Assembly: GCF_000027125.1 (NCBI RefSeq)
Contig: NC_017626.1
Reading direction: 5' to 3' (one strand)
Length of the DNA: 64,000 nt
Source of the DNA: Escherichia coli 042
GTDB lineage: Bacteria > Pseudomonadota > Gammaproteobacteria > Enterobacterales > Enterobacteriaceae
How positions within the stretch are numbered: position 1 is the first letter of the stretch; each line of letters opens with the position of its first letter. The translations under genes were made by a program, and so were the position numbers. Positions 1 to 64,000 of this stretch are shown here, in pieces. A model generated the notes under the pieces. The model saw only the letters and a list, made by a program, of their open reading frames with translations. It ran no database searches and was not told the DNA's origin.

Positions 1-1309
1 CCGCCGCGAGTTGTGGGAAGCGATTGAAGCAGGCGATTTTCCGGAATACGAACTGGGCTTCCAGTTGATTCCTGAGGAAGATGAATTTAAGTTCGACTTC
101 GACCTTCTTGATCCAACTAAACTTATCCCGGAAGAACTGGTGCCCGTTCAGCGTGTCGGCAAAATGATGCTCAATCGCAATCCGGATAACTTCTTTGCCG
201 AAAACGAACAAGCAGCATTCCATCCAGGTCATATTGTTCCTGGTCTGGACTTCACCAACGATCCCCTGTTGCAGGGACGTTTGTTCTCCTATACCGATAC
301 ACAAATCAGTCGTCTTGGTGGGCCGAATTTCCATGAGATTCCAATTAACCGCCCGACCTGCCCTTACCATAATTTCCAGCGTGACGGCATGCATCGTATG
401 GGGATCGACACTAACCCGGCGAATTATGAACCGAACTCGATCAACGATAACTGGCCGCGCGAAACACCGCCGGGGCCGAAACGTGGCGGTTTTGAATCAT
501 ACCAGGAACGCGTGGAAGGAAATAAAGTTCGCGAGCGCAGTCCATCGTTTGGCGAATATTATTCCCATCCGCGTCTGTTCTGGCTAAGTCAGACGCCATT
601 CGAGCAGCGCCATATTGTCGATGGTTTCAGTTTTGAGTTAAGCAAAGTAGTTCGTCCGTATATTCGTGAGCGCGTTGTTGACCAGCTGGCGCATATTGAT
701 CTCACTCTGGCCCAGGCGGTGGCGAAAAATCTCGGTATCGAGCTGACGGACGACCAGCTGAATATCACCCCGCCTCCGGACGTCAACGGTCTGAAAAAGG
801 ATCCATCCTTAAGTTTGTACGCCATTCCTGACGGTGATGTGAAAGGTCGCGTGGTAGCGATTTTACTTAATGATGAAGTGAGATCGGCAGACCTTCTGGC
901 CATTCTCAAGGCGCTGAAGGCCAAAGGCGTTCATGCCAAACTGCTCTACTCCCGAATGGGTGAAGTGACTGCGGATGACGGTACGGTGTTGCCTATAGCC
1001 GCTACCTTTGCCGGTGCACCTTCGCTGACGGTCGATGCGGTTATTGTCCCTTGCGGCAATATCGCGGATATCGCTGACAACGGCGATGCCAACTACTACC
1101 TGATGGAAGCCTACAAACACCTTAAACCGATTGCGCTGGCGGGAGACGCGCGCAAGTTTAAAGCAACAATCAAGGTCGCTGACCAGGGTGAAGAAGGGAT
1201 TGTGGAAGCTGACAGCGCCGATGGTAGTTTTATGGATGAACTGTTAACGCTGATGGCAGCACACCGCATGTGGTCACGCATTCCTAAGATTGACAAAATT
1301 CCGGCGTAA
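1..1309 (+). CDS. katE: Catalase HPII, C-terminal part (5' end lies outside the window)
   Basis: ORF track 11..1309; reading frame continues open to position 1; translated sequence recognised as the C-terminal region of the large-subunit catalase; gene order katE followed by chb operon as in E. coli. Confidence 0.85.
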
Positions 1310-1355
1310 ATATGGATAAGGTCACGCCCCCTGGGGAGTGACCTTACCACCTTAC

Positions 1356-2117
<762 letters not shown>

Positions 2118-3470
2118 TTAATGTGCTTTTTTAAGCTCAGCGATGCAGTCGGCAAAATTTGGCAGCCATTTCTCGTGCGCCAGAATCATCTCGCGTGCCA
2201 GCAGCTCAGCATCGCGATCGGAATGCACCAACGGACTAAGGTTTAGCGCCAGTAACACATCGTTAAATTCTCCGCTAAGTGCAGCGTTGCTGGCAGCAAT
2301 CTCGAAGCCTTTAATGGTGTGAATCAGCCCCATCACTTTATCATCGAAATGCGTAATGCGCGGATGTGGCGTCGCGCCATCGCGCCCCAGCGTACAGGTC
2401 ATTTCTACCGCCCAGTCTGCCGGAATATTATCAATATGCCCATGATGCGGGATATTAACGTAATGTTCAGCTTGCTTGTCGTTGTAGATAGCGTTGATCA
2501 CTTCGCACGCTGCATCAGAGTAATAAGCCCCACCGCGCTGTTCCAGTTCTTTCGGCTTAACTTTCAACTCCGGGTTTTTATACAGCTCAAAAAGTTGTTT
2601 CTCGACTTTCTGTACTACCTGTGCTCGTGCGCCGCCTTTGTAGTATTCGCCCATTTCAATAGCCAGCATCTCTTTTTGCTTGAAGTAATAAAGCAAATAA
2701 GAACACGGCAACAGATTCAGAGAACGAATTAAGCCTTCGCTAAATGGCAGATCGAAAATATTTTTAACGCCAGATGCTTTTAACTGCCCGGATGCCACAC
2801 CATCAAGCAATTCGGCAAAGCGTGATTTGCCATTTACCAGCACATCTTTAATGAACACCATATGGTTGAGGCCGAACAGATCGATAGATAAATCATCGCT
2901 GTCTTTCAGCATCAGAACATCGCGAATAAACATCTTCATGCCGATCGGAATATTACACACGCCGATAAAGCGTTTAAATCCGGTATGACGATAAACGGCT
3001 TCAGTGACCATTCCCGCCGGGTTAGTGAAGTTAATCACCCATGCATTCGGACAAAGTTCTTCGACATCTTTTACGATATCAAAAATCACCGGAATGGTAC
3101 GCAGACCTTTAAACAGACCGCCCGCGCCGTTAGTTTCCTGACCAAGATAACCATGACTTAATGGAATACGTTCATCCAGTTCGCGCGCCGGTAATTGGCC
3201 TACGCGCAGTTGGGTAGTAACGAAATCAGCATCTTTCAATGCTTCGCGGCGATCCAGCGTTTTATAAAGCTTCATCGGGACGCCAGCGTTATCAATCATC
3301 CGTTGGCAGAGATCAAAAATAATATCCAGTTTAGCTTTACCACCTTCGACATCCACCAGCCATAATTCGCTGACCGGCAATTCGTGATAACGCTTAATAA
3401 ATCCTTCCAGTAATTCCGGGGTATAGCTGCTCCCGCCACCAATAGTGACGACTTTTAATTTCTGGCTCAT
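2118..3470 (-). CDS. chbF: 6-phospho-beta-glucosidase (family 4 glycoside hydrolase, NAD/Mn dependent)
   Basis: ORF track 2118..3539 trimmed to in-frame ATG at 3470 (MSQKLKVVTIGGGSSY, Rossmann-type N-terminus) preceded by GGGAGA Shine-Dalgarno; gives 450 aa. Confidence 0.9.
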   Translation of the reverse strand: MSQKLKVVTIGGGSSYTPELLEGFIKRYHELPVSELWLVDVEGGKAKLDIIFDLCQRMIDNAGVPMKLYKTLDRREALKDADFVTTQLRVGQLPARELDERIPLSHGYLGQETNGAGGLFKGLRTIPVIFDIVKDVEELCPNAWVINFTNPAGMVTEAVYRHTGFKRFIGVCNIPIGMKMFIRDVLMLKDSDDLSIDLFGLNHMVFIKDVLVNGKSRFAELLDGVASGQLKASGVKNIFDLPFSEGLIRSLNLLPCSYLLYYFKQKEMLAIEMGEYYKGGARAQVVQKVEKQLFELYKNPELKVKPKELEQRGGAYYSDAACEVINAIYNDKQAEHYVNIPHHGHIDNIPADWAVEMTCTLGRDGATPHPRITHFDDKVMGLIHTIKGFEIAASNAALSGEFNDVLLALNLSPLVHSDRDAELLAREMILAHEKWLPNFADCIAELKKAH

Positions 3471-3573
3471 AATTTCTCCCTTCAGTACAGAATACTGATA
3501 TCTGGCATATCTGCCCCCCGGACATAAATAATCCAGCAACAGGACAGATATGTGAATTGTCAGGTATAACGAC

Positions 3574-4416
3574 TTACTGATTAAATTCAGTCAATTTCTT
3601 ACGATAGCTCTTAGGCGTAAAGGACGTTAATTTCTTAAACGTTTTAATAAACAAACTCGGGCTACTATAACCGGCCTCAAACGCAATATCCGTCACTGAA
3701 TAGTTGGTCATTTCCAGTTGTTTTTTGGCAAAATTAATACGGATTTCATTAATAATCTGCATTGGCGTTTTGCCATAATATCGTTGAGTCGCTCGCGTCA
3801 AATATTCCTGTGATTTGGCTGACAACGTCACCATATTCTCCAGCGCCGATTCACTAAACTGCTCTTTATCATGCATCTTTTCTACCGTACTTTTCAGCCA
3901 CTGCGGTACATCATCAATCACCTGTTCTTCGCGGTAATGACGTAAACGGTTAATGACATAAAAAGTAACCATCTCAACAAACTCTTCCAGCCCTGTTTCG
4001 CGGAAATTCAATGAAGAAATCACTGTTTCCACATAGGTGAGAAAAGCGTTATTGGTCCGGTATACCTGCGAAGCAACAAAGCAATAAGGCAACAACGGCA
4101 GGTAATGCTGCTCAAAAAAGCGTTTACTGATCCCAACGTTCAATATGCGCGTGGCACCAAACTCATAAAAACTTTGATGGTGCGAACCTAACGGAATAAA
4201 AACAAAATCGCCCCGTTCCAGTAACACGCGCTTACCGTTAATCTCCTGGAAATAACGCCCGGTTAATACCAGAGTAAATTCATAATAGTCGTGCTGATGC
4301 AGTCCGCTGATACTCTCAGTTTTGTTGTAGATAAACACATGGAAGTTTTTGCCATTAAACAACTGCTGTTCTCGGGCAGTGGCAATTTCCGGCGCGTTAA
4401 TCACTGGCTGCATCAT
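3574..4416 (-). CDS. chbR: AraC-family dual regulator of the chb operon
   Basis: 280 aa ORF with C-terminal AraC-type HTH region; position inside chb operon. Confidence 0.9.
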
Positions 4417-4423
4417 CGACTCC

Positions 4424-4774
4424 TTATGCCTTCAGTTTTTCATGAAGCTCAATTAATTCAGTAATCAGTTCACGCGCAAGCATGGACGTCATTAAATGAT
4501 CCTGAGCGTGGACCAGCACCAGACTCACTTTCATCTTACCTTCGCCCGCATCGCCTTCAATCAGTTTCGTCTGTACCAGATGCGCTTCATTCAATGCCAT
4601 CCGCGACTGATCCATCATCGCTTTTGCTGCGGCAAAATCGCCCTGCTTCGCCTGTTTCAGTGCCGCATACGCCAAGCTGCGCGCTTGTCCGGAGTTGATG
4701 ATAAGCCCCATCACCACTTCTTCCAGCTCTTCAGCTTCTGTTTGCGTATCGGGAATGTTATCGAGATCCATCAT
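4424..4774 (-). CDS. chbA: PTS chitobiose-specific EIIA component
   Basis: 116 aa ORF, lactose/cellobiose-family EIIA-like, operon position. Confidence 0.9.
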
Positions 4775-4824
4775 ACATCGTTCCTCTCTTTTCTTACCGG
4801 CACGATTACCCGTACCGGCATCGA

Positions 4825-6183
4825 TTAAAATTTCAGGGCGTTAGCGATATCTTCTTCGCTCTCTTCTTTATCAATCGCGTTTTGTGCTTTGTTAGCGACC
4901 ACAACAAAGGGCAGATAAATTAACGTTGCGATACCAAGGTTGAAGAGTGCGACCAGCAATGCGGCGACGCTACCGTTGGTGTTAAAGAAGGCTCCCAGAC
5001 CGGTTGGCATGGTCCACGGTGCAATATTGGTCACCGGAGGAATAATGCCCATGTAGTACGCTGCGAGGGTGATTGCCGCCAGAATCGGTTGTACCAGTAC
5101 AAACGGGATAAACATCACCGGGTTCATGATAATTGGCAGACCAAACAGAATCGGTTCGTTAATCTGGAAGATGCCGGACGGCAGCGCCAGTTTTGCCACC
5201 TGACGATAATCAGCACGGCGAGAGGCGATAAAGATAGCCAGGATCAGGCCTAAAGTCGCACCACTGCCACCGAGGAAAATAAAGGAGTCCAGCATCGGCT
5301 TGGCCCAGATATGGAAGGTCTTACCGGCTGCCAGCGCCGCTTCGACGGAACCATATTGCTGATAGGTCGCGATATTTTCCAGCGCCCAAGGCGTCATAAT
5401 GCCGTTGTCCAGTGCGGTCAGCGCCAGCGCACCATGAATACCGAAGAACCAGAGCAGTGGAACAAAGATCACATAGGCCCAGCCCACCACGCTACCCAAC
5501 GATGCCAGTGGGGTTGAGATGGTATCCATAATGATCTGATGGAAGTTGGTGCCCCAGGTATTCAACGCCCAGGCAATAATCCCCATCACGGAAAGAATAA
5601 TAAAGCCGGGAATTAAAGCCGAGAAGGAACGCGATACTGAAGCAGGTACGCTATCGGGCAATTTAATGACCCAATTGCGGCGGACAATAAAGGTAAACAT
5701 TTCTGCCACCACCAGGCCAATAATAATCCCGGAGATGATATTCGCCCCACCTAACCAGTTTGCGCCAACCGCATAGGCCTCACCGACACTATATGGGGTG
5801 ACGGTCATAAATGCTGCAACGGATAACAACCCGGCCGCCAGCGCATCGACTTTACGCTCTTCTGCCAGCGCCATGCCAATAAAGAACGGTGCCATTAAAG
5901 ACATTATCCCTAATGTTCCGTTATATACGTTGCCGCCAATACCTTTCAGACCATTAAGTGTTTCAATGGTTGAGGCATCCAGGCGAATACCTAAGGAATA
6001 AAAAAACGACCCCTCCCCAAAGCTTAGAAAAACGTTGTTAATTAATACAAACATGGCCCCCGCAAGGGTTAACGGCATTAAGCGAATAAAGCCATTTTTG
6101 ATTGCATTAACGTGTGGCTGCTTTCCTATTTTAACTGCAAAAGGGAGGAGTACCTTTTCAAGCGATGCAATAACATTACTCAT
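4825..6183 (-). CDS. chbC: PTS chitobiose-specific EIIC permease
   Basis: 452 aa highly hydrophobic polytopic membrane protein; operon position. Confidence 0.9.
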
Positions 6184-6267
6184 AGAAAAATACCCTTAAA
6201 AACCGCAATTTAAATATTGCGGTATTGATTTATGAAATAACTCTTTGACGGGAAAATTTAAAATAAA

Positions 6268-6588
6268 TTAATTTGCTGCGGCTTTTTTAATCGCTGCAAC
6301 CGCAGCCTTAAGCACGCCTAAACCATCGACTTTGCCATAAAGCAGCGAGTCAATTACTTCAACCGGTTTGTTGGGTAACAAACGCTGGATTTCGGGCAAC
6401 ATATAAGCAATCTGCGGCCCTAATAACACGACATCGGCATTCTGACCTTTTTCACCAGCCAGTGTTTCCGGAAATGCTTCAATAATGACCGGAACTTCAT
6501 ATTTTTCTGCCTGTGCGCGCATTTTTGATACCAGTAAAGAGGTAGACATGCCCGCAGAACAAAACAGATAAATGTGTTTCTTTTCCAT
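6268..6588 (-). CDS. chbB: PTS chitobiose-specific EIIB component
   Basis: 106 aa ORF with N-terminal [17 protein letters not shown] (phospho-cysteine EIIB motif); first gene of operon. Confidence 0.9.
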
Positions 6589-6828
6589 AAAACTGCCCTC
6601 ATCGACGATTATCTGTCAGCCAGACACTCCGCAAGCCTTAACCTGCTTCCATGCTCTGGGTAACTTGCGAAACCAACATGACTTTTTTTGTGGCTGAAAG
6701 GAGTATACGGTATAGACCTGAGCAATAGTATTTCTTTGACCTTATAAATTGTCTCTCCTTGACCTGCGGTTATGACCCTCTTCACATTTCGGGCAAATAA
6801 TTCGCGAAGATAATTAAGAACTCAGACC

Positions 6829-6855
6829 AAAAAAAACCGGCGCAATGGCCGGTTT
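6829..6855 (-). terminator. Rho-independent terminator downstream of osmE
   Basis: Plus strand reads A8 then ACCGGC-GCAATG-GCCGGT; on the minus strand this is a GC hairpin followed by a U8 tract, 30 bp after the osmE stop. Confidence 0.7.
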
Positions 6856-6886
6856 CCGTTGTTACTCAAGCTTTCAGACGAAGTGA

Positions 6887-7225
6887 TTACTTCGCAGCCT
6901 GTGGATCAGTGTCGTATTCAGCACAGGTCTGATAACCGGAGTTGATGACATGTCCGGTATCATCTAACGCGACAAAGTAGGTTTCTGCTTTACCATCACG
7001 TTGACCCAGGATGTAGGTCTGGCAAGTACCACGAGCATGGATCATGCTCACTTCAGACGAAGGTTTACCCGCAATTTGTGCAACCTGCGCCCGGCTCATG
7101 CCTTTTTTGACGTCTTTCACCACAGGCTGTACAAACTGGTCTTTGGTACGATCATAAGCCGTACAACCCGCCAGCATGGTTAATACCGCCGCTGCACTCA
7201 GAATTCCTGCCATATTCTTGTTCAT
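6887..7225 (-). CDS. osmE: Osmotically inducible lipoprotein OsmE
   Basis: 112 aa ORF with signal peptide and lipobox-like LAGC near N-terminus. Confidence 0.9.
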
Positions 7226-7426
7226 ATTCCGTCCTCTTGTTTATCAGCGTGTTAGATAAGCCTGGAATACATTGGGCGCTTTTTCAAGCCCGTGAACGAA
7301 ACGGCTCCGCTTTCAGAGGATTCCTGTATGACGTTTTAACCACCATTCAGCCCGCTGTCGCTTGTCGTTTCAGTAGCAACGGGTTAGCTTTAAGGAAGTT
7401 TTGTCTTTTCTGTCTGGAGGGGTTCA

Positions 7427-8254
7427 ATGACATTGCAACAACAAATAATAAAGGCGCTGGGCGCAAAACCGCAGATTAATGCTGAAGAGGAAATTCGTCG
7501 TAGTGTCGATTTTCTGAAAAGCTACCTGCAAACTTATCCGTTCATTAAATCACTGGTGCTAGGGATCAGCGGCGGTCAGGACTCCACGCTTGCCGGTAAG
7601 CTGTGCCAGATGGCGATTAATGAGCTGCGCCAGGAGACCGGCAACGAATCACTGCAATTTATTGCCGTACGCCTGCCCTATGGTGTTCAGGCTGACGAAC
7701 AAGATTGCCAGGATGCCATTGCCTTTATTCAACCGGATCGCGTATTAACCGTTAATATCAAGGGCGCGGTATTGGCCAGCAAACAGGCGCTGCGCGAAGC
7801 GGGCATTGAACTGAGCGATTTTGTTCGTGGCAATGAAAAAGCGCGTGAGCGGATGAAAGCACAATATAGCATTGCGGGCATGACCAGCGGTGTCGTGGTG
7901 GGCACCGATCATGCAGCAGAAGCCATTACCGGATTCTTCACTAAATATGGTGACGGCGGTACGGACATTAATCCGCTGTATCGTCTCAACAAACGCCAGG
8001 GTAAACAGTTACTGGCGGCATTAGGTTGCCCGGAACACCTTTATAAGAAAGCCCCAACGGCCGATCTGGAAGATGATCGCCCTTCTCTGCCAGATGAAGT
8101 GGCACTCGGCGTGACCTATGACAATATCGACGACTATCTGGAAGGGAAAAACCTACCTGAACAGGTCGCCAGAACAATAGAGAACTGGTATCTGAAAACC
8201 GAACATAAACGCCGTCCGCCAATTACCGTTTTCGATGATTTCTGGAAAAAGTAA
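7427..8254 (+). CDS. nadE: NH3-dependent NAD+ synthetase
   Basis: 275 aa ORF with SGGQDS PP-loop motif ([13 protein letters not shown]). Confidence 0.95.
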
Positions 8255-8292
8255 TAATTTGCACATATTGGTTTGTGCGAAAAAGAGTACTT

Positions 8293-8330
8293 TGTTCACG
8301 CCGGATGCGGCGTGAACGCCTTATTCGCCC
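8293..8330. repeat. REP (repetitive extragenic palindromic) element
   Basis: Sequence GTTCACGCCGGATGCGGCGTGAACGCCTTAT matches the E. coli REP consensus core GCCGGATGCGGCGTGAACGCCTTAT; intergenic between nadE and cho. Confidence 0.7.
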
Positions 8331-8450
8331 CACAAAACTATGCAAATTCAATATATTGCATGAGTCGAATAGGCCTGACAGGCGTAGCACGTCAGACGGT
8401 GTAACCTTTGTCATCAACCCGCCTCTTTTTTAATCGCTCCCCGCCTGTTA

Positions 8451-8470
8451 CACTGGATAGATAACCAGCA
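8451..8470 (+). promoter_or_regulatory. Candidate LexA (SOS) box upstream of cho
   Basis: CACTGGATAGATAACCAGCA, a CTGG-N8-CCAG palindrome resembling the LexA consensus CTGT-N8-ACAG, 14 bp upstream of the cho start; cho is a known SOS gene. Confidence 0.45.
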
Positions 8471-8483
8471 TTCGGAGTCAACA

Positions 8484-9984
<1,501 letters not shown>

Positions 9985-10033
9985 TTAGTGGCGATCAGGC
10001 TTTTTTTGCATCTGTTTGAGAACAAAAAAGAAA

Positions 10034-10096
10034 ACCGCCGATCCTGTCCACCGCATTACTGCAAGGTAGTGGACAAGACCGGCGGTCTTACGTTTT
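10034..10096 (-). terminator. Hairpin terminator downstream of spy
   Basis: Long imperfect inverted repeat (AAACCGCCGATCCTGTCCAC ... GTGGACAAGACCGGCGGTCTT) flanked by A-rich (plus) and T-rich sequence; lies just past the spy stop. Confidence 0.55.
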
Positions 10097-10108
10097 TTGG
10101 CTGAAAGA

Positions 10109-10594
10109 TTATTCAGCAGTTGCAGGCATTTTACCTTTTGCCGCTGGACGTTCTGTCAGACGCTTCTCAAAATTAGCATTAAATTGCTTTTTCTGTTCCG
10201 GCGTCAGGATGTTGTAAATCTTGTTCTGGGTTTCCATGTGCGCCAGCATGTTAGCTTTGCGCTGTTCTTCCATTTTTGCGATCTGCGCTTCAGCTTTTGC
10301 TTTATCGAAGGTATCGCTGGCAATGATGTCATGCATTGCGCGGCGTTCTTCCAGCGGCGGACGTTTCATCTGGTCACGCTGGCCTTTCATGATTTCGCGG
10401 ATCTGCTGTTTCTGCGCGTCGGTCAGGTTCAGGTCTTTGAACATCATGTCCTGATGCGGACCGAACTTGCCTTTGTGGTGCATCATCGGCTTCGCGTCAG
10501 CCGGTGCTGCGGTAGTGGTGTCTGCGGCATGGGCCAGGTTAGCCGCGCCAAGAGCCAGGGTAGAGGCAACAAACAGTGCAGTTAATTTACGCAT
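10109..10594 (-). CDS. spy: Periplasmic ATP-independent chaperone Spy
   Basis: 161 aa ORF with signal peptide and charged helical body rich in K/E/Q. Confidence 0.95.
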   Translation of the reverse strand: MRKLTALFVASTLALGAANLAHAADTTTAAPADAKPMMHHKGKFGPHQDMMFKDLNLTDAQKQQIREIMKGQRDQMKRPPLEERRAMHDIIASDTFDKAKAEAQIAKMEEQRKANMLAHMETQNKIYNILTPEQKKQFNANFEKRLTERPAAKGKMPATAE

Positions 10595-10699
10595 ATTCTA
10601 TATCCTTCCTTTCAGTTATTTATTACGGCTTTCTTAAGAAGCGTGCCGTGTTGACGAGATTAACTTTACTGACTTTAGCGTCAATTAATCAGAGCAACG

Positions 10700-10720
10700 G
10701 TAAAACAATGAAAGTGTAAA
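10700..10720. promoter_or_regulatory. Candidate CpxR site in the spy promoter
   Basis: GTAAA-ACAAT-GAAAG-T-GTAAA, an imperfect match to the CpxR tandem GTAAA-N5-GTAAA consensus, about 110 bp upstream of the spy start. Confidence 0.3.
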
Positions 10721-10732
10721 AAACACTTTTGC

Positions 10733-10750
10733 GCCAATTATGGAGAAAAA
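10733..10750 (-). promoter_or_regulatory. BaeR box in the spy promoter
   Basis: Plus strand GCCAATTATGGAGAAAAA; reverse complement TTTTTCTCCATAATTGGC matches the recalled BaeR box consensus TTTTTCTCCATDATTGGC exactly. Confidence 0.6.
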
Positions 10751-10923
10751 AAGAAAATTTGATGGAGAGTGATGAGAAAATATTACAACACGATGATTTT
10801 GCAGAGATTATGAAGAACTATACCGGATGACTGGTGATAAATAAAGCAAATAACCAGGATTAATCTGTATTAATTTATAAGAAAGTAACTTAATACCCGC
10901 AGAATGATTTCTGCGGGTAAGTA

Positions 10924-16987
<6,064 letters not shown>

Positions 16988-17022
16988 TTAATAATAAGTA
17001 ATGTTTGCGCTGTAAATGTAGA

Positions 17023-17039
17023 TTGCAGGGTTCGTGCCA
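17023..17039 (-). promoter_or_regulatory. Sigma-54 promoter (-24/-12) for astCADBE
   Basis: Minus strand reads TGGCACG-AACC-CTGCA, matching the sigma-54 consensus TGGCAC-N5-TTGCW with GG and GC correctly spaced, about 70 bp upstream of the astC start. Confidence 0.6.
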
Positions 17040-17396
17040 GCCAGTGATAAAAGTGCATAAACGGCGGAGGCTAACTGGAAATCAAGGAGTTATAACCAAA
17101 CCATATGCATTTAAAGTGCATATAAAGTGAATACGTTTGCGATGTGGGTGAATAAAAAGAATAAAAAACGCAATGTTATGCAGAAGTAAAATATAATTCT
17201 GGAATTGTGATCATTGACGAAATTTACTGGAAATTACTGCGCCATTCTGACGCAGCGCGCACCAAAAGCGGGCATTTTTTGCGCCATCGTTGACATCATT
17301 AACAACCATCGATCAAATCACTTAACAACAGGCGGTACGCAAAGCGAAATTCTGCTACCATCCACGCACTCTTTATCTGAATAAATGGCAGCGACT

Positions 17397-18203
17397 ATGA
17401 AATTTGTCTCTTTTAATATCAACGGCCTGCGCGCCAGACCTCACCAGCTTGAAGCCATCGTCGAAAAGCACCAGCCGGATGTGATTGGCCTGCAGGAGAC
17501 AAAAGTTCATGACGATATGTTTCCACTCGAAGAGGTGGCGAAGCTCGGCTACAACGTGTTTTATCACGGGCAGAAAGGCCATTATGGCGTGGCGCTGCTG
17601 ACCAAAGAGACGCCGATTGCCGTGCGTCGCGGTTTTCCCGGTGACGACGAAGAGGCGCAGCGGCGGATTATTATGGCGGAAATCCCCTCACCGCTGGGCA
17701 ATGTCACCGTGATCAACGGTTACTTCCCGCAGGGTGAAAGCCGCGACCATCCGATAAAATTCCCGGCAAAGGCGCAGTTTTATCAGAATCTGCAAAACTA
17801 CCTGGAAACCGAACTCAAGCGTGAAAATCCGGTGCTGATTATGGGCGATATGAATATCAGTCCTGGCGACCTGGATATTGGCATTGGCGAAGAGAACCGT
17901 AAGCGCTGGCTGCGTACCGGAAAATGCTCTTTCCTTCCGGAAGAACGCGAATGGATGGAGAGACTGATGAGCTGGGGGTTGGTCGATACCTTCCGCCAGG
18001 CGAATCCGCAAACAGCCGATCGTTTCTCATGGTTTGATTACCGCTCAAAAGGTTTTGACGATAACCGCGGTCTGCGTATCGACCTGCTTCTCGCCAGCCA
18101 ACCGCTGGCAGAATGTTGCGTAGAAACCGGCATCGACTATGAAATCCGCAGCATGGAAAAACCGTCCGATCACGCCCCCGTCTGGGCGACCTTCCGCCGC
18201 TAA
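17397..18203 (+). CDS. xthA: Exodeoxyribonuclease III
   Basis: ORF track 17385..18203 trimmed to ATG at 17397 ([14 protein letters not shown]); 268 aa. Confidence 0.95.
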
Positions 18204-18369
18204 TTTAGCTGTTCTCCTGGCTCAAACTGGGTCAGGAGAATTAACCTTGAGAAAAATCAACAAACTGTCAGTAATGATTTGTTGCCTGCCGCCCTTTGTT
18301 ATACCGTCACTGCGTTTTTAGTTGTCTGACCACTTCTCTATTATCAAGTTTGATATAGGAAACTCCACA

Positions 18370-19080
18370 ATGAACGCTGAGCGTAAATTTCTTTTTGCCT
18401 GTCTTATTTTTGCGCTGGTCATTTACGCTTTCCACGCTTTCGGTTTATTCGAGCTGCTCACCGATTTACCTCACTTACTGACACTCATTCGCCAGAGCGG
18501 ATTGTTCGGTTATAGCCTCTATATTCTGTTATTCATCATTGCCACCCTCTTTCTGTTACCAGGAAGCATACTGGTGATCGCTGGAGGAATAGTTTTTGGC
18601 CCGCTCTTAGGGACACTACTATCATTAATTGCCGCCACGCTGGCCTCCTCGTGCTCATTCCTGCTGGCGCGCTGGCTGGGACGTGATTTACTGCTGAAAT
18701 ACGTTGGCCATAGCCATACCTTTCAGGCCATTGAAAAAGGCATTGCGCGTAACGGTATTGATTTTCTTATTCTGACCCGCTTAATCCCGTTGTTTCCTTA
18801 CAATATTCAAAATTACGCTTACGGATTAACCACAATCACCTTCTGGCCTTATACCCTTATTTCGGCACTCACGACCCTGCCCGGTATTGTTATTTATACC
18901 GTGATGGCAAGCGATCTCGCCAATGAAGGCATTACGCTGCGCTTTATTTTACAACTCTGTCTGGCGGGCCTGGCGCTGTTTATTCTCGTCCAGCTCGCCA
19001 AACTCTACGCCCGACACAAACATGTGGATCTGTCTGCTTCGCGCCGCAGCCCACTTACTCACCCAAAAAATGAAGGATAG
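18370..19080 (+). CDS. ydjX: DedA/TVP38-family inner membrane protein
   Basis: ORF track start 18322 is TTG; trimmed to ATG at 18370 (MNAERKF...); polytopic hydrophobic protein, 236 aa. Confidence 0.85.
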   Translation: MNAERKFLFACLIFALVIYAFHAFGLFELLTDLPHLLTLIRQSGLFGYSLYILLFIIATLFLLPGSILVIAGGIVFGPLLGTLLSLIAATLASSCSFLLARWLGRDLLLKYVGHSHTFQAIEKGIARNGIDFLILTRLIPLFPYNIQNYAYGLTTITFWPYTLISALTTLPGIVIYTVMASDLANEGITLRFILQLCLAGLALFILVQLAKLYARHKHVDLSASRRSPLTHPKNEG

Positions 19081-19084
19081 AACG

Positions 19085-28738: not shown

Positions 28739-30682
28739 TTAAATCCTTAGCAGACGTTTGCAATTTGCAGCCGTTTGTTCTGCATCCTGGATATCCTGTT
28801 CCGACATTAAGCATCGCAACGCATCTTTTTCAATCCAGGGGTTGTTATTTCCGGCAATTGTTAGCCACATCCATGCTTGTTTATTATCAATTTTAGTGCC
28901 TGTCCCCTGAGCATACATTGCCGCAGTCTGGTGCTGCGCCTCGGTCGACCCTAAACGCGCCGCTTTTTCGTACCAGTGCAGCGCATGATTTTCATCTTTT
29001 ATGGTATCTTTTGTACCGTACAGATACATTTCGGCTAACAAAAATATCGCCTCTATTTGCCCACGCTGCGCTGCACCAGTAATCCATTGAATAGCCTCTG
29101 CGTTATTTTCAGGATCATCATTGTTGGTTAAATAATATTTCCCCAATTCATACATGGCCTCCCCTGCCCCATCTGTCCCATTTTTTGCTACTTTGGTAAA
29201 CCAGTACAGCGCTTTTTCCTGGTCCTGTAGAATACTCTCACTTTCGCTATACAACCTGGCAGTATGATATTGCGCATATAAATATCCCTGTTCTGCTGAT
29301 TGCAAAAGCCAACGATGGGCCTGTACCTTATCACGTGCCACACCAATCCCGTGTATATACATTTGTCCCAAATCATACTGGGCACGCTCATGTCCTTGTG
29401 TGGCGGCAGATAAATACCACCGTAATGCTTCTTCATAATTTCGTAATGGCTCAACAGCGAAGCGTGAGATACGGGCAATCTCATATTGCGCAGATGCGTT
29501 GCCATTTTTGGCAGCAAGTAAAAACCATTTTCGTGCCTCACTAATATTCTTATCCGTGCCCCTTCCATCGCGATACATGATGCCCAGCGCATACTGAGCA
29601 TCGATAACATTATGCTGCGCGGCGCGGGTAAACCAGTTAAAGGCTAATTTTAGATCCTGTGAAACCTCATCACCTTCATAATACATTTTGCCAAGAGAAT
29701 ACCAGGCAAGTGAATAGCCTTGCTCTGCAGCATGTAAGCAGGACTGGAATACAGAAGATGGATAATAAAAAAGACCTTTTAATTTTATGGCATTTAGCAA
29801 CTTTTTATATCCACTATGATGTTGCATTGCTAAATTATTGAAGCGTTCTGTTAATTTCCACTTGCGAATCATTTTTTCTTTTCGCCAGGAATATGATAAA
29901 CGCTCTATTAACAATGCCATATAGTTGTCTGATAGTTCAAATCCAGCGACTTTATTTAATACTGCGATATCAAACCATTTCAGGCTCTCTTCATTATCCT
30001 TTAATGATTGATAAATCGTAGCCATTTCCTTCCCGTTTTCCATTTCTTCCAGTGGAGACGAGTTACTGCCAAAGAAAGGGGTAATTTGTTTTTCGATTCG
30101 TGAATAAAGAAGACAACTTTCGTTAATTTCTGTCTGGATAGCTGGTTGACGGCTGCCTGCAACTAAATGCCATCTGAACGTTTGTGCAGCAGCGAGAGTT
30201 AATAATGGCCGGAATACCCGATGAAGATGCAGTAATAACGCTTCTTCAAAGCTCATTCGTGAGCTGAGATCTTTTTTCTCAAGGAAAGATAACGCCTTAG
30301 CAAGTTGCATGGGGGCGTGTTCGGGGGTTGCTTCATTCTCCTCACAGAGCATATCCAGCACGGCTTGCCAGGTGAATTCCTCCTCTGATTTAATAGTGAC
30401 ATCAGGAAGTGGATGACCAGAAAAGGTGTTGAGTGCGCGAAATGTCATCACAGGACGAGGATGAACAATACCCCTGGATATATTGATCGGTTGCTCTTCT
30501 TCCTCTTCTTGCCACTGATCTTCGTCGTCATAACGTAAAGCCTGTTCATAAGCATCGTGCAATTGTTGCCAGGCTTCGGGAGAATCTTCCGGGCGGCAAT
30601 TTTTTACCAGTTGCGCATAACGACGCTTAATATCTCGTTCTTCCGCGCCAGGTTGTAAACCTAATATTTCCCAGCAGTTCAT
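28739..30682 (-). CDS. J-like domain / Sel1-repeat protein, putative co-chaperone of the adjacent Hsp70
   Basis: ORF track 28739..30697 trimmed to ATG at 30682, which overlaps the upstream Hsp70 stop as ATGA. N-terminus CWEILGLQPGAEERDIKRRYAQLVKNCRPEDSPEAWQQLHDAYEQAL resembles a J domain but has RPE where HPD is expected; acidic linker; C-terminal half contains multiple Sel1-like repeats (AQYALGIMYRDGRGTDKNISEARKWFLLAAKNG, AQYDLGQMYIHGIGVARDKVQAHRWLLQSAEQG). Not a K-12 gene I recognise at this locus. Confidence 0.7.
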   Translation of the reverse strand: MNCWEILGLQPGAEERDIKRRYAQLVKNCRPEDSPEAWQQLHDAYEQALRYDDEDQWQEEEEEQPINISRGIVHPRPVMTFRALNTFSGHPLPDVTIKSEEEFTWQAVLDMLCEENEATPEHAPMQLAKALSFLEKKDLSSRMSFEEALLLHLHRVFRPLLTLAAAQTFRWHLVAGSRQPAIQTEINESCLLYSRIEKQITPFFGSNSSPLEEMENGKEMATIYQSLKDNEESLKWFDIAVLNKVAGFELSDNYMALLIERLSYSWRKEKMIRKWKLTERFNNLAMQHHSGYKKLLNAIKLKGLFYYPSSVFQSCLHAAEQGYSLAWYSLGKMYYEGDEVSQDLKLAFNWFTRAAQHNVIDAQYALGIMYRDGRGTDKNISEARKWFLLAAKNGNASAQYEIARISRFAVEPLRNYEEALRWYLSAATQGHERAQYDLGQMYIHGIGVARDKVQAHRWLLQSAEQGYLYAQYHTARLYSESESILQDQEKALYWFTKVAKNGTDGAGEAMYELGKYYLTNNDDPENNAEAIQWITGAAQRGQIEAIFLLAEMYLYGTKDTIKDENHALHWYEKAARLGSTEAQHQTAAMYAQGTGTKIDNKQAWMWLTIAGNNNPWIEKDALRCLMSEQDIQDAEQTAANCKRLLRI

Positions 30683-32379
30683 TGTAGACGCTCCCATTCC
30701 AGAGAGTCTAATGTCGGTTCAACTTTAGCCCGAAAATCAGCTAGTTGATCAGGATCCTGCTTCTCGAGTAGATAACTGAATTGACGAGAGCAATTGCTTA
30801 TCCAGTCTCGTGTTTCCGCCAGGGTGAGTTGATAGAGATTATCAAGACGGGCAATAAAGGCCTGGTTTATCTGTTCATCGCGTGGGTGAATTTTTAACAG
30901 GCTTAATTTGGACAACGACTGCTGTATTTGTTCTGCCGTTAATGCCCCTGGGTTCTGTTCAATAACCAGACTATTTTTAGCCCCTGTCAGTGGCACGCTG
31001 ATATCGACATCAAGAATACCGTTAATGTCGTACGTAAAACGAACATCAATACGCACATTACCGGCCGGTTTTGGCGGAACATTCACTGACAACTCCGCAA
31101 GGAAAATATTATCACCCACCATCCTGCTTTCACCCTGGTAGATTTTAAAATTAACCTCTGTTTGTTGATCATGTGCCGTATAAAAGGCACGAACGCGACT
31201 ACAAGGAATACTTCGGTTACGCTCAATAACGGGTGCAAAATAGCCTGATTCGCGGGTATGCCCCAGCGATTTAGAGGTATCAACGCCAAGTGTATAAGGG
31301 CAAACATCGGTCACTACTACATCTTGTAATTCGCTGTGCCGCGCTTTAAGTGCGGCCTGAATAGCCGCGCCCTGAGCAATGACTTCATCCGGGTTTAAAT
31401 GCATTGCCGGTATACGACCAAAAAGTTGTGTCACAAGTTTGCGAATCAGCGGCATACGTGTAGTGCCACCCACAAGAACAACCTGGTCTAATTGGCTAAT
31501 ATTAATTTTTGCATCGCGAATTGCCCGTTCCAGTGGCATACGGATTCGCTCGAAAAATGCCTGTAATAAAAATTCAAATTTTTCTGTGGTCAGATGCCAG
31601 TAATATCGCCTTCCTTCAATCTCCACACTGAAAGTTGCTTCGTCACGCATACTAAGCACGCGTTTGACACGCTCAGCCTCAATGCGTAAATGGCGTTGGA
31701 GTGTCGGTTCACGCCATTCAATATTTTCAGGAAGATCCATACGTGAGCAATATGCATCGATCAGGATATCGACAATATCTTCACCACCTAAAAAGTTATC
31801 CCCGGCACTGGCTCGTACTTCCATAATATTGTCAAACAACTCCAGTATGGAGATATCAAACGTACCACCACCTAAATCGAATACCAAAAATTGATGTTCA
31901 TCATCTTTATTATGCAAACCATACGCCAGTGCAGCGGCGGTTGGTTCGTTAATTAAACGTTCGACGTTTAAGCCTGCCATTGAAGCTGCCAATTTTGTTG
32001 CTTTGCGTTGCACATCACCAAAATAAGCAGGTACGCTAATTACTGCTTCTGTTATCTCTTCACCTAAATAGCTTTCAGCATCATCTTTTAGCTGACGCAG
32101 TATCAGCGATGAGAGTTCCTCTGCCCGAAATTCACGTCCGCCCAATTTAAACGTCTTTGATGTGCCCATCATGCGTTTAAAATTGGCTGCACAGTTTTGT
32201 GGTTTGATGAGTTGCAGGTCACGAGCTGCCTCCCCTGTCAAAACCATACCATCTTCGTCAACACAAACTACGCTGGGTGTTAAAAACTTGCCTAACGCAT
32301 TGGGGATCAGTTCACTTTGTCCATTTCGCCATACCGCTGCCAGACTGTTAGTCGTCCCGAGGTCAATACCGATAATCAT
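30679..32379 (-). CDS. Hsp70-family ATPase, HscC-like
   Basis: ORF track 30679..32394 (TTG) trimmed to ATG at 32379 with AAGAGGA Shine-Dalgarno. Hsp70 motifs present: IGIDLGTTNS (phosphate 1), FDLGGGTFD (phosphate 2), VLVGGTTRMP (adenosine), beta-sandwich substrate-binding region VTDVCPYTLGVDT; about 566 aa, shorter than DnaK. Confidence 0.75.
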   Translation of the reverse strand: MIIGIDLGTTNSLAAVWRNGQSELIPNALGKFLTPSVVCVDEDGMVLTGEAARDLQLIKPQNCAANFKRMMGTSKTFKLGGREFRAEELSSLILRQLKDDAESYLGEEITEAVISVPAYFGDVQRKATKLAASMAGLNVERLINEPTAAALAYGLHNKDDEHQFLVFDLGGGTFDISILELFDNIMEVRASAGDNFLGGEDIVDILIDAYCSRMDLPENIEWREPTLQRHLRIEAERVKRVLSMRDEATFSVEIEGRRYYWHLTTEKFEFLLQAFFERIRMPLERAIRDAKINISQLDQVVLVGGTTRMPLIRKLVTQLFGRIPAMHLNPDEVIAQGAAIQAALKARHSELQDVVVTDVCPYTLGVDTSKSLGHTRESGYFAPVIERNRSIPCSRVRAFYTAHDQQTEVNFKIYQGESRMVGDNIFLAELSVNVPPKPAGNVRIDVRFTYDINGILDVDISVPLTGAKNSLVIEQNPGALTAEQIQQSLSKLSLLKIHPRDEQINQAFIARLDNLYQLTLAETRDWISNCSRQFSYLLEKQDPDQLADFRAKVEPTLDSLEWERLQ

Positions 32380-32394
32380 AATTATCCTCTTCAA

Positions 32395-32560
32395 ATAAAT
32401 GAACTGATCATTTTATAGAGCAGTTATATATATTCATTTTGTGAATAATGTTCACAATCCCTGCGTTTAAAAATAATTTATAATGATGCAATCCATAACA
32501 TAACTTACGTGAATATAAAGATATTTCGTTTATAATTTTAGCTGTGGGTACTTATATCAT
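32395..32560 (-). promoter_or_regulatory. AT-rich upstream region, presumed promoter of the Hsp70 operon
   Basis: About 165 bp of very AT-rich sequence immediately upstream of the Hsp70 start; typical of promoters of horizontally acquired genes and of H-NS-bound DNA; no specific -35/-10 assigned. Confidence 0.3.
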
Positions 32561-32574
32561 ATACTCTAAATAAT

Positions 32575-32770
32575 TCGATTTGTAGGAAGGCAGCAAGTAA
32601 GTGAATCCCGAGGAGCTTACATAAGTAAGTGACTGGGCTGAACGACAAATCCGCATGGAGCGGATTTGAACGCTGCTTTCAGCGGCCCCGTAAGGGGTGA
32701 GGCCCATGGATGGGCCGAATAACCCGCAGACGCAGCACATGCAACTTGAAGCATGACGAGTATAACCAAT
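32575..32770. other. GC-rich structured non-coding segment (candidate small RNA or gene remnant)
   Basis: No convincing ORF; direct repeat AAGTAAGTGA twice 30 bp apart (32596-32605, 32623-32632); hairpins AATCCGC-ATGGAG-CGGATTT, CCCC-GTAA-GGGG (GNRA-type loop) and GGCCC-ATGGAT-GGGCC; followed by the 32771-32808 terminator hairpin. Confidence 0.25.
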
Positions 32771-32808
32771 AAAGCCAATGGCGGAATATCTACCATTGGC
32801 TTTGTTTT
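32771..32808. terminator. Hairpin terminator between topB and the structured segment
   Basis: AAAGCCAATGG-loop-CCATTGGCTTT followed by GTTTT on the plus strand and preceded by an A-rich run, so it could terminate plus-strand transcripts and, less efficiently, topB. Confidence 0.5.
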
Positions 32809-32823
32809 AGAGTGGAAAACGAA

Positions 32824-34770
32824 TTAATTAGCAGAATCCGTATTATCTTTTTTGGGCTTTGCCGCTTTTTTCACACGATTATTGGGTGCTTTTTTAACAG
32901 CCCCCCCACCTGGTGCCACAATTCCTCTAAACCGTCTGACCGGAGTGCTACGAGCCTGATCAATCAGTTGGTAAAGCGTCCCCACCAACGGCTGCATAAA
33001 GTCCTGATAGCGACACTGCTTTTCGCTGATTTGCGTCAGCACCGATTCCCAGTGCGCGGTCATGTCCGGTCTCGTTGCCATCTCCGGCAGCGAATGGAAT
33101 AACGCTTTTCCAGCGTCGGTGGAGTGGATATAGCGCCCTTTTTTGGTCAGGAAACCACGCTTGAACAACAGTTCAATAATCCCGGCACGTGTTGCTTCTG
33201 TCCCCAGACCATCGGTAGCACGGAGGATCTTTTTCAGATCTTTGTCCTGCACAAAGCGCGCGATCCCGGTCATCGCCGAAAGCAGTGTTGCATCGGTAAA
33301 ATGGCGCGGCGGCTGCGTTTGCCGCTCTACCACTTCACCTTTTTCACACAGCAACTCATCGCCTTTCGCCACCACAGGCAGCGGCGTGCCATCGTTTTCT
33401 TCATCGCGCTCTTTGCTGCCTAACAGCGTGCGCCAGCCTGCTTCGGCAAGAAAACGGGCTTTAGCGACAAATTTACCTTTGGCTATTTCCAGTTCGATAA
33501 CACACTTGCGGAACACCGCATCCGGGCAGAACTGCATCAGGTATTGACGAGCAATCAGGTTATAGACCTTCGATTCGTTCTCCGTCAGGTTGATCGCAGA
33601 ACTCCGTGCGGTCGGGATGATGGCGTGGTGCGCATCGACCTTTTTGTCATCCCAGCAGCGGTTGCGTATATCTGGATCGACCACTGGCTGCGGTAACAAC
33701 CCCGGTGCATGAACGCTGATGGCATTCATCACTGCGTGGCGTCCGGCAAAATGCTCTTCCGGCAGATAGCGACAATCGGAACGCGGATAAGTGATTAGCT
33801 TGTGCGTTTCGTACAACTTCTGGCAGATATCAAGCACGTTCTGCGCACTCAGACCAAAGCGTTTTGCCGCTTCAATCTGCAACGCCGAAAGCGAAAACGG
33901 CAGCGGTGCGGATTCTGATTCCCGTTTATCGTTATAGCTGGTGACTATAGCCGGTTGACCACTAATGCGGTTAACCACATGCTCCGCCAGTGGACGATGT
34001 AACAAGCGCCCTTCTTCATCCTGGTACGGTTCACACGCTTCGCTCGGTTGCCAGATAGCGGTAAACCGCTCATCGGCAGGTGTCACGATATGTGCTTTGA
34101 CTTCAAAGAAGTCTTTCGCCACGAAGTTTTCAATCTCTTCGTCGCGGCGCACTACCAGCCCGAGCACGGGCGTCTGCACGCGTCCCACGGAAAGCACGCC
34201 CTGATAACCCGCATTGCGACCGAGAATGGTGTAAGCGCGGGTCATATTGATTCCGTACAGCCAGTCGGCTCGGGCTCGCGCCAGTGCAGAAACGCACAAC
34301 GGCACAAACTCACTGTTGGAACGAAGACGATCGATCGCCCGCTCAACCGCCTGCGGGTTCAGGTCGTTTATCAAGCAACGCTGCACCTGCTGGCGCTTTT
34401 CCGGTGCCAGTTGCAGATAGTCCAGCACTTCATCCACCAGTAATTGCCCTTCGCGATCCGGGTCACCGGCGTGAACGATTTCGCTGGCTTCATGCAGGAA
34501 GCGTTTGATGACATTAAGTTGTTTAGTCACGGAGGGTCGGGGCTGTAATTGCCACTTTTCCGGGACAATCGGCAAATCCGCAAGATTCCAGCGCGCATAG
34601 CGGCTGTCGTAGGCGTCTGGCTGCGCCTGCTCAAGCAGGTGACCGATACACCAGGTCACTACCTGACCATTACCGCACTCGATAAAGCCATCGCCTTTCC
34701 GGTGCGGTTTGGGCAGGACATCAGCAATGGCGCGCGCCAGACTCGGTTTTTCGGCAATAAACAACCGCAT
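32824..34770 (-). CDS. topB: DNA topoisomerase III
   Basis: ORF track 32824..34827 trimmed to ATG at 34770 ([19 protein letters not shown], Toprim N-terminus), 4 bp after the selD stop; gives 648 aa. Confidence 0.9.
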
Positions 34771-34774
34771 TGAA

Positions 34775-35818
34775 TTAACGGATCTCAACCATGGCACGAC
34801 CGCCGCGCGCTGGCACCAGTTCGCCAATCGCCGTCAGTTCAATGCCAAACTCGGCGGCTGTAGCTTTAACCTCATTTTCTGCTTCCGGCATGACCGCCAG
34901 CAGCAAACCGCCAGAAGTTTGCGGATCGCACAGCAAATCGCGCACTTCACGCGGCATTTCACCCATCAGATGACCGTAGCTGGCAAAGTTACGTTCGGTG
35001 CCGCCAGGCACTGCGCCCAACTTAATGTACTCTTCAACCCCCGGCAATTTTGGGATCGCGTCATAGTCAACGCGCGCCTGCACACCTGCGCCCTGACACA
35101 TTTCGCTCAAATGGCCCAGCAGACCAAAACCCGTAACGTCGGTCATCGCTTTTACGCCTTCGATGTTGGCAAAGGACGCGCCTGCGATGTTCATCCGGCA
35201 CATCACTTCCGTCGCCAGTCCCTGATGTTCTGGTTTCAGCAGTGATTTTTTCTCAGCCGTGGTAAGAACGCCGATCCCCAGCGGTTTCGTCAGGAACAGT
35301 TTGCATCCGGCTTGTGCGGTACTGTTTTTCTTCACCCGCTCGGTCGGTACGATCCCCGTTACCGCCAGACCAAAAATCGGCTCCGGCGCATCGATGGAGT
35401 GACCGCCAGCCAGCGCAATACCCGCCTGACGGCATGCATAGCGTCCACCTTCGGTTACTTCGCGGGCAATTTCAGGGGAAAGTTTGTTAATAGGCCAGCC
35501 GAGGATCGCAATCGCCATAATCGGTTTGCCACCCATCGCGAAGATATCACTGATGGCGTTAGTCGCCGCAATGCGGCCAAAATCGAAAGGATTATCAACG
35601 ATCGGCATAAAGAAGTCGGTGGTACTGATAACGCTGGTGCCATTGCCCAGATCGTACACCGCCGCATCGTCGCGGGTTTCATTACCCACAAGCAAATTCG
35701 GATCAACAAACTTCGCCTGCTCACTGTGCAGGATAGTTTCCAACACTTTTGGGGAAATTTTACAGCCGCAACCAGCTCCGTGGCTGTATTGGGTCAAACG
35801 AATCGAGTTCTCGCTCAT
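34775..35818 (-). CDS. selD: Selenide, water dikinase (selenophosphate synthetase)
   Basis: ORF trimmed to ATG at 35818 ([23 protein letters not shown] with the catalytic Cys region); 347 aa. Confidence 0.95.
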
Positions 35819-35934
35819 GGACATCTCCTGTCAATGCAATCCGGGTATGGTAACCCTCATTCCGTGAAGTGATAAGTGAGAGTGTCTGAATTCCTGCGCC
35901 TTTGCTCACAATCCAGACAGTTTCGCGACAATTA

Positions 35935-36486
35935 TCAGAAATAAGTGACAAACGGCGTCGGGTCCGGGACGTTAATCGACGTAGATGCTTTCAGCTGCGG
36001 CGTACCAAGGTAGAGAAAACCGACAATTTTATCCTGCTCACGGCAACCGAATGCTTCACGCACTACCGGACTTTCAGTTAATGCGCCACTGCGCCAGATG
36101 CCGCCAAACCCCTGGGCAACTGCTGCCATTTGCATCGCCATGACCGCGCATCCCGCAGACATTTCCTGTTCCCAGCGCGGGACTTTATGATTTTCTTCGC
36201 ATTTTGCCACCACCGTTATGATGAGCGGTGCGCGGAACGGCGCATTACGCGCTTTGTCGATAGCTTTTTCATCACTACCGGCAGCAATCGCCCCCTGTTC
36301 CAATAATGCGCTGAAACGCTCGCGTCCTTCCCCTTCAATCACAAAAAAATGCCACGGTTGCATGGACTTATGGTCCGGCGCACGCATACCCGCTCGCAGT
36401 ATGTTTTGCAGTTGTTCACCCGTTGGCGCAGGTTCAGCCAGGCGGGAGGCGCTACGGCGATTGATCAATAGTTCGAGTGCATCCAT
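35935..36486 (-). CDS. ydjA: NAD(P)H nitroreductase-family protein
   Basis: ORF trimmed to ATG at 36486 ([16 protein letters not shown]); 183 aa. Confidence 0.85.
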
Positions 36487-36646
36487 TTGATTAACTCCTG
36501 TCATGATATTTATTCACAAAATTAACACGAGAGTGGATTTTGTTACAGCACAGTCCGCAATTCCTGCTGACAAGTGCCGGTTGGGTCATTACGATAACCA
36601 CATCTATTGCGCCTGTGACAGGTGTGACCTTAAATTGGGAGAATAC

Positions 36647-38503
36647 ATGCGAACCCTTTGGCGATTTATTGCCGGATTATTTAAATGGACGTGGCGTCTG
36701 CTGAATTTCGTCCGTGAAATGGTACTTAACCTGTTCTTTATTTTTCTCGTACTGGTTGGTGTGGGGATTTGGATGCAGGTCAGTGGTGGTGATTCGAAAG
36801 AAACGGCCAGTCGTGGCGCACTGCTGCTGGACATTTCTGGTGTGATCGTCGATAAACCCGACAGTTCTCAGCGGTTTAGTAAATTAAGCCGCCAACTGCT
36901 TGGTGCCAGTTCCGATCGTCTGCAGGAAAACTCACTGTTTGATATCGTCAACACCATTCGCCAGGCGAAGGACGACCGCAATATCACCGGTATCGTGATG
37001 GATCTGAAAAACTTCGCAGGCGGCGACCAGCCGTCTATGCAGTACATCGGCAAAGCCCTGAAAGAGTTTCGTGACAGCGGGAAACCGGTTTATGCCGTTG
37101 GCGAGAACTACAGCCAGGGGCAATATTATCTCGCCAGTTTCGCCAATAAAATTTGGCTGTCACCGCAAGGCGTGGTGGATCTGCACGGCTTTGCCACCAA
37201 CGGTCTGTACTACAAATCGTTGCTGGATAAGCTGAAAGTTTCCACCCATGTGTTCCGCGTGGGTACGTATAAATCTGCCGTTGAACCGTTTATTCGTGAT
37301 GATATGTCGCCTGCAGCCCGCGAAGCTGACAGCCGCTGGATTGGTGAGCTGTGGCAAAACTATCTGAATACTGTTGCCGCTAACCGGCAGATCCCTGCTC
37401 AGCAGGTATTCCCTGGCGCGCAAAGGTTGCTTGAGGGTTTAACCAAAACCGGTGGCGATACCGCGAAATATGCGCTGGAAAACAAGCTGGTCGATGCACT
37501 GGCATCGAGTGCCGAAATCGAAAAAGCTCTGACCAAAGAGTTCGGCTGGAGTAAGACTGATAAAAATTATCGCGCCATCAGTTATTACGATTACGCATTG
37601 AAAACACCGGCAGATACCGGTGACAGCATCGGTGTCGTCTTCGCGAATGGCGCAATTATGGATGGCGAGGAAACTCAGGGGAATGTTGGCGGTGATACCA
37701 CTGCGGCACAAATCCGCGACGCTCGCCTTGACCCGAAAGTGAAAGCGATTGTCCTGCGTGTTAATAGCCCAGGCGGCAGCGTTACCGCGTCCGAAGTGAT
37801 TCGCGCTGAACTGGCTGCCGCCAGATCAGCGGGTAAACCTGTGGTTGTGTCGATGGGCGGTATGGCGGCATCTGGTGGTTACTGGATTTCCACGCCAGCT
37901 AATTACATTGTGGCTAACCCCAGCACCCTGACCGGTTCTATCGGTATCTTCGGCGTGATCACCACCGTAGAAAATAGTCTGGATTCGATTGGTGTTCATA
38001 CTGATGGTGTATCAACTTCACCGCTGGCGGATGTTTCTATCACCAAGGCACTGCCGCAGGAAGCGCAGCAGATGATGCAGTTAAGCATTGAGAATGGCTA
38101 TAAACGCTTTATCACGCTGGTTGCTGATGCGCGTCATTCGACGCCGGAGCAGATTGATAAAATCGCCCAGGGCCACGTCTGGACCGGTCAGGATGCAAAA
38201 GCTAACGGGCTGGTCGATAGTCTCGGGGATTTCGATGATGCGGTCGCCAAAGCAGCAGAGCTGGCAAAAGTGAAACAGTGGCATCTGGAATATTACGTTG
38301 ATGAACCGACCTTCTTCGACAAAGTGATGGACAACATGTCTGGTTCTGTCCGGGCAATGTTGCCAGATGCGTTCCAGGCCATGTTACCTGCACCGCTGGC
38401 CTCGGTAGCCTCTACCGTAAAAAGTGAAAGCGACAAGCTGGCCGCGTTTAACGACCCACAAAACCGTTATGCGTTTTGCCTGACCTGCGCCAACGTGCGT
38501 TAA
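36647..38503 (+). CDS. sppA: Signal peptide peptidase (protease IV)
   Basis: ORF track 36503..38503 trimmed to ATG at 36647 ([14 protein letters not shown]); 618 aa. Confidence 0.9.
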
Positions 38504-38667
38504 GTCTTGTACTGAGTGGCCGACAGATCGTCGGCCACATTTTTTTACCTCGACGAATCCTCTTCCCGCTGTCTCGCCCCATATTTCCTTATCCGCATAG
38601 TATCAGGTGCGCTCCCCCTGCCTCACGTATATACTTTTGCTCTTTCGATATCATTCATATCAATATC

Positions 38668-39684
38668 ATGCAAAAGAAATCAATTTACGTCGCCTACACG
38701 GGCGGGACCATCGGGATGCAGCGTTCCGAGCAGGGTTATATTCCGGTGTCAGGTCATCTACAGCGCCAACTGGCGCTGATGCCGGAATTCCATCGCCCGG
38801 AGATGCCAGATTTCACCATTCATGAATATACGCCGCTGATGGACTCTTCAGATATGACGCCAGAAGACTGGCAGCATATTGCTGAAGATATTAAAGCGCA
38901 TTATGACGACTATGATGGTTTTGTCATTCTGCACGGCACCGACACGATGGCGTATACCGCCTCTGCGCTGTCGTTCATGCTCGAGAATCTCGGTAAACCG
39001 GTTATTGTGACAGGGTCACAAATCCCGCTAGCTGAGTTACGCTCTGACGGACAAATTAATCTGCTGAATGCGTTGTACGTTGCGGCGAATTATCCGATCA
39101 ACGAAGTAACTCTCTTTTTTAATAACCGACTTTATCGTGGCAACCGTACCACCAAAGCCCATGCCGATGGTTTTGATGCGTTTGCCTCTCCAAACCTTCC
39201 TCCGTTACTGGAAGCAGGTATCCATATTCGTCGTTTGAATACGCCACCCGCCCCGCACGGTGAAGGGGAATTGATCGTTCATCCAATCACCCCACAACCG
39301 ATTGGCGTAGTGACGATTTATCCAGGGATTTCTGCTGACGTCGTGCGCAATTTTCTGCGCCAACCGGTGAAAGCATTGATTCTGCGCTCATATGGCGTGG
39401 GTAATGCGCCACAAAACAAAGCCTTCCTGCAAGAATTACAAGAAGCCAGCGATCGCGGTATTGTGGTAGTCAACCTGACACAATGTATGTCCGGTAAAGT
39501 GAATATGGGTGGTTATGCCACCGGTAACGCCCTCGCCCATGCCGGCGTTATTGGCGGTGCAGATATGACTGTAGAAGCCACGCTAACCAAACTGCATTAC
39601 CTGCTTAGCCAGGAACTGGATACTGAAACCATTCGCAAGGCCATGAGCCAAAACCTGCGCGGCGAACTGACGCCGGATGATTAA
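38668..39684 (+). CDS. ansA: Cytoplasmic L-asparaginase I
   Basis: ORF track 38476 (TTG) trimmed to ATG at 38668 (MQKKSIYVAYTGGTIGM, asparaginase threonine motif TGGTIG); 338 aa. Confidence 0.95.
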   Translation: MQKKSIYVAYTGGTIGMQRSEQGYIPVSGHLQRQLALMPEFHRPEMPDFTIHEYTPLMDSSDMTPEDWQHIAEDIKAHYDDYDGFVILHGTDTMAYTASALSFMLENLGKPVIVTGSQIPLAELRSDGQINLLNALYVAANYPINEVTLFFNNRLYRGNRTTKAHADGFDAFASPNLPPLLEAGIHIRRLNTPPAPHGEGELIVHPITPQPIGVVTIYPGISADVVRNFLRQPVKALILRSYGVGNAPQNKAFLQELQEASDRGIVVVNLTQCMSGKVNMGGYATGNALAHAGVIGGADMTVEATLTKLHYLLSQELDTETIRKAMSQNLRGELTPDD

Positions 39685-39694
39685 GGAGACTGCA

Positions 39695-40336
39695 ATGCCC
39701 TCTCGCGCCCTGTTACTGGTCGATTTACAAAATGATTTCTGTGCTGGTGGCGCGCTCGCCGTGCCGGAAGGTGACAGTACGGTGGATGTCGCTAACCGCC
39801 TGATTGACTGGTGCCAGTCGCGCGGTGAAGCGGTTATCGCCAGTCAGGACTGGCACCCGGCGAATCACGGCAGTTTTGCCAGTCAGCACGGTGTAGAGCC
39901 TTATACGCCAGGCCAACTCGACGGTTTGCCACAAACCTTCTGGCCAGATCACTGTGTGCAGAACAGTGAAGGCGCACAATTACATCCGTTACTGAACCAA
40001 AAAGCGATCGCAGCGGTGTTCCATAAAGGCGAAAATCCTTTAGTTGACAGTTACAGTGCCTTTTTTGATAACGGCCGTCGGCAGAAAACCTCTCTCGATG
40101 ACTGGTTACGCGATCATGAAATCGATGAATTGATCGTTATGGGCCTGGCTACTGACTATTGCGTGAAGTTTACCGTGCTGGACGCGTTACAGTTAGGTTA
40201 TAAGGTAAACGTGATTACCGATGGTTGTCGTGGCGTGAATATCCAGCCCCAGGACAGTGCGCACGCGTTTATGGAGATGTCAGCAGCTGGGGCAACGCTA
40301 TATACGCTGGCAGACTGGGAAGAGACGCAGGGGTAG
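39695..40336 (+). CDS. pncA: Nicotinamidase/pyrazinamidase
   Basis: ORF trimmed to ATG at 39695 preceded by AAGGAG; isochorismatase-like fold (LLVDLQNDFC); 213 aa. Confidence 0.9.
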   Translation: MPSRALLLVDLQNDFCAGGALAVPEGDSTVDVANRLIDWCQSRGEAVIASQDWHPANHGSFASQHGVEPYTPGQLDGLPQTFWPDHCVQNSEGAQLHPLLNQKAIAAVFHKGENPLVDSYSAFFDNGRRQKTSLDDWLRDHEIDELIVMGLATDYCVKFTVLDALQLGYKVNVITDGCRGVNIQPQDSAHAFMEMSAAGATLYTLADWEETQG

Positions 40337-40345
40337 TTTTACGCT

Positions 40346-40376
40346 GGCCTACAATTCTGTACTGGCATTGTAGGCC
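40346..40376. repeat. Perfect 10 bp inverted repeat between convergent pncA and ydjE
   Basis: GGCCTACAAT-N11-ATTGTAGGCC; REP-like palindrome or bidirectional terminator hairpin without a strong U tract. Confidence 0.45.
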
Positions 40377-40428
40377 AAATAAAACACGTCAGTGGCACAT
40401 CTGGCAATTGATGCCATCAACGAAAGAT

Positions 40429-41787
40429 TTAATTCACCTCAGAAATATCTTCCAACGACACCTTCCGCGTTTCGATGCCAAAAATGGAGAGAACCAGCGC
40501 ACAGAGCAATAACATGACACCAAGTACCATAAACACCGTGATCGACCCATAATGTGTTAATAATGCCGCAACGCCATAAGGCGTGAAGACCGCGACGATC
40601 CGTCCGACGGCATTAACGAAACCTGAACCTCGCAGGCGTAAATGCGTTGGCCAAAGCTCCGGGATATAAACCGCCGACGCGAAGCAAACATACATGTATA
40701 AAAAGAAGATCATCACCAGGCCATAGATTAAAATCGCCCACTCTGTAGTCTGAATTGAATAGATATAGCCTAACACGGCAATTATAATAAGCAAGGCGGA
40801 GCCAAATAATCGACGAGGAAAATGATCAATAATTAATGCCGCAATAAATATTCCTACCGGAGCGCCAATCATAATAACAGCAGTCATTAATATTGATTTA
40901 TCGACATCAATGCCGGAGTTAACAAATATGGTCGGTATCCATACGGTGATGGTATAAAGTGAAATGTTCATTGCAATTAAAACAGTAATCGCGACTAATG
41001 TACGTCGTAACATTTCCCCTTTAAACAGCAGCCAGAAAGTACCATTGATTACGTTAGCCTTGCTGTTGCTATGATTCAAAGTAAGCGGGGGTAAACGAAC
41101 ACTCTTCTCTCTTTCAATTTGCTGCTCTACTTCACGAAGTTGGCTTTCTGCACCTGCGATTTGCCCTTTCCCTGCCAGCCATCGTGGCGACTCAATAAAG
41201 TATTTACCTGAGAGAAACCAGGCTAACAGTATGCCAATACCGCCCAGCAGAAACATTATCCGCCAACTAAAAAAAGCGATAACCACCACGCCTATCGCCG
41301 CAGACAGCATGGGCGACCAGTTACCAACAAATGAGAGCCGCGCGGACCATTTTCCACGCACCGTCGCGGGGATAAACTCCGTAAATGAGGCATAGCCAAC
41401 CATAAACAGCGCCCCCATTCCTGTTCCCATCAGGAAGCGAAAGAAGATGAGCCAGTACATATCAGGGACAAAAGCGGCCCCTGTTGCCGCAATACCGACG
41501 ATGAGAAGATTTATGCGAAAAGCCCTGCGCCGCCCAAAATAATCACCGATGAACCCACCGGTAAGAGAGCCGATGAAATAACCAAACATTAATGCCGAGG
41601 TAAAGGCGGCATTGAGGAAATTATTTGACCATCCATTGCTTACCAGCTTTGCTAAAACAACATTGCCTGAATAACTCAAAAAACCCGTTAATAACAGACT
41701 AAAGCTTATAATACCAAATATACGATAATGAAACCGGGCCAAAGGCAAGCGGTCCAGTCTTGCGCCAATTTGATCATATTGTTCCAT
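40429..41787 (-). CDS. ydjE: MFS-family sugar transporter
   Basis: 452 aa polytopic membrane ORF with sugar-porter-like motifs (GDYFGRRRAF). Confidence 0.85.
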   Translation of the reverse strand: MEQYDQIGARLDRLPLARFHYRIFGIISFSLLLTGFLSYSGNVVLAKLVSNGWSNNFLNAAFTSALMFGYFIGSLTGGFIGDYFGRRRAFRINLLIVGIAATGAAFVPDMYWLIFFRFLMGTGMGALFMVGYASFTEFIPATVRGKWSARLSFVGNWSPMLSAAIGVVVIAFFSWRIMFLLGGIGILLAWFLSGKYFIESPRWLAGKGQIAGAESQLREVEQQIEREKSVRLPPLTLNHSNSKANVINGTFWLLFKGEMLRRTLVAITVLIAMNISLYTITVWIPTIFVNSGIDVDKSILMTAVIMIGAPVGIFIAALIIDHFPRRLFGSALLIIIAVLGYIYSIQTTEWAILIYGLVMIFFLYMYVCFASAVYIPELWPTHLRLRGSGFVNAVGRIVAVFTPYGVAALLTHYGSITVFMVLGVMLLLCALVLSIFGIETRKVSLEDISEVN

Positions 41788-41904
41788 TAGGTGCCTCGGA
41801 TTTGCTAAAAAGGTAGCAATTGCGGCAAATTCACTTGCCGCATCTTTATCATCATTTTATTTTCCAGGCGCAGGAACAAATAATATTGACAACGTGTGCT
41901 TAAA

Positions 41905-42663
41905 TTACCACACCAGCTGGATATTATTGTCTTTGCAAAATGCTATCCACTCTGCACCCGGTGATTTATCAGTTATTATGTAATTAATATGACTAAAGTC
42001 AGCTAACTGAACAAAAGCTTTGCGATCAAACTTAGAGTGATCAACCAATAACGCAACCTCTGTCGCCTGACGGATCATTGTCTTTTTGATTTCAGCTTCC
42101 GCTTCGTTAGAGTCCAGCGCGCCGCTGTTAATATCTAGACCTTTACAACTCATTACCATGATATCGACATGGTAGCGGCTGATGATCTCTTTAGTAATTC
42201 TTCCTTGCAGGGAAAGTGTATTTTTGTTTAGTTCCCCCCCCGTTGAAACGACTTTAATTTCTGATTGAGCCAGAACATGAATCGCTTCCGCCGAGTTAGT
42301 TAGCAACGTCAGGTCACTACGGTCCTGCAACAATTTGAGCAATTCCATAACGGTACTACTGGAATCGGCTGCCATAGTGGTTTTATTGTCGATAAAGGGT
42401 AGTGCCTTGCGTGCAATAAGCAGCTTCTCTTCATAAAACGATGAAGCGCGCTTATAAAAATGGATATTCTCCGTCAACATCGCTGTATTTAAAACAGCAC
42501 CACCATAGGTTCTGGTCAAAAAGCCTTCATCTTCCAGCTTCTCGAGATCGCGGCGAATGGTTTCTTCGGTTACCTGAAAAATCCCACTCAAATTTGAGAC
42601 TGTCACCTTTTTATCGTTGGCAACCATTTGCTTAATTGCCTGAATCCTGTCTTTTGCCGCCAC
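41905..42663 (-). CDS. ydjF: DeoR-family transcriptional regulator
   Basis: 252 aa ORF with N-terminal HTH (VSNLSGIFQVTEETIRRDLEKLE) and sugar-binding C-terminal region. Confidence 0.85.
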   Translation of the reverse strand: MAAKDRIQAIKQMVANDKKVTVSNLSGIFQVTEETIRRDLEKLEDEGFLTRTYGGAVLNTAMLTENIHFYKRASSFYEEKLLIARKALPFIDNKTTMAADSSSTVMELLKLLQDRSDLTLLTNSAEAIHVLAQSEIKVVSTGGELNKNTLSLQGRITKEIISRYHVDIMVMSCKGLDINSGALDSNEAEAEIKKTMIRQATEVALLVDHSKFDRKAFVQLADFSHINYIITDKSPGAEWIAFCKDNNIQLVW

Positions 42664-42799
42664 GATTACACCCCTGTATCTTTTTACATCACATTAGCGC
42701 GATTATCGCATAATTGATGTTTACTTTCAAAATAACCTGTTTGAATCACAGATTTTCATCACGGTTTTCACAGAAACAGAGGTGAATCGTGTTGAGTAT

Positions 42800-43780
42800 T
42801 TAACGCTCCAGGGCCTCTGCCATTTCCCTCATCAATGTTGCGTCTGCATCCGATAAGTTGATATTCAATGCCGCGACATTTTCGCGTACCTGTTCCGGTG
42901 CAGTAGCCCCACTAAGAATGGAGATTAAATCACTCTGTTTTAATATCCACGCCAGTGCCAGAGTGGGAATTGTGCACTGATAACGAGCACAGAGTGGCTG
43001 CCACTGTTCAAGCATATCAATCACTTTCAGCATGTTTTCACGCTGGAACCAGACTTTATTTGCCCGAGCGCCGCCCGGAACGTAATCACGAGTGATGGTA
43101 CCGGTCAACAATCCCTGCTCTAACGGGGAATAAACCTGTACCACAATGCCATTATCACGACATAGCGGCAGCAGTTCGCTTTCCATTGCCCGGTCGAGGA
43201 TACTGTATTTCGCCTGAATAATATCCAGTTCACCATATTGCAGATACTCGCGGATATGATCAGCATCGACGTTAGCAGCGCCTATAGCGCGAATTTTCCC
43301 TTCGGCCTTTAACTCATTGAGCACTGCGACAGTTTCAGCGATCGGCGTAAAAAATGGCGGCACCGACTGCCAGTGCGTCATGTAGATATCGATGTAATCA
43401 ATACCCAGACGTTGCAAGCTGGCTTCTACCTCTTCGCGGATAGATTCCGGGGAAAGGTTTTTATACAACTGCCGATCGCCAACTTTGTTGAATAAACTCC
43501 CTTTTCGTTCCCAGACAATGCCGCATTTGGTTTCTACTACAACCTGTTCACGGGGCAGTTTTTTTAACGCCTGACCGACGATAACTTCACTATTGCCAAA
43601 GTTATATGCTGGCGCAGTATCAATCAGATTAATGCCACAACGATGGGCTTCAAGAATCGTATAAATACATATTTGCTGATCGAGATCGCCATTCCATGCA
43701 GGACCGCCGCCAATGGCCCATGTCCCCAACCCCATTCGCGAAAGCGTAATATCCGTTGTGCCTAAAGGTATCTTTTTCAT
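42800..43780 (-). CDS. ydjG: Aldo-keto reductase
   Basis: 326 aa ORF; AKR-family fold by sequence character. Confidence 0.85.
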   Translation of the reverse strand: MKKIPLGTTDITLSRMGLGTWAIGGGPAWNGDLDQQICIYTILEAHRCGINLIDTAPAYNFGNSEVIVGQALKKLPREQVVVETKCGIVWERKGSLFNKVGDRQLYKNLSPESIREEVEASLQRLGIDYIDIYMTHWQSVPPFFTPIAETVAVLNELKAEGKIRAIGAANVDADHIREYLQYGELDIIQAKYSILDRAMESELLPLCRDNGIVVQVYSPLEQGLLTGTITRDYVPGGARANKVWFQRENMLKVIDMLEQWQPLCARYQCTIPTLALAWILKQSDLISILSGATAPEQVRENVAALNINLSDADATLMREMAEALER

Positions 43781-43789
43781 TTGCCTTCA

Positions 43790-44737
43790 TTATCCTTCGT
43801 ATTCTTCCAGCAATTGTTCGACCAGCTTTCTGTTTTTTACGCCGGTGGTGGCACCGACGCTTAGAACCGAGATAGCCGCCGTTGCATTGGCAAAGCGTGC
43901 GCATTCACGCAGATTTTTGCCTTCTAACAGAGCCGCTATAAAGCCAGAAGCAAAGTTATCGCCCGCGCCAATAGTGTCGATGGCGGTTATTCCTGCGACC
44001 GCCGGCACCTTCATCGTCATGTCACCACGCTTGATAAAGCAGCCGTCTTTACCCGTTTTAATCACCACCGTTTTTACGCCGCACGCAAGAAAGCAGTCAG
44101 CAATTTCATCCAGTGTCTCTTTCCCGGTGAGTAATTTTGCCTCGGCAAAATTAGGAAACAGATAATCGACAAAACTCAATGCTTCGCAAATATCATCCAG
44201 CGTTTCATTCAACCGTGGTTTGATCATATCGGCACAGATAATCATCTGCCGGGCTTTAGCTTGCGTAAAAATTTCTGTTAGCGCTTTACCATCCAATAGA
44301 GGACTGTTGAAAATACTGGCCAGTGATAATAATTTCGCCTGAGAAAACCGCGCAAAATCAACATCGTCAATATTCAATTTCCACAGACTACCGTTACGGT
44401 TTGTGACAAACGTCCGCTCGCCATCCTCCGTCACCAGTCCAACGTTAATAGAGGTATCTATGCTGACGTCCTGCTTCAGGCTTTGAATATCAATATTCTC
44501 TTTGCGGCAATGGTCGAGAATAAATTGTCCTGCGGCATCTTTACCAACACGACTCATTAATGCTGTGCGATGGCCCAGACGAGAAATAATTGTTGCTTCA
44601 TTTATTGCATCACCCCCGGTGGTCATTGCGATTCTTTCAAGAGGATAAGAATCCACATCAAAGATATTTTTACTGACCGGTTGCAATGGAATATCAACAA
44701 TAGCGGCACCTATGCAAATAACGTCGAGATTATCCAT
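43790..44737 (-). CDS. ydjH: pfkB-family sugar kinase
   Basis: ORF trimmed to ATG at 44737; ribokinase/pfkB signature IDTIGAGDNFASGF present; 315 aa. Confidence 0.85.
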   Translation of the reverse strand: MDNLDVICIGAAIVDIPLQPVSKNIFDVDSYPLERIAMTTGGDAINEATIISRLGHRTALMSRVGKDAAGQFILDHCRKENIDIQSLKQDVSIDTSINVGLVTEDGERTFVTNRNGSLWKLNIDDVDFARFSQAKLLSLASIFNSPLLDGKALTEIFTQAKARQMIICADMIKPRLNETLDDICEALSFVDYLFPNFAEAKLLTGKETLDEIADCFLACGVKTVVIKTGKDGCFIKRGDMTMKVPAVAGITAIDTIGAGDNFASGFIAALLEGKNLRECARFANATAAISVLSVGATTGVKNRKLVEQLLEEYEG

Positions 44738-44741
44738 ATCA

Positions 44742-45578
44742 TTATTCCGCTTTGCCATCAGAACCGAACAGTTTAATTTTTTCCAATGCCCGTTCTTTTA
44801 CAGCTTTACGTACTTCACGTTCTAAATGCAGGAAAGGCTGATCCTGGTTTTCTTTCACTGCTACCATTGCGGCCTGAAAGAGCTCCGTATGAATGTTGAT
44901 TTTCGCGATACCCAACGAAATTGCAGTTTTAATGTCGGTATCACTGATCCCCGATGCGCCGTGCAAAACCAGCGGAACAGAAACGGCATCGCGTACGCGT
45001 TTGACGACCTCAAAGTTCAATTGTGGCTCTGACGTATAAACCCCATGCTGGTTGCCGATGGCGACAGCCAATGAGTCACAGCCCGTACGTTCAACAAATT
45101 CAGCCGCCTGGTCAGGATCGGTATAGTGATAGCCCGCCAGCGCTTCTTCATAAACGGTTTCATTACCGACATGCCCTAATTCTGCCTCTACCGGAATACC
45201 CAGCGGATGGAAGAAATCAACAGCCTCTTTGGTTAAACGAATATTTTCTTCGAAATCAAATGCGGAAGCATCACGCATTAATGAATTCATACCATGAGTC
45301 CAGGCGTTATGAATAATTTCCATACTCCGACCATGATCCCAATGAGTTATTACCGGCACCGTTGCTTTTTTTGCCATTGATACCATCATGTGAGAGAAAT
45401 CTTCAAATGAGGTGTTCCCGACAAAACCTGTACCAAAAGAAATAATAACCGGTGATTTCGCTTCTTCGGCTGCGTCGATAACGCCCATCAACATTTCTGC
45501 ATTCCATACGTTAAAATGGGCAATTGCATAATGTTTATTTGTGGCATCGTTTTCCCAATATCTGATATCTGCGAGCAT
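44742..45578 (-). CDS. ydjI: Class II (metal-dependent) aldolase
   Basis: 278 aa ORF resembling fructose/tagatose-bisphosphate aldolase class II. Confidence 0.85.
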   Translation of the reverse strand: MLADIRYWENDATNKHYAIAHFNVWNAEMLMGVIDAAEEAKSPVIISFGTGFVGNTSFEDFSHMMVSMAKKATVPVITHWDHGRSMEIIHNAWTHGMNSLMRDASAFDFEENIRLTKEAVDFFHPLGIPVEAELGHVGNETVYEEALAGYHYTDPDQAAEFVERTGCDSLAVAIGNQHGVYTSEPQLNFEVVKRVRDAVSVPLVLHGASGISDTDIKTAISLGIAKINIHTELFQAAMVAVKENQDQPFLHLEREVRKAVKERALEKIKLFGSDGKAE

Positions 45579-45598
45579 ATTCTGTTCTCCCGTATTAG

Positions 45599-46642
45599 TT
45601 AATCGCTAATTTTAATAACGCCTTTAATAATGTCGTGTTTGTTGTTAACTGACTCTTCAAATGCCTGTTGTACATCCTGATAATCGTAAATATGTGTCAC
45701 CATCGATTTCACATCGAATCGCCCTGAGGAAATAGCTTCAATCGTGACCGGATAACGATTGGCATAGCGGAATACTGTCTGGATAGTGACTTCGCGATTG
45801 ATTTTGAGGAAATTGATTGCCGAATCGCCCGGTACAGTACCAACAATCATAATTTTACCGCCGCGCATTACCAGATAAGGTGCCTGTTTAACGGTGACCG
45901 CAGAACCCGCTGTTTCGAAAACAATATCTGCGCCCATTTCTTCGGTAAATTGCTGACAGCGTGCAATAGTGTCTTCTTTTGCGCCGTTAATAACCACTGT
46001 CGCGCCGAGCTGTTCCGCCATTGTCAGACGTTTTTCCAGTACATCAACGACGGCAATATCCGTAGCTCCCAGGCATTTGCACGCTTGCAACGTCATCAAA
46101 CCAATACAACCCGCTCCCAGAATAATTATCTTCTTACCCGGTTTAACATCTGCCAGCATCGCGGCATGCATCCCGACTGCGGCAGGCTCCACCAGCGCCC
46201 CTTCCATCGTGTCCATATTGTCGGGCAGTTTGTAAGTAAAGCTCTCCGGATGACACAGATAGTGCGTTAATGCGCCGCGGTAGTTAGGTTGTGTCGCCAT
46301 AAAATCAACGTCCGGGCAGATGTTATATTTGCCTTCCAGACAGTAACGACAGTGACCGCAAGGAACGCCAGGTTCGATATTTACCCGATCCCCCGCTTTA
46401 AATTTGCGCACACGGCTTCCCACAGCCACAACCGTCCCGGCGCATTCATGACCCAGGCCAATTTCTTGATTTGGGTCTTTAGGCGGAATAAACGGGCCTG
46501 ATTCGAAACCATGTACATCTGAACCACAAATACCGACATATTCCACTTTAATCAAAACTTCATCTTCTTTAGGCACAGGTATTTCTGCTGAAATAATTTT
46601 CATTGTGCCCGGCACCTGCAATATTGCTTTTGAATTTTTCAT
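45599..46642 (-). CDS. ydjJ: Zn-dependent medium-chain dehydrogenase/reductase
   Basis: 347 aa ORF with GHECAG zinc-ligand motif and GAGCIG nucleotide-binding motif. Confidence 0.85.
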   Translation of the reverse strand: MKNSKAILQVPGTMKIISAEIPVPKEDEVLIKVEYVGICGSDVHGFESGPFIPPKDPNQEIGLGHECAGTVVAVGSRVRKFKAGDRVNIEPGVPCGHCRYCLEGKYNICPDVDFMATQPNYRGALTHYLCHPESFTYKLPDNMDTMEGALVEPAAVGMHAAMLADVKPGKKIIILGAGCIGLMTLQACKCLGATDIAVVDVLEKRLTMAEQLGATVVINGAKEDTIARCQQFTEEMGADIVFETAGSAVTVKQAPYLVMRGGKIMIVGTVPGDSAINFLKINREVTIQTVFRYANRYPVTIEAISSGRFDVKSMVTHIYDYQDVQQAFEESVNNKHDIIKGVIKISD

Positions 46643-46658
46643 TTTGAATCCACCAGTA

Positions 46659-48038
46659 TTATTTATTGACTACTGCATCAATACTTAAACTTTCAACGGA
46701 GACACCTTTGGTTTCAATTCCAATGGTTGCGATAGCAATTGCGACAATAATTGAAACCGCCCCCAGAAGAATAAAGACTCCCGTTACGCCATAACTACTG
46801 AGCAGCACTGCAACGGCATAAGGTGCGGCAATACCACTGATTCGCCCTACTGCATTCGCCAGACCGGAGCCACGTAATTTGGCCTCTGTCGGCCAGATCT
46901 CAGGGACATACACTGCCGAGGCATAGCAAACGTACATATAGACGAAAGTAATCAGGAAGAAACCAATCAGCGTTATGAGCAACATACTGGTTTGCAGTGA
47001 ATAAATATATCCCAGCACCGCAATCAGGATTAATAGCCCCACACCCATTGTTTTACGCGGAATTTTATCCATCACCAGCATGGCAATAAAAATACCAAAT
47101 GGCGCGCCAAACATACTCATGGTATTTAAAACAATCGAGTCTTTTAAATTAATTCCCTGGGTCATGAATATCGTTGGCAACCAGTTAATTAGTGTGTACT
47201 GCACAACGTTCATGGCAATCAGCACACAAGAACCTAATATCACGCGTTTCAGTAATACTCCTGTCAGTAAGGCTGAATACGGCACCGCTTGTGGCGCTTT
47301 ACCGTCATCAGCAATAACCACGGGCGGCAAAGGTTTACCCGTCTGGCGTATGACGCCTTCTTCTATACTCCGCATGACTTTCTCGGCTTCCTGATACCGT
47401 CCGCGCGATTCCAGCCAGCGCGGGGATTCAGGAAAGTAGCGCCAGGCCAGCGCCGTAGCGATAAGCGACAATATTGCAGGGATAAGCAGTTGTACTCGCC
47501 AGTTCCACTCTGCACTAATCAGCGGCGTGAGTCCCATCGCAATCAATGAACAGAGCGGATATGACCAGTTGCCAATAAAAGAAACCCGACTGGACCACGT
47601 TCCGCGATTTCTACCGGGCATATATTCGGTGAAACCAGCAAACAGCGTCACCAGTAAAGCTCCCAGCCCAACGCCCATCACAAAACGGCAGGCAATAAGG
47701 AAATCCATATTCGGTGAAAAAGCACCGACCACCATCGAGGCAATATGAATGGCCTCATAGAGGATGAACGCATTTCTGCGACCGGTTTTGTCACCGATGA
47801 TGCCGCCAACCAGCGCACCGAGAAACATTCCGGCGGTCGTGATTGCTGAGAATGTGGCAGTGGTGGAATTATCTGTCCAGCCCAACTCTTTCAGCTGCGC
47901 GAGGATCAAGCCACCAACGGCATTACTCCAGCAGACAAGCAAGCCAAACGCGACGATAGCAAACATTGACGAATGCCAGCGGCAATCCGGTAAGCGATCC
48001 AGCCGAGCACCACAATGCGGTTTTGTTATCTGTTCCAT
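46659..48038 (-). CDS. ydjK: MFS-family transporter
   Basis: 459 aa polytopic membrane ORF, paralog-like to ydjE. Confidence 0.85.
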   Translation of the reverse strand: MEQITKPHCGARLDRLPDCRWHSSMFAIVAFGLLVCWSNAVGGLILAQLKELGWTDNSTTATFSAITTAGMFLGALVGGIIGDKTGRRNAFILYEAIHIASMVVGAFSPNMDFLIACRFVMGVGLGALLVTLFAGFTEYMPGRNRGTWSSRVSFIGNWSYPLCSLIAMGLTPLISAEWNWRVQLLIPAILSLIATALAWRYFPESPRWLESRGRYQEAEKVMRSIEEGVIRQTGKPLPPVVIADDGKAPQAVPYSALLTGVLLKRVILGSCVLIAMNVVQYTLINWLPTIFMTQGINLKDSIVLNTMSMFGAPFGIFIAMLVMDKIPRKTMGVGLLILIAVLGYIYSLQTSMLLITLIGFFLITFVYMYVCYASAVYVPEIWPTEAKLRGSGLANAVGRISGIAAPYAVAVLLSSYGVTGVFILLGAVSIIVAIAIATIGIETKGVSVESLSIDAVVNK

Positions 48039-48067
48039 GCGATAACGTTCCTTCAGGAGAGTAGTTA

Positions 48068-49141
48068 TTAATCAAAGTCGTAAGTCATGATCACTTTGAT
48101 TGCGGTTTTATCGACCATCGCATCAAACCCTTCGCGCCATTGCGACAGGCCGATACGATGCGTGATCATCGGTTTGACTTTGATAGCGCCGCTGGCTAAT
48201 AGCCGGAGAGCGTTACGCCATGAGGTGGAGTCATAGGCCATATGCCCAATGATGCTTTTGTTCCAGGCGGTAATGTCATTAATCGAGAAATCAAGAGGTT
48301 TGAAGCCCATTCCAACGCGTACCACTTCCCCGTTCGGGCGGAGCATTTCGATGGCTTGTTTCAATGCGATATTGGCACCGGAGCATTCAATCACCAGTCC
48401 CAGATTGTCTTTGCCACAAATTTGCTGGCAGCGCGCCACCACATCTTCGGTAGAACCATTTACTACTGCCGTCGCACCCAGTTCTTTTGCAACCGGGAAG
48501 CGGACCGCCACATCTTCTTGTAGACCAACGACGACGATATTTACCGCCCCCATAATCCGCGCCATTTGTACGGAGAACAGCCCGAGTGGGCCAGTACCGA
48601 TGACGACTACATCCTGACCAGGGAGGAATTTCGATTGCTGCGCGATGGATTTGTAGGCATTACAGATAGGGTCAAGTACGGCTGCGTCCTCATAATCAAC
48701 ACCATCAGGGATTTCCCACAACGCATGACGATGAATTTTGAGAATTTCACCAGGAACAAGACAATATTTGGAAAAACCACCGCCCCAGGTATTGTTATCC
48801 AGACCAAGGTTTACTTTTTCTGTACAACACAGAAAATCACCTTGTTCACAGGCCGGACAAACGCCGCAGACGTGACCGCTGTTATCTGACACGACGCGTT
48901 GCCCCACTTTCCAGTCTTTGACTTTTTCACCAACCTGCGCAATACAACCTGCGAACTCATGGCCGCGGATAGAGTTAAACTCATCAGAACCGCTATCGAC
49001 ATTGTAGTGCTTCATGTCTGCGCCGCAGATTGCCGCGGCTTTAATTTCAATCACTACATCTTCCGGGCCACAAATGGGTTGTGGCACATCGATCATCTTG
49101 TAGCCGCCAAAGGCTTTGCCAAACCGAGCCAGTGCTTTCAT
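48068..49141 (-). CDS. ydjL: Zn-dependent medium-chain dehydrogenase/reductase
   Basis: 357 aa ORF with GHEFAG zinc-ligand motif and GTGPLG nucleotide-binding motif. Confidence 0.85.
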   Translation of the reverse strand: MKALARFGKAFGGYKMIDVPQPICGPEDVVIEIKAAAICGADMKHYNVDSGSDEFNSIRGHEFAGCIAQVGEKVKDWKVGQRVVSDNSGHVCGVCPACEQGDFLCCTEKVNLGLDNNTWGGGFSKYCLVPGEILKIHRHALWEIPDGVDYEDAAVLDPICNAYKSIAQQSKFLPGQDVVVIGTGPLGLFSVQMARIMGAVNIVVVGLQEDVAVRFPVAKELGATAVVNGSTEDVVARCQQICGKDNLGLVIECSGANIALKQAIEMLRPNGEVVRVGMGFKPLDFSINDITAWNKSIIGHMAYDSTSWRNALRLLASGAIKVKPMITHRIGLSQWREGFDAMVDKTAIKVIMTYDFD

Positions 49142-49510
49142 TGCGTCATCCTCTGTGTTTTGTTTTGCTTAGATGGTCATCATACTTACCCACATGATTT
49201 TTGAGGTCAACATTAAATCTGTAAAACACAGATAATGATCTGCGTTTTACAACTCAGATCACAATTACGCAGAAAATGGCTGGATCTGTTACAGGTTGAT
49301 GGAAGGCGGAACGCAAAATGAGCAAATTTGAGAGGGATTACCGGCCAAATAGGTCTGAGACTTAAGTTCAGGAGAAGTCATTCAGGCGTGAACGCGACTG
49401 CAAGAGACCGGGCTGGTGCTTTGCCTGGTCGTGACGAGATAATTGAGATGAGTCGTGGGGTTATTGTTGGCTATCCCCTTTATAACCGCGGCAAAAAGGG
49501 GACAAACCAC

Positions 49511-49783
49511 TTACTTAAACATGGCAATAGGCTTTGCTGAGATACCAAAATCTTCTTTTAACTGTTGTTTGCTCTTCATGACCATCTGACCATTTGTGTC
49601 AATTGTCATATGCTGTGCTTCGGTATTATTGCGGGCTTGCCACAGCATCACCAGTTGCAGGCAGTTCTCTTTTTGTTCCTCGGTCAACGCAACGCCATCA
49701 GGCCATTTCCCCAATTCAACGGCGGTCGACAAACGCTGGTATACCTCAGGCGTCATGCTGTTGATAATGTCATCAAGATTCAT
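49511..49783 (-). CDS. yeaC: DUF1315-family small protein
   Basis: ORF track 49511..49828 trimmed to ATG at 49783 (MNLDDIINSMTPEVYQRL); 90 aa. Confidence 0.8.
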   Translation of the reverse strand: MNLDDIINSMTPEVYQRLSTAVELGKWPDGVALTEEQKENCLQLVMLWQARNNTEAQHMTIDTNGQMVMKSKQQLKEDFGISAKPIAMFK

Positions 49784-49824
49784 AATTTTTCCGCTCCTGT
49801 GGAATAAGTTGCTGAATCGTTTTT

Positions 49825-50238
49825 TCAACCGTTGATTTCTTCGCCGTTTTCGCCATCGGTAAAGCGTAAAGAGGCTGAGTTAACACAATAACGTTCACCC
49901 GTTGGCTGCGGCCCGTCGGGGAAGACATGCCCCAGATGGGCATCACAGTTACCGCAACGAATTTCTATGCGCTGCATTCCATGTGACAAGTCTTTGATAT
50001 AACGAATGGATTCTTCACTCACCGGTTCGTAGAAACTGGGCCAGCCACAGCCGGAATCATACTTGGTTTGGGAATGAAACAGCGGGGCATCGCAGATCAA
50101 ACAGTGATATACGCCGTCACGCTTGTTATGCAGTAAACGACCCGTAAATGGCGGCTCTGTCCCATGATTCTGCGTCACGTAGAACTGCATCTCGGACAAA
50201 TTTTTTTTCAGTTCTTCTGCCGAAGGTTTATTAGCCAT
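49825..50238 (-). CDS. msrB: Peptide methionine sulfoxide reductase MsrB
   Basis: ORF trimmed to ATG at 50238; two CxxC zinc motifs (CLICDA, CGNCDAH) and C-terminal catalytic Cys region; 137 aa. Confidence 0.9.
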
Positions 50239-50567
50239 TTGCTCACATCTCACTTTAATCGTGCTCACATTACGTGACTGATTCTAACAAAACATTAACA
50301 CCAACTGGCAAAATTTTGTCCTAAACTTGATCTCGACGAAATGGCTGCACCTAAATCGTGATGAAAATCACATTTTTATCGTAATTGCCCTTTAAAATTC
50401 GGGACGCCGACCCCATGTGGTCTCAAGCCCAAAGGAAGAGTGAGGCGAGTCAGTCGCGTAATGCTTAGGCACAGGATTGATTTGTCGCAATGATTGACAC
50501 GATTCCGCTTGACGCTGCGTAAGGTTTTTGTAATTTTACAGGCAACCTTTTATTCACTAACAAATAG

Positions 50568-51575
<1,008 letters not shown>

Positions 51576-51596
51576 GTTGAGATGACACTGTGATCT

Positions 51597-51627
51597 AAAA
51601 AGAGCGACTTCGGTCGCTCTTTTTTTT
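51597..51627 (+). terminator. Rho-independent terminator of gapA
   Basis: AAAAAGAGCGAC-TTCG-GTCGCTCT followed by T7, 22 bp after the gapA stop. Confidence 0.85.
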
Positions 51628-51658
51628 ACCTGATAAAATGAAGTTAAAGGACTGCGTC

Positions 51659-52543
51659 ATGATTAAGAAAATTTTTGCCCTTCCGGTCATCGAACAAATC
51701 TCCCCTGTCCTCTCCCGTCGTAAACTGGATGAACTGGACCTCATTGTGGTCGATCATCCCCAGGTAAAAGCCTCTTTTGGATTACAGGGGGCACACCTTC
51801 TCTCATGGAAACCTGCGGGTGAAGAAGAAATTCTGTGGTTGAGTAACAACACACCGTTCAAAAATGGCGTCGCTATTCGCGGTGGCGTACCGGTTTGCTG
51901 GCCGTGGTTTGGTCCGGCTGCACAACAAGGCCTGCCTGCGCACGGTTTTGCCCGCAACCTGCCGTGGACGCTGAAATCACATCATGAAGATGCTGATGGC
52001 GTAGCGCTGACTTTTGAATTGACGCAAAGCGAAGAGACGAAAAAATTCTGGCCGCACGACTTTACGCTGTTAGCGCATTTCCGCGTGGGTAAAACCTGTG
52101 AAATCGATCTTGAAGCACACGGCGAATTTGAAACCACCTCTGCCCTGCATACCTACTTTAACGTGGGTGATATCGCTAAGGTAAGCGTCAGTGGGCTGGG
52201 CGATCGCTTCATTGATAAAGTGAATGACGCGAAAGAAGATGTACTGACCGACGGTATTCAGACCTTCACTGACCGTACCGATCGCGTGTATCTGAATCCG
52301 CAAGATTGCAGCGTGATTAATGATGAAGCGCTGAATCGTATTATCGCCGTAGGTCACCAGCATCATCTGAACGTTGTAGGCTGGAATCCGGGACCGGCGC
52401 TTTCAGTTAGCATGGGCGACATGCCGGACGATGGCTACAAGACCTTTGTTTGTGTAGAAACGGCTTACGCTTCAGAAACGCAAAAAGTCACCAAAGAAAA
52501 ACCTGCACATCTGGCGCAATCCATTCGCGTTGCCAAACGTTAA
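51659..52543 (+). CDS. yeaD: Aldose 1-epimerase-family protein (glucose-6-phosphate 1-epimerase-like)
   Basis: ORF trimmed to ATG at 51659 (MIKKIFALPV); 294 aa. Confidence 0.85.
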   Translation: MIKKIFALPVIEQISPVLSRRKLDELDLIVVDHPQVKASFGLQGAHLLSWKPAGEEEILWLSNNTPFKNGVAIRGGVPVCWPWFGPAAQQGLPAHGFARNLPWTLKSHHEDADGVALTFELTQSEETKKFWPHDFTLLAHFRVGKTCEIDLEAHGEFETTSALHTYFNVGDIAKVSVSGLGDRFIDKVNDAKEDVLTDGIQTFTDRTDRVYLNPQDCSVINDEALNRIIAVGHQHHLNVVGWNPGPALSVSMGDMPDDGYKTFVCVETAYASETQKVTKEKPAHLAQSIRVAKR

Positions 52544-52593
52544 TTTGCGTTAATGTTGTGTGCCGGGTGCGATGCATCCGGCACGTATCAACA

Positions 52594-53448
52594 TCACACC
52601 ATATCCAGCGCAGTTTTTCCTTTTGGTGCCGGATACGCTTTATCCAGCATAGCTAATTCCGCTGGAGAAAGTTCGACCTCAAGCACAGCCGCATTCTGTT
52701 GGACATGGGCAATCGTGGCCGCTTTTGGAATCGCCATCACACCCTGATGGCTGATTACCCACGCCAACAATACTTGTGCCGAGCTGATATTGTGAGCATG
52801 TGCAATTTCGTTGACTACTGCGTTTTTTAGCAGCCCATTGCGCAACCGCCCGGCCTGAGCTAACGGACTGTAAGCCATCACCGGTATCTGCTGTTGCTGG
52901 CACCAAGGGAGTAGATCGTACTCAATCCCTCGTGAACCGAGATGGTAAAGTACCTGATTAGTGGCACACTGATTTCCCCCCGGCAGCTGCCAGAGTTCCT
53001 GCATATCGGCATAATCAAGGTTAGAAACGCCCCAGCGGCGGATTTTGCCCTGGGCGACCAATTTTTCCATCGCTGCGACAGTCTCTTCGAGAGCGAAACT
53101 GCCAGACCAGTGTAATAAGTAGAGATCGAGATAATCAGTATTGAGACGGCGTAAACTGGCTTCGCATGCATTTATCGCTTTTTGCCCGCCAGCATTCCAC
53201 GGATAGACTTTAGAGACGAGAAAGACCTTCTCTCGCAGACCGGTTAATGCTTCCCCAACCACCTTTTCGGCACCACCATCGGCATACATTTCGGCGGTAT
53301 CAATGAGGGTTAAACCGAGTTCAATGCCCGCGCGTAGTGCAGCTACTTCTGTTTTGCGCTGACTGGCATCTTCGCCCATATACCATGTTCCCTGCCCTAT
53401 GGCTGGCAGTGAGACATCGCCACTAAATTGAATCATTTTTTGTTGCAT
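52594..53448 (-). CDS. yeaE: Aldo-keto reductase (methylglyoxal reductase-like)
   Basis: 284 aa ORF; AKR family. Confidence 0.85.
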   Translation of the reverse strand: MQQKMIQFSGDVSLPAIGQGTWYMGEDASQRKTEVAALRAGIELGLTLIDTAEMYADGGAEKVVGEALTGLREKVFLVSKVYPWNAGGQKAINACEASLRRLNTDYLDLYLLHWSGSFALEETVAAMEKLVAQGKIRRWGVSNLDYADMQELWQLPGGNQCATNQVLYHLGSRGIEYDLLPWCQQQQIPVMAYSPLAQAGRLRNGLLKNAVVNEIAHAHNISSAQVLLAWVISHQGVMAIPKAATIAHVQQNAAVLEVELSPAELAMLDKAYPAPKGKTALDMV

Positions 53449-53537
53449 TGTTTCCTCCCAGGTATTGCACCACCGTAATGCAAAACAGGGCGTGACGCCC
53501 TGTTTTTATGCACAAAATGCCCTGGAAAGATGCATTA

Positions 53538-54284
53538 TCAGAATTTGTAGGTGATCCCGGTAGAAATCAGGCCAGTCCAGGATTTATCCACCATCGGGCT
53601 GTCAGTAACTTCATCAGACAGACGGGTGTAGCGCGCGGTACCGTAAACACTCCAGTCGCCGAGGAAGTTGTAGCTGGCGCTCAGCTCCAGGTAAGGGCTC
53701 CAGCTGTCGTTCGGGTTATAGCCACGCAGACCGCTGCGAGCGGACTCTTTGCGCGATACGCCATAATAGTATTCGTTCTGGTTTTCGCTGTTCCACTGCA
53801 CACCAATACCCGGAGTCACGGTCAGGCCGCCGTTGGTGTAACGATACAACCAGGCCATATCCCAGACAATGCCGTTGCTGTTATCCAGGGTATCGCCAGC
53901 CAGGGTGGTACGCAAGTAACCGTACTGGGTAAAGTGAGCATAAGACAGACCAGCCATCATGGTGCTCTTACGGTCATCCAGGTGACGCATTTGGTGATCG
54001 CCACTGTCTTTAGCTTTGAAGTAAAGCGGCGACCAGTAAGCGGTAATTGAAAGTTTGTCCGTTGCGTCATTCCACAGGTAGTAACCACCACCTAAGCCAC
54101 GGAACCAGAAGTTATCGCCTTCATAGTTGATTACCGGTACTGGGTAAACATCGGTATCGTAATCTTTATATGGGTGTTCAACGACACCTACGCCTGCGCC
54201 CAGGGAAAATTTACCTTCAGCGTGCGCTACGCCTGCAGACGTTGCGATAAGCACTCCAAGTGCCAGAAGTTTGAGTTTGGTCAC
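53538..54284 (-). CDS. mipA: MltA-interacting outer membrane protein
   Basis: 248 aa ORF with signal peptide and beta-barrel-like alternating pattern ending in aromatic residue (TYKF). Confidence 0.9.
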   Translation of the reverse strand: MTKLKLLALGVLIATSAGVAHAEGKFSLGAGVGVVEHPYKDYDTDVYPVPVINYEGDNFWFRGLGGGYYLWNDATDKLSITAYWSPLYFKAKDSGDHQMRHLDDRKSTMMAGLSYAHFTQYGYLRTTLAGDTLDNSNGIVWDMAWLYRYTNGGLTVTPGIGVQWNSENQNEYYYGVSRKESARSGLRGYNPNDSWSPYLELSASYNFLGDWSVYGTARYTRLSDEVTDSPMVDKSWTGLISTGITYKF

Positions 54285-54600
54285 AATTAATCATTCCTTA
54301 AACAAATGTTTAGCGGGCGACAAAGTTTACCCGTCAATACATCGAAACCCAACCTTTTTACGTTTTCATTTTTTAAAGTAACTGTTTAATTTTCCTGACG
54401 CGGATGACACCGCGCTTACAGCCAAATGAATTTAGCGTTACTGGCGACCCTGGTCTTTACATTAATTATGCAAAATTTATGGATGAGTTGTTGATATGCC
54501 ATTGAAATTAAGAAAGCCGTGCAGGCAAGTTTTCCATTTGCCATCTACGCTTAATTTTGAAGGTGTATCACCGGGCACGTTGTTCTCATCGTCGATAAAA

Positions 54601-54616
54601 TGGCATGAGAGTTGCT
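54601..54616 (+). promoter_or_regulatory. Candidate sigma-54 promoter for yeaGH
   Basis: TGGCAT-GAGAG-TTGCT matches the sigma-54 -24/-12 consensus TGGCAC-N5-TTGCW, about 105 bp upstream of the yeaG start. Confidence 0.5.
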
Positions 54617-54719
54617 GTGTTTTAGCAAGAGACGTCGTTCAGTTTACCTCTTCCGGGAGCCTCTACTATTCATATGAACGGCTCTTAACCTGTGCTAAAA
54701 AACGAAAGGACGGCATACC

Positions 54720-56654
54720 ATGAATATATTCGATCACTATCGCCAGCGATATGAAGCTGCCAAGGACGAAGAGTTCACACTGCAGGAGTTTCTTACCACT
54801 TGTCGGCAAGATCGCAGTGCTTATGCCAACGCGGCTGAGCGGCTATTGATGGCTATCGGTGAGCCTGTCATGGTCGATACAGCCCAGGAACCCAGACTTT
54901 CTCGACTCTTTTCTAACCGGGTCATTGCACGTTATCCGGCGTTTGAAGAGTTTTACGGCATGGAAGACGCGATTGAACAGATTGTCTCTTATCTGAAACA
55001 CGCGGCTCAGGGGCTGGAAGAGAAGAAACAAATCCTGTATCTGCTGGGGCCTGTGGGTGGGGGTAAATCATCGCTTGCTGAGCGACTGAAATCATTAATG
55101 CAGCTCGTACCGATTTATGTATTGAGCGCCAACGGTGAGCGTAGCCCGGTCAACGATCATCCGTTCTGTCTTTTCAATCCGCAGGAAGATGCGCAGATTC
55201 TGGAAAAAGAGTATGGCATTCCTCGCCGTTATCTCGGCACCATCATGTCGCCGTGGGCGGCAAAACGCCTGCATGAATTTGGTGGCGATATCACTAAGTT
55301 CCGGGTAGTGAAGGTCTGGCCGTCAATTCTGCAACAAATTGCTATCGCCAAAACGGAACCCGGTGATGAGAACAACCAGGACATCTCCGCGCTGGTTGGG
55401 AAAGTCGATATTCGTAAACTCGAACACTACGCGCAGAATGACCCGGACGCCTACGGCTATTCCGGTGCACTGTGCCGCGCCAACCAGGGGATCATGGAAT
55501 TCGTTGAGATGTTTAAAGCACCGATTAAAGTGCTGCATCCCTTGCTAACCGCCACTCAGGAAGGTAACTACAACGGGACGGAAGGTATCTCCGCCCTGCC
55601 GTTCAACGGGATTATTCTCGCTCACTCGAACGAATCCGAATGGGTCACTTTCCGTAATAACAAAAACAACGAAGCCTTCCTTGATCGTGTTTACATCGTG
55701 AAGGTGCCGTATTGCTTGCGCATTTCCGAAGAGATCAAAATCTACGAGAAATTGCTTAATCACAGTGAATTGACTCACGCCCCCTGCGCCCCTGGCACGC
55801 TGGAAACGCTGTCACGTTTTTCCATTCTTTCGCGCCTTAAAGAGCCAGAAAACTCCAGCATTTATTCAAAGATGCGGGTTTATGATGGCGAAAGTCTGAA
55901 AGACACAGATCCCAAAGCCAAGTCGTATCAGGAATATCGTGACTACGCCGGTGTCGATGAAGGGATGAACGGTCTGTCGACGCGTTTTGCGTTTAAGATC
56001 CTCTCCCGCGTGTTCAACTTCGATCATGTAGAAGTGGCGGCAAACCCGGTTCATCTGTTCTACGTTCTGGAACAACAGATAGAACGCGAGCAGTTCCCGC
56101 AAGAACAGGCGGAACGCTATCTGGAGTTCCTGAAAGGTTACTTGATCCCGAAATATGCCGAGTTTATCGGTAAAGAGATTCAGACTGCGTATCTTGAATC
56201 CTATTCAGAATATGGACAGAACATTTTCGACCGTTATGTTACCTACGCGGATTTCTGGATTCAGGATCAGGAGTATCGCGATCCGGATACCGGGCAGCTG
56301 TTTGATCGCGAGTCTCTTAACGCCGAGCTGGAGAAAATCGAGAAACCGGCGGGGATCAGTAATCCAAAAGATTTCCGCAACGAGATTGTTAACTTCGTAC
56401 TGCGCGCCAGAGCGAATAACAGCGGACGCAATCCGAACTGGACCAGCTATGAAAAACTGCGCACGGTTATTGAGAAGAAAATGTTCTCCAATACCGAGGA
56501 GCTGTTGCCGGTTATTTCGTTTAACGCCAAAACGTCAACCGACGAGCAAAAGAAACACGACGATTTTGTCGACCGTATGATGGAAAAAGGCTACACCCGT
56601 AAACAGGTGCGTTTACTGTGCGAATGGTATTTGCGCGTACGTAAATCGTCTTAA
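54720..56654 (+). CDS. yeaG: PrkA-family serine protein kinase
   Basis: 644 aa ORF with Walker A motif LLGPVGGGKSSLAERL. Confidence 0.9.
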   Translation: MNIFDHYRQRYEAAKDEEFTLQEFLTTCRQDRSAYANAAERLLMAIGEPVMVDTAQEPRLSRLFSNRVIARYPAFEEFYGMEDAIEQIVSYLKHAAQGLEEKKQILYLLGPVGGGKSSLAERLKSLMQLVPIYVLSANGERSPVNDHPFCLFNPQEDAQILEKEYGIPRRYLGTIMSPWAAKRLHEFGGDITKFRVVKVWPSILQQIAIAKTEPGDENNQDISALVGKVDIRKLEHYAQNDPDAYGYSGALCRANQGIMEFVEMFKAPIKVLHPLLTATQEGNYNGTEGISALPFNGIILAHSNESEWVTFRNNKNNEAFLDRVYIVKVPYCLRISEEIKIYEKLLNHSELTHAPCAPGTLETLSRFSILSRLKEPENSSIYSKMRVYDGESLKDTDPKAKSYQEYRDYAGVDEGMNGLSTRFAFKILSRVFNFDHVEVAANPVHLFYVLEQQIEREQFPQEQAERYLEFLKGYLIPKYAEFIGKEIQTAYLESYSEYGQNIFDRYVTYADFWIQDQEYRDPDTGQLFDRESLNAELEKIEKPAGISNPKDFRNEIVNFVLRARANNSGRNPNWTSYEKLRTVIEKKMFSNTEELLPVISFNAKTSTDEQKKHDDFVDRMMEKGYTRKQVRLLCEWYLRVRKSS

Positions 56655-56754
56655 CAACCCTGGCCCGGTACACATGCTACCGGGCCTACAACGACAGCGA
56701 ACCGTGGGCCAGAGAAGCGGCAACACAGGCGTAGCATACAGTTGGCAAATGTAG

Positions 56755-58050
<1,296 letters not shown>

Positions 58051-58196
58051 AACTATCAGCCGGGTCATTATCGCCTGGCTGATTTTTAGCTCACTGTAAA
58101 TTATCTCATTTATTACATACATTAGCTTACAATCGCTTTAAATATGACAGCATAACCTTTACACAATTTAGTTCCAGAAAACAATCATTCGGAAAA

Positions 58197-59672
58197 ATGA
58201 TTCGGTCAACACGTGTTTCCCTGGGGTTATTCTTTAAATATTTTTTATCGTTAACGAAAATTGATCCTGGTCAAAACTATATATCTCTGCCATCAATAAA
58301 ATCCAGCACTCACATTGCTCTCCTTTTTATGGCTTCTATGGGTACACAAAAATTAAAAGCTCAAGGCTTTTTTATTTTCAGCTTATTGCTGACGTTAATT
58401 TTATTTTGCATTACTACCTTATATAACGAAAACACGAATGTAAAACTCATCCCACAGATGAATTACCTGATGGTTGTTGTGGCTTTGTTTTTCCTTAACG
58501 CCGTCATTTTTCTTTTCATGTTAATGAAGTATTTCACTAACAAACAAATTTTACCAACACTCATTTTAAGCCTTGCATTTTTAAGTGGCCTTATCTATTT
58601 AGTTGAAACCATTGTAATTATCCATAAACCAATCAACGGCAGTACACTGATCCAGACAAAGTCGAATGATGTTTCTATTTTCTATATTTTCCGCCAACTC
58701 AGTTTCATTTGTTTAACCTCGCTGGCGCTCTTTTGTTATGGGAAAGACAACATCCTTGACAACAATAAGAAAAAAACTGGCATTCTGTTACTGGCGCTGA
58801 TTCCTTTTTTAGTTTTTCCCCTTCTGGCACACAATCTGAGCAGTTATAACGCTGACTATTCTTTGTATGTCGTCGATTACTGTCCGGACAACCATACTGC
58901 GACCTGGGGAATCAACTATACAAAAATATTGGTTTGTCTGTGGGCATTTTTACTGTTCTTTATTATCATGCGTACACGATTAGCCAGCGAACTATGGCCG
59001 TTAATAGCATTATTATGTCTGGCATCGCTATGCTGCAACTTACTTCTACTAACTCTGGATGAGTATAATTACACCATCTGGTATATCAGTCGCGGGATTG
59101 AAGTCTCCAGTAAACTGTTTGTTGTGTCTTTTCTGATTTATAACATTTTTCAGGAACTGCAACTCTCCAGCAAACTGGCAGTTCATGATGTGCTGACCAA
59201 TATTTATAATCGGCGCTACTTTTTCAACAGCGTAGAGTCATTATTGTCGCGACCTGTTGTTAAGGACTTCTGTGTCATGCTGGTTGATATTAATCAGTTC
59301 AAACGCATCAATGCCCAATGGGGACATCGTGTGGGTGATAAAGTGCTGGTTTCAATTGTCGATATTATCCAGCAAAGCATCCGCCCCGATGATATTTTAG
59401 CGCGACTGGAGGGTGAGGTGTTTGGCTTGCTATTTACCGAACTCAATAGTGCCCAGGCAAAAATCATTGCGGAACGTATGCGTAAAAATGTCGAACTCCT
59501 GACCGGCTTTAGTAACAGATATGATGTTCCTGAGCAAATGACCATCAGTATTGGCACGGTTTTTTCAACGGGTGACACACGTAATATCTCGCTTGTCATG
59601 ACGGAAGCAGATAAAGCCTTACGCGAAGCGAAAAGCGAGGGGGGCAACAAAGTGATTATTCATCATATTTAA
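58197..59672 (+). CDS. yeaI: Membrane-anchored degenerate GGDEF-domain protein
   Basis: 491 aa ORF; hydrophobic N-terminal half; C-terminal GGDEF-type domain in which the signature reads EGEVF (ARLEGEVFGLLF); notably AT-rich gene. Confidence 0.85.
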   Translation: MIRSTRVSLGLFFKYFLSLTKIDPGQNYISLPSIKSSTHIALLFMASMGTQKLKAQGFFIFSLLLTLILFCITTLYNENTNVKLIPQMNYLMVVVALFFLNAVIFLFMLMKYFTNKQILPTLILSLAFLSGLIYLVETIVIIHKPINGSTLIQTKSNDVSIFYIFRQLSFICLTSLALFCYGKDNILDNNKKKTGILLLALIPFLVFPLLAHNLSSYNADYSLYVVDYCPDNHTATWGINYTKILVCLWAFLLFFIIMRTRLASELWPLIALLCLASLCCNLLLLTLDEYNYTIWYISRGIEVSSKLFVVSFLIYNIFQELQLSSKLAVHDVLTNIYNRRYFFNSVESLLSRPVVKDFCVMLVDINQFKRINAQWGHRVGDKVLVSIVDIIQQSIRPDDILARLEGEVFGLLFTELNSAQAKIIAERMRKNVELLTGFSNRYDVPEQMTISIGTVFSTGDTRNISLVMTEADKALREAKSEGGNKVIIHHI

Positions 59673-59852
59673 GTGCAAAAATATTCAGAGCCATGCTTTT
59701 TGCGTGGCTTTTGCATACAATTTATTACTATTACCCCTAAATTTCCCCTCCCCAGCGGCGCAGAGATGAGTATAATTAGCGCCCCTGTGCCAGGCCGCAA
59801 TCGAACTTTATCTGGTTTTCTCGTTTCACTAACCGAAGGAGTGCCATTTATC

Positions 59853-61343
59853 ATGAAATTGCACCATAGAATGCTCCGGCATTTTATCGCCGCAAGTGTC
59901 ATTGTGCTGACATCTTCCTTCCTTATTTTTGAACTTGTCGCCAGTGACAGAGCAATGAGTGCCTATCTGCGCTATATCGTGCAGAGAGCAGACTCCTCCT
60001 TTCTTTATGATAAGTATCAGAATCAGAGTATTGCCGCGCATGTGATGCGCGCTCTCGCTGCTGAGCAGTCGGAAGTGTCGCCAGAACAGCGGCGCACCAT
60101 CTGCGAGGCTTTTGAGTCTGCAAATAATACCCATGGCTTAAACCTGACTGCCCATAAATACCCTGGCTTACGCGGCACACTACAAACCGCATCCACTGAC
60201 TGCGACACAATTGTGGAAGCTGCAGCACTATTACCCGCTTTTGATCAGGCAGTGGAAGGCAACCGCCACCAGGATGATTACGGTTCAGGTCTTGGGATGG
60301 CCGAAGAGAAATTTCACTATTATCTCGATCTCAATGACCGCTATGTCTATTTTTATGAGCCGGTTAATGTTGAATACTTTGCGATGAATAACTGGTCTTT
60401 CCTGCAGTCAGGAAGTATTGGCATCGATCGCAAAGATATTGAAAAGGTATTTACCGGGCGTACCGTTTTATCGAGCATTTACCAGGATCAGCGTACTAAA
60501 CAGAACGTGATGAGTTTGCTGACGCCGGTATATGTCGCAGGGCAGCTAAAAGGGATTGTGCTGCTGGATATTAACAAAAACAATCTGCGGAATATCTTTT
60601 ACACTCATGACCGCCCTCTCCTCTGGCGTTTTCTCAATGTCACGCTAACCGATACCGATTCGGGGCGCGACATTATCATCAACCAGAGCGAAGATAATCT
60701 GTTCCAGTATGTCAGTTACGTCCATGACTTACCGGGCGGCATTCGTGTCTCGTTATCCATTGATATTCTTTACTTTATCACGTCTTCGTGGAAAAGCGTT
60801 CTGTTCTGGATTTTGACGGCGTTAATTTTGCTGAATATGGTGCGGATGCACTTCCGTTTATACCAAAATGTGTCGCGAGAAAATATTAGTGATGCGATGA
60901 CTGGACTGTATAATCGCAAAATTTTAACCCCTGAACTGGAGCAGCGGTTGCAAAAACTGGTGCAATCCGGTTCTTCGGTGATGTTTATTGCAATTGACAT
61001 GGACAAGTTAAAGCAAATAAATGACACCCTCGGTCATCAGGAGGGGGATTTAGCGATTACGTTATTAGCTCAGGCGATTAAACAGTCGATTCGTAAAAGT
61101 GATTATGCCATCCGACTCGGTGGCGATGAATTCTGCATCATTCTTGTCGATTCGACGCCGCAAATTGCAGCACAACTGCCTGAACGTATCGAAAAACGTC
61201 TGCAACATATCGCGCCGCAGAAAGAGATCGGCTTCTCTTCCGGTATTTACGCGATGAAAGAAAACGATACGTTACATGATGCGTATAAAGCTTCCGATGA
61301 GCGTTTATATGTCAATAAGCAGAACAAAAACAGCCGTTCATGA
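59853..61343 (+). CDS. yeaJ: Diguanylate cyclase with intact GGDEF motif
   Basis: ORF track 59673..61343 trimmed to ATG at 59853 preceded by AAGGAG; C-terminal GGDEF domain with intact motif (AIRLGGDEFCIILVD); 496 aa. Confidence 0.85.
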   Translation: MKLHHRMLRHFIAASVIVLTSSFLIFELVASDRAMSAYLRYIVQRADSSFLYDKYQNQSIAAHVMRALAAEQSEVSPEQRRTICEAFESANNTHGLNLTAHKYPGLRGTLQTASTDCDTIVEAAALLPAFDQAVEGNRHQDDYGSGLGMAEEKFHYYLDLNDRYVYFYEPVNVEYFAMNNWSFLQSGSIGIDRKDIEKVFTGRTVLSSIYQDQRTKQNVMSLLTPVYVAGQLKGIVLLDINKNNLRNIFYTHDRPLLWRFLNVTLTDTDSGRDIIINQSEDNLFQYVSYVHDLPGGIRVSLSIDILYFITSSWKSVLFWILTALILLNMVRMHFRLYQNVSRENISDAMTGLYNRKILTPELEQRLQKLVQSGSSVMFIAIDMDKLKQINDTLGHQEGDLAITLLAQAIKQSIRKSDYAIRLGGDEFCIILVDSTPQIAAQLPERIEKRLQHIAPQKEIGFSSGIYAMKENDTLHDAYKASDERLYVNKQNKNSRS

Positions 61344-61385
61344 TAACCTTCTGTGGTTGTTTGCTTGTAATCTCAGGAGCATGAA

Positions 61386-61889
61386 ATGACTGAAATGGCT
61401 AAAGGAAGCGTGACGCATCAGCGGTTAATCGCTTTATTATCACAAGAAGGTGCTGACTTCCGCGTCGTTACCCATGAAGCGGTAGGTAAATGTGAAGCGG
61501 TGTCAGAAATTCGTGGCACCGCTTTAGGCCAGGGGGCTAAGGCACTGGTATGTAAAGTCAAAGGCAATGGTGTAAATCAACATGTTCTGGCGATCCTCGC
61601 GGCCGATCAACAGGCCGATCTGAGCCAACTCGCCAGCCATATAGGCGGATTACGCGCTTCGTTGGCCAGCCCGGCGGAAGTCGATGAACTCACAGGCTGT
61701 GTCTTCGGCGCGATCCCCCCTTTCAGCTTCCATCCAAAACTCAAACTGGTTGCCGATCCCCTACTCTTCGAACGATTTGATGAAATCGCCTTCAATGCAG
61801 GCATGCTGGATAAATCCGTTATTTTGAAAACCGCGGATTATTTGCGCATTGCGCAACCAGAACTGGTCAATTTCCGACGCACTGCGTAA
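61386..61889 (+). CDS. yeaK: YbaK/ProX-family aminoacyl-tRNA deacylase-like protein
   Basis: 167 aa ORF. Confidence 0.8.
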   Translation: MTEMAKGSVTHQRLIALLSQEGADFRVVTHEAVGKCEAVSEIRGTALGQGAKALVCKVKGNGVNQHVLAILAADQQADLSQLASHIGGLRASLASPAEVDELTGCVFGAIPPFSFHPKLKLVADPLLFERFDEIAFNAGMLDKSVILKTADYLRIAQPELVNFRRTA

Positions 61890-61994
61890 CTAGCCTGTCC
61901 GTTCGATAAGAAGAACGGACAAAACCAGCACAACAGCAATGGCAAAAAACGATGACGTGATAATCAGTGTCTCGACGAACATTTGATCGTTCAT
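61890..61994 (-). CDS. yoaI: Small membrane protein (34 aa)
   Basis: Hand translation of the minus strand gives [34 protein letters not shown] followed by TAG; below the 60 aa cutoff of the ORF track; stop abuts the yeaK stop. Confidence 0.7.
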
Positions 61995-62163
61995 AGTATG
62001 CCCCCGGGAGATAGCTGTTTTCACGTTATTGTTAGCGTGCACAAATTGCAGTTTGATGACAGTTCGCCTGATTTTTTATGCAAAAAACGTAAAGATTTTC
62101 TACTTCCTTCCTGCAGCAAGCGTAAAGTAAGCAGGCTTATTATTCTTTGGCAAGGAAACCACG

Positions 62164-62610
62164 ATGTTTGATGTCACTTTGCTGATCCTGCTCGGGTTAG
62201 CTGCGCTGGGCTTTATCAGTCATAACACCACTGTCGCCGTTTCAATTCTGGTGTTAATCATTGTCCGCGTCACACCGTTAAGCACCTTTTTCCCGTGGAT
62301 TGAAAAACAGGGGCTAAGTATCGGGATAATCATTCTGACGATTGGCGTTATGGCCCCCATCGCCAGCGGGACGCTACCGCCCTCAACCCTGATTCACTCG
62401 TTTCTGAACTGGAAATCGCTGGTGGCAATTGCAGTAGGCGTTATTGTCTCCTGGCTAGGTGGGCGCGGCGTGACGTTAATGGGCAGCCAGCCGCAACTGG
62501 TCGCCGGGCTGCTGGTGGGCACTGTTTTGGGCGTGGCGCTGTTTCGCGGAGTACCGGTTGGCCCGCTTATTGCCGCGGGTCTGGTTTCGCTGATTGTGGG
62601 GAAACAGTAG
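62164..62610 (+). CDS. yeaL: DUF441-family inner membrane protein
   Basis: 148 aa hydrophobic ORF. Confidence 0.85.
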
Positions 62611-63388
62611 TTAATCCCGCAATATATCGGCCTGGCGTTTGCCCCAGGCCTTTCTTAAACATAGTAATAAAGGCCGTTGTTGAATCATACCCCAGCGTAT
62701 GAGCAACTTTCTGTACAGTATCGCCTTTCACTAATCCCTGAAGCGCCATAATCAGCTGTAACTGCTGACGCCACTGGCGAAAACTCAACCCCGTCTCTTT
62801 CACTATCAGTCGGGCAAGATTGCGTTCACTCATCGCAAAAAAGCGAGCCCATTGCCCCAATGACCCCCACTCGACGGGCTCTTTCGCCATCATCTCCACC
62901 ATCGCGCGAATTTTAGGATGAGAAGAAACGGGTAGGTGCAGCTGTTGTTGTGGCTGCTGAGGGAGTTCATCAAACAGGACCTGAATTAATCTGCGGGTCA
63001 TCGGCTCAGCACGCTGAGTCGACGTTCTGTTTGCCAGGGTTAAAATTAATTCCCGGCATAAGGGCGATATTTTCAATGTGCAACAGGTTGTCGGCATTGT
63101 CACTGCGCTGGGTTCGATAAACAGAAAACAGAGTTCAGCGTTAGCTGTCACTTGATTGCTATGTTCCACCCCGCCCGGTATCCAAACCGCATATTGCGGT
63201 GGCACCATCCACAAAGCATTTTCCACCGTACAGGTAATTGCACCATGTAGCGCCAGTATCAGCTGTCCTTTGCGGTGCTGATGTACAGGACTGGTTAACT
63301 CATCCGTTCCGGCGTGAATACAAAATGCGACCGCGGCTTCATGGTGTCGGTCGGGTTCATAGCCATTGAGATTCAACCTGTGCATCAT
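62567..63388 (-). CDS. yeaM: AraC-family transcriptional regulator
   Basis: 273 aa ORF; cupin-like N-terminal region and C-terminal AraC-type HTH; 3' end overlaps yeaL by 44 bp in convergent orientation. Confidence 0.85.
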
Positions 63389-63484
63389 TTTGTCCGAATT
63401 TAGCGATAATTTGTCATTTTAGCTTGATTCAACATAACAATAAAAACGGTAAGGTACAGCCTCGTTTGTAACAATGAGAAGCAT

Positions 63485-64000
63485 ATGACCTGTTCAACTT
63501 CATTAAGCGGCAAAAACAGGATTGTCCTTATCGCTGGCATTCTAATGATTGCCACAACATTACGCGTCACCTTTACCGGCGCAGCACCGTTACTGGATAC
63601 GATTCGTTCCGCTTACTCGCTGACGACGGCGCAAACCGGCTTATTGACCACCCTGCCATTATTAGCCTTTGCGCTAATCTCACCTCTGGCTGCCCCGGTG
63701 GCGCGACGTTTTGGTATGGAACGTAGCCTGTTTGCCGCGTTACTTTTGATCTGTGCTGGCATCGCAATTCGCTCTCTCCCTTCGCCTTACTTCTTATTTG
63801 GCGGTACAGCGGTCATTGGCGGTGGGATTGCATTAGGCAATGTCTTACTGCCAGGATTAATTAAACGCGATTTCCCTCATTCCGTCGCCAGACTTACCGG
63901 CGCATATTCCCTGACAATGGGAGCTGCAGCGGCACTGGGATCGGCTATGGTCGTGCCGCTGGCTTTGAACGGTTTTGGCTGGCAAGGCGCGTTGCTCATG
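63485..64000 (+). CDS. yeaN: MFS-family transporter, N-terminal part (3' end lies outside the window)
   Basis: ATG at 63485 opens a hydrophobic reading frame (MTCSTSLSGKNRIVLIAGILMIATTLRVTF...) that runs to the window end, so it is absent from the ORF track. Confidence 0.8.
   Translation, partial: MTCSTSLSGKNRIVLIAGILMIATTLRVTFTGAAPLLDTIRSAYSLTTAQTGLLTTLPLLAFALISPLAAPVARRFGMERSLFAALLLICAGIAIRSLPSPYFLFGGTAVIGGGIALGNVLLPGLIKRDFPHSVARLTGAYSLTMGAAAALGSAMVVPLALNGFGWQGALLM

Follow-up and report, generated by a model that had tools for sequence, protein, structure and literature searches.

A segment dense in hairpins beside topB in Escherichia coli 042 is very probably an ERIC repeat with a nested module of tRNA-linked-repeat type, followed by a putative topB-linked terminator

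The closest described counterparts of the segment considered here are the ERICs, or enterobacterial repetitive intergenic consensus sequences, MITE-like repeats also called IRU or RU-1 (described by Sharples and Lloyd in 1990, by Hulton et al. in 1991 and by Wilson and Sharp in 2006), and the tRNA-linked repeats, or TLRs (Egan and Landy, 1978; Rudd, 1999). Duplication of a TA is a hallmark among the properties listed for ERICs (PMC2229807), which also carry a pseudo-ORF on their reverse strand (PMC2759123). Insertions within ERICs are a published topic in their own right (Sharp, 1997; Cromie, Collins and Leach, 1997), to go by the citation of these works as references 13 and 14 of PMC3696847. 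[quoted passage not shown] The RtT-family sRNAs that adjoin tRNA genes in A. pleuropneumoniae are likewise reported as expressed, as seen on northern blots (PMC4986893), and the AaHKsRNA22 family, Aggregatibacter sRNA 22, has been defined as a Pasteurellaceae sRNA rather than as a repeat. Comparable elements are also found among the MITEs known as Correia/NEMIS, RUP and YPAL/RU-2, which are likewise dispersed non-coding elements of small size with a predicted RNA fold, some of them influencing mRNA processing. However, these show no sequence relationship to the elements discussed below, which differ further in including a nested module devoid of terminal inverted repeats or target duplication.

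The window analysed here, i.e. the whole stretch of 64,000 nucleotides from contig NC_017626.1, contains the segment of interest in the gene order gdhA, J-domain protein gene, Hsp70-family gene, the segment itself, topB, selD and ydjA (Table 1). We consider it highly probable that this segment is ordinary repeated DNA, namely an ERIC with a nested TLR-type module (32560-32764), followed by a topB-linked terminator (32768-32806). It thus comprises two independent things, the repeat and the terminator hairpin, and, since ERICs, ERICs with internal insertions and TLRs have each been documented, it belongs with what is already known. The original prediction had drawn attention to a GC-rich, hairpin-dense stretch at 32575-32810; the observation itself was sound, though the structured unit begins with TATACTC... 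at position 32560, 15 nt earlier. An AT-rich spacer (32380-32559) separates the repeat from the Hsp70-family gene, and on the other side the repeat lies 60 nt beyond the topB stop codon. The sequence of Ecol_316 (NZ_CP018957.1) is identical to the window across 32500-32860, which includes the entire segment.

Table 1. Coordinates of the features at the Hsp70-topB spacer (positions in the window) and of two ERICs with two modules at other loci (positions in the respective locus)
Feature	Coordinates	Strand	Basis
Hsp70-family gene	30679..32379	-	downstream of the repeat on the - strand; annotation of NZ_CP018957.1 and ORF list
ERIC/IRU left arm (TATACTCTAAATAATTCGA...CTGGGCTGAACGA)	32560..32645	+	end-to-end alignment with the consensus; alignment with other ERIC loci
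TLR-core-type module	32646..32721	+	absent from the EC12 locus; R1 score; covariation; homology to RrB and RtT
ERIC/IRU right arm (CGCAGACGCAGCACATGCAACTTGAAGCATGACGAGTATA)	32725..32764	+	alignments; TATAC... and ...GTATA inverted ends; TA duplication relative to the empty C10 allele
Hairpin (arms 32768-32781 and 32793-32806; T-run on +, weaker U-rich tail on -)	32768..32809	.	folding
topB (DNA topoisomerase III)	32824..34770	-	stop codon 32824-32826; annotation of NZ_CP018957.1 and ORF list
Two-module ERIC, E. coli CUVET17-1418, upstream of gyrA	L004 1929-2000 and 2041-2118		
Two-module ERIC, Serratia oryzae	L028 8251-8322 and 8362-8438		

Homology to K-12 ends at window position 28683 and is regained at 32909, a point within the 3'-terminal part of topB; accordingly, the segment lies in a strain-variable block of 4.2 kb. 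The check proposed in the original prediction, whether it is core or part of an insert, thus comes out in favor of the block lacking K-12 homology. This block (28684-32908) stands in place of the K-12 ynjI region, where ynjI sits between gdhA and topB, and contains genes for a J-domain/Sel1-repeat protein and for an Hsp70-family (HscC-like) protein, together with the spacer and an alternative version of the final ~85 nt of topB; it is present in roughly 250-265 of the 5426 complete E. coli genomes. The alternative offered in the original prediction was that decay of an earlier gene, ynjI for example, had left only this 5' part, and ynjI does adjoin topB in K-12. However, 28684-32908 shows no similarity to the K-12 ynjI region, the ERIC (aligned end to end) and the module account for the sequence base by base, and the allele in which the same site is empty (see below) shows that the sequence was inserted into the spacer. 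Hence, a ynjI remnant is exceedingly improbable and we abandon that suggestion. The ynjI-topB spacer of K-12, which happens likewise to be 127 bp long, is unrelated to ERIC and does not align.

On alignment, 32560-32764 is an ERIC/IRU element interrupted by a central block. Each of the 127 positions in the published E. coli consensus for ERICs (Wilson and Sharp, 2006, as printed in Table 1a of PMC2759123) has its counterpart in the window, 106 of them being identical (83.5%), and the sole gap in this alignment is a 78-nt insert; identity to a Salmonella ERIC copy is 110/127 (86.6%). Alignment of dispersed copies places the limits of the unit at TATACTCTAAATAATTCGA... and ...GACGAGTATA, and its ends can pair with each other (TATACTC with GAGTATA) on both strands. 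The whole of 32560-32764 folds at -77.3 kcal/mol on the + strand (z = -5.5) and at -70.1 kcal/mol on the - strand (z = -4.6). As a further check, the flanking arms were compared with ERICs from other loci, and no failure to align was observed. The ERIC core occurs in 5425 of the 5426 complete E. coli genomes, at 2-16 places in each (median 10), and the related copies elsewhere in E. coli are all intergenic (yeiS-preT, yehK-yehL and upstream of gyrA), with no annotated feature beneath the matches. The direct repeat noted in the original prediction, AAGTAAGTGA, does occur twice (32595-32604 and 32623-32632); both occurrences fall in the left arm and are intrinsic to the ERIC consensus (AAGTGAGTGA/ATCC... 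and AAGTAAGTGA/CTGG..., where the slash, here and below, divides adjacent sequences). The absence of a convincing reading frame also stands, in that the 62-aa ORF on the - strand (32552-32740) is the known ERIC pseudo-ORF (PMC2759123), with its C-terminal part (SLTYVSSSGFTYLLPSYKSNYLEY) corresponding to the ERIC pseudo-peptide. This ORF is a likely source of spurious gene calls.

The window copy thus shares with other ERICs the 127-bp imperfect palindrome, the TATAC... and ...GTATA ends, the TA duplication, the intergenic location, the many dispersed copies and the reverse-strand pseudo-ORF. It departs from a typical ERIC in being split by the 78-nt block, in its 83.5% identity to the consensus and in its residence in a strain-variable block absent from K-12. 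A GC-rich, intergenic and hairpin-dense segment could equally bring to mind a REP/BIME-type or some other GC-rich palindromic repeat; however, the arms fit ERIC across all 127 positions, the inner block fits the TLR-core model and not REP, and neither the Rfam nor the repeat evidence gave any pointer to REP. We give this identification next to no credence.

Three alleles of the Hsp70-topB spacer, when compared, show the order of nesting: an empty site, then an ERIC, then an ERIC with the module. In C10 the site is empty (...TATATCA-TA-ATAAAT...), in EC12 it holds the ERIC only, with a duplicated TA at its flanks (...TATATCA-TA[TACTC...GAGTA]TA-ACCAAT...), and in the window allele the EC12 junctions enclose the same ERIC, with the 78-nt block at its center. 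An approximate census of the 5426 genomes gave ~112 without the ERIC, ~132 with the ERIC only and 21 with both ERIC and block. Within the spacer, a TA dinucleotide is the point at which the ERIC is inserted. The ERIC arms at topB keep locus-specific variants right up to the module junction (GGGCTGAACGA in the EC12 and window alleles), which argues that the module was precisely gained or lost, and against a conversion event with some other ERIC as donor. Nevertheless, the extra CC common to the E. coli copies at the right junction (GAATA-ACC-CGCAG versus GAACGA-A-CGCAG in the empty ERIC) indicates that the event was not perfectly clean, i.e. not a clean cut-and-paste. In NZ_CP018957.1 a blastn search recovers a single ERIC-type copy of the module, at topB; in other strains the site occupied is, instead, yeiS-preT, yehK-yehL or the region upstream of gyrA.

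The central block is a discrete structured module with strong covariation. It reads CAAA, H1, TTGAACG, H2, H3, GAG, H4 and CGAATA, and is inserted at the center of the ERIC after ...GAACGA; the junction bases 32722-32724 (ACC) are of uncertain assignment, and relative to the allele that lacks the module there is a net gain of 78 nt. The original prediction had counted three stable hairpins, including CCCC-GTAA-GGGG; these exist, but the central block has four, formed respectively by CAAATCCGC with GCGGATTTG, CGCTG with CAGCG, GCCCC-GTAA-GGGGT (H3) and GGCCCA with TGGGCC. The fold of the 78-nt block reaches -40.6 kcal/mol (z = -5.2 against shuffles). In an alignment of 38 diverse copies across the four helices, 91.9% of the cells are paired versus 35-45% in slid registers, the covariation score is 0.339 versus 0.04-0.07, and compensatory changes affect 12 pairs, with the independent covariation coming only from H1, inner H2 and H4, as the pattern used to collect copies fixed H3 and the outer H2 pairs. 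None of 500 shuffles attained the observed paired percentage or covariation score, and the covariation analysis suggested at the outset has thus supported an RNA-like inner module.

The folding strand can be identified as the + strand of the window because G-U combinations outnumber A-C ones on the sense strand by 111 to 29 (in a model-fitted alignment, which favors G-U) and the closing pair of H3 alternates between G-C and G-U (24:14). A covariance model, R1, built from ERIC-nested and tRNA-linked copies of the module, scores 89.8 bits on the window copy, on the + strand only. The loops of H1 and H4 in this copy (32660-32664 and 32709-32712) both contain GGA, as in the CsrA-binding RrB TLR. 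We considered a CsrA decoy on this account and rejected it: GGA is present in both loops in only 41 of the 93 primary copies (alignment A5), and is therefore not a constraint across the family.

The module is homologous to the core of the TLRs, including RtT at tyrT and RrA/B/F after 5S rRNA, and to AaHKsRNA22. First, R1 scores 49.4 bits on the TLR of K-12 rrnB (rrB), of which H1 is almost identical to that of the window copy, and in rrB 5S sequence flanks the module on both sides (GAGTAGGA / module / AACTGCCAGGCAT). Second, when R1 was run with filters off on a 3-kb tyrT locus, only four matches exceeded 10 bits; these coincide one by one with the four matches that Rfam RtT (RF00391) has there, each lying within its counterpart and on the strand of the tRNA; the scores are modest (21-24 bits, with rough E-values), with position and strand agreeing in 4/4 cases. 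The Rfam RtT consensus itself consists of the 3' part of tRNA-Tyr with its T-loop split by the module. Third, a tmRNA-linked copy from Shewanella scores 38.1 bits with Rfam RtT over its full length and 31.2 bits with AaHKsRNA22 (RF02902), whereas copies from Aggregatibacter, Cricetibacter and Mariprofundus exceed the AaHKsRNA22 gathering threshold, related copies scoring 40-79 bits. Accordingly, RF00391 and RF02902 have the appearance of a single family, or failing that of a single clan. The Shewanella element matched by both RtT and AaHKsRNA22 lies at L085 3964-4101 (Shewanella gelidimarina), and the zetaproteobacterial match of AaHKsRNA22 above gathering at L087 311-409 (Mariprofundus MAG).

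The window copy itself had resisted assignment to any RNA family, and the Rfam scan indeed returned nothing at gathering; yet its best match in the window, although sub-threshold, is AaHKsRNA22 (25.3 bits, E = 0.014, gathering 39.8), extending full-length over the four hairpins. RtT (RF00391, gathering 45 bits) gave no match in 32300-32900 even at E-values up to 10; its model includes flanks derived from tRNA-Tyr, which the window module does not have. The remaining sub-threshold matches, to Qrr, isrH and STnc540, cover the terminator or an ERIC arm and were dismissed. In common with the TLRs, the window copy has the ~77-nt core GACAAA, H1, TTGAACG, H2, H3, GAG, H4 and CGAGTA, with host sequence resuming on both sides of this core at a GA/A junction. 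The settings are different: TLRs reside in tRNA and rRNA operons, just downstream of a stable-RNA gene, while the window copy is inside an ERIC in the topB-Hsp70 spacer, with no tRNA or rRNA gene among its annotated neighbors. It also lacks the terminal 18-19 bp repeat of the gene end seen in TLRs, its module running instead into the right arm of the ERIC; in its non-enterobacterial relatives this repeat is exact (L007 and L078) or approximate (L085).

As predicted at the outset, a terminal hairpin followed by a T-run closes the segment. It has 14-nt arms and begins 17 nt past the topB stop codon, with folding energies of -20.9 kcal/mol on the + strand (z = -6.0) and -18.9 kcal/mol on the - strand; on the + strand it is directly followed by TTTGTTTT, the tail reading UUUGUUUU there and UUUAUUGGUU on the - strand. 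A simple terminator scan did not call it, because its loop of more than 8 nt lies beyond the limits of that scan (3-8 nt). This hairpin is kept next to topB in all three allelic states, and, being retained where the ERIC is missing, it belongs with topB and not with the repeat. We read it as a putative intrinsic terminator, possibly bidirectional.

These elements bear directly on the small structured RNA that the original prediction had proposed, transcribed divergently from the Hsp70 operon. That proposal was partly right, since the inner 78 nt are RNA-like with covariation and their sense strand is the + strand, which is antisense to both topB and the Hsp70-family gene. In its full form it would entail an independent + strand sRNA gene of ~200-260 nt, running from the AT-rich spacer to the terminator at 32768-32806. 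For such a gene speak the + strand fold of the module, a structure much more stable than shuffles, the better T-run of the hairpin on the + strand, the GGA motifs in the H1 and H4 loops, like those of RrB, and the reported expression of relatives (RrA/B/F, PMC8144298; the RtT family in A. pleuropneumoniae, PMC4986893). However, these relatives are products of read-through or processing in strongly transcribed operons of tRNA and rRNA, a setting with no equivalent here, and a scan of 32300-32900 predicted no sigma-70-like promoter on either strand. Moreover, the entire structured unit is a dispersed repeat, so that its structure needs no locus-specific function, the spacer lacks the ERIC in ~112 genomes and has the module in 21 only, and the terminator remains with topB where the ERIC is absent. 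A dedicated sRNA gene is hence quite unlikely; the repeat together with the topB terminator explains the layout.

Alternatively, the element might act in cis on the mRNA of topB or of the Hsp70 operon, being co-transcribed on the - strand and modulating mRNA stability. Precedent comes from Yersinia, where, in the accounts of De Gregorio (2005) given in PMC2229807 and PMC10969869, ERICs are co-transcribed with neighboring genes and alter the stability of upstream transcripts, an effect ascribed there to exposure of an RNase E site and varying both with orientation and with how far away the stop codon lies. The proximity of the element to the topB stop codon and its stable - strand fold would suit such a role, but the strong hairpin, a putative terminator, stands between topB and the ERIC, and natural isolates carry each of the three alleles, which argues against the element being required. 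We regard this as unlikely, and infer that the composite at topB is most likely a neutral passenger. If transcribed, it could by analogy still exert a generic ERIC effect, with a stable RNA structure altering mRNA processing or stability.

Composite repeats of this kind, with their stable hairpins, GNRA-type loop and a terminator nearby, mimic structured sRNA genes and should be masked or labeled before searches for sRNAs or riboswitches. The three natural alleles also constitute a natural experiment on the effects of an ERIC, and of its insert, on the expression of neighboring genes. As a side result, the ERIC insert, RtT, RrB and AaHKsRNA22 come together through one covarying core and one GA/A junction. 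A literature search yielded no paper linking ERIC insertions with TLRs or RtT, which is a weak negative given the sparse coverage of the older literature; if new, the shared core provides a testable origin for TLRs and suggests that RF00391 and RF02902 belong together.

The module is found in 648 of the 5426 E. coli genomes, usually as one copy. Beyond E. coli, a degenerate pattern derived from hairpins 2-3 recovered more than 120 stretches from a collection of species-representative genomes: Serratia oryzae has dozens per genome, the pattern is also frequent in Serratia silvae, Pectobacterium, Dickeya, Yersinia and Citrobacter, and further matches come from Shewanella, Aliidiomarina, Methylophaga, SAR92, Oceanospirillales, Pasteurellaceae and Mariprofundus. 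As many as 72 of the 107 pattern-defined copies outside E. coli lie within ERICs, all in the same orientation (72:0), with the junction ...GA/CAAA...GAGTA/ACGCAG. Like the previously described ERICs with internal insertions, these have a well-folded insert of ~70-80 bp at a specific internal site. Here, a second insertion site is also in evidence, in Serratia and upstream of gyrA in E. coli. It lies in the left arm, between GAGTGA and ATCCCC, and is occupied in many ERICs by an additional module that has diverged. ERIC insertions have been reported at specific internal sites, which the occurrence of two sites fits. The ERICs with two modules, a diverged copy in the left arm and a standard copy at the center, are ~277 bp long (Table 1).

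Outside Enterobacterales, by contrast with the copies nested in ERICs, the module is found at a distance of ~50-230 nt downstream from a tRNA or tmRNA gene that is itself intact, and 6/7 of these neighboring genes are co-oriented with the module and upstream of it, the exception being L112 (see below). ARAGORN calls these intact genes and never the module itself, which is thus not a tRNA or tmRNA. Five such loci were examined closely (L007, L078, L079, L085 and L087), and in each a hairpin, mostly with a T-run, is found between gene and module. In L007, and in L078 for both of its units, the gene's 3' end from the T-loop to CCA is repeated without change after the module, while in L085, L087 and L079 the repeated stretch is similar but diverged. 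Immediately upstream of the module, four of the five loci have the 5' half of the T-loop, giving the arrangement ...GGTTCGA / module / ATCC...CCA, whereas L079 reads GGTTCA. In Enterobacter sp. Ag1, what comes after the module is the 3' end of 5S rRNA. A Sedimenticola MAG (L112 9175-9286) has the module 53 nt upstream of an intact tRNA-Ser gene; there it is preceded by a copy of the 5' end of tRNA-Ser (GGAGAGCTGGCCGAGTGGCTGA/), a D-loop-like position unlike the usual T-loop arrangement.

The GA/A junction is common to four hosts, namely two sites in ERICs (GAGTGA/ATCCCC and GAGCGA/ACGCAG), the T-loop of tRNA or tmRNA (TTCGA/ATCC) and the 3' end of 5S rRNA (TAGGGA/ACTGCC). The module has neither terminal inverted repeats nor a target duplication, and its orientation is fixed; it behaves as an insertion of one set orientation would, placed at GA/A where the DNA encodes a loop. 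We tentatively propose that the ~77-nt TLR core is an orientation-specific mobile module, of a kind not previously described, that inserts at GA/A in DNA encoding the loops of structured RNAs; we advance this as a possibility rather than as the expected outcome. On such a model, TLRs would be fragments of pseudo-tRNAs or pseudo-5S rRNAs split by the module, and RtT (RF00391), AaHKsRNA22 (RF02902) and the ERIC insertions would form one family that ranges across Enterobacterales, Pasteurellaceae, other Gammaproteobacteria and the zetaproteobacterial Mariprofundus. Encoding no protein, the module would have to move in trans, by means of some enzyme or via an RNA intermediate. No autonomous parent, i.e. 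a module split by a long insert, was present in ~0.95 Mb of loci, the cases with only a left end all being variants missed by the right-end pattern, and no protein-coding parent element was found in the loci examined. Alternatively, a single ancestral composite could have spread, in which case the fixed orientation within ERICs would not stem from oriented insertion on many occasions.

Two further arrangements were observed in other taxa. In the MAG Proteobacteria SZAS-88 (L019 1-121 and L022 44-125) the modules form head-to-tail arrays (...GGGCCGAGTA/CTAAATCGGC...), with no ERIC or tRNA sequence separating the units. In loci of Pseudomonas sp. SJZ079 (L013-L017), other Pseudomonas (L026 and L107), Stutzerimonas stutzeri (L103) and Marinobacterium (L111), the H2-H3 core alone (TTGAACG-hairpin-GCCCC-GAA-GGGGTGAG) occurs inside a different multi-copy repeat; these partial copies were excluded from the model. 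In L026 and L107 this core lies 74 nt from a convergent tRNA-Asn gene.

Follow-up and report, generated by a model that had tools for sequence, protein, structure and literature searches.

The intact ydjE–ydjL cluster of Escherichia coli 042, a probable catabolic module for a polyhydroxylated, carboxylate-ended compound

Introduction

On which compound does the ydj gene cluster of Escherichia coli act? Among the orphan clusters of E. coli K-12 it is one of the better studied, with solved structures for three enzymes (YdjI, YdjH and YdjJ) and in vitro activities for three. In the passages of PMC9602453 that summarise Huddleston & Raushel 2019, the operon's enzymes are described as having functions "only partially determined", YdjH and YdjI are said to prefer long, carboxylate-ended chains, and the best in vitro substrate is stated to have "no natural abundance". 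Passages of PMC9602453 and PMC11194214 that draw on Huddleston et al. 2019 describe a DHAP-dependent retro-aldol activity of YdjI, and the latter gives octuluronate-1-phosphate as the product of DHAP and L-arabinuronate. A first-pass annotation of the locus in E. coli 042 had named no complete in vivo pathway; consistent with this, our full-text literature search, which covered mainly openly accessible papers, found no physiological substrate or complete pathway, whose establishment would have contradicted that annotation, and no YdjF effector, nor did it bring up any effect on growth or fitness with a defined compound. The best octuluronate-type substrate is reportedly used with modest catalytic efficiency only; the true substrate may thus have another chain length, deoxygenation or charge. 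We kept apart from this literature the unrelated genes that share the names, namely the Bacillus subtilis pspA-ydjGHI operon, B. subtilis ydjL (bdhA), Paenibacillus ydjJ and yeast YDJ1. Here, the cluster was analysed in a stretch of 64,000 nucleotides of the E. coli 042 genome (NC_017626.1), referred to as the window.

Results

An intact and ordinary allele of the ydj cluster

ORF calling on the window returned eight minus-strand ORFs spanning 40429-49141, exactly where the first-pass annotation had placed an eight-gene ydjE–ydjL cluster:

40429..41787, minus strand: ydjE, MFS transporter, 452 aa (Pfam MFS_1/Sugar_tr)
41905..42663, minus strand: ydjF, DeoR/GlpR-family regulator, 252 aa, GTG start (HTH_DeoR and DeoRC)
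42800..43780, minus strand: ydjG, NADH-dependent aldo-keto reductase, 326 aa (Pfam Aldo_ket_red)
43790..44737, minus strand: ydjH, PfkB-family kinase, 315 aa (Pfam PfkB)
44742..45578, minus strand: ydjI, class II (Zn) DHAP-dependent aldolase, 278 aa (Pfam F_bP_aldolase)
45599..46642, minus strand: ydjJ, Zn-dependent medium-chain dehydrogenase, 347 aa, sorbitol-dehydrogenase/ketose-reductase-like (ADH_N and ADH_zinc_N)
46659..48038, minus strand: ydjK, MFS transporter, 459 aa (Pfam MFS_1/Sugar_tr)
48068..49141, minus strand: ydjL, Zn-dependent medium-chain dehydrogenase, 357 aa, L-threonine-3-dehydrogenase-like (ADH_N and ADH_zinc_N)

The families named earlier all matched Pfam far above the gathering cut-offs, and the gene identities were confirmed by protein-level orthology and synteny with K-12 MG1655. 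All eight genes correspond to K-12 b1769-b1776 (97.6-99.6% protein identity, zero internal stops), which lie there as ydjLKJIHG-ydjF-ydjE (b1776-b1769) in the same order, on the same strand and between the same neighbours (pncA / ydjE...ydjL / yeaC msrB gapA). Nucleotide divergence from MG1655 is about 2-3%; residues 237-248 of YdjE carry a run of substitutions, and YdjL lacks its final residue (357 aa instead of 358), since TAA stands at the last codon. Purifying selection acts on all eight genes (dN/dS 0.03-0.16 against K-12), and the nearest complete genome is that of strain MEW, from an ivory gull (99.7%). The longest ORF of ydjH extends to 44758, while the start used in K-12 and the PDB gives 315 aa. 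The locus is the well-known E. coli ydjE–ydjL cluster, intact and in an ordinary allele. Its description as compact with short gaps holds for the six-gene ydjL-K-J-I-H-G operon, where the intergenic gaps are 29, 16, 20, 4 and 9 nt, but not for ydjF and ydjE, which are preceded by gaps of 136 and 117 nt and have upstream regions of their own.

Enzymes of a kinase–aldolase pathway

YdjH scored 246 bits against the PfkB profile (cut-off 25.8), carries the C-terminal PfkB signature with the catalytic Asp (DTxGAGD; DTIGAGDNFASGFI, residue 254) and is near-identical to PDB 3H49/3IN1; the N-terminal PfkB signature, tried in our own version of the pattern, gave no match. YdjI scored 299 bits against PF01116 (cut-off 25.5) and 322 bits against TIGR00167 (cut-off 215.6), contains the H-x-D-H zinc/catalytic motif (HWDH, residues 79-82) and is near-identical to the crystal structure of the "YdjI aldolase" (PDB 6OFU, 3e-185); two strict PROSITE patterns, in our own copies, did not match. 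In K-12 RefSeq the two proteins are named "L-glycero-L-galacto-octuluronate kinase" and "L-glycero-L-galacto-octuluronate-1-phosphate aldolase", and these names, like PMC9602453, agree with the partial characterisation on higher-carbon keto sugar acids that the first reading had mentioned.

Both dehydrogenases carry the GHE catalytic-zinc signature, a four-Cys structural zinc site and the GxGxxG fold motif. YdjJ matched PDB 5VM2 at 5e-231, followed by ketose reductase 1E3J and sorbitol dehydrogenase 1PL6. YdjL has no solved structure; its top PDB match was the L-threonine 3-dehydrogenase Tdh (2DQ4, 1e-42). Among the matches of YdjJ and YdjL to the NCBIfam equivalogs for L-threonine 3-dehydrogenase, sorbitol dehydrogenase and L-idonate 5-dehydrogenase, the best was that of YdjL to the Tdh model (217 bits, cut-off 380), and all lay below their cut-offs. 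YdjG passed the NCBIfam equivalog MethglyxlRedYdjG for NADH-dependent methylglyoxal reductase (621.8 bits, cut-off 550).

In the inositol pathway of B. subtilis, the PfkB kinase IolC and the class II aldolase IolJ act on 2-deoxy-5-keto-D-gluconate: the keto sugar acid is phosphorylated at the primary hydroxyl beside the ketone and split into DHAP and an aldehyde-acid. The steps proposed below for YdjH and YdjI would follow the same logic, and the similarity extends to individual proteins, as the top NCBIfam model of YdjH is IolC, YdjJ and YdjL match IolM, and IolS is among the best structural matches of YdjG. However, membership of the myo-inositol catabolic set IolC / IolJ / IolM was tested at the equivalog cut-offs and these were not reached (IolC 141.8 bits against 300; IolM 195 and 179 bits against 450), so the ydj proteins are not Iol orthologs. 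The cluster also differs from the inositol pathway in having no inositol dehydrogenase, dehydratase or hydrolase genes.

Carriers and the nature of the substrate

YdjE and its paralog YdjK (44% identity) passed general models only (Pfam MFS_1 and Sugar_tr). The top NCBIfam model of YdjE was the aromatic-acid/H+ symporter subfamily (1e-46, below cut-off) versus 3e-21 for the sugar porter subfamily. In bits, YdjE and YdjK reached 157 and 148 against a cut-off of 418.55 for TIGR00895 (aromatic-acid/H+ symporter), and YdjE reached 75.6 against 237.8 for TIGR00879 (sugar porter), for which YdjK had no match at 1e-20 or better. An anionic substrate is supported by this best-scoring subfamily and by the carriers that accompany the cassette in other species, namely Na+:dicarboxylate symporter family (SDF) carriers and Liv-type ABC systems.

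A conserved cassette in gut-associated bacteria

The L-(K)-J-I-H-G-F cassette was found in 148 mostly gut-associated species of several phyla, with YdjI identities of 73-98%. Among 80 species spanning several phyla, 75 keep the order J-I-(H,G); G and H are swapped in twelve species. Cassettes of gut Firmicutes, Fusobacteriota, Actinomycetota and Synergistota (hosts include Sebaldella termitidis, Schaedlerella arabinosiphila and Veillonella) keep the L-(K)-J-I-H-G-F order, with 70-87% identity to E. coli for YdjL and 73-87% for YdjI, but differ in carrying an SDF carrier for ydjE or an ABC system for ydjK, often with an inserted AlsE-like epimerase. The habitats of the hosts are gut, insect gut, rumen and plant rot. 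With its block presence or absence in E. coli (see below) and its conserved gene order across phyla, the cassette behaves as one functional unit.

Transporter genes differ from species to species and belong to the MFS, SDF or Liv-type ABC families. An SDF carrier takes the position of ydjE in 15 species, and 10 of the species without ydjK have a Liv-type system, a family associated with branched-chain amino acids; a class I/II aminotransferase gene accompanies the cassette in 3 species. Together with the Tdh-like structural and NCBIfam best matches of YdjL, these genes could point to a nitrogen-bearing substrate, such as a hydroxy-amino acid, an amino-polyol acid or a glycated amino acid, in which YdjL would act like threonine dehydrogenase on the carbon adjoining the amine. 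We consider this highly improbable: every Tdh match is far below its family cut-off, most occurrences of the aminotransferase and of the ABC system are in a divergent sub-family without ydjK, whose YdjH and YdjF are just 40-52% identical to those of E. coli, the E. coli cluster has no deaminase, deglycase or transaminase gene, and YdjH and YdjI accept plain sugar acids.

The AlsE-like epimerase gene lies between ydjL and ydjK in 29 species, and its product reached 252.5 bits with the model for D-allulose-6-phosphate 3-epimerase, whose cut-off is 271. It points to hexose-6-phosphate chemistry and, like the additional Pfam placement of YdjE and YdjK in the sugar-porter family, speaks against an acid. 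Both observations would fit a neutral substrate, a rare hexitol or ketohexose such as one of the allitol/psicose or tagatose type, which a dehydrogenase would convert to a ketose that is phosphorylated by YdjH and split by YdjI into DHAP and glyceraldehyde, the latter being reduced by YdjG. The nearest relatives of YdjJ (ketose reductase, sorbitol dehydrogenase and L-arabinitol/xylitol dehydrogenases) suit such a route, and in gene content the cluster is like the gat and aga tagatose pathways. The galactitol and N-acetylgalactosamine pathways of E. coli likewise yield DHAP and, like ydj, unite in one locus a class II aldolase (GatY/KbaY, also matched by the YdjI profile), a zinc dehydrogenase (GatD, matched by the YdjJ profile) and a DeoR repressor (GatR/AgaR; the YdjF profile also matches AgaR). 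Those pathways, however, use PTS import and cleave a ketose 1,6-bisphosphate, whereas ydj relies on MFS carriers and on a PfkB kinase that acts on the free ketose, and has an aldo-keto reductase and one more dehydrogenase. A neutral sugar is unlikely, given that YdjH and YdjI favoured long carboxylate-ended chains in vitro in the published passages cited above, that YdjE and YdjK are closer to organic-acid symporters than to sugar porters, that the replacement carriers elsewhere belong to dicarboxylate and amino-acid families, and that the E. coli cluster has no epimerase gene.

Presence and absence of the cluster in E. coli

Two features delimit the cluster within the species:

40395..49512, no strand: presence/absence unit of 9.1 kb, comprising the eight genes and both regulatory regions
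40345..40377, no strand: hairpin TGGCCTACAAT...ATTGTAGGCCA between the convergent pncA and ydjE, found as an inverted repeat

The 9.1-kb unit is present or absent as a block; about 21% of the complete genomes of E. coli lack it, and about 90 bp of unrelated DNA then occupies the site (comparison with the empty-site strain M3). The hairpin, which is likely a bidirectional terminator, is kept in ydj-negative E. coli and marks the left edge of the unit. Since other Enterobacteriaceae (Citrobacter, the Klebsiella oxytoca group, Raoultella and Yokenella) carry the unit at the same yeaC/pncA site, its absence from some E. coli looks like secondary loss. A recently inserted island was considered and rejected: the GC content of the cluster is only modestly lower (0.462 against 0.499 in the surroundings), and the location shared with other genera speaks for long residence followed by loss. 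The unit is not flanked by direct repeats.

Promoters and a candidate YdjF operator

The regions upstream of ydjF and ydjL contain the following elements:

42702..42780, minus strand: candidate ydjF promoter with conserved upstream box (promoter scan, 10/12 with TG extension)
42730-42725 and 42710-42702, minus strand: candidate -35 (TTGAAA) and extended -10 (TGcGATAAT) of ydjF, predicted by consensus
42753-42737, minus strand: ydjF upstream box ATCTGTGATTCAAACAG, conserved across Enterobacterales and Agarivorans
49182..49268, minus strand: conserved regulatory block upstream of ydjL (phylogenetic footprint), including TGTGATCTGAG
49251-49220, minus strand: palindrome TGTAAAACgCAGAT/ATCTGtGTTTTACA upstream of ydjL (inverted-repeat search)
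49233-49217, minus strand: box ATCTGTGTTTTACAGAT upstream of ydjL, shared with the ydjF promoter
49210-49205 and 49187-49182, minus strand: candidate -35 (TTGACC) and -10 (AAGTAT) of ydjL, predicted by consensus

The footprint upstream of ydjL is kept in 12 Enterobacterales and Agarivorans, and DNA farther upstream is unalignable. At both promoters, conserved repeats lie directly next to the -35 element. The shared box has five matches in the window against 0.22 expected, three of them at the ydjL and ydjF promoters, a statistic that is partly circular because the motif was derived from the same sites at which it is then counted; the box was found again at both promoters in other genera. We regard the box adjoining the two -35 elements as a candidate YdjF operator on grounds of its position and conservation. 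YdjF, which is 98.8% identical to its K-12 counterpart, has HTH_DeoR (62.5 bits) and DeoRC sensor (165.5 bits) domains above cut-off. Judging from conservation and the behaviour of its family, it would probably repress the ydjLKJIHG promoter and its own through the shared box, and may be released by a phosphorylated intermediate. No YdjF ChIP-exo or regulon data were found in the literature search.

Two other readings of these regions were discarded. A 15-pair hairpin at 49252-49219 was rejected as a terminator; it lies upstream of the candidate -35, has four G-C pairs only and falls inside the footprint, which fits an operator palindrome better. A CRP site at TGTGATCTGAGTTGT was rejected because its second half-site reads TTGTG/TTGTA and not TCACA.

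Expression and phenotypes reported for K-12 and other strains

A K-12 ydjL promoter fragment is switched on as the bacteria pass through the mouse gut, and a 3.5-fold higher level of YdjG is reported for the caecum (PMC6561318). Other reports could suggest that ydj mainly serves stress tolerance or detoxification in E. coli (reduction of aldehydes and methylglyoxal, acid or osmotic tolerance, efflux) and not carbon catabolism. In addition to its equivalog match, YdjG has been found to reduce methylglyoxal, and overexpression of YdjK aids growth in high salt (PMC6561318); ydj genes are over-represented in lactic-acid-resistant E. coli from meat plants (PMC9602453), deletion of ydjK lowers starvation-induced antibiotic tolerance (PMC8597633), and overexpression and knockout of YdjE alter the export of 3-phenyllactate and acetophenone (PMC10971958). 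These associations are, however, indirect, confounded by phylogroup or drawn from overexpression screens, and E. coli has several methylglyoxal reductases besides YdjG. The combination of a kinase with a DHAP aldolase and a DeoR regulator, in an order fixed across phyla, is typical of a catabolic operon, and a main role in stress is very unlikely.

Discussion

The reading that we favour is that ydj is an inducible catabolic module for a polyhydroxylated, carboxylate-ended compound, probably a C7-C9 sugar acid or a polyol precursor of one, in the animal gut; we hold this to be probable. It agrees with the earlier proposal of a pathway for an uncommon sugar or sugar acid, which is supported by the protein families and by the in vitro data on YdjH and YdjI. 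The substrate would be taken up by the paralogous MFS carriers YdjK and YdjE, after which YdjL and YdjJ may adjust its oxidation state in NAD(P)-dependent steps to give a 2-ketose with a distal carboxylate. YdjH would then phosphorylate the C1 hydroxyl, as it does in vitro in the hands of others on synthetic octuluronates, and YdjI would split the ketose-1-phosphate into DHAP and an aldehyde-acid, a cleavage also studied in vitro by others. Finally, the NADH-dependent YdjG, with its activity on methylglyoxal, could reduce the aldehyde to a hydroxy-acid.

A more specific version, which we rate as a long shot, is that ydj is a horizontally shared pathway of gut bacteria for an abundant but overlooked acidic C7/C8 sugar. 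Candidates would be Kdo-, Ko- or Dha-type octulosonic or heptulosaric acids derived from lipopolysaccharide or from pectin rhamnogalacturonan II. YdjL and YdjJ, one reducing and the other oxidising, would shift the carbonyl away from the carboxylate end to the opposite end of the chain, YdjH and YdjI would then remove DHAP, and YdjG would reduce the leftover aldehyde-acid to a 2-keto-3-deoxy-pentonate-like product. The in vitro preference for C7-C9 carboxylates, the acid-type carriers and the habitats of the cassette hosts are compatible with such a sugar.

The window itself adds nothing new on the substrate question. The comparative leads, namely carriers of acid type that vary between species, an AlsE-like epimerase, a candidate operator for YdjF and the natural ydj-negative strains, are modest aids to the design of experiments. 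Naming the substrate of ydj would fill a gap in the metabolic map of E. coli and, because the cassette occurs in 148 species and its promoter is on in the mouse gut, the compound could prove to be a nutrient for which many gut bacteria compete.

Gene content and comparison with K-12

Eight consecutive open reading frames (ORFs) occupy the minus strand of window 40429-49141, in agreement with the eight-gene cluster of the first-pass annotation, and Pfam returned exactly the families named there: two MFS carriers, a DeoR regulator, an aldo-keto reductase, a PfkB kinase, a class II aldolase and two zinc-dependent dehydrogenases, all scoring far above the gathering cut-offs. The proteins share 97.6-99.6% identity with those of Escherichia coli K-12 MG1655 and contain no internal stops, and the flanks are as in K-12, with pncA on one side and yeaC-msrB-gapA on the other. 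The earlier description of a compact cluster with short gaps holds within ydjL-K-J-I-H-G (spacers of 4-29 nt) but not for ydjF and ydjE, upstream of which lie gaps of 136 and 117 nt, respectively. The ydjH start was set at 44737 following K-12 and the PDB (a longer ORF would begin at 44758), and YdjE and YdjK are paralogs with 44% identity. YdjL has 357 residues here, as ydjL ends in TAA TAA (48065-48070), the first TAA replacing the GAA codon (Glu358) of K-12.

Of 5426 complete E. coli genomes, 5425 match the stretch at least partly, and ydjE to ydjL are the features annotated in the matched region. Window 40000-49600 is 97.9% identical to K-12, so it is not the K-12 allele, and only 644 genomes match it at ≥99%; the closest is strain MEW from ivory gull liver (99.7%), which is annotated with a 358-residue YdjL. 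Overall, the first-pass annotation is accurate in its description and its caveats: the cluster is genuine, intact and unremarkable, an allele of an orphan cluster that is already known and characterised in part.

Published knowledge and proposed pathway

In K-12 RefSeq, ydjH is named ‘L-glycero-L-galacto-octuluronate kinase’, ydjI ‘L-glycero-L-galacto-octuluronate-1-phosphate aldolase’ and ydjG ‘NADH-dependent methylglyoxal reductase’, while the remaining five products are ‘putative’. These names, together with the passage of PMC9602453 that summarises Huddleston & Raushel 2019 and Huddleston et al. 2019, bear out the earlier statement that the kinase and aldolase were partly characterised on higher-carbon keto sugar acids. 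According to that passage, the functions of the operon enzymes have been determined only in part, YdjH and YdjI favour long-chain monosaccharides that end in a carboxylate, and the best substrate has no natural abundance. The YdjI reaction, as restated in a passage of PMC11194214, joins DHAP and L-arabinuronate to octuluronate-1-phosphate. Crystal structures exist for YdjI (6OFU), YdjH (3H49/3IN1) and YdjJ (5VM2), and the PDB search yielded none for YdjL or YdjG. Within the library covered, full-text search uncovered neither a physiological substrate nor a complete pathway nor an effector of YdjF, as the first reading had anticipated for an in vivo pathway, and no report in which substrate and pathway are both fully established.

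In the most probable mechanism, judged from family membership and context, YdjK and YdjE would import the substrate, and YdjL and YdjJ would redox-tailor it into a 2-ketose carrying a distal carboxylate. YdjH would then phosphorylate C1 and YdjI would cleave the product to DHAP and an aldehyde-acid, both steps having been demonstrated in vitro by others. YdjG, which has aldehyde-reductase activity, may reduce the aldehyde of the aldehyde-acid. YdjF, judged again by family and context, would repress the genes until relieved by a phosphorylated intermediate. IolC and IolJ of inositol catabolism follow the same logic as the YdjH and YdjI steps; this is a likeness in mechanism and not family membership, because the Iol equivalog scores of the ydj proteins all fall far below the cut-off.

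Indirect reports associate the ydj genes with lactic-acid resistance (PMC9602453), YdjK with starvation tolerance (PMC8597633) and YdjE with export of 3-phenyllactate and acetophenone (PMC10971958). A stress or detoxification role for the cluster, as opposed to the catabolic pathway proposed here, appears very unlikely.

The cassette beyond E. coli

YdjI relatives at 73-98% identity were found in 148 species-representative genomes, among Enterobacterales, Agarivorans, Gilliamella, many Lachnospiraceae and other Clostridia, Veillonella, Megamonas, Anaerococcus, Erysipelotrichaceae, Atopobiaceae and Synergistaceae; Sebaldella termitidis appears in the list of YdjI homologues as well. Most of these species inhabit host guts (mouse, human, chicken, rumen, rabbit, bee, beetle, termite). 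Of the 80 loci retrieved, 75 keep the J-I-(H,G) order, most often in the arrangement L-(K)-J-I-H-G-F (letters denote ydj genes). Between Sebaldella and E. coli, identity reaches 85% (L), 79% (K), 78% (J), 82% (I), 69% (H), 72% (G) and 66% (F). Since these values far exceed the usual between-phylum level, they point to horizontal spread of the cassette. Among the 80 species, this order is clearly broken only in bee-gut Gilliamella (loci L081 and L082), where one strand carries K-L-I-F and the opposite strand G-H-J.

Across the loci retrieved in the 80 species, the transport genes vary. ydjE follows ydjF in only 22 loci, every one from Enterobacterales or Agarivorans, and a Na+:dicarboxylate-symporter-family carrier takes its position in 15 species. 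ydjK is missing in 22 species, with a Liv-type ABC system in 10 and a CUT1-type ABC system in 3. For YdjE and YdjK themselves, the aromatic-acid/H+ symporter subfamily outscores the sugar porters, both cut-offs being missed. Together with the variable carriers, these scores speak for an anionic substrate, consistent with the in vitro data. A neutral rare sugar or polyol is unlikely; the neutral-hexose reading is kept alive by an epimerase inserted in 29 species, which at 252.5 bits lies just below the D-allulose-6-phosphate 3-epimerase cut-off of 271.

Additional genes in a few species encode a rhamnulokinase-like kinase, a FucA-like aldolase and a TIM-barrel isomerase-like protein, or else an aminotransferase. 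A nitrogen-containing substrate, in place of the sugar acid favoured here, is very unlikely. In three cassettes lacking ydjK (L054, L061 and L064, ~16000-18800), the Liv-type ABC genes precede those for a rhamnulokinase-like FGGY kinase, a FucA-like class II aldolase and a xylose-isomerase-like TIM-barrel protein. This set could serve to cleave the aldehyde product in a second step.

Predicted promoters and a candidate YdjF operator

Upstream of ydjL, a block of ~85 bp (49268-49182) shows conservation in twelve Enterobacterales and, in part, in Agarivorans; DNA further upstream is unalignable. The block carries nested inverted repeats on GATCTG/CAGATC and TGTAAAAC/GTTTTACA, followed 3' by a conserved TTGACC and, 17 nt on, AAGTAT. 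The ydjF upstream region is equally conserved and has a strong predicted sigma-70-type promoter (TTGAAA, 17-nt spacer, TGcGATAAT). At both predicted promoters, the box ATCTGTGnTTnAnAn(A/G)T adjoins the putative -35 hexamer in the same register, and other genera have exact matches at the two promoters too. With ≤1 mismatch, the pattern ATCTGTGNTTNANANNT, which was derived from the same promoter sites at which it is counted, has five matches in the window against 0.22 expected, three of them at the ydjL and ydjF promoters. The other two, each with one mismatch, lie at 46515-46531 (within ydjJ) and 55509-55525 and may be chance. We propose the box as a candidate YdjF operator, which would entail autoregulation.

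The ydjL promoter, said to drive ydjLKJIHG, was off in culture and on during mouse gut transit, and the caecum was reported to show a higher level of YdjG protein (PMC6561318). A ydjL 5'-region fusion rose >2-fold in a Rho mutant (bioRxiv 10.1101/2020.07.18.207399).

Presence, probable loss and selection in E. coli

Of 5426 complete E. coli genomes, 4306 (79%) carry the ydjH-ydjI DNA, in agreement with the about 80% reportedly given in the Huddleston papers of 2019. In the ydj-negative ~21%, pncA adjoins yeaC. Strain M3 (L003 1637-1797) has a pncA-yeaC spacer of 160 bp that keeps the pncA-side hairpin, with ~90 bp of unrelated sequence standing in for window 40395-49512; no direct repeats flank the unit in the comparison of the window with L003. 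Gain or loss therefore affects the eight genes and both regulatory regions together, as a single 9.1-kb unit. Because Escherichia whittamii, Citrobacter, the Klebsiella oxytoca group, Raoultella, Yokenella and Intestinirhabdus have the cluster at this yeaC/pncA site too, its absence in E. coli is best read, on this comparative evidence, as secondary loss.

A small second inverted repeat, TGGCAATTGATGCCA (40401-40416), lies just 3' of the ydjE stop, inside the presence/absence unit, and is a candidate ydjE terminator. In Citrobacter (C. braakii, L014 3446-5164) and Klebsiella loci, the yeaC-ydjL interval contains ~2 kb of extra DNA; this encodes, on the strand opposite to ydjL, a 426-residue secreted protein bearing the DxDWEYP motif of glycoside hydrolase 18 (chitinase-type) and a 137-residue HNH-like protein, both lacking in E. 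coli.

Cluster GC is slightly below that of the rest of the window (0.462 vs 0.499), as is GC3 in the ydj genes relative to flanking genes (0.41-0.51 vs 0.52-0.56). Some strains carry IS elements in the cluster: an IS3-family element splits ydjE in O157:H7 BB24-1 (L090 2743-3956), and IS5 and IS1 copies lie within the transporter genes of HeN100. Where present, the cluster shows purifying selection on each of its eight genes (dN/dS vs K-12 of 0.03-0.16).

Follow-up and report, generated by a model that had tools for sequence, protein, structure and literature searches.

The sigma-54 promoter of yeaG-yeaH revisited in Escherichia coli 042: conservation of a published promoter, a probable sigma-S element upstream and a REP-like hairpin inside the operon

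The closest described counterpart of the region considered here is the yeaGH promoter of Escherichia coli K-12 and Salmonella Typhimurium (OS18; STM1285), which is in fact the same locus. In E. coli, Bonocora et al. reported a sigma-54 ChIP-seq peak, OS18, with the motif ATGGCATGAGAGTTGCT, and listed it for yeaG at 'distance 93' (PMC4591121); when that study appeared, the yeaG sigma-54 promoter had the status 'predicted' only in EcoCyc. In Salmonella, Samuels et al. found by ChIP-chip that sigma-54 is bound at TGGCATGAGAGTTGCTTT upstream of yeaG, where the core is unchanged, with NtrC as the assigned activator (PMC3844500). Brown et al. observed an NtrC ChIP-seq peak at yeaGH together with an RNA polymerase ChIP-seq signal at the promoter (PMC4066584), and upon nitrogen run-out yeaG mRNA was found to rise 36-fold within 20 min (PMC4664914). 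A 2018 review places yeaGH in the NtrC regulon and describes two adjacent promoters, one dependent on sigma-54 and the other on sigma-38, so that the rpoS dependence of yeaG is on record as well (PMC6299236). Regulation by SdsR and an RNA 3' end belonging to yeaG have likewise been demonstrated by others. Our search of the literature, which included the promoter name (yeaGp), found no promoter-mutation or start-site mapping study of yeaG. Since the literature already covers the promoter, its control by NtrC and the part that the operon plays in survival of nitrogen starvation, finding the yeaG-yeaH sigma-54 promoter again is a rediscovery that contains nothing new and adds little. The first-pass annotation, made from the sequence, had missed this earlier work, and also missed the adjoining sigma-S promoter and the REP-like nature of the hairpin between the two genes. 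What we demonstrate here is the exact motif with its phylogenetic footprint, how stable and conserved the hairpin is, and which protein families are encoded. The remaining value of the analysis is descriptive, in that it depicts a sigma-54 promoter which looks lineage-restricted, has no recognizable canonical NtrC enhancer and is followed by a conserved REP-like hairpin at a mapped RNA 3' end.

Beyond its own locus, yeaGH is best compared with the classical NtrC promoters glnAp2, glnHp2, nac and astC. It shares with them the -24/-12 architecture, activation upon nitrogen limitation and NtrC occupancy in ChIP. It is unlike them in having no recognizable high-affinity NtrC palindrome upstream and in being accompanied by a probable sigma-S promoter arranged in tandem, about 68 nt upstream.

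The window, by which we mean the whole 64-kb (64,000-nucleotide) stretch of the E. coli 042 chromosome that was analysed, carries the annotated genes mipA (-), yeaG (+), yeaH (+) and cdgI (+) in this order. All positions given below and in Table 1 refer to the window; those published for K-12 were converted by subtracting 1,812,188 from the NC_000913.3 coordinate. Of 5426 complete E. coli genomes, 5425 contain a match to the mipA-yeaG intergenic region, with 95-100% identity. Over the 441 nt from the start of mipA to the start of yeaG, the window differs from K-12 MG1655 in a single base (54448), which is far from the sigma-54 motif, and the yeaGH promoter region itself is identical in the two strains; one more difference, C vs T at 56677, is found at the top of the hairpin that follows yeaG. 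The first-pass annotation had described the gene pair as a PrkA-family kinase and its DUF444 partner, and the Pfam matches of YeaG (AAA_PrkA and PrkA) and YeaH (DUF444) bear this out. In the literature, yeaG and yeaH are handled as a single operon, and both YeaG and YeaH are up in a delta-sdsR strain (PMC10954441). The terminator-like hairpin directly after yeaH (-17.8 kcal/mol, z = -4.7) is likely to be the end of the yeaGH operon.

Table 1. Features of the yeaG-yeaH region, in window coordinates
Feature	Position	Strand	Description
Conserved upstream block GATGAGTTGTTGATATGCCATTGAAA	54481..54506	+	alignment, from Escherichia to Serratia, Dickeya and Edwardsiella
Putative sigma-S-type extended -10, TCTACGCTTAA	54544..54554	+	hexamer TACGCT at 54546-54551; consensus fit, conservation
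Sigma-54 promoter core TGGCAT-N5-TTGCT, TGGCATGAGAGTTGCT	54601..54616	+	exact match, conservation, published ChIP
Sigma-54 transcription start, inferred	54627	+	about 12 nt after the -12 GC; gives a 93-nt 5'UTR
SdsR sRNA pairing site CCTGTGCTAA, published	54689..54698	+	yeaG 5'UTR, -31 to -22 (PMC10954441)
yeaG	54720..56654	+	644 aa; AAA_PrkA and PrkA C-terminal domain (Pfam)
Intercistronic REP-like hairpin	56662..56686	+	9-bp stem, 7-nt loop, no U tract
Published yeaG RNA 3' end	56691..56693	+	NC_000913.3 1868879-1868881; 5-7 nt after the stem
yeaH	56767..58050	+	427 aa; DUF444 (Pfam)
Intrinsic-terminator-like hairpin with TTTTT	58055..58088	+	directly after yeaH; 11-bp stem (hairpin 58055-58083), then T run

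The core of the sigma-54 promoter is spelled TGGCAT-GAGAG-TTGCT, with the -24 GG at 54602-54603 and the -12 GC at 54614-54615. Its GG-N10-GC spacing is canonical, and all 11 specified positions of TGGCAC-N5-TTGCW fit if Y and W are allowed. The motif is intergenic, lying between mipA and yeaG on the same strand as yeaG, and ends 104 nt before the ATG (54720), in agreement with the earlier placement of such a motif about 105 bp upstream of the gene; the corresponding 17-mer of the window, ATGGCATGAGAGTTGCT, is that of the published OS18 peak. No other exact match to TGGCAY-N5-TTGCW is present in the 64-kb window. Shuffled windows, for their part, are expected to contain 0.41 such matches per 64 kb, and at least one was found in 34 of 100 shuffles. 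The bare motif is therefore suggestive but not significant on its own, and going by these figures alone it could be a functionless chance match. Its significance comes from its conservation across species.

To describe this conservation, we collected yeaG loci representing 80 gammaproteobacterial species and scanned the 400 nt 5' of each gene. Among the 33 Enterobacterales loci, 24 carry an exact copy of the motif on the sense strand, 94-242 nt ahead of the yeaG ATG. Among the genera that have it are Escherichia, Citrobacter, Pseudescherichia, Pluralibacter, Superficieibacter, Enterobacter and Kosakonia, and further Erwinia, Serratia, Brenneria, Rahnella, Pantoea, Dickeya and Tatumella. There is not a single match on the opposite strand of the yeaG upstream regions of these 33 loci, nor on either strand of the remaining locus sequence (about 699 kb), which served as the control. 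When the upstream regions are aligned, TGGCA and GTTGCT never change, whereas the spacer (GAGAG, AAGGG, GAGGG, AATGG, ACAGG or ACGGG) and the flanks vary. An invariant core within variable surroundings is what selection acting on the -24 and -12 elements would be expected to leave. Together with the occupancy by sigma-54 in vivo in two species, this conservation and the empty control refute the idea of a chance match, which we consider to have virtually no probability left. The same body of evidence upholds the earlier claim that a sigma-54 promoter is present here: sigma-54 occupies it in both E. coli (PMC4591121) and Salmonella (PMC3844500). The companion claim of control by nitrogen starvation is likewise borne out, by the NtrC ChIP peak (PMC4066584), the 36-fold induction (PMC4664914) and the assignment to the NtrC regulon (PMC6299236).

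Outside this group the motif disappears. It was found in none of the 47 loci from Vibrionales, Alteromonadales and Aeromonadales (L033-L081; Vibrio, Shewanella, Aeromonas, Alteromonas), and among the Enterobacterales it is missing from Yersinia (L024, L029), Edwardsiella (L032), Pantoea symbionts (L030/L031), L013 and L015, among others. Since Yersinia, Edwardsiella and some Pantoea symbionts do without it, sigma-54 control of yeaG is not universal. Judging by the distribution of the motif, this control looks lineage-restricted and confined to a part of the Enterobacterales. Nitrogen control of yeaGH therefore gives the impression of having been added, in a particular lineage, to an older promoter of the sigma-S type.

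A site that is bound is not necessarily a site that works. Many of the sigma-54 sites detected by ChIP-seq are not obviously productive (PMC4591121), and the one at yeaG might be of this kind, in which case induction would be indirect: NtrC, which activates relA, would raise ppGpp, and sigma-S would act on the sigma-S promoter located upstream. Several observations in Salmonella agree with such a route. Published reads reveal a very strong rpoS dependence of yeaG (5730 vs 26), which extends to its 5' non-coding region. The rpoN-dependent effect on yeaG (STM1285) in microarrays is just 2.5-fold, and a yeaG promoter-reporter fusion is as active in delta-rpoN as in the wild type, that is, not rpoN-dependent; the latter result was explained by additional sigma-54-independent promoters (PMC3844500). 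The 2.5-fold effect, however, was obtained in strain LT2, in which rpoS is defective, using a constitutive enhancer-binding protein (PMC3844500), and some rpoN-dependent expression therefore persists where the sigma-S route is impaired. An indirect effect also sits poorly with a core retained in 24 species in the right orientation and at the right distance while its spacer and flanks vary, with an NtrC ChIP signal on the yeaGH promoter itself (PMC4066584) and with a 36-fold induction reached within 20 min of nitrogen run-out (PMC4664914). On balance, we regard a non-productive site as very unlikely.

One further point in favour of an indirect route is that no canonical NtrC site emerged from our scan. 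Searching with the NtrC consensus (at least 8 of the 12 positions of TGCACC-N5-GGTGCA), we found no site in E. coli between -300 and +90 of the motif, and in the other species none at a conserved position; consequently, no canonical enhancer is recognizable by sequence. The published NtrC ChIP-seq interval of 80 bp corresponds to 54609-54689 in the window and overlaps the yeaG promoter itself. The NtrC peaks of astC, ddpX and nac likewise overlap their own sigma-54 motifs, and the yeaG peak thus does not locate an upstream enhancer. The alignment does reveal an upstream block (Table 1) conserved throughout the Enterobacterales, which is kept even in Edwardsiella, a genus without the sigma-54 motif, and which contains ATTGA-N6-ATTGA. 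Inside the block, an IHF-like site with one mismatch may be read on the minus strand at 54484-54496. The IHF consensus, however, has 78 matches in the whole window vs 68 expected, which is not above chance, so that the putative site is only a lead and is statistically meaningless alone. As a separate observation, the window contains a second NtrC/sigma-54 promoter, TGGCACGAACCCTGCA, at 17024-17039 on the minus strand, where astC is annotated. Its sequence is that of the astC sigma-54 promoter published as site OS17 (PMC4591121), and it was missed by the exact TTGCW pattern.

The putative sigma-S-type element, TCTACGCTTAA, is kept in the Enterobacteriaceae, where it precedes the sigma-54 motif by a nearly constant 56-60 nt (47 nt in E. 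albertii). The element fits KCTAYRCTTAA, the extended sigma-S -10 consensus, including the C at -13 and the TAA discriminator. A generic sigma-70 scan did not flag this -10 element, and the sites that it did report were no more numerous than in shuffled sequence. In the literature that we searched, a mapped position of a sigma-S promoter at 54544-54554 was not found in print. To judge from its fit and conservation, the element probably corresponds to the adjacent sigma-38 promoter of the literature, for which a start near 54559 would be predicted. A sigma-S start at this place would be upstream of the sigma-54 site, and sigma-S transcripts would therefore traverse the sigma-54 binding site, some 42 nt downstream of the predicted start.

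As for the sigma-54 start, the position that we infer from the -12 element (Table 1) agrees both with the 'distance 93' of the ChIP-seq study (PMC4591121) and with the -93 start of a published construct (PMC10954441). In the latter work, McQuail et al. took the yeaG 5'UTR from -93 and described pairing of SdsR at -31 to -22 from the AUG (PMC10954441). The SdsR site sits in the block CCTGTGCTAAAAAACGAAAGGACGGC, the most conserved one of the 5'UTR in our alignment. Folding of a 96-nt 5'UTR yielded no unusual structure (z = -0.05).

Taking these observations together, we are highly confident that 54601-54616 is best explained as the RpoN -24/-12 promoter of the yeaGH operon, operating within a four-part mechanism. 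The sigma-54 holoenzyme would sit on the promoter as a closed complex until nitrogen runs out, when phosphorylated NtrC would remodel this complex in an ATP-dependent manner and transcription would start near 54627, producing a 93-nt 5'UTR. In stationary phase and under other stresses, yeaGH would be driven by the sigma-S promoter (-10 hexamer at 54546-54551), which lies about 68 nt upstream of 54627. Late in starvation, translation would be lowered through the SdsR site in the 5'UTR. Transcription would pass the REP-like hairpin into yeaH and stop at the U-tract terminator after this gene, while the hairpin would set a stable 3' end of a yeaG-only RNA, most likely by holding up 3'-to-5' exonucleases and/or by serving as a weak point of termination. 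A 3' end defined in this way could uncouple the levels of YeaG and YeaH.

It is tempting to go further and to view the tandem layout as regulatory in itself. The closed sigma-54 complex might then act as a roadblock or gate on sigma-S transcription when nitrogen is plentiful, NtrC might activate without a canonical upstream enhancer, either from solution or via 54481-54506, and the hairpin might set the ratio of YeaG to YeaH. This extended scheme agrees with the arrangement of the sites and its conservation; we regard it as improbable.

The hairpin between yeaG and yeaH, GGCCCGGTA / CACATGC / TACCGGGCC, begins 7 nt past the stop codon of yeaG and folds with -18 kcal/mol (z = -3.6), a stability reached by none of 200 shuffles. 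The 121-nt yeaG-yeaH gap as a whole is not unusually structured (z = -0.4), and only the local hairpin stands out; an Rfam scan of 54200-58300 (E <= 1) returned no RNA family. Downstream of the stem, TACAACGACAG contains no T run, and the hairpin, which is followed by UACAACGACAG and not by a U tract, does not qualify as an intrinsic terminator. This is what the first-pass annotation had noticed when it reported a hairpin lacking a U tract between the two genes. Across 10 Enterobacteriaceae, the stem keeps its six outer pairs (GCCCGG/CCGGGC) unchanged, and its seventh pair covaries, UA vs CG.

In several respects the hairpin resembles REP/BIME elements. It is a GC-rich, extragenic, imperfect palindrome, GGCCCGGTA...TACCGGGCCTAC, with a tail of the GGCCTAC type, it follows closely on a stop codon within an operon, and it coincides with a stable 3' end of the upstream mRNA. 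The 3' tail, CCGGGCCTAC, is kept in 8 of the 10 Enterobacteriaceae, and there is one copy of this type of tail within the 64-kb window. Behind the tail, an inverted canonical REP, GTAGGCCGGATAAG...CATCCGGC, is found in another E. coli strain, in Citrobacter, Pseudescherichia and Pluralibacter and in strain RIT691, so that in these strains and species the hairpin is paired as in a BIME. In the window strain and K-12, this second REP (56695-56735) has decayed through the deletion of about 12 nt, and the K-12 annotation lists no REP among its features at the hairpin. The hairpin departs from the REP pattern also in its stem, GCCCGGTA. The E. coli REP stem types are GCCGGATG or GCCTGATG, and the yeaGH stem matches neither. 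The gap is polymorphic within E. coli: in strain SCPM-O-B-8794 (L003 4470-4530) the hairpin is followed by an intact canonical REP, GTAGGCCGGATAAGCGAAGCGCATCCGGCA.

Published RNA 3' ends coincide with the hairpin. In the Term-seq data of Adams et al., an end was recorded at 1868879/1868880 in two of three growth conditions (PMC7815308), which, going by their position in the supplementary file, appear to be LB OD 2.0 and M63. In the TRS data, a 3' end peak is present at 1868881 and classed as 'alternative primary in TU' (PMC10687069). The first-pass annotation had proposed that yeaG and yeaH are co-transcribed, with possible attenuation at the hairpin. Co-transcription agrees with the treatment of the genes as one operon in the literature. 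Attenuation fits a 3' end located after the stem, yet termination and trimming by exonucleases are not separated by the 3'-end data. A true attenuator, that is, a partial terminator rather than a passive REP remnant or exonuclease barrier, would be consistent with a stable GC-rich stem, with two datasets that place RNA 3' ends 5-6 nt beyond it and with the recurrence of unrelated hairpins in the yeaG-yeaH gap of many lineages, one of which, in Edwardsiella, has a T run. On the other hand, the U tract is absent, the supplementary data of PMC7815308 list no Rho-termination region at the hairpin on the yeaG strand, and a 3' end a few nucleotides past the stem is the product expected from exonuclease trimming (PMC7815308). 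Moreover, a mobile REP/BIME origin is suggested by the CCGGGCCTAC tail and by the inverted canonical REP next to it in other strains, and many species have a gap of just 17-40 nt with no hairpin in it. We therefore find a true attenuator doubtful, and a barrier to exonucleases the more likely role. According to the best reading of these data, yeaG and yeaH are co-transcribed and the hairpin defines the 3' end of a yeaG-only RNA.

Some minor observations on the region may be added. A 75-aa ORF (54496-54723, plus strand) overlaps the promoter and the 5'UTR. It has no Pfam match, and because it spans a region with indels between species, we rejected it as a gene. In Salmonella 14028, a hypothetical gene, STM14_1559, is annotated in yeaG's 5' non-coding region and is rpoS-dependent; probably, this region and the ORF represent merely a long sigma-S 5'UTR and no gene. 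In E. coli 266917_2 (L001 5441-7374, NZ_CP026723.1), yeaG is annotated as a frameshifted pseudogene, and its promoter region is 100% identical. The yeaG-yeaH gap, in turn, is variable in other lineages, which have either unrelated hairpins or short gaps with none. In Edwardsiella hoshinae (L032 4433-4491) it holds a terminator-like hairpin with a T run, GGGGCGGCGTTTAGCCGCCCTTTT, unlike that of E. coli, and in Vibrio sp. UCD-FRSSP16_30 (L056, about 4470-4530) the gap extends to 229 nt and includes a tandem array of a 9-nt unit, TAATTTTAG.

Follow-up and report, generated by a model that had tools for sequence, protein, structure and literature searches.

In PopA of Caulobacter and PelD of P. 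aeruginosa, a GGDEF domain with a dead A-site has kept the RxxD motif and binds c-di-GMP, a former enzyme having become an effector. CdgI (YeaI, b1785 in E. coli K-12) would make a textbook-style case of such an enzyme-turned-receptor, but its N-terminal domain and output differ from those of PopA and PelD, and the proteins are not orthologous.

Both cdgI and its neighbor dgcJ (yeaJ, b1786) are well-studied E. coli genes, the former encoding a c-di-GMP-binding protein devoid of catalysis and the latter an active c-di-GMP synthase. There are 19 GGDEF domains in E. coli, and the purified GGDEF domain of CdgI binds c-di-GMP (Fig. S4B of the cited study), contacts several of the others and is toxic when overproduced; the heteromeric contacts are strong, and CdgI could not be detected in cells under standard conditions (PMC5635695). 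The EGEVF and RPDD motifs and the MASE4 domain of K-12 CdgI have been published (PMC5635695, PMC4287979) and are the same in the protein described here; the sequence KNAHDREGEVF of YeaI is tabulated in PMC3484386, and a full-text literature search with the string 'EGEVF' returned no match. Published data put the normal silence of the gene down to H-NS binding and to repression by CsrA. According to the literature, the closest homologues of CdgI are DgcX and DgcT (YcdT), with which it shares its full-length architecture and forms one MASE4-GGDEF subfamily (PMC10459773). DgcT and DgcX keep GGEEF, ND and GRN and are active, whereas CdgI lacks all three; the loci differ as well, with dgcT lying beside pgaABCD and dgcX beside prophages. 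In published work, DgcJ supplies NfrB locally with c-di-GMP and is required for infection by phage N4; its catalysis is needed in vivo, and it interacts directly with NfrB (PMC8669469, PMC8669472).

The window analyzed here is a stretch of 64,000 nucleotides from E. coli 042. An initial annotation, made from the sequence alone, had described two tandem GGDEF genes, yeaI with EGEVF and yeaJ with an intact GGDEF, and both motifs were confirmed, in adjacent genes on the same strand. The two open reading frames lie on the plus strand, as do all features given below, at 58197-59672 and 59853-61343; RefSeq names them cdgI and dgcJ, flanked by yeaH and yeaK, and the stretch is 99.9% identical to the annotated cdgI-dgcJ. 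The gene order yeaH-cdgI-dgcJ-yeaK is that of K-12, to which cdgI is 98.4% identical at the nucleotide level; compared with the main E. coli cluster, the encoded protein shows 98% identity. The two genes belong to the core genome: of 5,426 complete E. coli genomes, more than 99% carry each of them at nearly full length. Directly after the yeaH stop codon, a terminator-like hairpin at 58055-58083 (an 11-pair stem with six G-C pairs, followed by TTTTT) is predicted to set cdgI apart from yeaGH. No strong terminator was found in the spacer between cdgI and dgcJ (59673-59852; 180 bp, 45% GC). The GTG at 59673 was rejected as the dgcJ start: it is merely the first start codon after the stop, the spacer-crossing reading frame is mechanical, and the true start is the ATG at 59853. 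With 19 GGDEF domains among approximately 4,700 features, about 0.07 adjacent GGDEF pairs are expected by chance, and two such genes side by side are in themselves no more than mildly unusual. Beyond the window, some 4 kb downstream of the pair, follows dgcP, a third gene with a GGDEF domain.

Domains and motifs of CdgI and DgcJ

A Pfam search and an inspection of the I-sites were among the checks proposed in the initial annotation; both proteins matched the GGDEF domain (PF00990) above cutoff, and the RxxD motif is intact in CdgI (RPDD) and DgcJ (RKSD). The large N-terminal membrane or periplasmic regions that had been described were also seen in both. As annotated, cdgI (58197-59672; RefSeq, Pfam and homologue alignments) encodes 491 amino acids, starting with a region of approximately seven to eight hydrophobic segments without a large loop, in which a MASE4 integral-membrane sensor domain was recognized (amino acids 88 to 319, 58458-59153; PF17158, E = 1.6e-48, 165.7 bits versus a cutoff of 28.4). 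This is followed by the degenerate GGDEF domain (amino acids 328 to 485, 59178-59651; PF00990, E = 9e-45, 152.7 bits versus a cutoff of 23.8).

When aligned with 15 MASE4 homologues and with three GGEEF cyclases of solved structure, CdgI has EGEVF (amino acids 405 to 409, 59409-59423), NA (N372-A373, 59310-59315) and GGN (G482-G483-N484) in place of the GGEEF, ND and GRN of active proteins, with G483 (59643-59645) replacing the conserved Arg, so that the GG[D/E]EF signature, ND and GRN of a competent cyclase are all absent. Solved active-type cyclases and MASE4 paralogues keep the consensus at a further position, at which LY is changed to LR (R476) in CdgI. Residues D364, N372, D381 and K479 and the third residue of the signature, E407, are kept. 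The I-site RPDD (R396-D399, 59382-59393) lies five residues upstream of the A-site, with ILARL between them; R396 and D399 are invariant in 16 homologues, R403 is likewise invariant in the alignments, and the third I-site arginine, R427 (in 'AER'), is intact. In one Escherichia lineage, MOD1-EC7003, HPDD replaces RPDD, and the I-site is hence not universally retained. Judged from these alignments, the CdgI GGDEF domain has lost catalysis and kept its fold and the RxxD I-site. The expectation that the EGEVF protein is unlikely to make c-di-GMP is thus supported by the G-to-E, E-to-V, ND-to-NA, GRN-to-GGN and LY-to-LR changes, and its proposed role as a possible receptor or scaffold is in line with the intact I-site and the published c-di-GMP binding and GGDEF contacts (PMC5635695). 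Our literature search turned up no in vitro test of CdgI for cyclase activity.

The dgcJ gene (59853-61343) encodes 496 amino acids and is assigned as an active diguanylate cyclase on the basis of an NCBIfam equivalog (NF040885, 746.6 bits versus a cutoff of 500) and published mutants. The protein has one transmembrane segment at residues 11 to 29, a periplasmic stretch of approximately 280 residues and a second transmembrane segment at residues 312 to 334. Its periplasmic sensor domain is of the GAPES1 (dCache-like) type (amino acids 31 to 304, 59943-60764; PF17155, E = 3e-150), and the published ligand-pocket residues Y168, Y210, D212 and D239 (PMC8669472) are present. The catalytic GGDEF domain (amino acids 346 to 494, 60888-61334; Pfam, E = 3e-40, 137.9 bits versus 23.8) carries INDTLGH, with 'ND' kept, the I-site RKSD (amino acids 414 to 417, 61092-61103), the linking residues YAIRL and the A-site GGDEF (amino acids 423 to 427, 61119-61133). 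The intactness of this motif agrees with published work in which the A-site mutants GGAAF and DE425NQ lost function (PMC8669469, PMC8669472). The GAPES1 and GGDEF domains, RKSD and the ligand pocket are those of K-12 DgcJ, with no notable difference. Some laboratory strains carry IS1 in dgcJ; the copy in the window is intact.

Composition, distribution and selection of cdgI

The AT-richness of cdgI pointed out in the initial annotation was borne out, as it is the most AT-rich of the 52 genes in the window, with a GC content of 39.0% versus a mean of 50.5% (z = -2.7) and a GC3 of 43.5%, the third lowest (z = -1.6). Hydrophobicity alone does not explain this, because the similarly hydrophobic membrane proteins YnjC, YeaL, YdjZ and ChbC are encoded at 49 to 56% GC. 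The older horizontal acquisition proposed from this composition is plausible though not proven: the base composition, a patchy distribution, H-NS binding reported in the literature and predictions of foreign origin (PMC3661553) speak for it, and the alternative is ancestral presence with several losses. The contents of the yeaH-dgcJ slot vary between genera; Salmonella, several Citrobacter species, Klebsiella and Kluyvera have dgcJ but no cdgI, and their slot holds other cargo or nothing. Searches with tblastn and blastn at permissive thresholds of such empty or otherwise filled slots in S. enterica arizonae, C. koseri, C. amalonaticus and Kluyvera gave no significant cdgI remnants, and loss therefore cannot be distinguished from a gene that was never present. 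The analysis revealed neither a donor of cdgI nor a mobility gene or flanking repeat. An insertion would predate the Escherichia radiation.

In some Citrobacter-like lineages, positional orthologues in the context yeaG-yeaH-[MASE4-GGDEF]-dgcJ-yeaK keep GGEEF, ND and GRN; a GGEEF orthologue is present in Citrobacter sp. Awk 4. Inside the degenerate clade, the signature reads EGEVF, DGEVF, EGEEF, EGNVF or EGKRF, and the A-site of CdgI appears from this drift to be released from constraint. Across Escherichia species, dN/dS of cdgI is 0.08 to 0.10 in the MASE4 half and the GGDEF half alike, values which indicate purifying selection on the dead domain and a gene that is still functional. Among 5,426 genomes, 5,408 (99.7%) carry it at nearly full length. 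The suspicion that E. coli contains a separate, divergent class of cdgI alleles, raised by 'E. coli E69' with 89% protein identity, was rejected: all 5,418 RefSeq matches (5,418/5,418) are at least 95% identical, and dS is comparable in the genes flanking E69 cdgI, so that E69 represents a divergent Escherichia lineage.

Readings of the gene pair

It is likely, in our view, that the locus holds two independent adjacent c-di-GMP genes, an active dgcJ and a catalytically dead, receptor-like cdgI, and not a local duplication. The term tandem paralogs used in the initial annotation holds for the adjacency and the common GGDEF domain but not for a tandem duplication. A duplication followed, in one copy, by exchange of the sensor domain and later loss of catalysis could account for two adjacent genes on the same strand with similar lengths (491 and 496 amino acids) and a C-terminal GGDEF domain in common; however, CdgI and DgcJ align over only 153 residues, at 28% identity and confined to the GGDEF domain, while the full-length homology of CdgI is to DgcT (37% identity over 449 residues, the closest among the paralogues compared), so that neither neighbor is the nearest paralogue of the other across most of the protein. 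Moreover, the CdgI GGDEF domain scores 66 bits with the NCBIfam model of DgcJ, lower than with the models PRK09894 (DgcZ-length; 101 bits), DgcN (99 bits) and DgcQ (84 bits), and the presence of dgcJ without cdgI in the four groups named above also argues against a duplication, which we regard as highly improbable. It is unlikely that CdgI, with its EGEVF signature, is still a diguanylate cyclase of low or conditional activity and works through a rise in c-di-GMP, even if E407, D364, N372, D381 and K479 are kept. Cyclase activity of the EGEVF protein, the finding named in the initial annotation as speaking against its reading, has been claimed: Sanchez-Torres 2011 is cited in PMC6824119 for yeaI raising c-di-GMP in BW25113 and in PMC3484386 for 'verified diguanylate cyclase activity' of YeaI. 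As far as can be established from these citing papers, the claim concerns in vivo c-di-GMP levels and not an enzyme assay, and a drop in c-di-GMP upon deletion can come about indirectly, through lost protein-protein regulation. WspR complements the biofilm defect of a yeaI deletion in no-salt LB but does not complement the deletion in glycerol medium (PMC3484386). The sequence evidence stands against activity, with four independent changes at catalytic or substrate-binding positions (G405E, E408V, D373A and R483G) and a signature that drifts freely among Escherichia lineages, which is unexpected under catalytic constraint; the Hengge and Roemling groups class CdgI as inactive.

At the other extreme, cdgI could be what is left of a cyclase gene gained by horizontal transfer, silent, roleless and decaying, in effect a functional pseudogene. 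The degenerate active site, H-NS binding at cdgI (PMC3661553), the lack of detectable protein under standard conditions (PMC5635695) and the deletion of the gene in S. flexneri (PMC11327459) would fit, but the selection analysis largely refutes this reading, and the open reading frame intact in 99.7% of genomes, the conserved I-site and the motility and biofilm phenotypes reported for deletion and transposon mutants leave it extremely improbable. A more elaborate idea makes CdgI a c-di-GMP-gated 'anti-cyclase' dedicated to DgcJ: once released from silencing, it would form a membrane heterodimer with DgcJ, shutting off the local DgcJ-to-NfrB signal. The N4-receptor glycan would then be off, phage sensitivity would be modulated, and the conserved adjacency would reflect functional coupling and not history. 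It is compatible with cdgI-type genes having been found only beside dgcJ, with the binding of the CdgI GGDEF domain to several GGDEF domains (PMC5635695) and with the joint loss of both genes in S. flexneri (PMC11327459), yet we consider it quite unlikely.

In the favored scheme of two independent genes, the residue loss and I-site retention of CdgI are read from the sequence, while c-di-GMP binding and the DgcJ part come from the literature. Before Escherichia diverged, a member of the DgcT/DgcX/YeaI family that was still a MASE4-GGEEF cyclase would have entered, or already held, the yeaH-dgcJ slot, and it would then have degenerated in the Escherichia-proximal lineage. DgcJ acts, according to the literature, as a membrane-anchored cyclase whose GAPES1/dCache domain senses a nutritional cue and whose c-di-GMP acts locally on the glycosyltransferase NfrB. 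CdgI may be a c-di-GMP-responsive receptor or decoy subunit that, when expressed, binds other cyclases at their GGDEF domains to give non-productive heteromers, and a membrane signal sensed by MASE4, together with c-di-GMP occupancy of CdgI, may modulate those cyclases; that CdgI might inhibit through heteromers is a published hypothesis.

The reading of the initial annotation is thus supported, and most of its claims were already published. New, if minor, are the GGEEF motif in positional orthologues of some Citrobacter-like lineages, which provides a natural active/inactive pair, the purifying selection on a dead domain (dN/dS of about 0.1), the probably misannotated cdgI start and the variable yeaH-dgcJ slot; these small additions may help work on the physiological role of CdgI. 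The main value lies in a degenerate enzyme being recognizable from raw sequence, and the significance is otherwise small.

Start codon and leader of cdgI

The true cdgI start probably lies 44 to 47 codons downstream of the annotated one at 58197, with the conserved coding core beginning at M45 (58329) or M48 (58338). Codons 1 to 44 have a dN/dS of 1.1 to 1.2 and contain a frameshift in strain E69; E. whittamii has TTG, and the L006 lineage lacks an ATG. M1 of DgcT aligns with M48 of CdgI. The upstream and leader region spans 58084-58337, in which the annotated codons 1 to 44 or 47 (58197-58337) are probably untranslated, and conserved nucleotide blocks within the leader suggest a regulatory function. 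A promoter scan gave seven sites versus 7.9 expected from shuffled sequence, with no enrichment, and the promoter-like site at 58158-58185 is therefore a lead only. RstA has been reported to bind the yeaI promoter (PMC6824119). Compared with the cluster representative, CdgI of the window has few allelic substitutions, for example, Q3R, I7V, M9L, V46A and S57G, and none of them affects a motif. Most lie in the probably untranslated N-terminal extension.

The GGDEF pair and the active site of CdgI

The window is E. coli chromosome, and its segment 57900-61500, annotated in RefSeq as yeaH, cdgI, dgcJ, and yeaK, is 99.9% identical to strain MLI106K3. Pfam searches, which the initial annotation had proposed as a check, identified a GGDEF domain in both proteins of interest. 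CdgI (YeaI; 58197-59672, + strand; 491 amino acids as annotated) combines a MASE4 domain (amino acids 88-319; E=1.6e-48) with a GGDEF domain (amino acids 328-485; E=9e-45). DgcJ (YeaJ; 59853-61343, + strand; 496 amino acids) has a GAPES1 domain (amino acids 31-304; E=3e-150) and a GGDEF domain matched by profile (amino acids 346-494), and scores 746.6 bits against the NCBIfam DgcJ equivalog (cutoff, 500). A GTG at 59673 was rejected as the dgcJ start because it is a mechanical ORF start; the gene begins at the ATG at 59853. The I-site and signature read RPDD-ILARL-EGEVF in CdgI (amino acids 396-409) and RKSD-YAIRL-GGDEF in DgcJ (amino acids 414-427). The initial annotation had described yeaI as carrying EGEVF in place of GGDEF and the adjacent yeaJ as intact; ORF coordinates, domain matches, and motif strings therefore show this observation to be right in every particular.

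A third GGDEF gene, dgcP (yeaP), lies approximately 4 kb past the window end (13628-14652 of retrieved locus L001), ten genes 3' of cdgI, so that three GGDEF genes form a loose cluster; in MLI106K3, the closest strain, dgcP is annotated as frameshifted. A Terrisporobacter mayombei assembly includes a 429-bp contig (L024, 1-429) that is 99% identical to E. coli dgcJ and almost certainly reflects contamination with E. coli DNA.

Three comparisons were concordant on the changes in CdgI: HMMER alignments against three solved cyclases of the GGEEF type, a 16-sequence alignment of MASE4-GGDEF homologues, and a pairwise comparison with K-12 DgcT, a family fellow with the GGEEF-type residues that CdgI has lost. 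These are G405E and E408V in the signature, A373 for the D of the cyclase "ND," G483 for the R of "GRN," and R476 for the Y of "ALYEAK." In work on PleD (attributed to Chan 2004 and Christen 2006), the signature glutamates and a C-terminal Lys/Arg reportedly serve metal and phosphate binding. Since D364, N372, D381, R403, and K479 are retained, the fold and guanine pocket of CdgI look preserved at the sequence level. All 16 aligned sequences carry R396 and D399 of the I-site, and CdgI also has the third I-site arginine (R427, within "AER"). Taken together, the substitutions at conserved positions support the suggestion that the EGEVF protein probably cannot make c-di-GMP. The same pattern appears in a published table, with KNAHDREGEVF for yeaI versus the consensus KNDHDRGGDEF (PMC3484386).

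Both the observation, which is accurate, and its interpretation, which is supported, have already been published, the proteins being known as CdgI and DgcJ, and the additions made here are incremental. Sarenko et al. 2017 (PMC5635695) described CdgI as a GGDEF protein that is degenerate and has kept its I-site intact; its purified GGDEF domain binds c-di-GMP, and it makes strong heteromeric contacts with several other GGDEF domains. These data and the intact I-site support the suggested receptor or scaffold role. The protein was undetectable under standard conditions and toxic on overexpression, and those authors proposed that it inhibits cyclases via heteromers, modulated by c-di-GMP. Richter 2014 and Cimdins-Ahne 2023 placed CdgI, DgcT, and DgcX in one MASE4-GGDEF family and termed CdgI catalytically nonfunctional. 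There is dissent, however: Sanchez-Torres 2011, as cited by others, is credited with showing that yeaI raises c-di-GMP in vivo (PMC6824119) and with "verified" cyclase activity of YeaI (PMC3484386). In Spurbeck 2012 (PMC3484386), a yeaI deletion could be complemented with WspR, a heterologous cyclase, in no-salt LB but not in glycerol medium. No in vitro assay of CdgI turned up in our literature search. As for DgcJ, it is an active cyclase whose function is abolished by the A-site mutations GGAAF and DE425NQ; it binds NfrB directly and is specifically needed for phage N4 infection (PMC8669469, PMC8669472). The published DgcJ ligand-pocket residues Y168, Y210, D212, and D239 (PMC8669472) are all present in the window copy.

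Maintenance of cdgI and its start codon

The dead GGDEF domain of CdgI is clearly maintained. In Nei-Gojobori comparisons with other Escherichia lineages, dN/dS was 0.08-0.10 for cdgI, with similar values for the MASE4 half (0.08-0.10) and the degenerate GGDEF half (0.07-0.10), compared with 0.03-0.04 for dgcJ and 0.01 for yeaH. At least 80% of full-length cdgI is present in 5,408 of 5,426 complete E. coli genomes, always at 95% nucleotide identity or higher (dgcJ, 5,372 genomes at the same coverage). A pseudogene was therefore rejected.

The annotated 44 to 47 N-terminal codons (58197-58337) evolve like noncoding sequence. Over the first 44, dN/dS is 1.1-1.2 versus E1V33 and E. whittamii, and changes fall evenly across codon positions; the region is frameshifted in E69, has TTG in E. 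whittamii, and lacks the ATG in metagenomic locus L006. Homologues outside E. coli are called at 443-448 amino acids, and both the ATG at M45 (58329) and that at M48 (58338) are invariant, the latter being where DgcT M1 aligns. Translation probably begins at M45 or M48. Within 58197-58328, blocks of nucleotides are more conserved than synonymous sites of cdgI, pointing to a possible regulatory leader. Just past yeaH is a strong terminator-like hairpin (58055-58083), and a promoter-like site lies 5' of cdgI (58158-58185), such sites being no commoner in the region than in shuffled sequence.

Origin of cdgI and the yeaH-dgcJ junction

The genes had been called tandem paralogues, which holds only loosely, insofar as every GGDEF domain is homologous to the others. 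A local duplication is not supported, because BLASTP aligned CdgI and DgcJ over just 153 residues (28% identity), CdgI matches DgcT at full length (37% over 449 residues), and its GGDEF domain scores 66 bits against the NCBIfam DgcJ model, below the DgcZ-length PRK09894, DgcN, and DgcQ models.

We surveyed the junction by homologue search, contig look-ups, and one DgcJ scan of species-representative genomes. A cdgI-type gene lies between yeaH and dgcJ in every sampled Escherichia lineage (E. coli, E. whittamii, sp. E1V33, sp. MOD1-EC7003, E. albertii, and the divergent "E. coli E69") and in a few Citrobacter-like lineages (Citrobacter sp. Awk 4 [L003], a relative [L005], and a metagenomic lineage [L006]), all within a common yeaG-yeaH-X-dgcJ-yeaK-yeaL context. 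In L003 and L005 the orthologue (57-61% identical) retains GGEEF, ND, and GRN; in L006 (77% identical) it has EGEVF. The signature has drifted across the degenerate clade (EGEVF, DGEVF, EGEEF, EGNVF, EGKRF), and RxxD is constant except for HPDD in MOD1-EC7003, whose gene (L027, 3050-4525) is 97% identical to the window allele and has "NT" for "NA."

Across Enterobacteriaceae the junction is a variable slot that is empty or holds an AT-rich spacer or unrelated cargo, by genus (L011 203-863; L016 3005-4000; L018 2425-4000; L023/L028 2152-4000; L029 1109-4000; L012 3860-4000). In C. amalonaticus, C. sedlakii, and Kluyvera genomosp. 1 the slot is empty, spanning 141-146 bp, and in S. enterica arizonae it is a 661-bp noncoding spacer (35% GC). 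Read from translation alone, the cargo is methyltransferase-like in C. koseri, a glycosyltransferase-like ORF of 385-399 amino acids in the K. oxytoca group, a LysR-like ORF accompanied by a small membrane ORF in Kluyvera georgiana and genomosp. 3, and an AT-rich ABC-transporter-like gene in K. intermedia. No cdgI remnant was detected in the slots of S. enterica arizonae, C. koseri, C. amalonaticus, or Kluyvera.

As initially noted, cdgI is AT-rich: at 39.0% GC it is the lowest of 52 window genes (z=-2.7; GC3, 43.5%, z=-1.6), and equally hydrophobic proteins are encoded at 49-56% GC. All positional orthologues, GGEEF ones included, are as AT-rich (36-39% versus 44-51% in the flanks); the bias is long-standing and stable. 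In Table 1 of PMC3661553, a "promoter island" is placed inside yeaI; on our reading of the legend, H-NS binds this island in every ChIP study considered, and GIST, Nakamura et al., and Lawrence & Ochman all predict yeaI as foreign. Given the composition, these data, and the variable slot, the proposed ancient acquisition is plausible and also fits the gene's silence, although no donor or mobility signature was found for cdgI. Its presence in both Escherichia and Citrobacter-like lineages implies one of two histories: an old insertion with later losses, or exchange into the slot on repeated occasions. In L006, cdgI (1626-2972) is nearer the E. coli copy than the adjacent dgcJ (3155-4645) is (77% versus 68% amino acid identity; dN 0.16, with 0.11 in the MASE4 half, versus 0.25), reversing the usual rate ranking and hinting at lateral exchange of cdgI, in whole or in part.

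An accessory insert between gdhA and topB

Elsewhere in the window, a two-gene accessory insert (28739-32394, - strand) separates gdhA and topB. It encodes a 652-amino-acid J-domain protein with five Sel1 repeats (28739-30697, - strand) and a 571-amino-acid Hsp70-family protein (30679-32394, - strand), with no convincing PADLOC defense-system match. The otherwise closest strain lacks the insert, and of 5,426 complete E. coli genomes only 351 carry at least 80% of its 4.4 kb.

Follow-up and report, generated by a model that had tools for sequence, protein, structure and literature searches.

The 34-codon gene yoaI between yeaK and yeaL of Escherichia coli 042: identity, conservation, Pho box and 3' hairpin

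The reading frame and its identity

The 64,000-nucleotide stretch of Escherichia coli 042 DNA analyzed here (the window) carries on its minus strand, between yeaK and yeaL, an ATG-to-TAG reading frame of 34 codons followed by the TAG stop, which reads ATG AAC GAT ... GGC TAG from its start codon at 61994 (Table 1). The initial annotation, made from the sequence alone, had placed a small membrane-peptide frame on this strand between these two genes, and both the sequence and its translation are exactly as claimed. It had also described the stop codon as adjoining that of yeaK, and this is precisely the arrangement found: the TAA of yeaK occupies 61887–61889, the complement of the TAG of yoaI occupies 61890–61892, and zero intergenic bases separate the two. 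On its other side, the divergent intergenic region 61995–62163 houses the yoaI promoter. At the far end of this gene cluster yeaL (plus strand) and nimR (minus strand) also converge, their 3' ends overlapping by 44 nt at 62567–62610, an overlap that is identical in the K-12 annotation; taken with the yeaK/yoaI abutment, this places convergent pairs that overlap or lack any gap at both ends of the cluster.

Table 1. Features at the yoaI locus; positions are counted from the first nucleotide of the window.
Feature	Position	Strand	Basis and remarks
yeaK	61386..61889	+	RefSeq annotation of a 99.9% identical genome, and ORF list (167 aa); convergent with yoaI
yoaI coding sequence	61890..61994	−	Translation; L001 and K-12 have the identical RefSeq yoaI product
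81-nt imperfect hairpin	61870..61950	−	Spans codons 16–34, the stop and 20 nt that are antisense to the 3' end of yeaK
Glu31 codon (GAA)	61902..61904	−	Sequence; conserved, and required for YoaI to bind and activate EnvZ (PMC11429745)
Predicted single transmembrane helix, codons 10–30	61905..61967	−	Best 21-residue window, mean Kyte-Doolittle 2.85
Shine-Dalgarno-like GGGGG	62001..62005	−	6 nt upstream of the ATG; sequence
Putative −10 element TAACAAT	62028..62034	−	10 bp separate it from the 18-bp Pho box upstream
Pho box (PhoB binding site) CTGTCATCAAACTGCAAT	62045..62062	−	Sole consensus match in the window, in the correct orientation upstream of yoaI
yeaL	62164..62610	+	RefSeq annotation; 148 aa; DUF441 membrane protein; divergent from yoaI

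The frame corresponds to a gene that is already known by reference annotation, by a curated family model and by published function. In the K-12 MG1655 annotation it is b1788 (NP_416302.2, “protein YoaI”, 1874078–1874182), and the region was found by megablast in 5411 of 5426 complete E. coli genomes; in all records listed among these matches the frame is annotated “yoaI: small membrane protein YoaI”. The best-matching genome, that of a swine isolate with 99.9% identity, has a yoaI coding sequence of the same length, with the same abutment to yeaK and an identical product. Exact-sequence look-up returned the peptide as UniProt YOAI_ECOLI and as “MULTISPECIES: small membrane protein YoaI”, with occurrences on 1000 contigs or more. 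The NCBIfam equivalog model NF041475, “small membrane protein YoaI”, aligns residues 1–34 to its positions 1–34 of 34 with a score of 79.8 bits (E = 1.1e-22) against a curated cut-off of 45 bits. Every feature of YoaI membership that can be read from sequence is present, namely the HMM score, a length of about 34 amino acids with one transmembrane segment, the residues Ser26, Val27 and Glu31, and the position between yeaK and yeaL. Compared with YoaI of E. coli K-12, the amino-acid sequence, the yeaK-yeaL position, the abutment of stop codons and the Shine-Dalgarno sequence are the same, while the Pho box is one base apart. No evidence counters this identity.

The initial annotation had presented the frame as a missed gene, a description that holds for the open reading frame track and fails for the annotation, which has yoaI/b1788 in all E. 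coli records examined. The mechanical ORF list begins the frame farther upstream, at a GTG at 62042, for a product of 50 residues; this is shorter than the default cut-off of 60 amino acids, so that the track would miss yoaI on length.

Precomputed Pfam tables label the YoaI orthologues (L003 and L004–L010) as PF23689, “YldA”. The YldA-like peptides of this family are, like YoaI, short enterobacterial peptides with a single helix. Direct hmmscan of E. coli YoaI against Pfam returned no family match, and none to PF23689 at E values up to 1; among the homologues scanned only one (P0016) matched PF23689, with 13.3 bits and E = 0.1 against a gathering threshold of 27. Membership of YoaI in PF23689 was rejected on these below-threshold scores, and the label may reflect either a distant relationship between YoaI and YldA or the composition of a hydrophobic helix.

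Hydropathy, conservation and selection

The yoaI frame was compared with the other short frames of the window, using a set of 247 ATG-initiated ORFs of 25–50 amino acids on both strands. Only one of the 247, yoaI itself, reaches a 19-residue mean Kyte-Doolittle hydropathy of at least 2.4 anywhere in the window (2.72), and the GRAVY value of its product is 1.38; the frame is more than a chance feature. The description of the product as a single-helix small membrane protein, put forward from the sequence alone, agrees with the hydrophobic core at residues 10–30, with the full-length match to NF041475, and with the published recovery of YoaI-SPA in membrane fractions (PMC11429745). Charged residues lie toward the two ends of the peptide, D3 and E8 at the N-terminus and E31 and R32 at the C-terminus, a distribution compatible with the cytoplasmic C-terminus of the published topology, which we infer for YoaI here.

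Among 1.84 billion cluster representatives searched with phmmer, 23 clusters of YoaI homologues were found, with 56–97% identity. In their alignment, conservation sets in exactly at Met1 and follows the pattern MND.MF.ETLII.SSF..IA..LV.SV..LE, and the N-terminal extensions that gene callers assign to some homologues are mutually unrelated and not conserved. In the alignment of 24 sequences, conservation of S26 and V27 reaches at least 90% and E31 is found in most sequences; these three residues, all present in the window peptide, were reported as invariant across 57 orthologues (PMC11429745).

The nucleotide differences point to selection on the protein. Against K-12, the yoaI coding sequence differs at 3 of 105 nt, and all three are synonymous third-position changes (Phe6, Val22, Thr33); beyond these, K-12 differs at −5 relative to the start codon (61999, A/G) and at one base of the Pho box, within its second half-site. 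Between the window and its orthologues dN/dS ranges from 0 to 0.23, with 0.23 for L003 and 0.08 for the Enterobacter copy L006, and this substitution pattern indicates that yoaI is under purifying selection.

Synteny extends across several of these orthologous loci. At L003, whose product has 62% identity, the neighbors are DUF441/yeaL, yoaI, tRNA_edit/yeaK and GGDEF/dgcJ, and L003, L007 and L008 all have the orthologue flanked by DUF441 and tRNA_edit genes. The coding 3' ends of yoaI and yeaK at L003 (2597–2605) overlap by 9 nt rather than abut, which shows that the spacer-free convergent arrangement is conserved while its exact geometry is not. On the contigs of Enterobacter sp. ENT03 and its relatives (L004–L006, 2501–2608) the yoaI orthologue lies away from yeaK and yeaL, at a non-syntenic site with an MFS transporter gene on one side and a DUF444 (yeaH-like) gene on the other; the orthologue of ENT03 (L006) bears the YoaI name. 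This Enterobacter copy keeps a Pho box, CGTCATAAATATGTCAC, followed after 10 bp by TCATAAT as the likely −10 element. Because the Pho box is kept at a non-syntenic locus, yoaI and its control by PhoB move together.

These observations bear on whether the frame might be a chance, untranslated ORF in the region 3' of yeaK and upstream of yeaL. The frame is indeed very short, and earlier studies had failed to detect SPA-tagged YoaI in rich medium or under several stresses (cited in PMC11429745). Against this stand substitutions that are all synonymous or strongly biased toward synonymous change, a frame that is conserved in other genera and even at one non-syntenic site, and a hydropathy that is unique in the window; the published western blot and the ribosome peak at the start site (PMC11429745) refute it directly, and we give a chance origin practically no credence.

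Translation start, Pho box and 3' hairpin

The start codon of yoaI is preceded by a Shine-Dalgarno-like sequence (Table 1), and the orthologues carry GAGG or AGGTG at an equivalent distance. From the putative transcription start through codon 15, the RNA has less structure than its dinucleotide shuffles in the window, in K-12, in L003 and in L006 (z of +0.7 to +1.5), an openness often seen where translation truly begins. A first fold of 156 nt had suggested a hairpin over the Shine-Dalgarno sequence or start codon that could account for condition-specific translation; it was excluded by folds beginning at the putative transcription start in these four loci.

At PhoB-activated promoters, a Pho box made of two 11-bp repeats with a CTGTCAT core replaces the −35 element and lies about 10 bp upstream of the −10 element. 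The region upstream of yoaI fits this plan, with a Pho box and a candidate −10 element at a spacing of 10 bp. Searching with the consensus CTGTCATAWAWCTGTCAY and allowing at most 3 mismatches gave a single match in the 64-kb window, where about 0.22 would be expected by chance. The core TGTCAT...TG..AT is conserved in six of six aligned loci, and TAACAAT or TATCAAT (TAxCAAT) in five of the six; the second half-site reads CTGCAAT in 042 and CTGCCAT in K-12, which leaves the 042 site one base further from the consensus. From this arrangement the −10 element is assigned provisionally and transcription would start near 62021. A generic scan for σ70 promoters found none for yoaI, as is expected of a Pho-box promoter that has no −35 element.

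Genome-wide and reporter studies agree with this assignment. A PhoB ChIP-seq peak at yoaI/yeaL (1874218) has the K-12 site TGTCATCAAACTGCCATT as its motif, yoaI RNA measured by RNA-seq amounts to 12,266 in the wild type against 28 in a phoB deletion, and occupancy of yoaI by RNA polymerase and σ70 depends on PhoB (PMC10294691). A PyoaI-YFP reporter is likewise PhoB-dependent (PMC11429745), and an array study in O157:H7 found YoaI induced by phosphate starvation (PMC3978041).

The geometry of the promoter, together with the conservation described above, also decides on the N-terminus of the product. It could be proposed that the real protein is a form of 50 residues (16 + 34) initiated at the GTG at 62042, given that no stop interrupts the frame for 27 codons ahead of the yoaI ATG, that GTG occurs there at distances of 10 and 16 codons, and that some GenBank submissions call this longer form (P0025, P0034). 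This GTG (62040–62042) falls after the Pho box but ahead of the −10 element, upstream of the putative transcription start, and the longer start should therefore be off the PhoB-dependent mRNA altogether. Moreover, amino-acid conservation begins only at Met1, with extensions that share nothing, in L003 a stop closes the frame 4 codons before the orthologous ATG, the NF041475 model is 34 positions long, and the retapamulin ribosome-profiling (Ribo-RET) peak falls at the annotated start (PMC11429745). The 50-residue form was rejected as an annotation artefact on conservation and promoter geometry; that it is the real product is highly improbable, and the 34-residue YoaI is retained.

The 3' half of the yoaI mRNA can fold into an imperfect hairpin of 81 nt, the core of which is the perfect inverted repeat GTCCGTTC / GAACGGAC. 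Its minimum free energy is −33.2 kcal/mol (z = −5.2), and 0 of 200 shuffles were as stable; the plus-strand RNA of the same segment, 61870–61950, forms the inner stem only (z = −3.5). The K-12 hairpin has 3 substitutions, all in the stem, and is equally stable (−34.3, z = −4.8), and a relative with 88% amino-acid identity retains the long hairpin (z = −3.3). It is absent from the more distant orthologues that were folded, where z lies between −0.2 and +1.2. A terminator scan found no intrinsic terminator on either strand between the convergent yeaK and yoaI, and the hairpin was rejected as a canonical terminator since it has no U-tract: on the minus strand its U-run comes before the hairpin, and on the plus strand it is an A-run that follows. 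Its arms encode Ser26-Val27-Leu28 and Glu31-Arg32-Thr33, so that constraints on the protein confound the conservation of the hairpin. The hairpin is a lineage-restricted feature, and it is unlikely to be a functional RNA element as opposed to a by-product of coding constraints. If it were functional, it might serve as a 3'-end or stability structure, free of a U-tract, for the convergent yoaI and yeaK transcripts, or its stability might depend on Mg2+ and contribute to the rise in YoaI at low Mg2+ described below.

Published function and proposed mechanism

To the reading frame, family membership, helix, Shine-Dalgarno sequence, Pho box, purifying selection and synteny described here, the literature adds PhoB regulation, translation, membrane localization, and the interaction with and activation of EnvZ. 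The principal study is that of Vellappan et al. (PMC11429745), which according to PMC12648545 was published in Sci Signal in 2025. Two checks had been proposed for the frame when it was noticed in the sequence, ribosome profiling and epitope tagging at the native locus, and for both a positive result was already in print. The Ribo-RET signal at the yoaI start is raised about 12-fold under low Mg2+ (PMC11429745), which contradicts the absence of a translation signal that had been named as grounds for abandoning the gene, and YoaI-SPA expressed from the chromosome was detected by western blot in membrane fractions at low Mg2+ (PMC11429745).

Two environmental signals act on yoaI. Low phosphate induces its transcription in a PhoB-dependent manner, and low Mg2+ raises the protein post-transcriptionally and independently of PhoQ (PMC11429745). 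In two-hybrid assays, YoaI interacts with EnvZ and not with PhoQ or PhoR (PMC11429745). Deletion of yoaI lowers an omrB reporter 1.4–2-fold, while overexpression raises it more than 7-fold in a manner that requires envZ; reporters of ompC and ompF shift reciprocally, dependent on both envZ and Glu31, and the substitutions E31A and E31Q abolish both the EnvZ two-hybrid signal and the activation of omrB (PMC11429745). The functional model of YoaI comes mainly from the study of one laboratory, and the effect of the deletion on omrB is modest.

Overexpression of YoaI also causes a growth lag of 8–10 h for which PhoQ is needed, while EnvZ and Glu31 are dispensable (PMC11429745). A lag that is independent of EnvZ and dependent on PhoQ means that YoaI has a second activity. 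The lag could be taken to mean that YoaI is a peptide of the type I toxin kind, curbed by antisense transcription from yeaK and by the structure of its own mRNA, with the effect on EnvZ being secondary; the convergence of yoaI and yeaK with no gap between their stops and the strongly structured 3' half of the yoaI mRNA would suit such a peptide. The same kind of lag was, however, produced by 5 of the small proteins tested, all 5 of them membrane-associated (PMC11429745), and is therefore not specific to YoaI. Nor does the locus resemble a toxin-antitoxin module: yoaI is a single-copy gene of the core genome with a conserved Pho box, a dedicated antitoxin sRNA is neither known nor visible, and a promoter scan found no promoter-like site for an antisense RNA at yoaI. 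The translation-initiation region is open rather than sequestered in four loci, only close relatives keep the hairpin, and the sole antisense partner is the 3' end of the yeaK mRNA, yeaK being absent as a neighbor at the Enterobacter locus. Assignment to a type I toxin-antitoxin system was rejected for want of a dedicated antisense RNA or sRNA and because the initiation region is unsequestered, and we consider a toxin of this kind very unlikely.

As a modulator of EnvZ, YoaI can be set beside other proteins that act on sensor kinases. Like MgrB and SafA, which act on PhoQ, MzrA, which acts on EnvZ, and connectors of the PmrD type, it is small and membrane-borne (PMC11429745, PMC12648545), and it shares with SafA and MzrA the trait of being induced by one two-component system, here PhoR-PhoB, while modulating the kinase of another, EnvZ (PMC11429745). 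It has no sequence relationship to MgrB, SafA, MzrA or the PmrD-type connectors, and MzrA has 127 amino acids to the 34 of YoaI. The contact proposed between YoaI and EnvZ is the glutamate of the cytoplasmic tail and not a periplasmic domain (PMC11429745).

These findings can be assembled into a mechanism. Transcription would start at a promoter that depends on PhoB and lies between yoaI and yeaL, with the Pho box in place of a −35 element, so that phosphate starvation, sensed by PhoR-PhoB, would turn yoaI on. Translation would begin at the ATG at 61994, and Mg2+ limitation would also raise YoaI abundance by a post-transcriptional route. On insertion of the protein, its short C-terminal tail, E31-R32-T33-G34, would come to lie on the cytoplasmic side, and YoaI would bind the sensor kinase EnvZ and stimulate EnvZ-OmpR output. 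That the 34-codon frame is yoaI (b1788), an enterobacterial gene that is conserved and encodes a single-pass inner-membrane protein of 34 residues, we regard as very nearly certain, with the whole PhoB/EnvZ model included in that judgment.

As a discovery yoaI matters little, because the gene, its family and its function are on record. Its value is one of calibration, for a genuine membrane-protein gene of 34 codons, hidden by length cut-offs, was recognized from raw sequence. The signals that set this real small gene apart from chance frames are a unique hydropathy, a well-spaced Shine-Dalgarno sequence, an unstructured start, an upstream transcription-factor site, conservation from Met1 and a low dN/dS. 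For the organism itself, the YoaI of the proposed mechanism would, through EnvZ, couple phosphate and Mg2+ stress to the regulation of porins and the envelope.

Follow-up and report, generated by a model that had tools for sequence, protein, structure and literature searches.

The convergent genes yeaL and nimR of Escherichia coli 042 share the last 44 bp of their coding sequences, and our analysis suggests, with a probability that we put at about three in four, that this overlap arose neutrally, as a side effect of how tightly the two convergent genes are packed, and is not a device. Both genes lie in a 64,000-nucleotide stretch of contig NC_017626.1, referred to here as the window. According to the list of open reading frames, yeaL occupies positions 62164–62610 of the plus strand and encodes a DUF441 inner-membrane protein of 148 amino acids, ending in the stop codon TAG at 62608–62610; nimR (formerly yeaM) occupies 62567–63388 of the minus strand and encodes an AraC-family regulator of 273 amino acids, ending in TAA at 62567–62569. 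The tail-to-tail overlap given by these coordinates, 62567–62610 on both strands, covers codons 135–148 and the stop codon of yeaL, and codons 260–273 and the stop codon of nimR. As read from the sequence, positions 1, 2 and 3 of the yeaL codons face positions 1, 3 and 2 of the nimR codons; this phase (123:132) is the commonest in convergent overlaps of E. coli, where it makes up 46% of those longer than 4 bp (PMC2174442).

The two are genuine protein-coding genes on opposite strands sharing 3' nucleotides, since both have full-length family matches, nonsynonymous differences in YeaL lie far below synonymous ones, and NimR has been characterised experimentally. YeaL matches Pfam DUF441 over the entire profile (1–139 of 139; E = 2.7e-44) with its residues 7–145, and with a match that reaches residue 145 of 148, the overlap sits within conserved YeaL sequence. 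In NimR, residues 22–148 match AraC_binding/Cupin_2 and residues 180–255 match HTH_18 (E = 3.4e-19), HTH_AraC being matched as well; the protein thus has the N-terminal cupin-type domain and C-terminal double helix-turn-helix that define the AraC/XylS family. In its domain order (cupin/AraC_binding plus HTH_18), its length of 273 residues and its divergent orientation to its target nimT, NimR is a typical member, and its only peculiarity within the family is an unconstrained C-terminal tail of 18 residues, which makes the overlap. NimR is known to be an AraC-family repressor of nimT and of itself, and SELEX returned a single target, the yeaM/yeaN intergenic region, for a regulon of nimR and nimT (PMC5934670).

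RefSeq gives the same genes and the same 44-bp overlap for E. coli 7/2 and for two records of K-12, and again at those sampled E. coli junctions that diverge most; over this stretch the window sequence is 99.8% identical to E. coli 7/2 and 97.9% identical to K-12. In NC_000913.3, yeaL lies at 1874352–1874798 and nimR at 1874755–1875576 (window coordinates equal K-12 coordinates minus 1812188), and the junction was found in 5407 of 5426 complete E. coli genomes. The initial annotation had described 44 bp common to the 3' ends of a membrane protein gene, yeaL, and an AraC-type regulator gene, yeaM, and both the shared nucleotides (open reading frame coordinates, RefSeq) and the gene identities (Pfam, RefSeq) are borne out, yeaM now being called nimR. 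The overlap is real, but it is already in the standard annotation, and the pair itself is known: every E. coli record that we examined carries the overlap in its annotation, and the two genes appear in a catalogue of convergent excludons. That a wrong gene call or a pseudogene produced the overlap has a negligible probability: a 3' overlap rests on stop codons alone, which are unambiguous in the sequence, the family matches are full-length and to curated families, NimR has an experimentally established function, and YeaL is under strong purifying selection.

The part of NimR that enters yeaL lies outside its DNA-binding domain. HTH_18 ends at residue 255, and Y255 (codon at 62624–62626) is both the last domain residue and the tyrosine of the family's C-terminal ...GxxPxxY motif. 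Between this codon and the yeaL stop codon, a spacer of 13 nt can be read from the sequence (62611–62623); beyond Y255, NimR continues with residues 256–273, an 18-residue tail encoded at 62570–62623 on the minus strand. The 13-nt spacing is maintained across two enterobacterial alignments, with a 1-nt deletion in Salmonella as the sole exception, and in some 60 Enterobacteriaceae species the NimR domain ends approximately 13 nt from the yeaL stop codon, the nimR stop codon alone shifting. A terminator of either gene would not fit into so short a spacer. The tails of NimR orthologs after Y255 range from 2 amino acids in C. werkmanii and 3 in S. arizonae, through 9 in 28 loci, up to 18, and even among species that share the 44-bp overlap, the tail residues are replaced at most positions. 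From these comparisons the NimR tail appears to be dispensable and free of constraint on length or sequence.

The length of the overlap was followed over 80 enterobacterial loci with close YeaL relatives (81–100% YeaL identity), using one genome per species; lengths were counted from direct translation, and only where nimR abuts yeaL. The 44-bp form occurs in E. coli and in 13 Citrobacter-like species, while 28 loci, among them Klebsiella, Raoultella, Enterobacter, Leclercia, Kluyvera, Lelliottia and one Escherichia lineage (L004), share an overlap of 17 bp. Other lengths are 45 bp in one locus (Yokenella), 20–21 bp in four loci, 6 bp in two (Trabulsiella), 0 bp in Salmonella enterica subsp. 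arizonae, −4 bp in C. werkmanii and −5 bp in five Buttiauxella species. Apparent overlaps of 119–281 bp in Enterobacter, Leclercia, Kluyvera and others were set aside as a tblastn artefact: tblastn runs through the stop codons because antisense yeaL is conserved, and direct translation gives 17 bp. In addition, nimRT is absent beside yeaL in E. albertii, E. whittamii and many other genera, and an IS1 insertion parts yeaL from nimR in one E. coli strain.

The alignment indicates how these lengths arise. In the species with 17 bp, yeaL reads TTT ATT, which gives a stop codon on the opposite strand; E. coli yeaL has ATT GTG at that site, and the nimR frame continues for another 27 nt. In the Escherichia lineage L004, the earlier nimR stop codon is due to a change in yeaL from ATT GTG to ATC ATC. 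The nimR stop codon thus falls wherever antisense yeaL happens to offer one.

We also compared the overlap with chance expectation, keeping the YeaL protein and the 13-nt spacer fixed and drawing synonymous yeaL codons from the codon usage of the window. The resampled genes gave a median overlap of 44 bp, and the probability of an overlap of 44 bp or more was 0.62; the observed length is no greater than expected by chance. Among the convergent gene pairs of the window, three of ten overlap in coding sequence (cho–ves by 41 bp, nudG–ynjH by 35 bp and yeaL–nimR by 44 bp), and three others lie 0–8 bp apart (yeaK–yoaI 0 bp, tcyP–ydjO 3 bp, ynjE–ynjF 8 bp). In the 15 loci whose overlap is 44 bp, no nonsynonymous difference was seen over the final 14 codons of yeaL, where synonymous differences amount to 0.338 per codon; yeaL codons 1–120 have 0.350 per codon. 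Every synonymous change in yeaL recodes the NimR tail, because yeaL third positions face nimR second positions; true dual coding would constrain both frames within the overlap, and only yeaL is constrained. The overlap therefore evolves purely as yeaL coding sequence, with the nimR frame there unconstrained. The normal synonymous rate of yeaL and the freely changing NimR tail together lead us to view the overlap as a neutral by-product of tight packing.

It follows that a function of the overlap itself, either through a requirement for NimR residues 260–273 in activity or through selection of dual coding for genome compaction, is very improbable. In its favour, all of E. coli has the 44-bp form and many Citrobacter species share it, but ortholog tails vary from 2 to 18 residues with free replacement, the synonymous rate of yeaL is not depressed, and a median of 44 bp is what chance would produce unaided; we regard this explanation as already largely refuted.

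These features are in accordance with the overlaps by stop-codon mutation described by Lillo & Krakauer 2007 (PMC2174442), which are alike in being shorter than 50 bp, in having the phase 123:132, and in having their length set by the next in-frame stop codon; the phase frequencies of E. coli overlaps fit the stop-codon-mutation model (PMC2174442). The series from 17 bp to 44 bp, once yeaL codons lose the earlier stop, is what this model predicts (PMC2174442). The yeaL–nimR overlap is a textbook case of this kind, with no material difference.

The tight packing does have a consequence for the transcripts. Full-length mRNAs of the two genes are complementary over at least 44 nt, since the stop codon of each lies at the far side of the overlap. 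It had been proposed at the outset that the overlap implies antisense interaction between the transcripts, and that termination upstream of it would refute this; termination upstream would, however, leave truncated genes or messages. Complementary transcripts are thus unavoidable from the coordinates, while the regulatory effect is unsupported, the overlap being neither conserved in length nor selected. Published long-read data (SMRT-Cappable-seq) give a novel operon b1787|b1789, that is yeaK–yeaL, with a transcript that covers yeaL fully, the operon lists including fully read-covered genes only (PMC6131387). Its transcription start on the plus strand lies at approximately 61355 (K-12 1873543, converted by the offset; PMC6131387), and the yeaK–yeaL transcript passes antisense through yoaI. 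Expression of yeaL is weak (one study gives 36 and 67 normalised counts), and nimR is absent from the SMRT-Cappable-seq operon tables searched.

In a terminator scan of the single window sequence, a terminator-like element was found on the plus strand at 62629–62656, beginning 19 nt past the yeaL stop codon and inside nimR codons 245–254. It consists of a 7-bp stem (GGCCTGG / CCAGGCC, with 6 G-C pairs) and a loop of 8 nt, followed by the tract TTTCTT, and its folding energy is −14.1 kcal/mol; a GC-rich stem-loop thus stands directly before a U-tract, shortly downstream of the yeaL stop codon, as in an intrinsic terminator. The GC-rich 7-bp stem, the 8-nt loop and the U-tract are shared with Rho-independent terminators that lie inside a convergent neighbour. 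The candidate is unlike the usual terminators in that it lies within the coding sequence of a conserved helix-turn-helix C-terminus and not in a 3' UTR, and in that it is not bidirectional: a bidirectional terminator was considered and rejected, since the upstream flank AATATATC has no A-tract and the scan returned no terminator-like site on the minus strand. A search of Rfam returned only a sub-threshold match to JUMPstart (E = 0.096), which we treat as chance.

To what extent the element is constrained beyond its protein was assessed in 23 species of Escherichia, Citrobacter and Salmonella, by counting third-position changes on a neighbour-joining tree. The stem codons G247, L248, P252 and G253 show 1, 0, 1 and 1 such changes, and the loop codons G249, Q250 and T251 show 8, 5 and 12, against a mean of 5.3 over 77 four-fold codons in these 23 species; the probability that four random four-fold codons total 3 changes or fewer is 2e-5. 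The stem-breaking variants GGT at G247 and CCT at P252 occur naturally in the Citrobacter loci L012 and L015. In the same 23 species 98.1% of stem cells pair, and K246, whose codon lies where the U-tract starts, is almost always encoded by AAA. We found no compensatory changes or covariation in the stem among the 23 species, the stem being invariant. Codon bias is not the cause of this constraint, because each of the four Gly codons occurs at the loop glycine G249, whereas both stem glycines remain GGC and P252 remains the non-preferred CCA. In 25 species of the Klebsiella/Enterobacter clade, the same amino acids are encoded by freely varying codons (4, 9 and 10 changes), and 63.7% of stem cells pair, which is equal to shuffled controls; the hairpin, if it is a terminator, would thus be clade-specific.

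The stem might instead be a by-product of the AraC C-terminal motif combined with preferred codons and two Dcm sites, so that the hairpin at 62629–62650 would not be a terminator at all, which we think possible but doubtful. The codons of the G-L-G...P-G-R sequence are naturally complementary, and when the codons of the motif were resampled, 12% of the versions were terminator-like and the probability of an energy at or below the observed one was 0.049; a hairpin of this kind is thus favoured by the amino acids of the motif themselves. Furthermore, GGC and CTG are preferred codons in E. coli, the stem shows no covariation, and no 3' end is given at the site in the tables of Adams et al. 2021 or in TERMITe. 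Both stem arms contain a Dcm site (CCWGG), one being CCTGG and the other CCAGG; Dcm sites can be maintained by very-short-patch (Vsr) repair, and they may contribute to the conservation of the stem. They are nevertheless insufficient to explain it, because the third position of G253, which changed only once, lies outside the CCWGG pentamer, and because at P252 an A is chosen over a T, CCA being retained though CCT would preserve the Dcm site too. The by-product explanation is likewise at odds with G249 taking all four Gly codons in the very species where the stem glycines are fixed as GGC, and with the Klebsiella/Enterobacter clade, where the same amino acids come without constraint, as well as with the nearly fixed AAA of K246. 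As the comparative constraint on the stem is much stronger than the effect of the motif, we think it slightly more likely than not that in the clade of Escherichia, Citrobacter and Salmonella, yeaL has its terminator inside nimR. The synonymous-site constraint on this embedded hairpin is the only new detail here.

Published 3'-end data were searched at the junction. There is no entry for a 3' end near K-12 coordinates 18748xx in TERMITe or in the Term-seq and Rho tables that Adams et al. 2021 published, and the SMRT-Cappable-seq tables give the yeaK–yeaL operon with no termination site; expression of both genes is low, so that absence from any of these is uninformative. All that Adams et al. 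2021 list nearby is a Rho-dependent region, placed at 1874225 (+) in the interval from yoaI to yeaL. A rifampicin time series gives a weak plus-strand "Termination" labelled yeaL, at 1872675 in the numbering of that study (adjusted p = 0.016; PMC10349824), an event that we left out of account.

On the minus strand, the untranslated continuation of the nimR transcript would run antisense to yeaL over 62164–62566, where the scan gave no intrinsic terminator. Past the nimR stop codon we found neither a terminator-like site nor a stable structure (folding z-score +0.76), while the first ~150 nt are C-rich and G-poor, with a C/G ratio of 1.45–1.88 at about the 90th–95th percentile of the window. 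C-rich RNA without an intrinsic terminator suggests that termination of nimR is likely Rho-dependent. A small hairpin around the nimR stop codon was set aside, as it is not conserved in Citrobacter.

The pair has been listed as a convergent excludon, one of 165 in MG1655, in Table 1 of the ExcludonFinder study (Sanmartin et al., NAR 2025, PMC12288877), on the basis of being seen in at least 50% of 58 MG1655 RNA-seq sets (PMC12288877). The yeaL–nimR pair is thus itself named among these excludons, and terminators inside the neighbour are likewise described for them, being predicted inside the neighbour's transcription unit in 146 of the 165 convergent pairs (PMC12288877). That study classes pairs by RNA-seq coverage alone, and gives no reciprocal-expression or dsRNA data specific to yeaL–nimR; a classic excludon, in contrast, is defined by mutually exclusive expression, and yeaL–nimR is classed by transcript overlap alone. 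No pair-specific, mutually exclusive or reciprocal expression of yeaL and nimR was found in the literature searched.

One could take the arrangement as a selected regulatory excludon, in which yeaK–yeaL and nimR mutually repress each other by polymerase collision or through RNase III, tying the nitroimidazole response (NimR/NimT) to YeaL. The listing among the 165 MG1655 convergent excludons speaks for this, as do the higher synteny of excludon pairs compared to other neighbours (PMC12288877), the 13-nt packing preserved over many genera, and the embedded terminator, which would guarantee an overlap of ~90 nt in Escherichia, Citrobacter and Salmonella. The listing adds little, however, as any expressed pair with overlapping coding sequences must score, and p19 dsRNA validation is not feasible for convergent excludons according to the authors of that study (PMC12288877). 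Expression of yeaL is low and nimR is missing from the operon tables searched; YeaL (DUF441) and NimR have no known functional link; and nimRT is not found beside yeaL in E. albertii, E. whittamii and many genera, the two genes being separated by IS1 in one E. coli strain. Taken together, we consider a selected regulatory excludon unlikely. Slightly less probable still is a more specific version, where the embedded terminator is held by synonymous selection and enforces the ~90 nt overlap, so that yeaK–yeaL transcription would lower NimR output and thereby tune the de-repression of the nitroimidazole exporter NimT. Given the 13-nt spacing across genera and the synteny of excludons, there may be some selection on the arrangement itself.

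We thus favour the neutral explanation, and suggest the following course of events. Functional NimR would end at Y255, 13 nt from the yeaL stop codon, and its frame would then run into antisense yeaL until the first in-frame stop codon, which in E. coli comes 18 codons on; yeaL alone would dictate the sequence of the overlap. With a spacer of just 13 nt, neither gene can terminate before entering the other. Transcripts of yeaL, including read-through from yeaK–yeaL, most likely stop at the intrinsic terminator in nimR codons 245–254, and a yeaL end at 62629–62656 would bring the complementary stretch to ~90 nt, as judged from the anatomy of the junction and the synonymous-site constraint. Transcripts of nimR most likely end by a Rho-dependent mechanism within C-rich antisense yeaL. 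Any mutual interference would then work via RNA polymerase collision or via cleavage of the duplex by RNase III.

A convergent coding overlap is by itself no evidence for antisense regulation; here, chance stop codons set its length, and one of the two frames is unconstrained. The hairpin within nimR illustrates cleanly how the synonymous sites of a transcription factor gene can be constrained by an RNA structure, in this case one that probably terminates the gene opposite. Should this be confirmed, the hairpin would offer a convenient and easily mutated model for studying whether terminators embedded in a neighbouring gene have a regulatory consequence.

The annotated start of nimR consists of two successive Met codons (MMHRL..., 63383-63388). 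Citrobacter orthologs conserve only the second Met; their first codon is not ATG and encodes L, F, I or V. On this comparison of sequences, translation of nimR may in fact begin at the second ATG (63383-63385). At the other end of the protein, a polymorphism outside the overlap (62615-62617) gives G258 (IAGL) in the window strain versus R258 (IARL) in K-12, which is consistent with an unconstrained NimR tail, the residues that follow the DNA-binding domain.

In E. coli a second hairpin, AUUGUGGGG...CCCGCAAU at 62593-62623 (+), is predicted to extend across the stop codon of yeaL; it is probably fortuitous, because its pairing is not maintained in the Citrobacter sequences compared. A weak Rfam match to JUMPstart at 62370-62399 (-), inside antisense yeaL, is probably due to chance: its 21.5 bits fall short of the gathering score, which is 35, and E = 0.096.

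Upstream of yeaL, the stretch at 61386-62163 holds yeaK (+) and the small gene yoaI (-), with zero spacer between them (boundary 61889/61890). A published yeaK-yeaL transcript (PMC6131387) passes through yoaI in antisense orientation. A published Rho-dependent termination region at K-12 position 1874225 (+) corresponds to about 62037 in the window; the yoaI promoter is strongly PhoB-dependent, its PhoB box lying at about 62039-62056. Convergent coding overlaps are also found elsewhere in the window, between cho and ves (41 bp, 13386-13426) and between nudG and ynjH (35 bp, 30886-30920).

In genera without nimR at this place (yeaL-encoding loci L031, L035, L037-L043, L045, L053, L069 and L077, from Phytobacter, Kosakonia, Cedecea and others), another convergent gene, whose product is a hydrophobic protein, ends only a few bases from the stop codon of yeaL. 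Unrelated genes are thus repeatedly packed tightly, in convergent orientation, against the 3' end of yeaL. In four other yeaL loci (L005-L008: the record 'E. coli' SCPM-O-B-8794, Escherichia sp. E1V33, E. whittamii and E. albertii) there is no nimR-nimT just after the yeaL stop, and nimRT therefore behaves as a variably present two-gene module. Here yeaO follows on the same strand as yeaL, about 80-95 bp past its stop, and no obvious terminator was found in the yeaL-yeaO interval of these four loci. A nimR remnant is seen in Escherichia sp. MOD1-EC7003 (L003:2473-2560), where an internal deletion has joined the 3' end of nimR, as far as the first arm of the hairpin, to the codons that run backwards from about residue 42; the yeaL that adjoins this remnant is intact.

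In E. coli 23CRST051, an IS1 element sits exactly in the yeaL/nimR junction (L089:748-1445), and both 3' ends are altered, yeaL being 501 bp and nimR 840 bp long. The insertion physically uncouples the two genes, and this strain, with its IS1-split yeaL/nimR pair, is a natural test strain.
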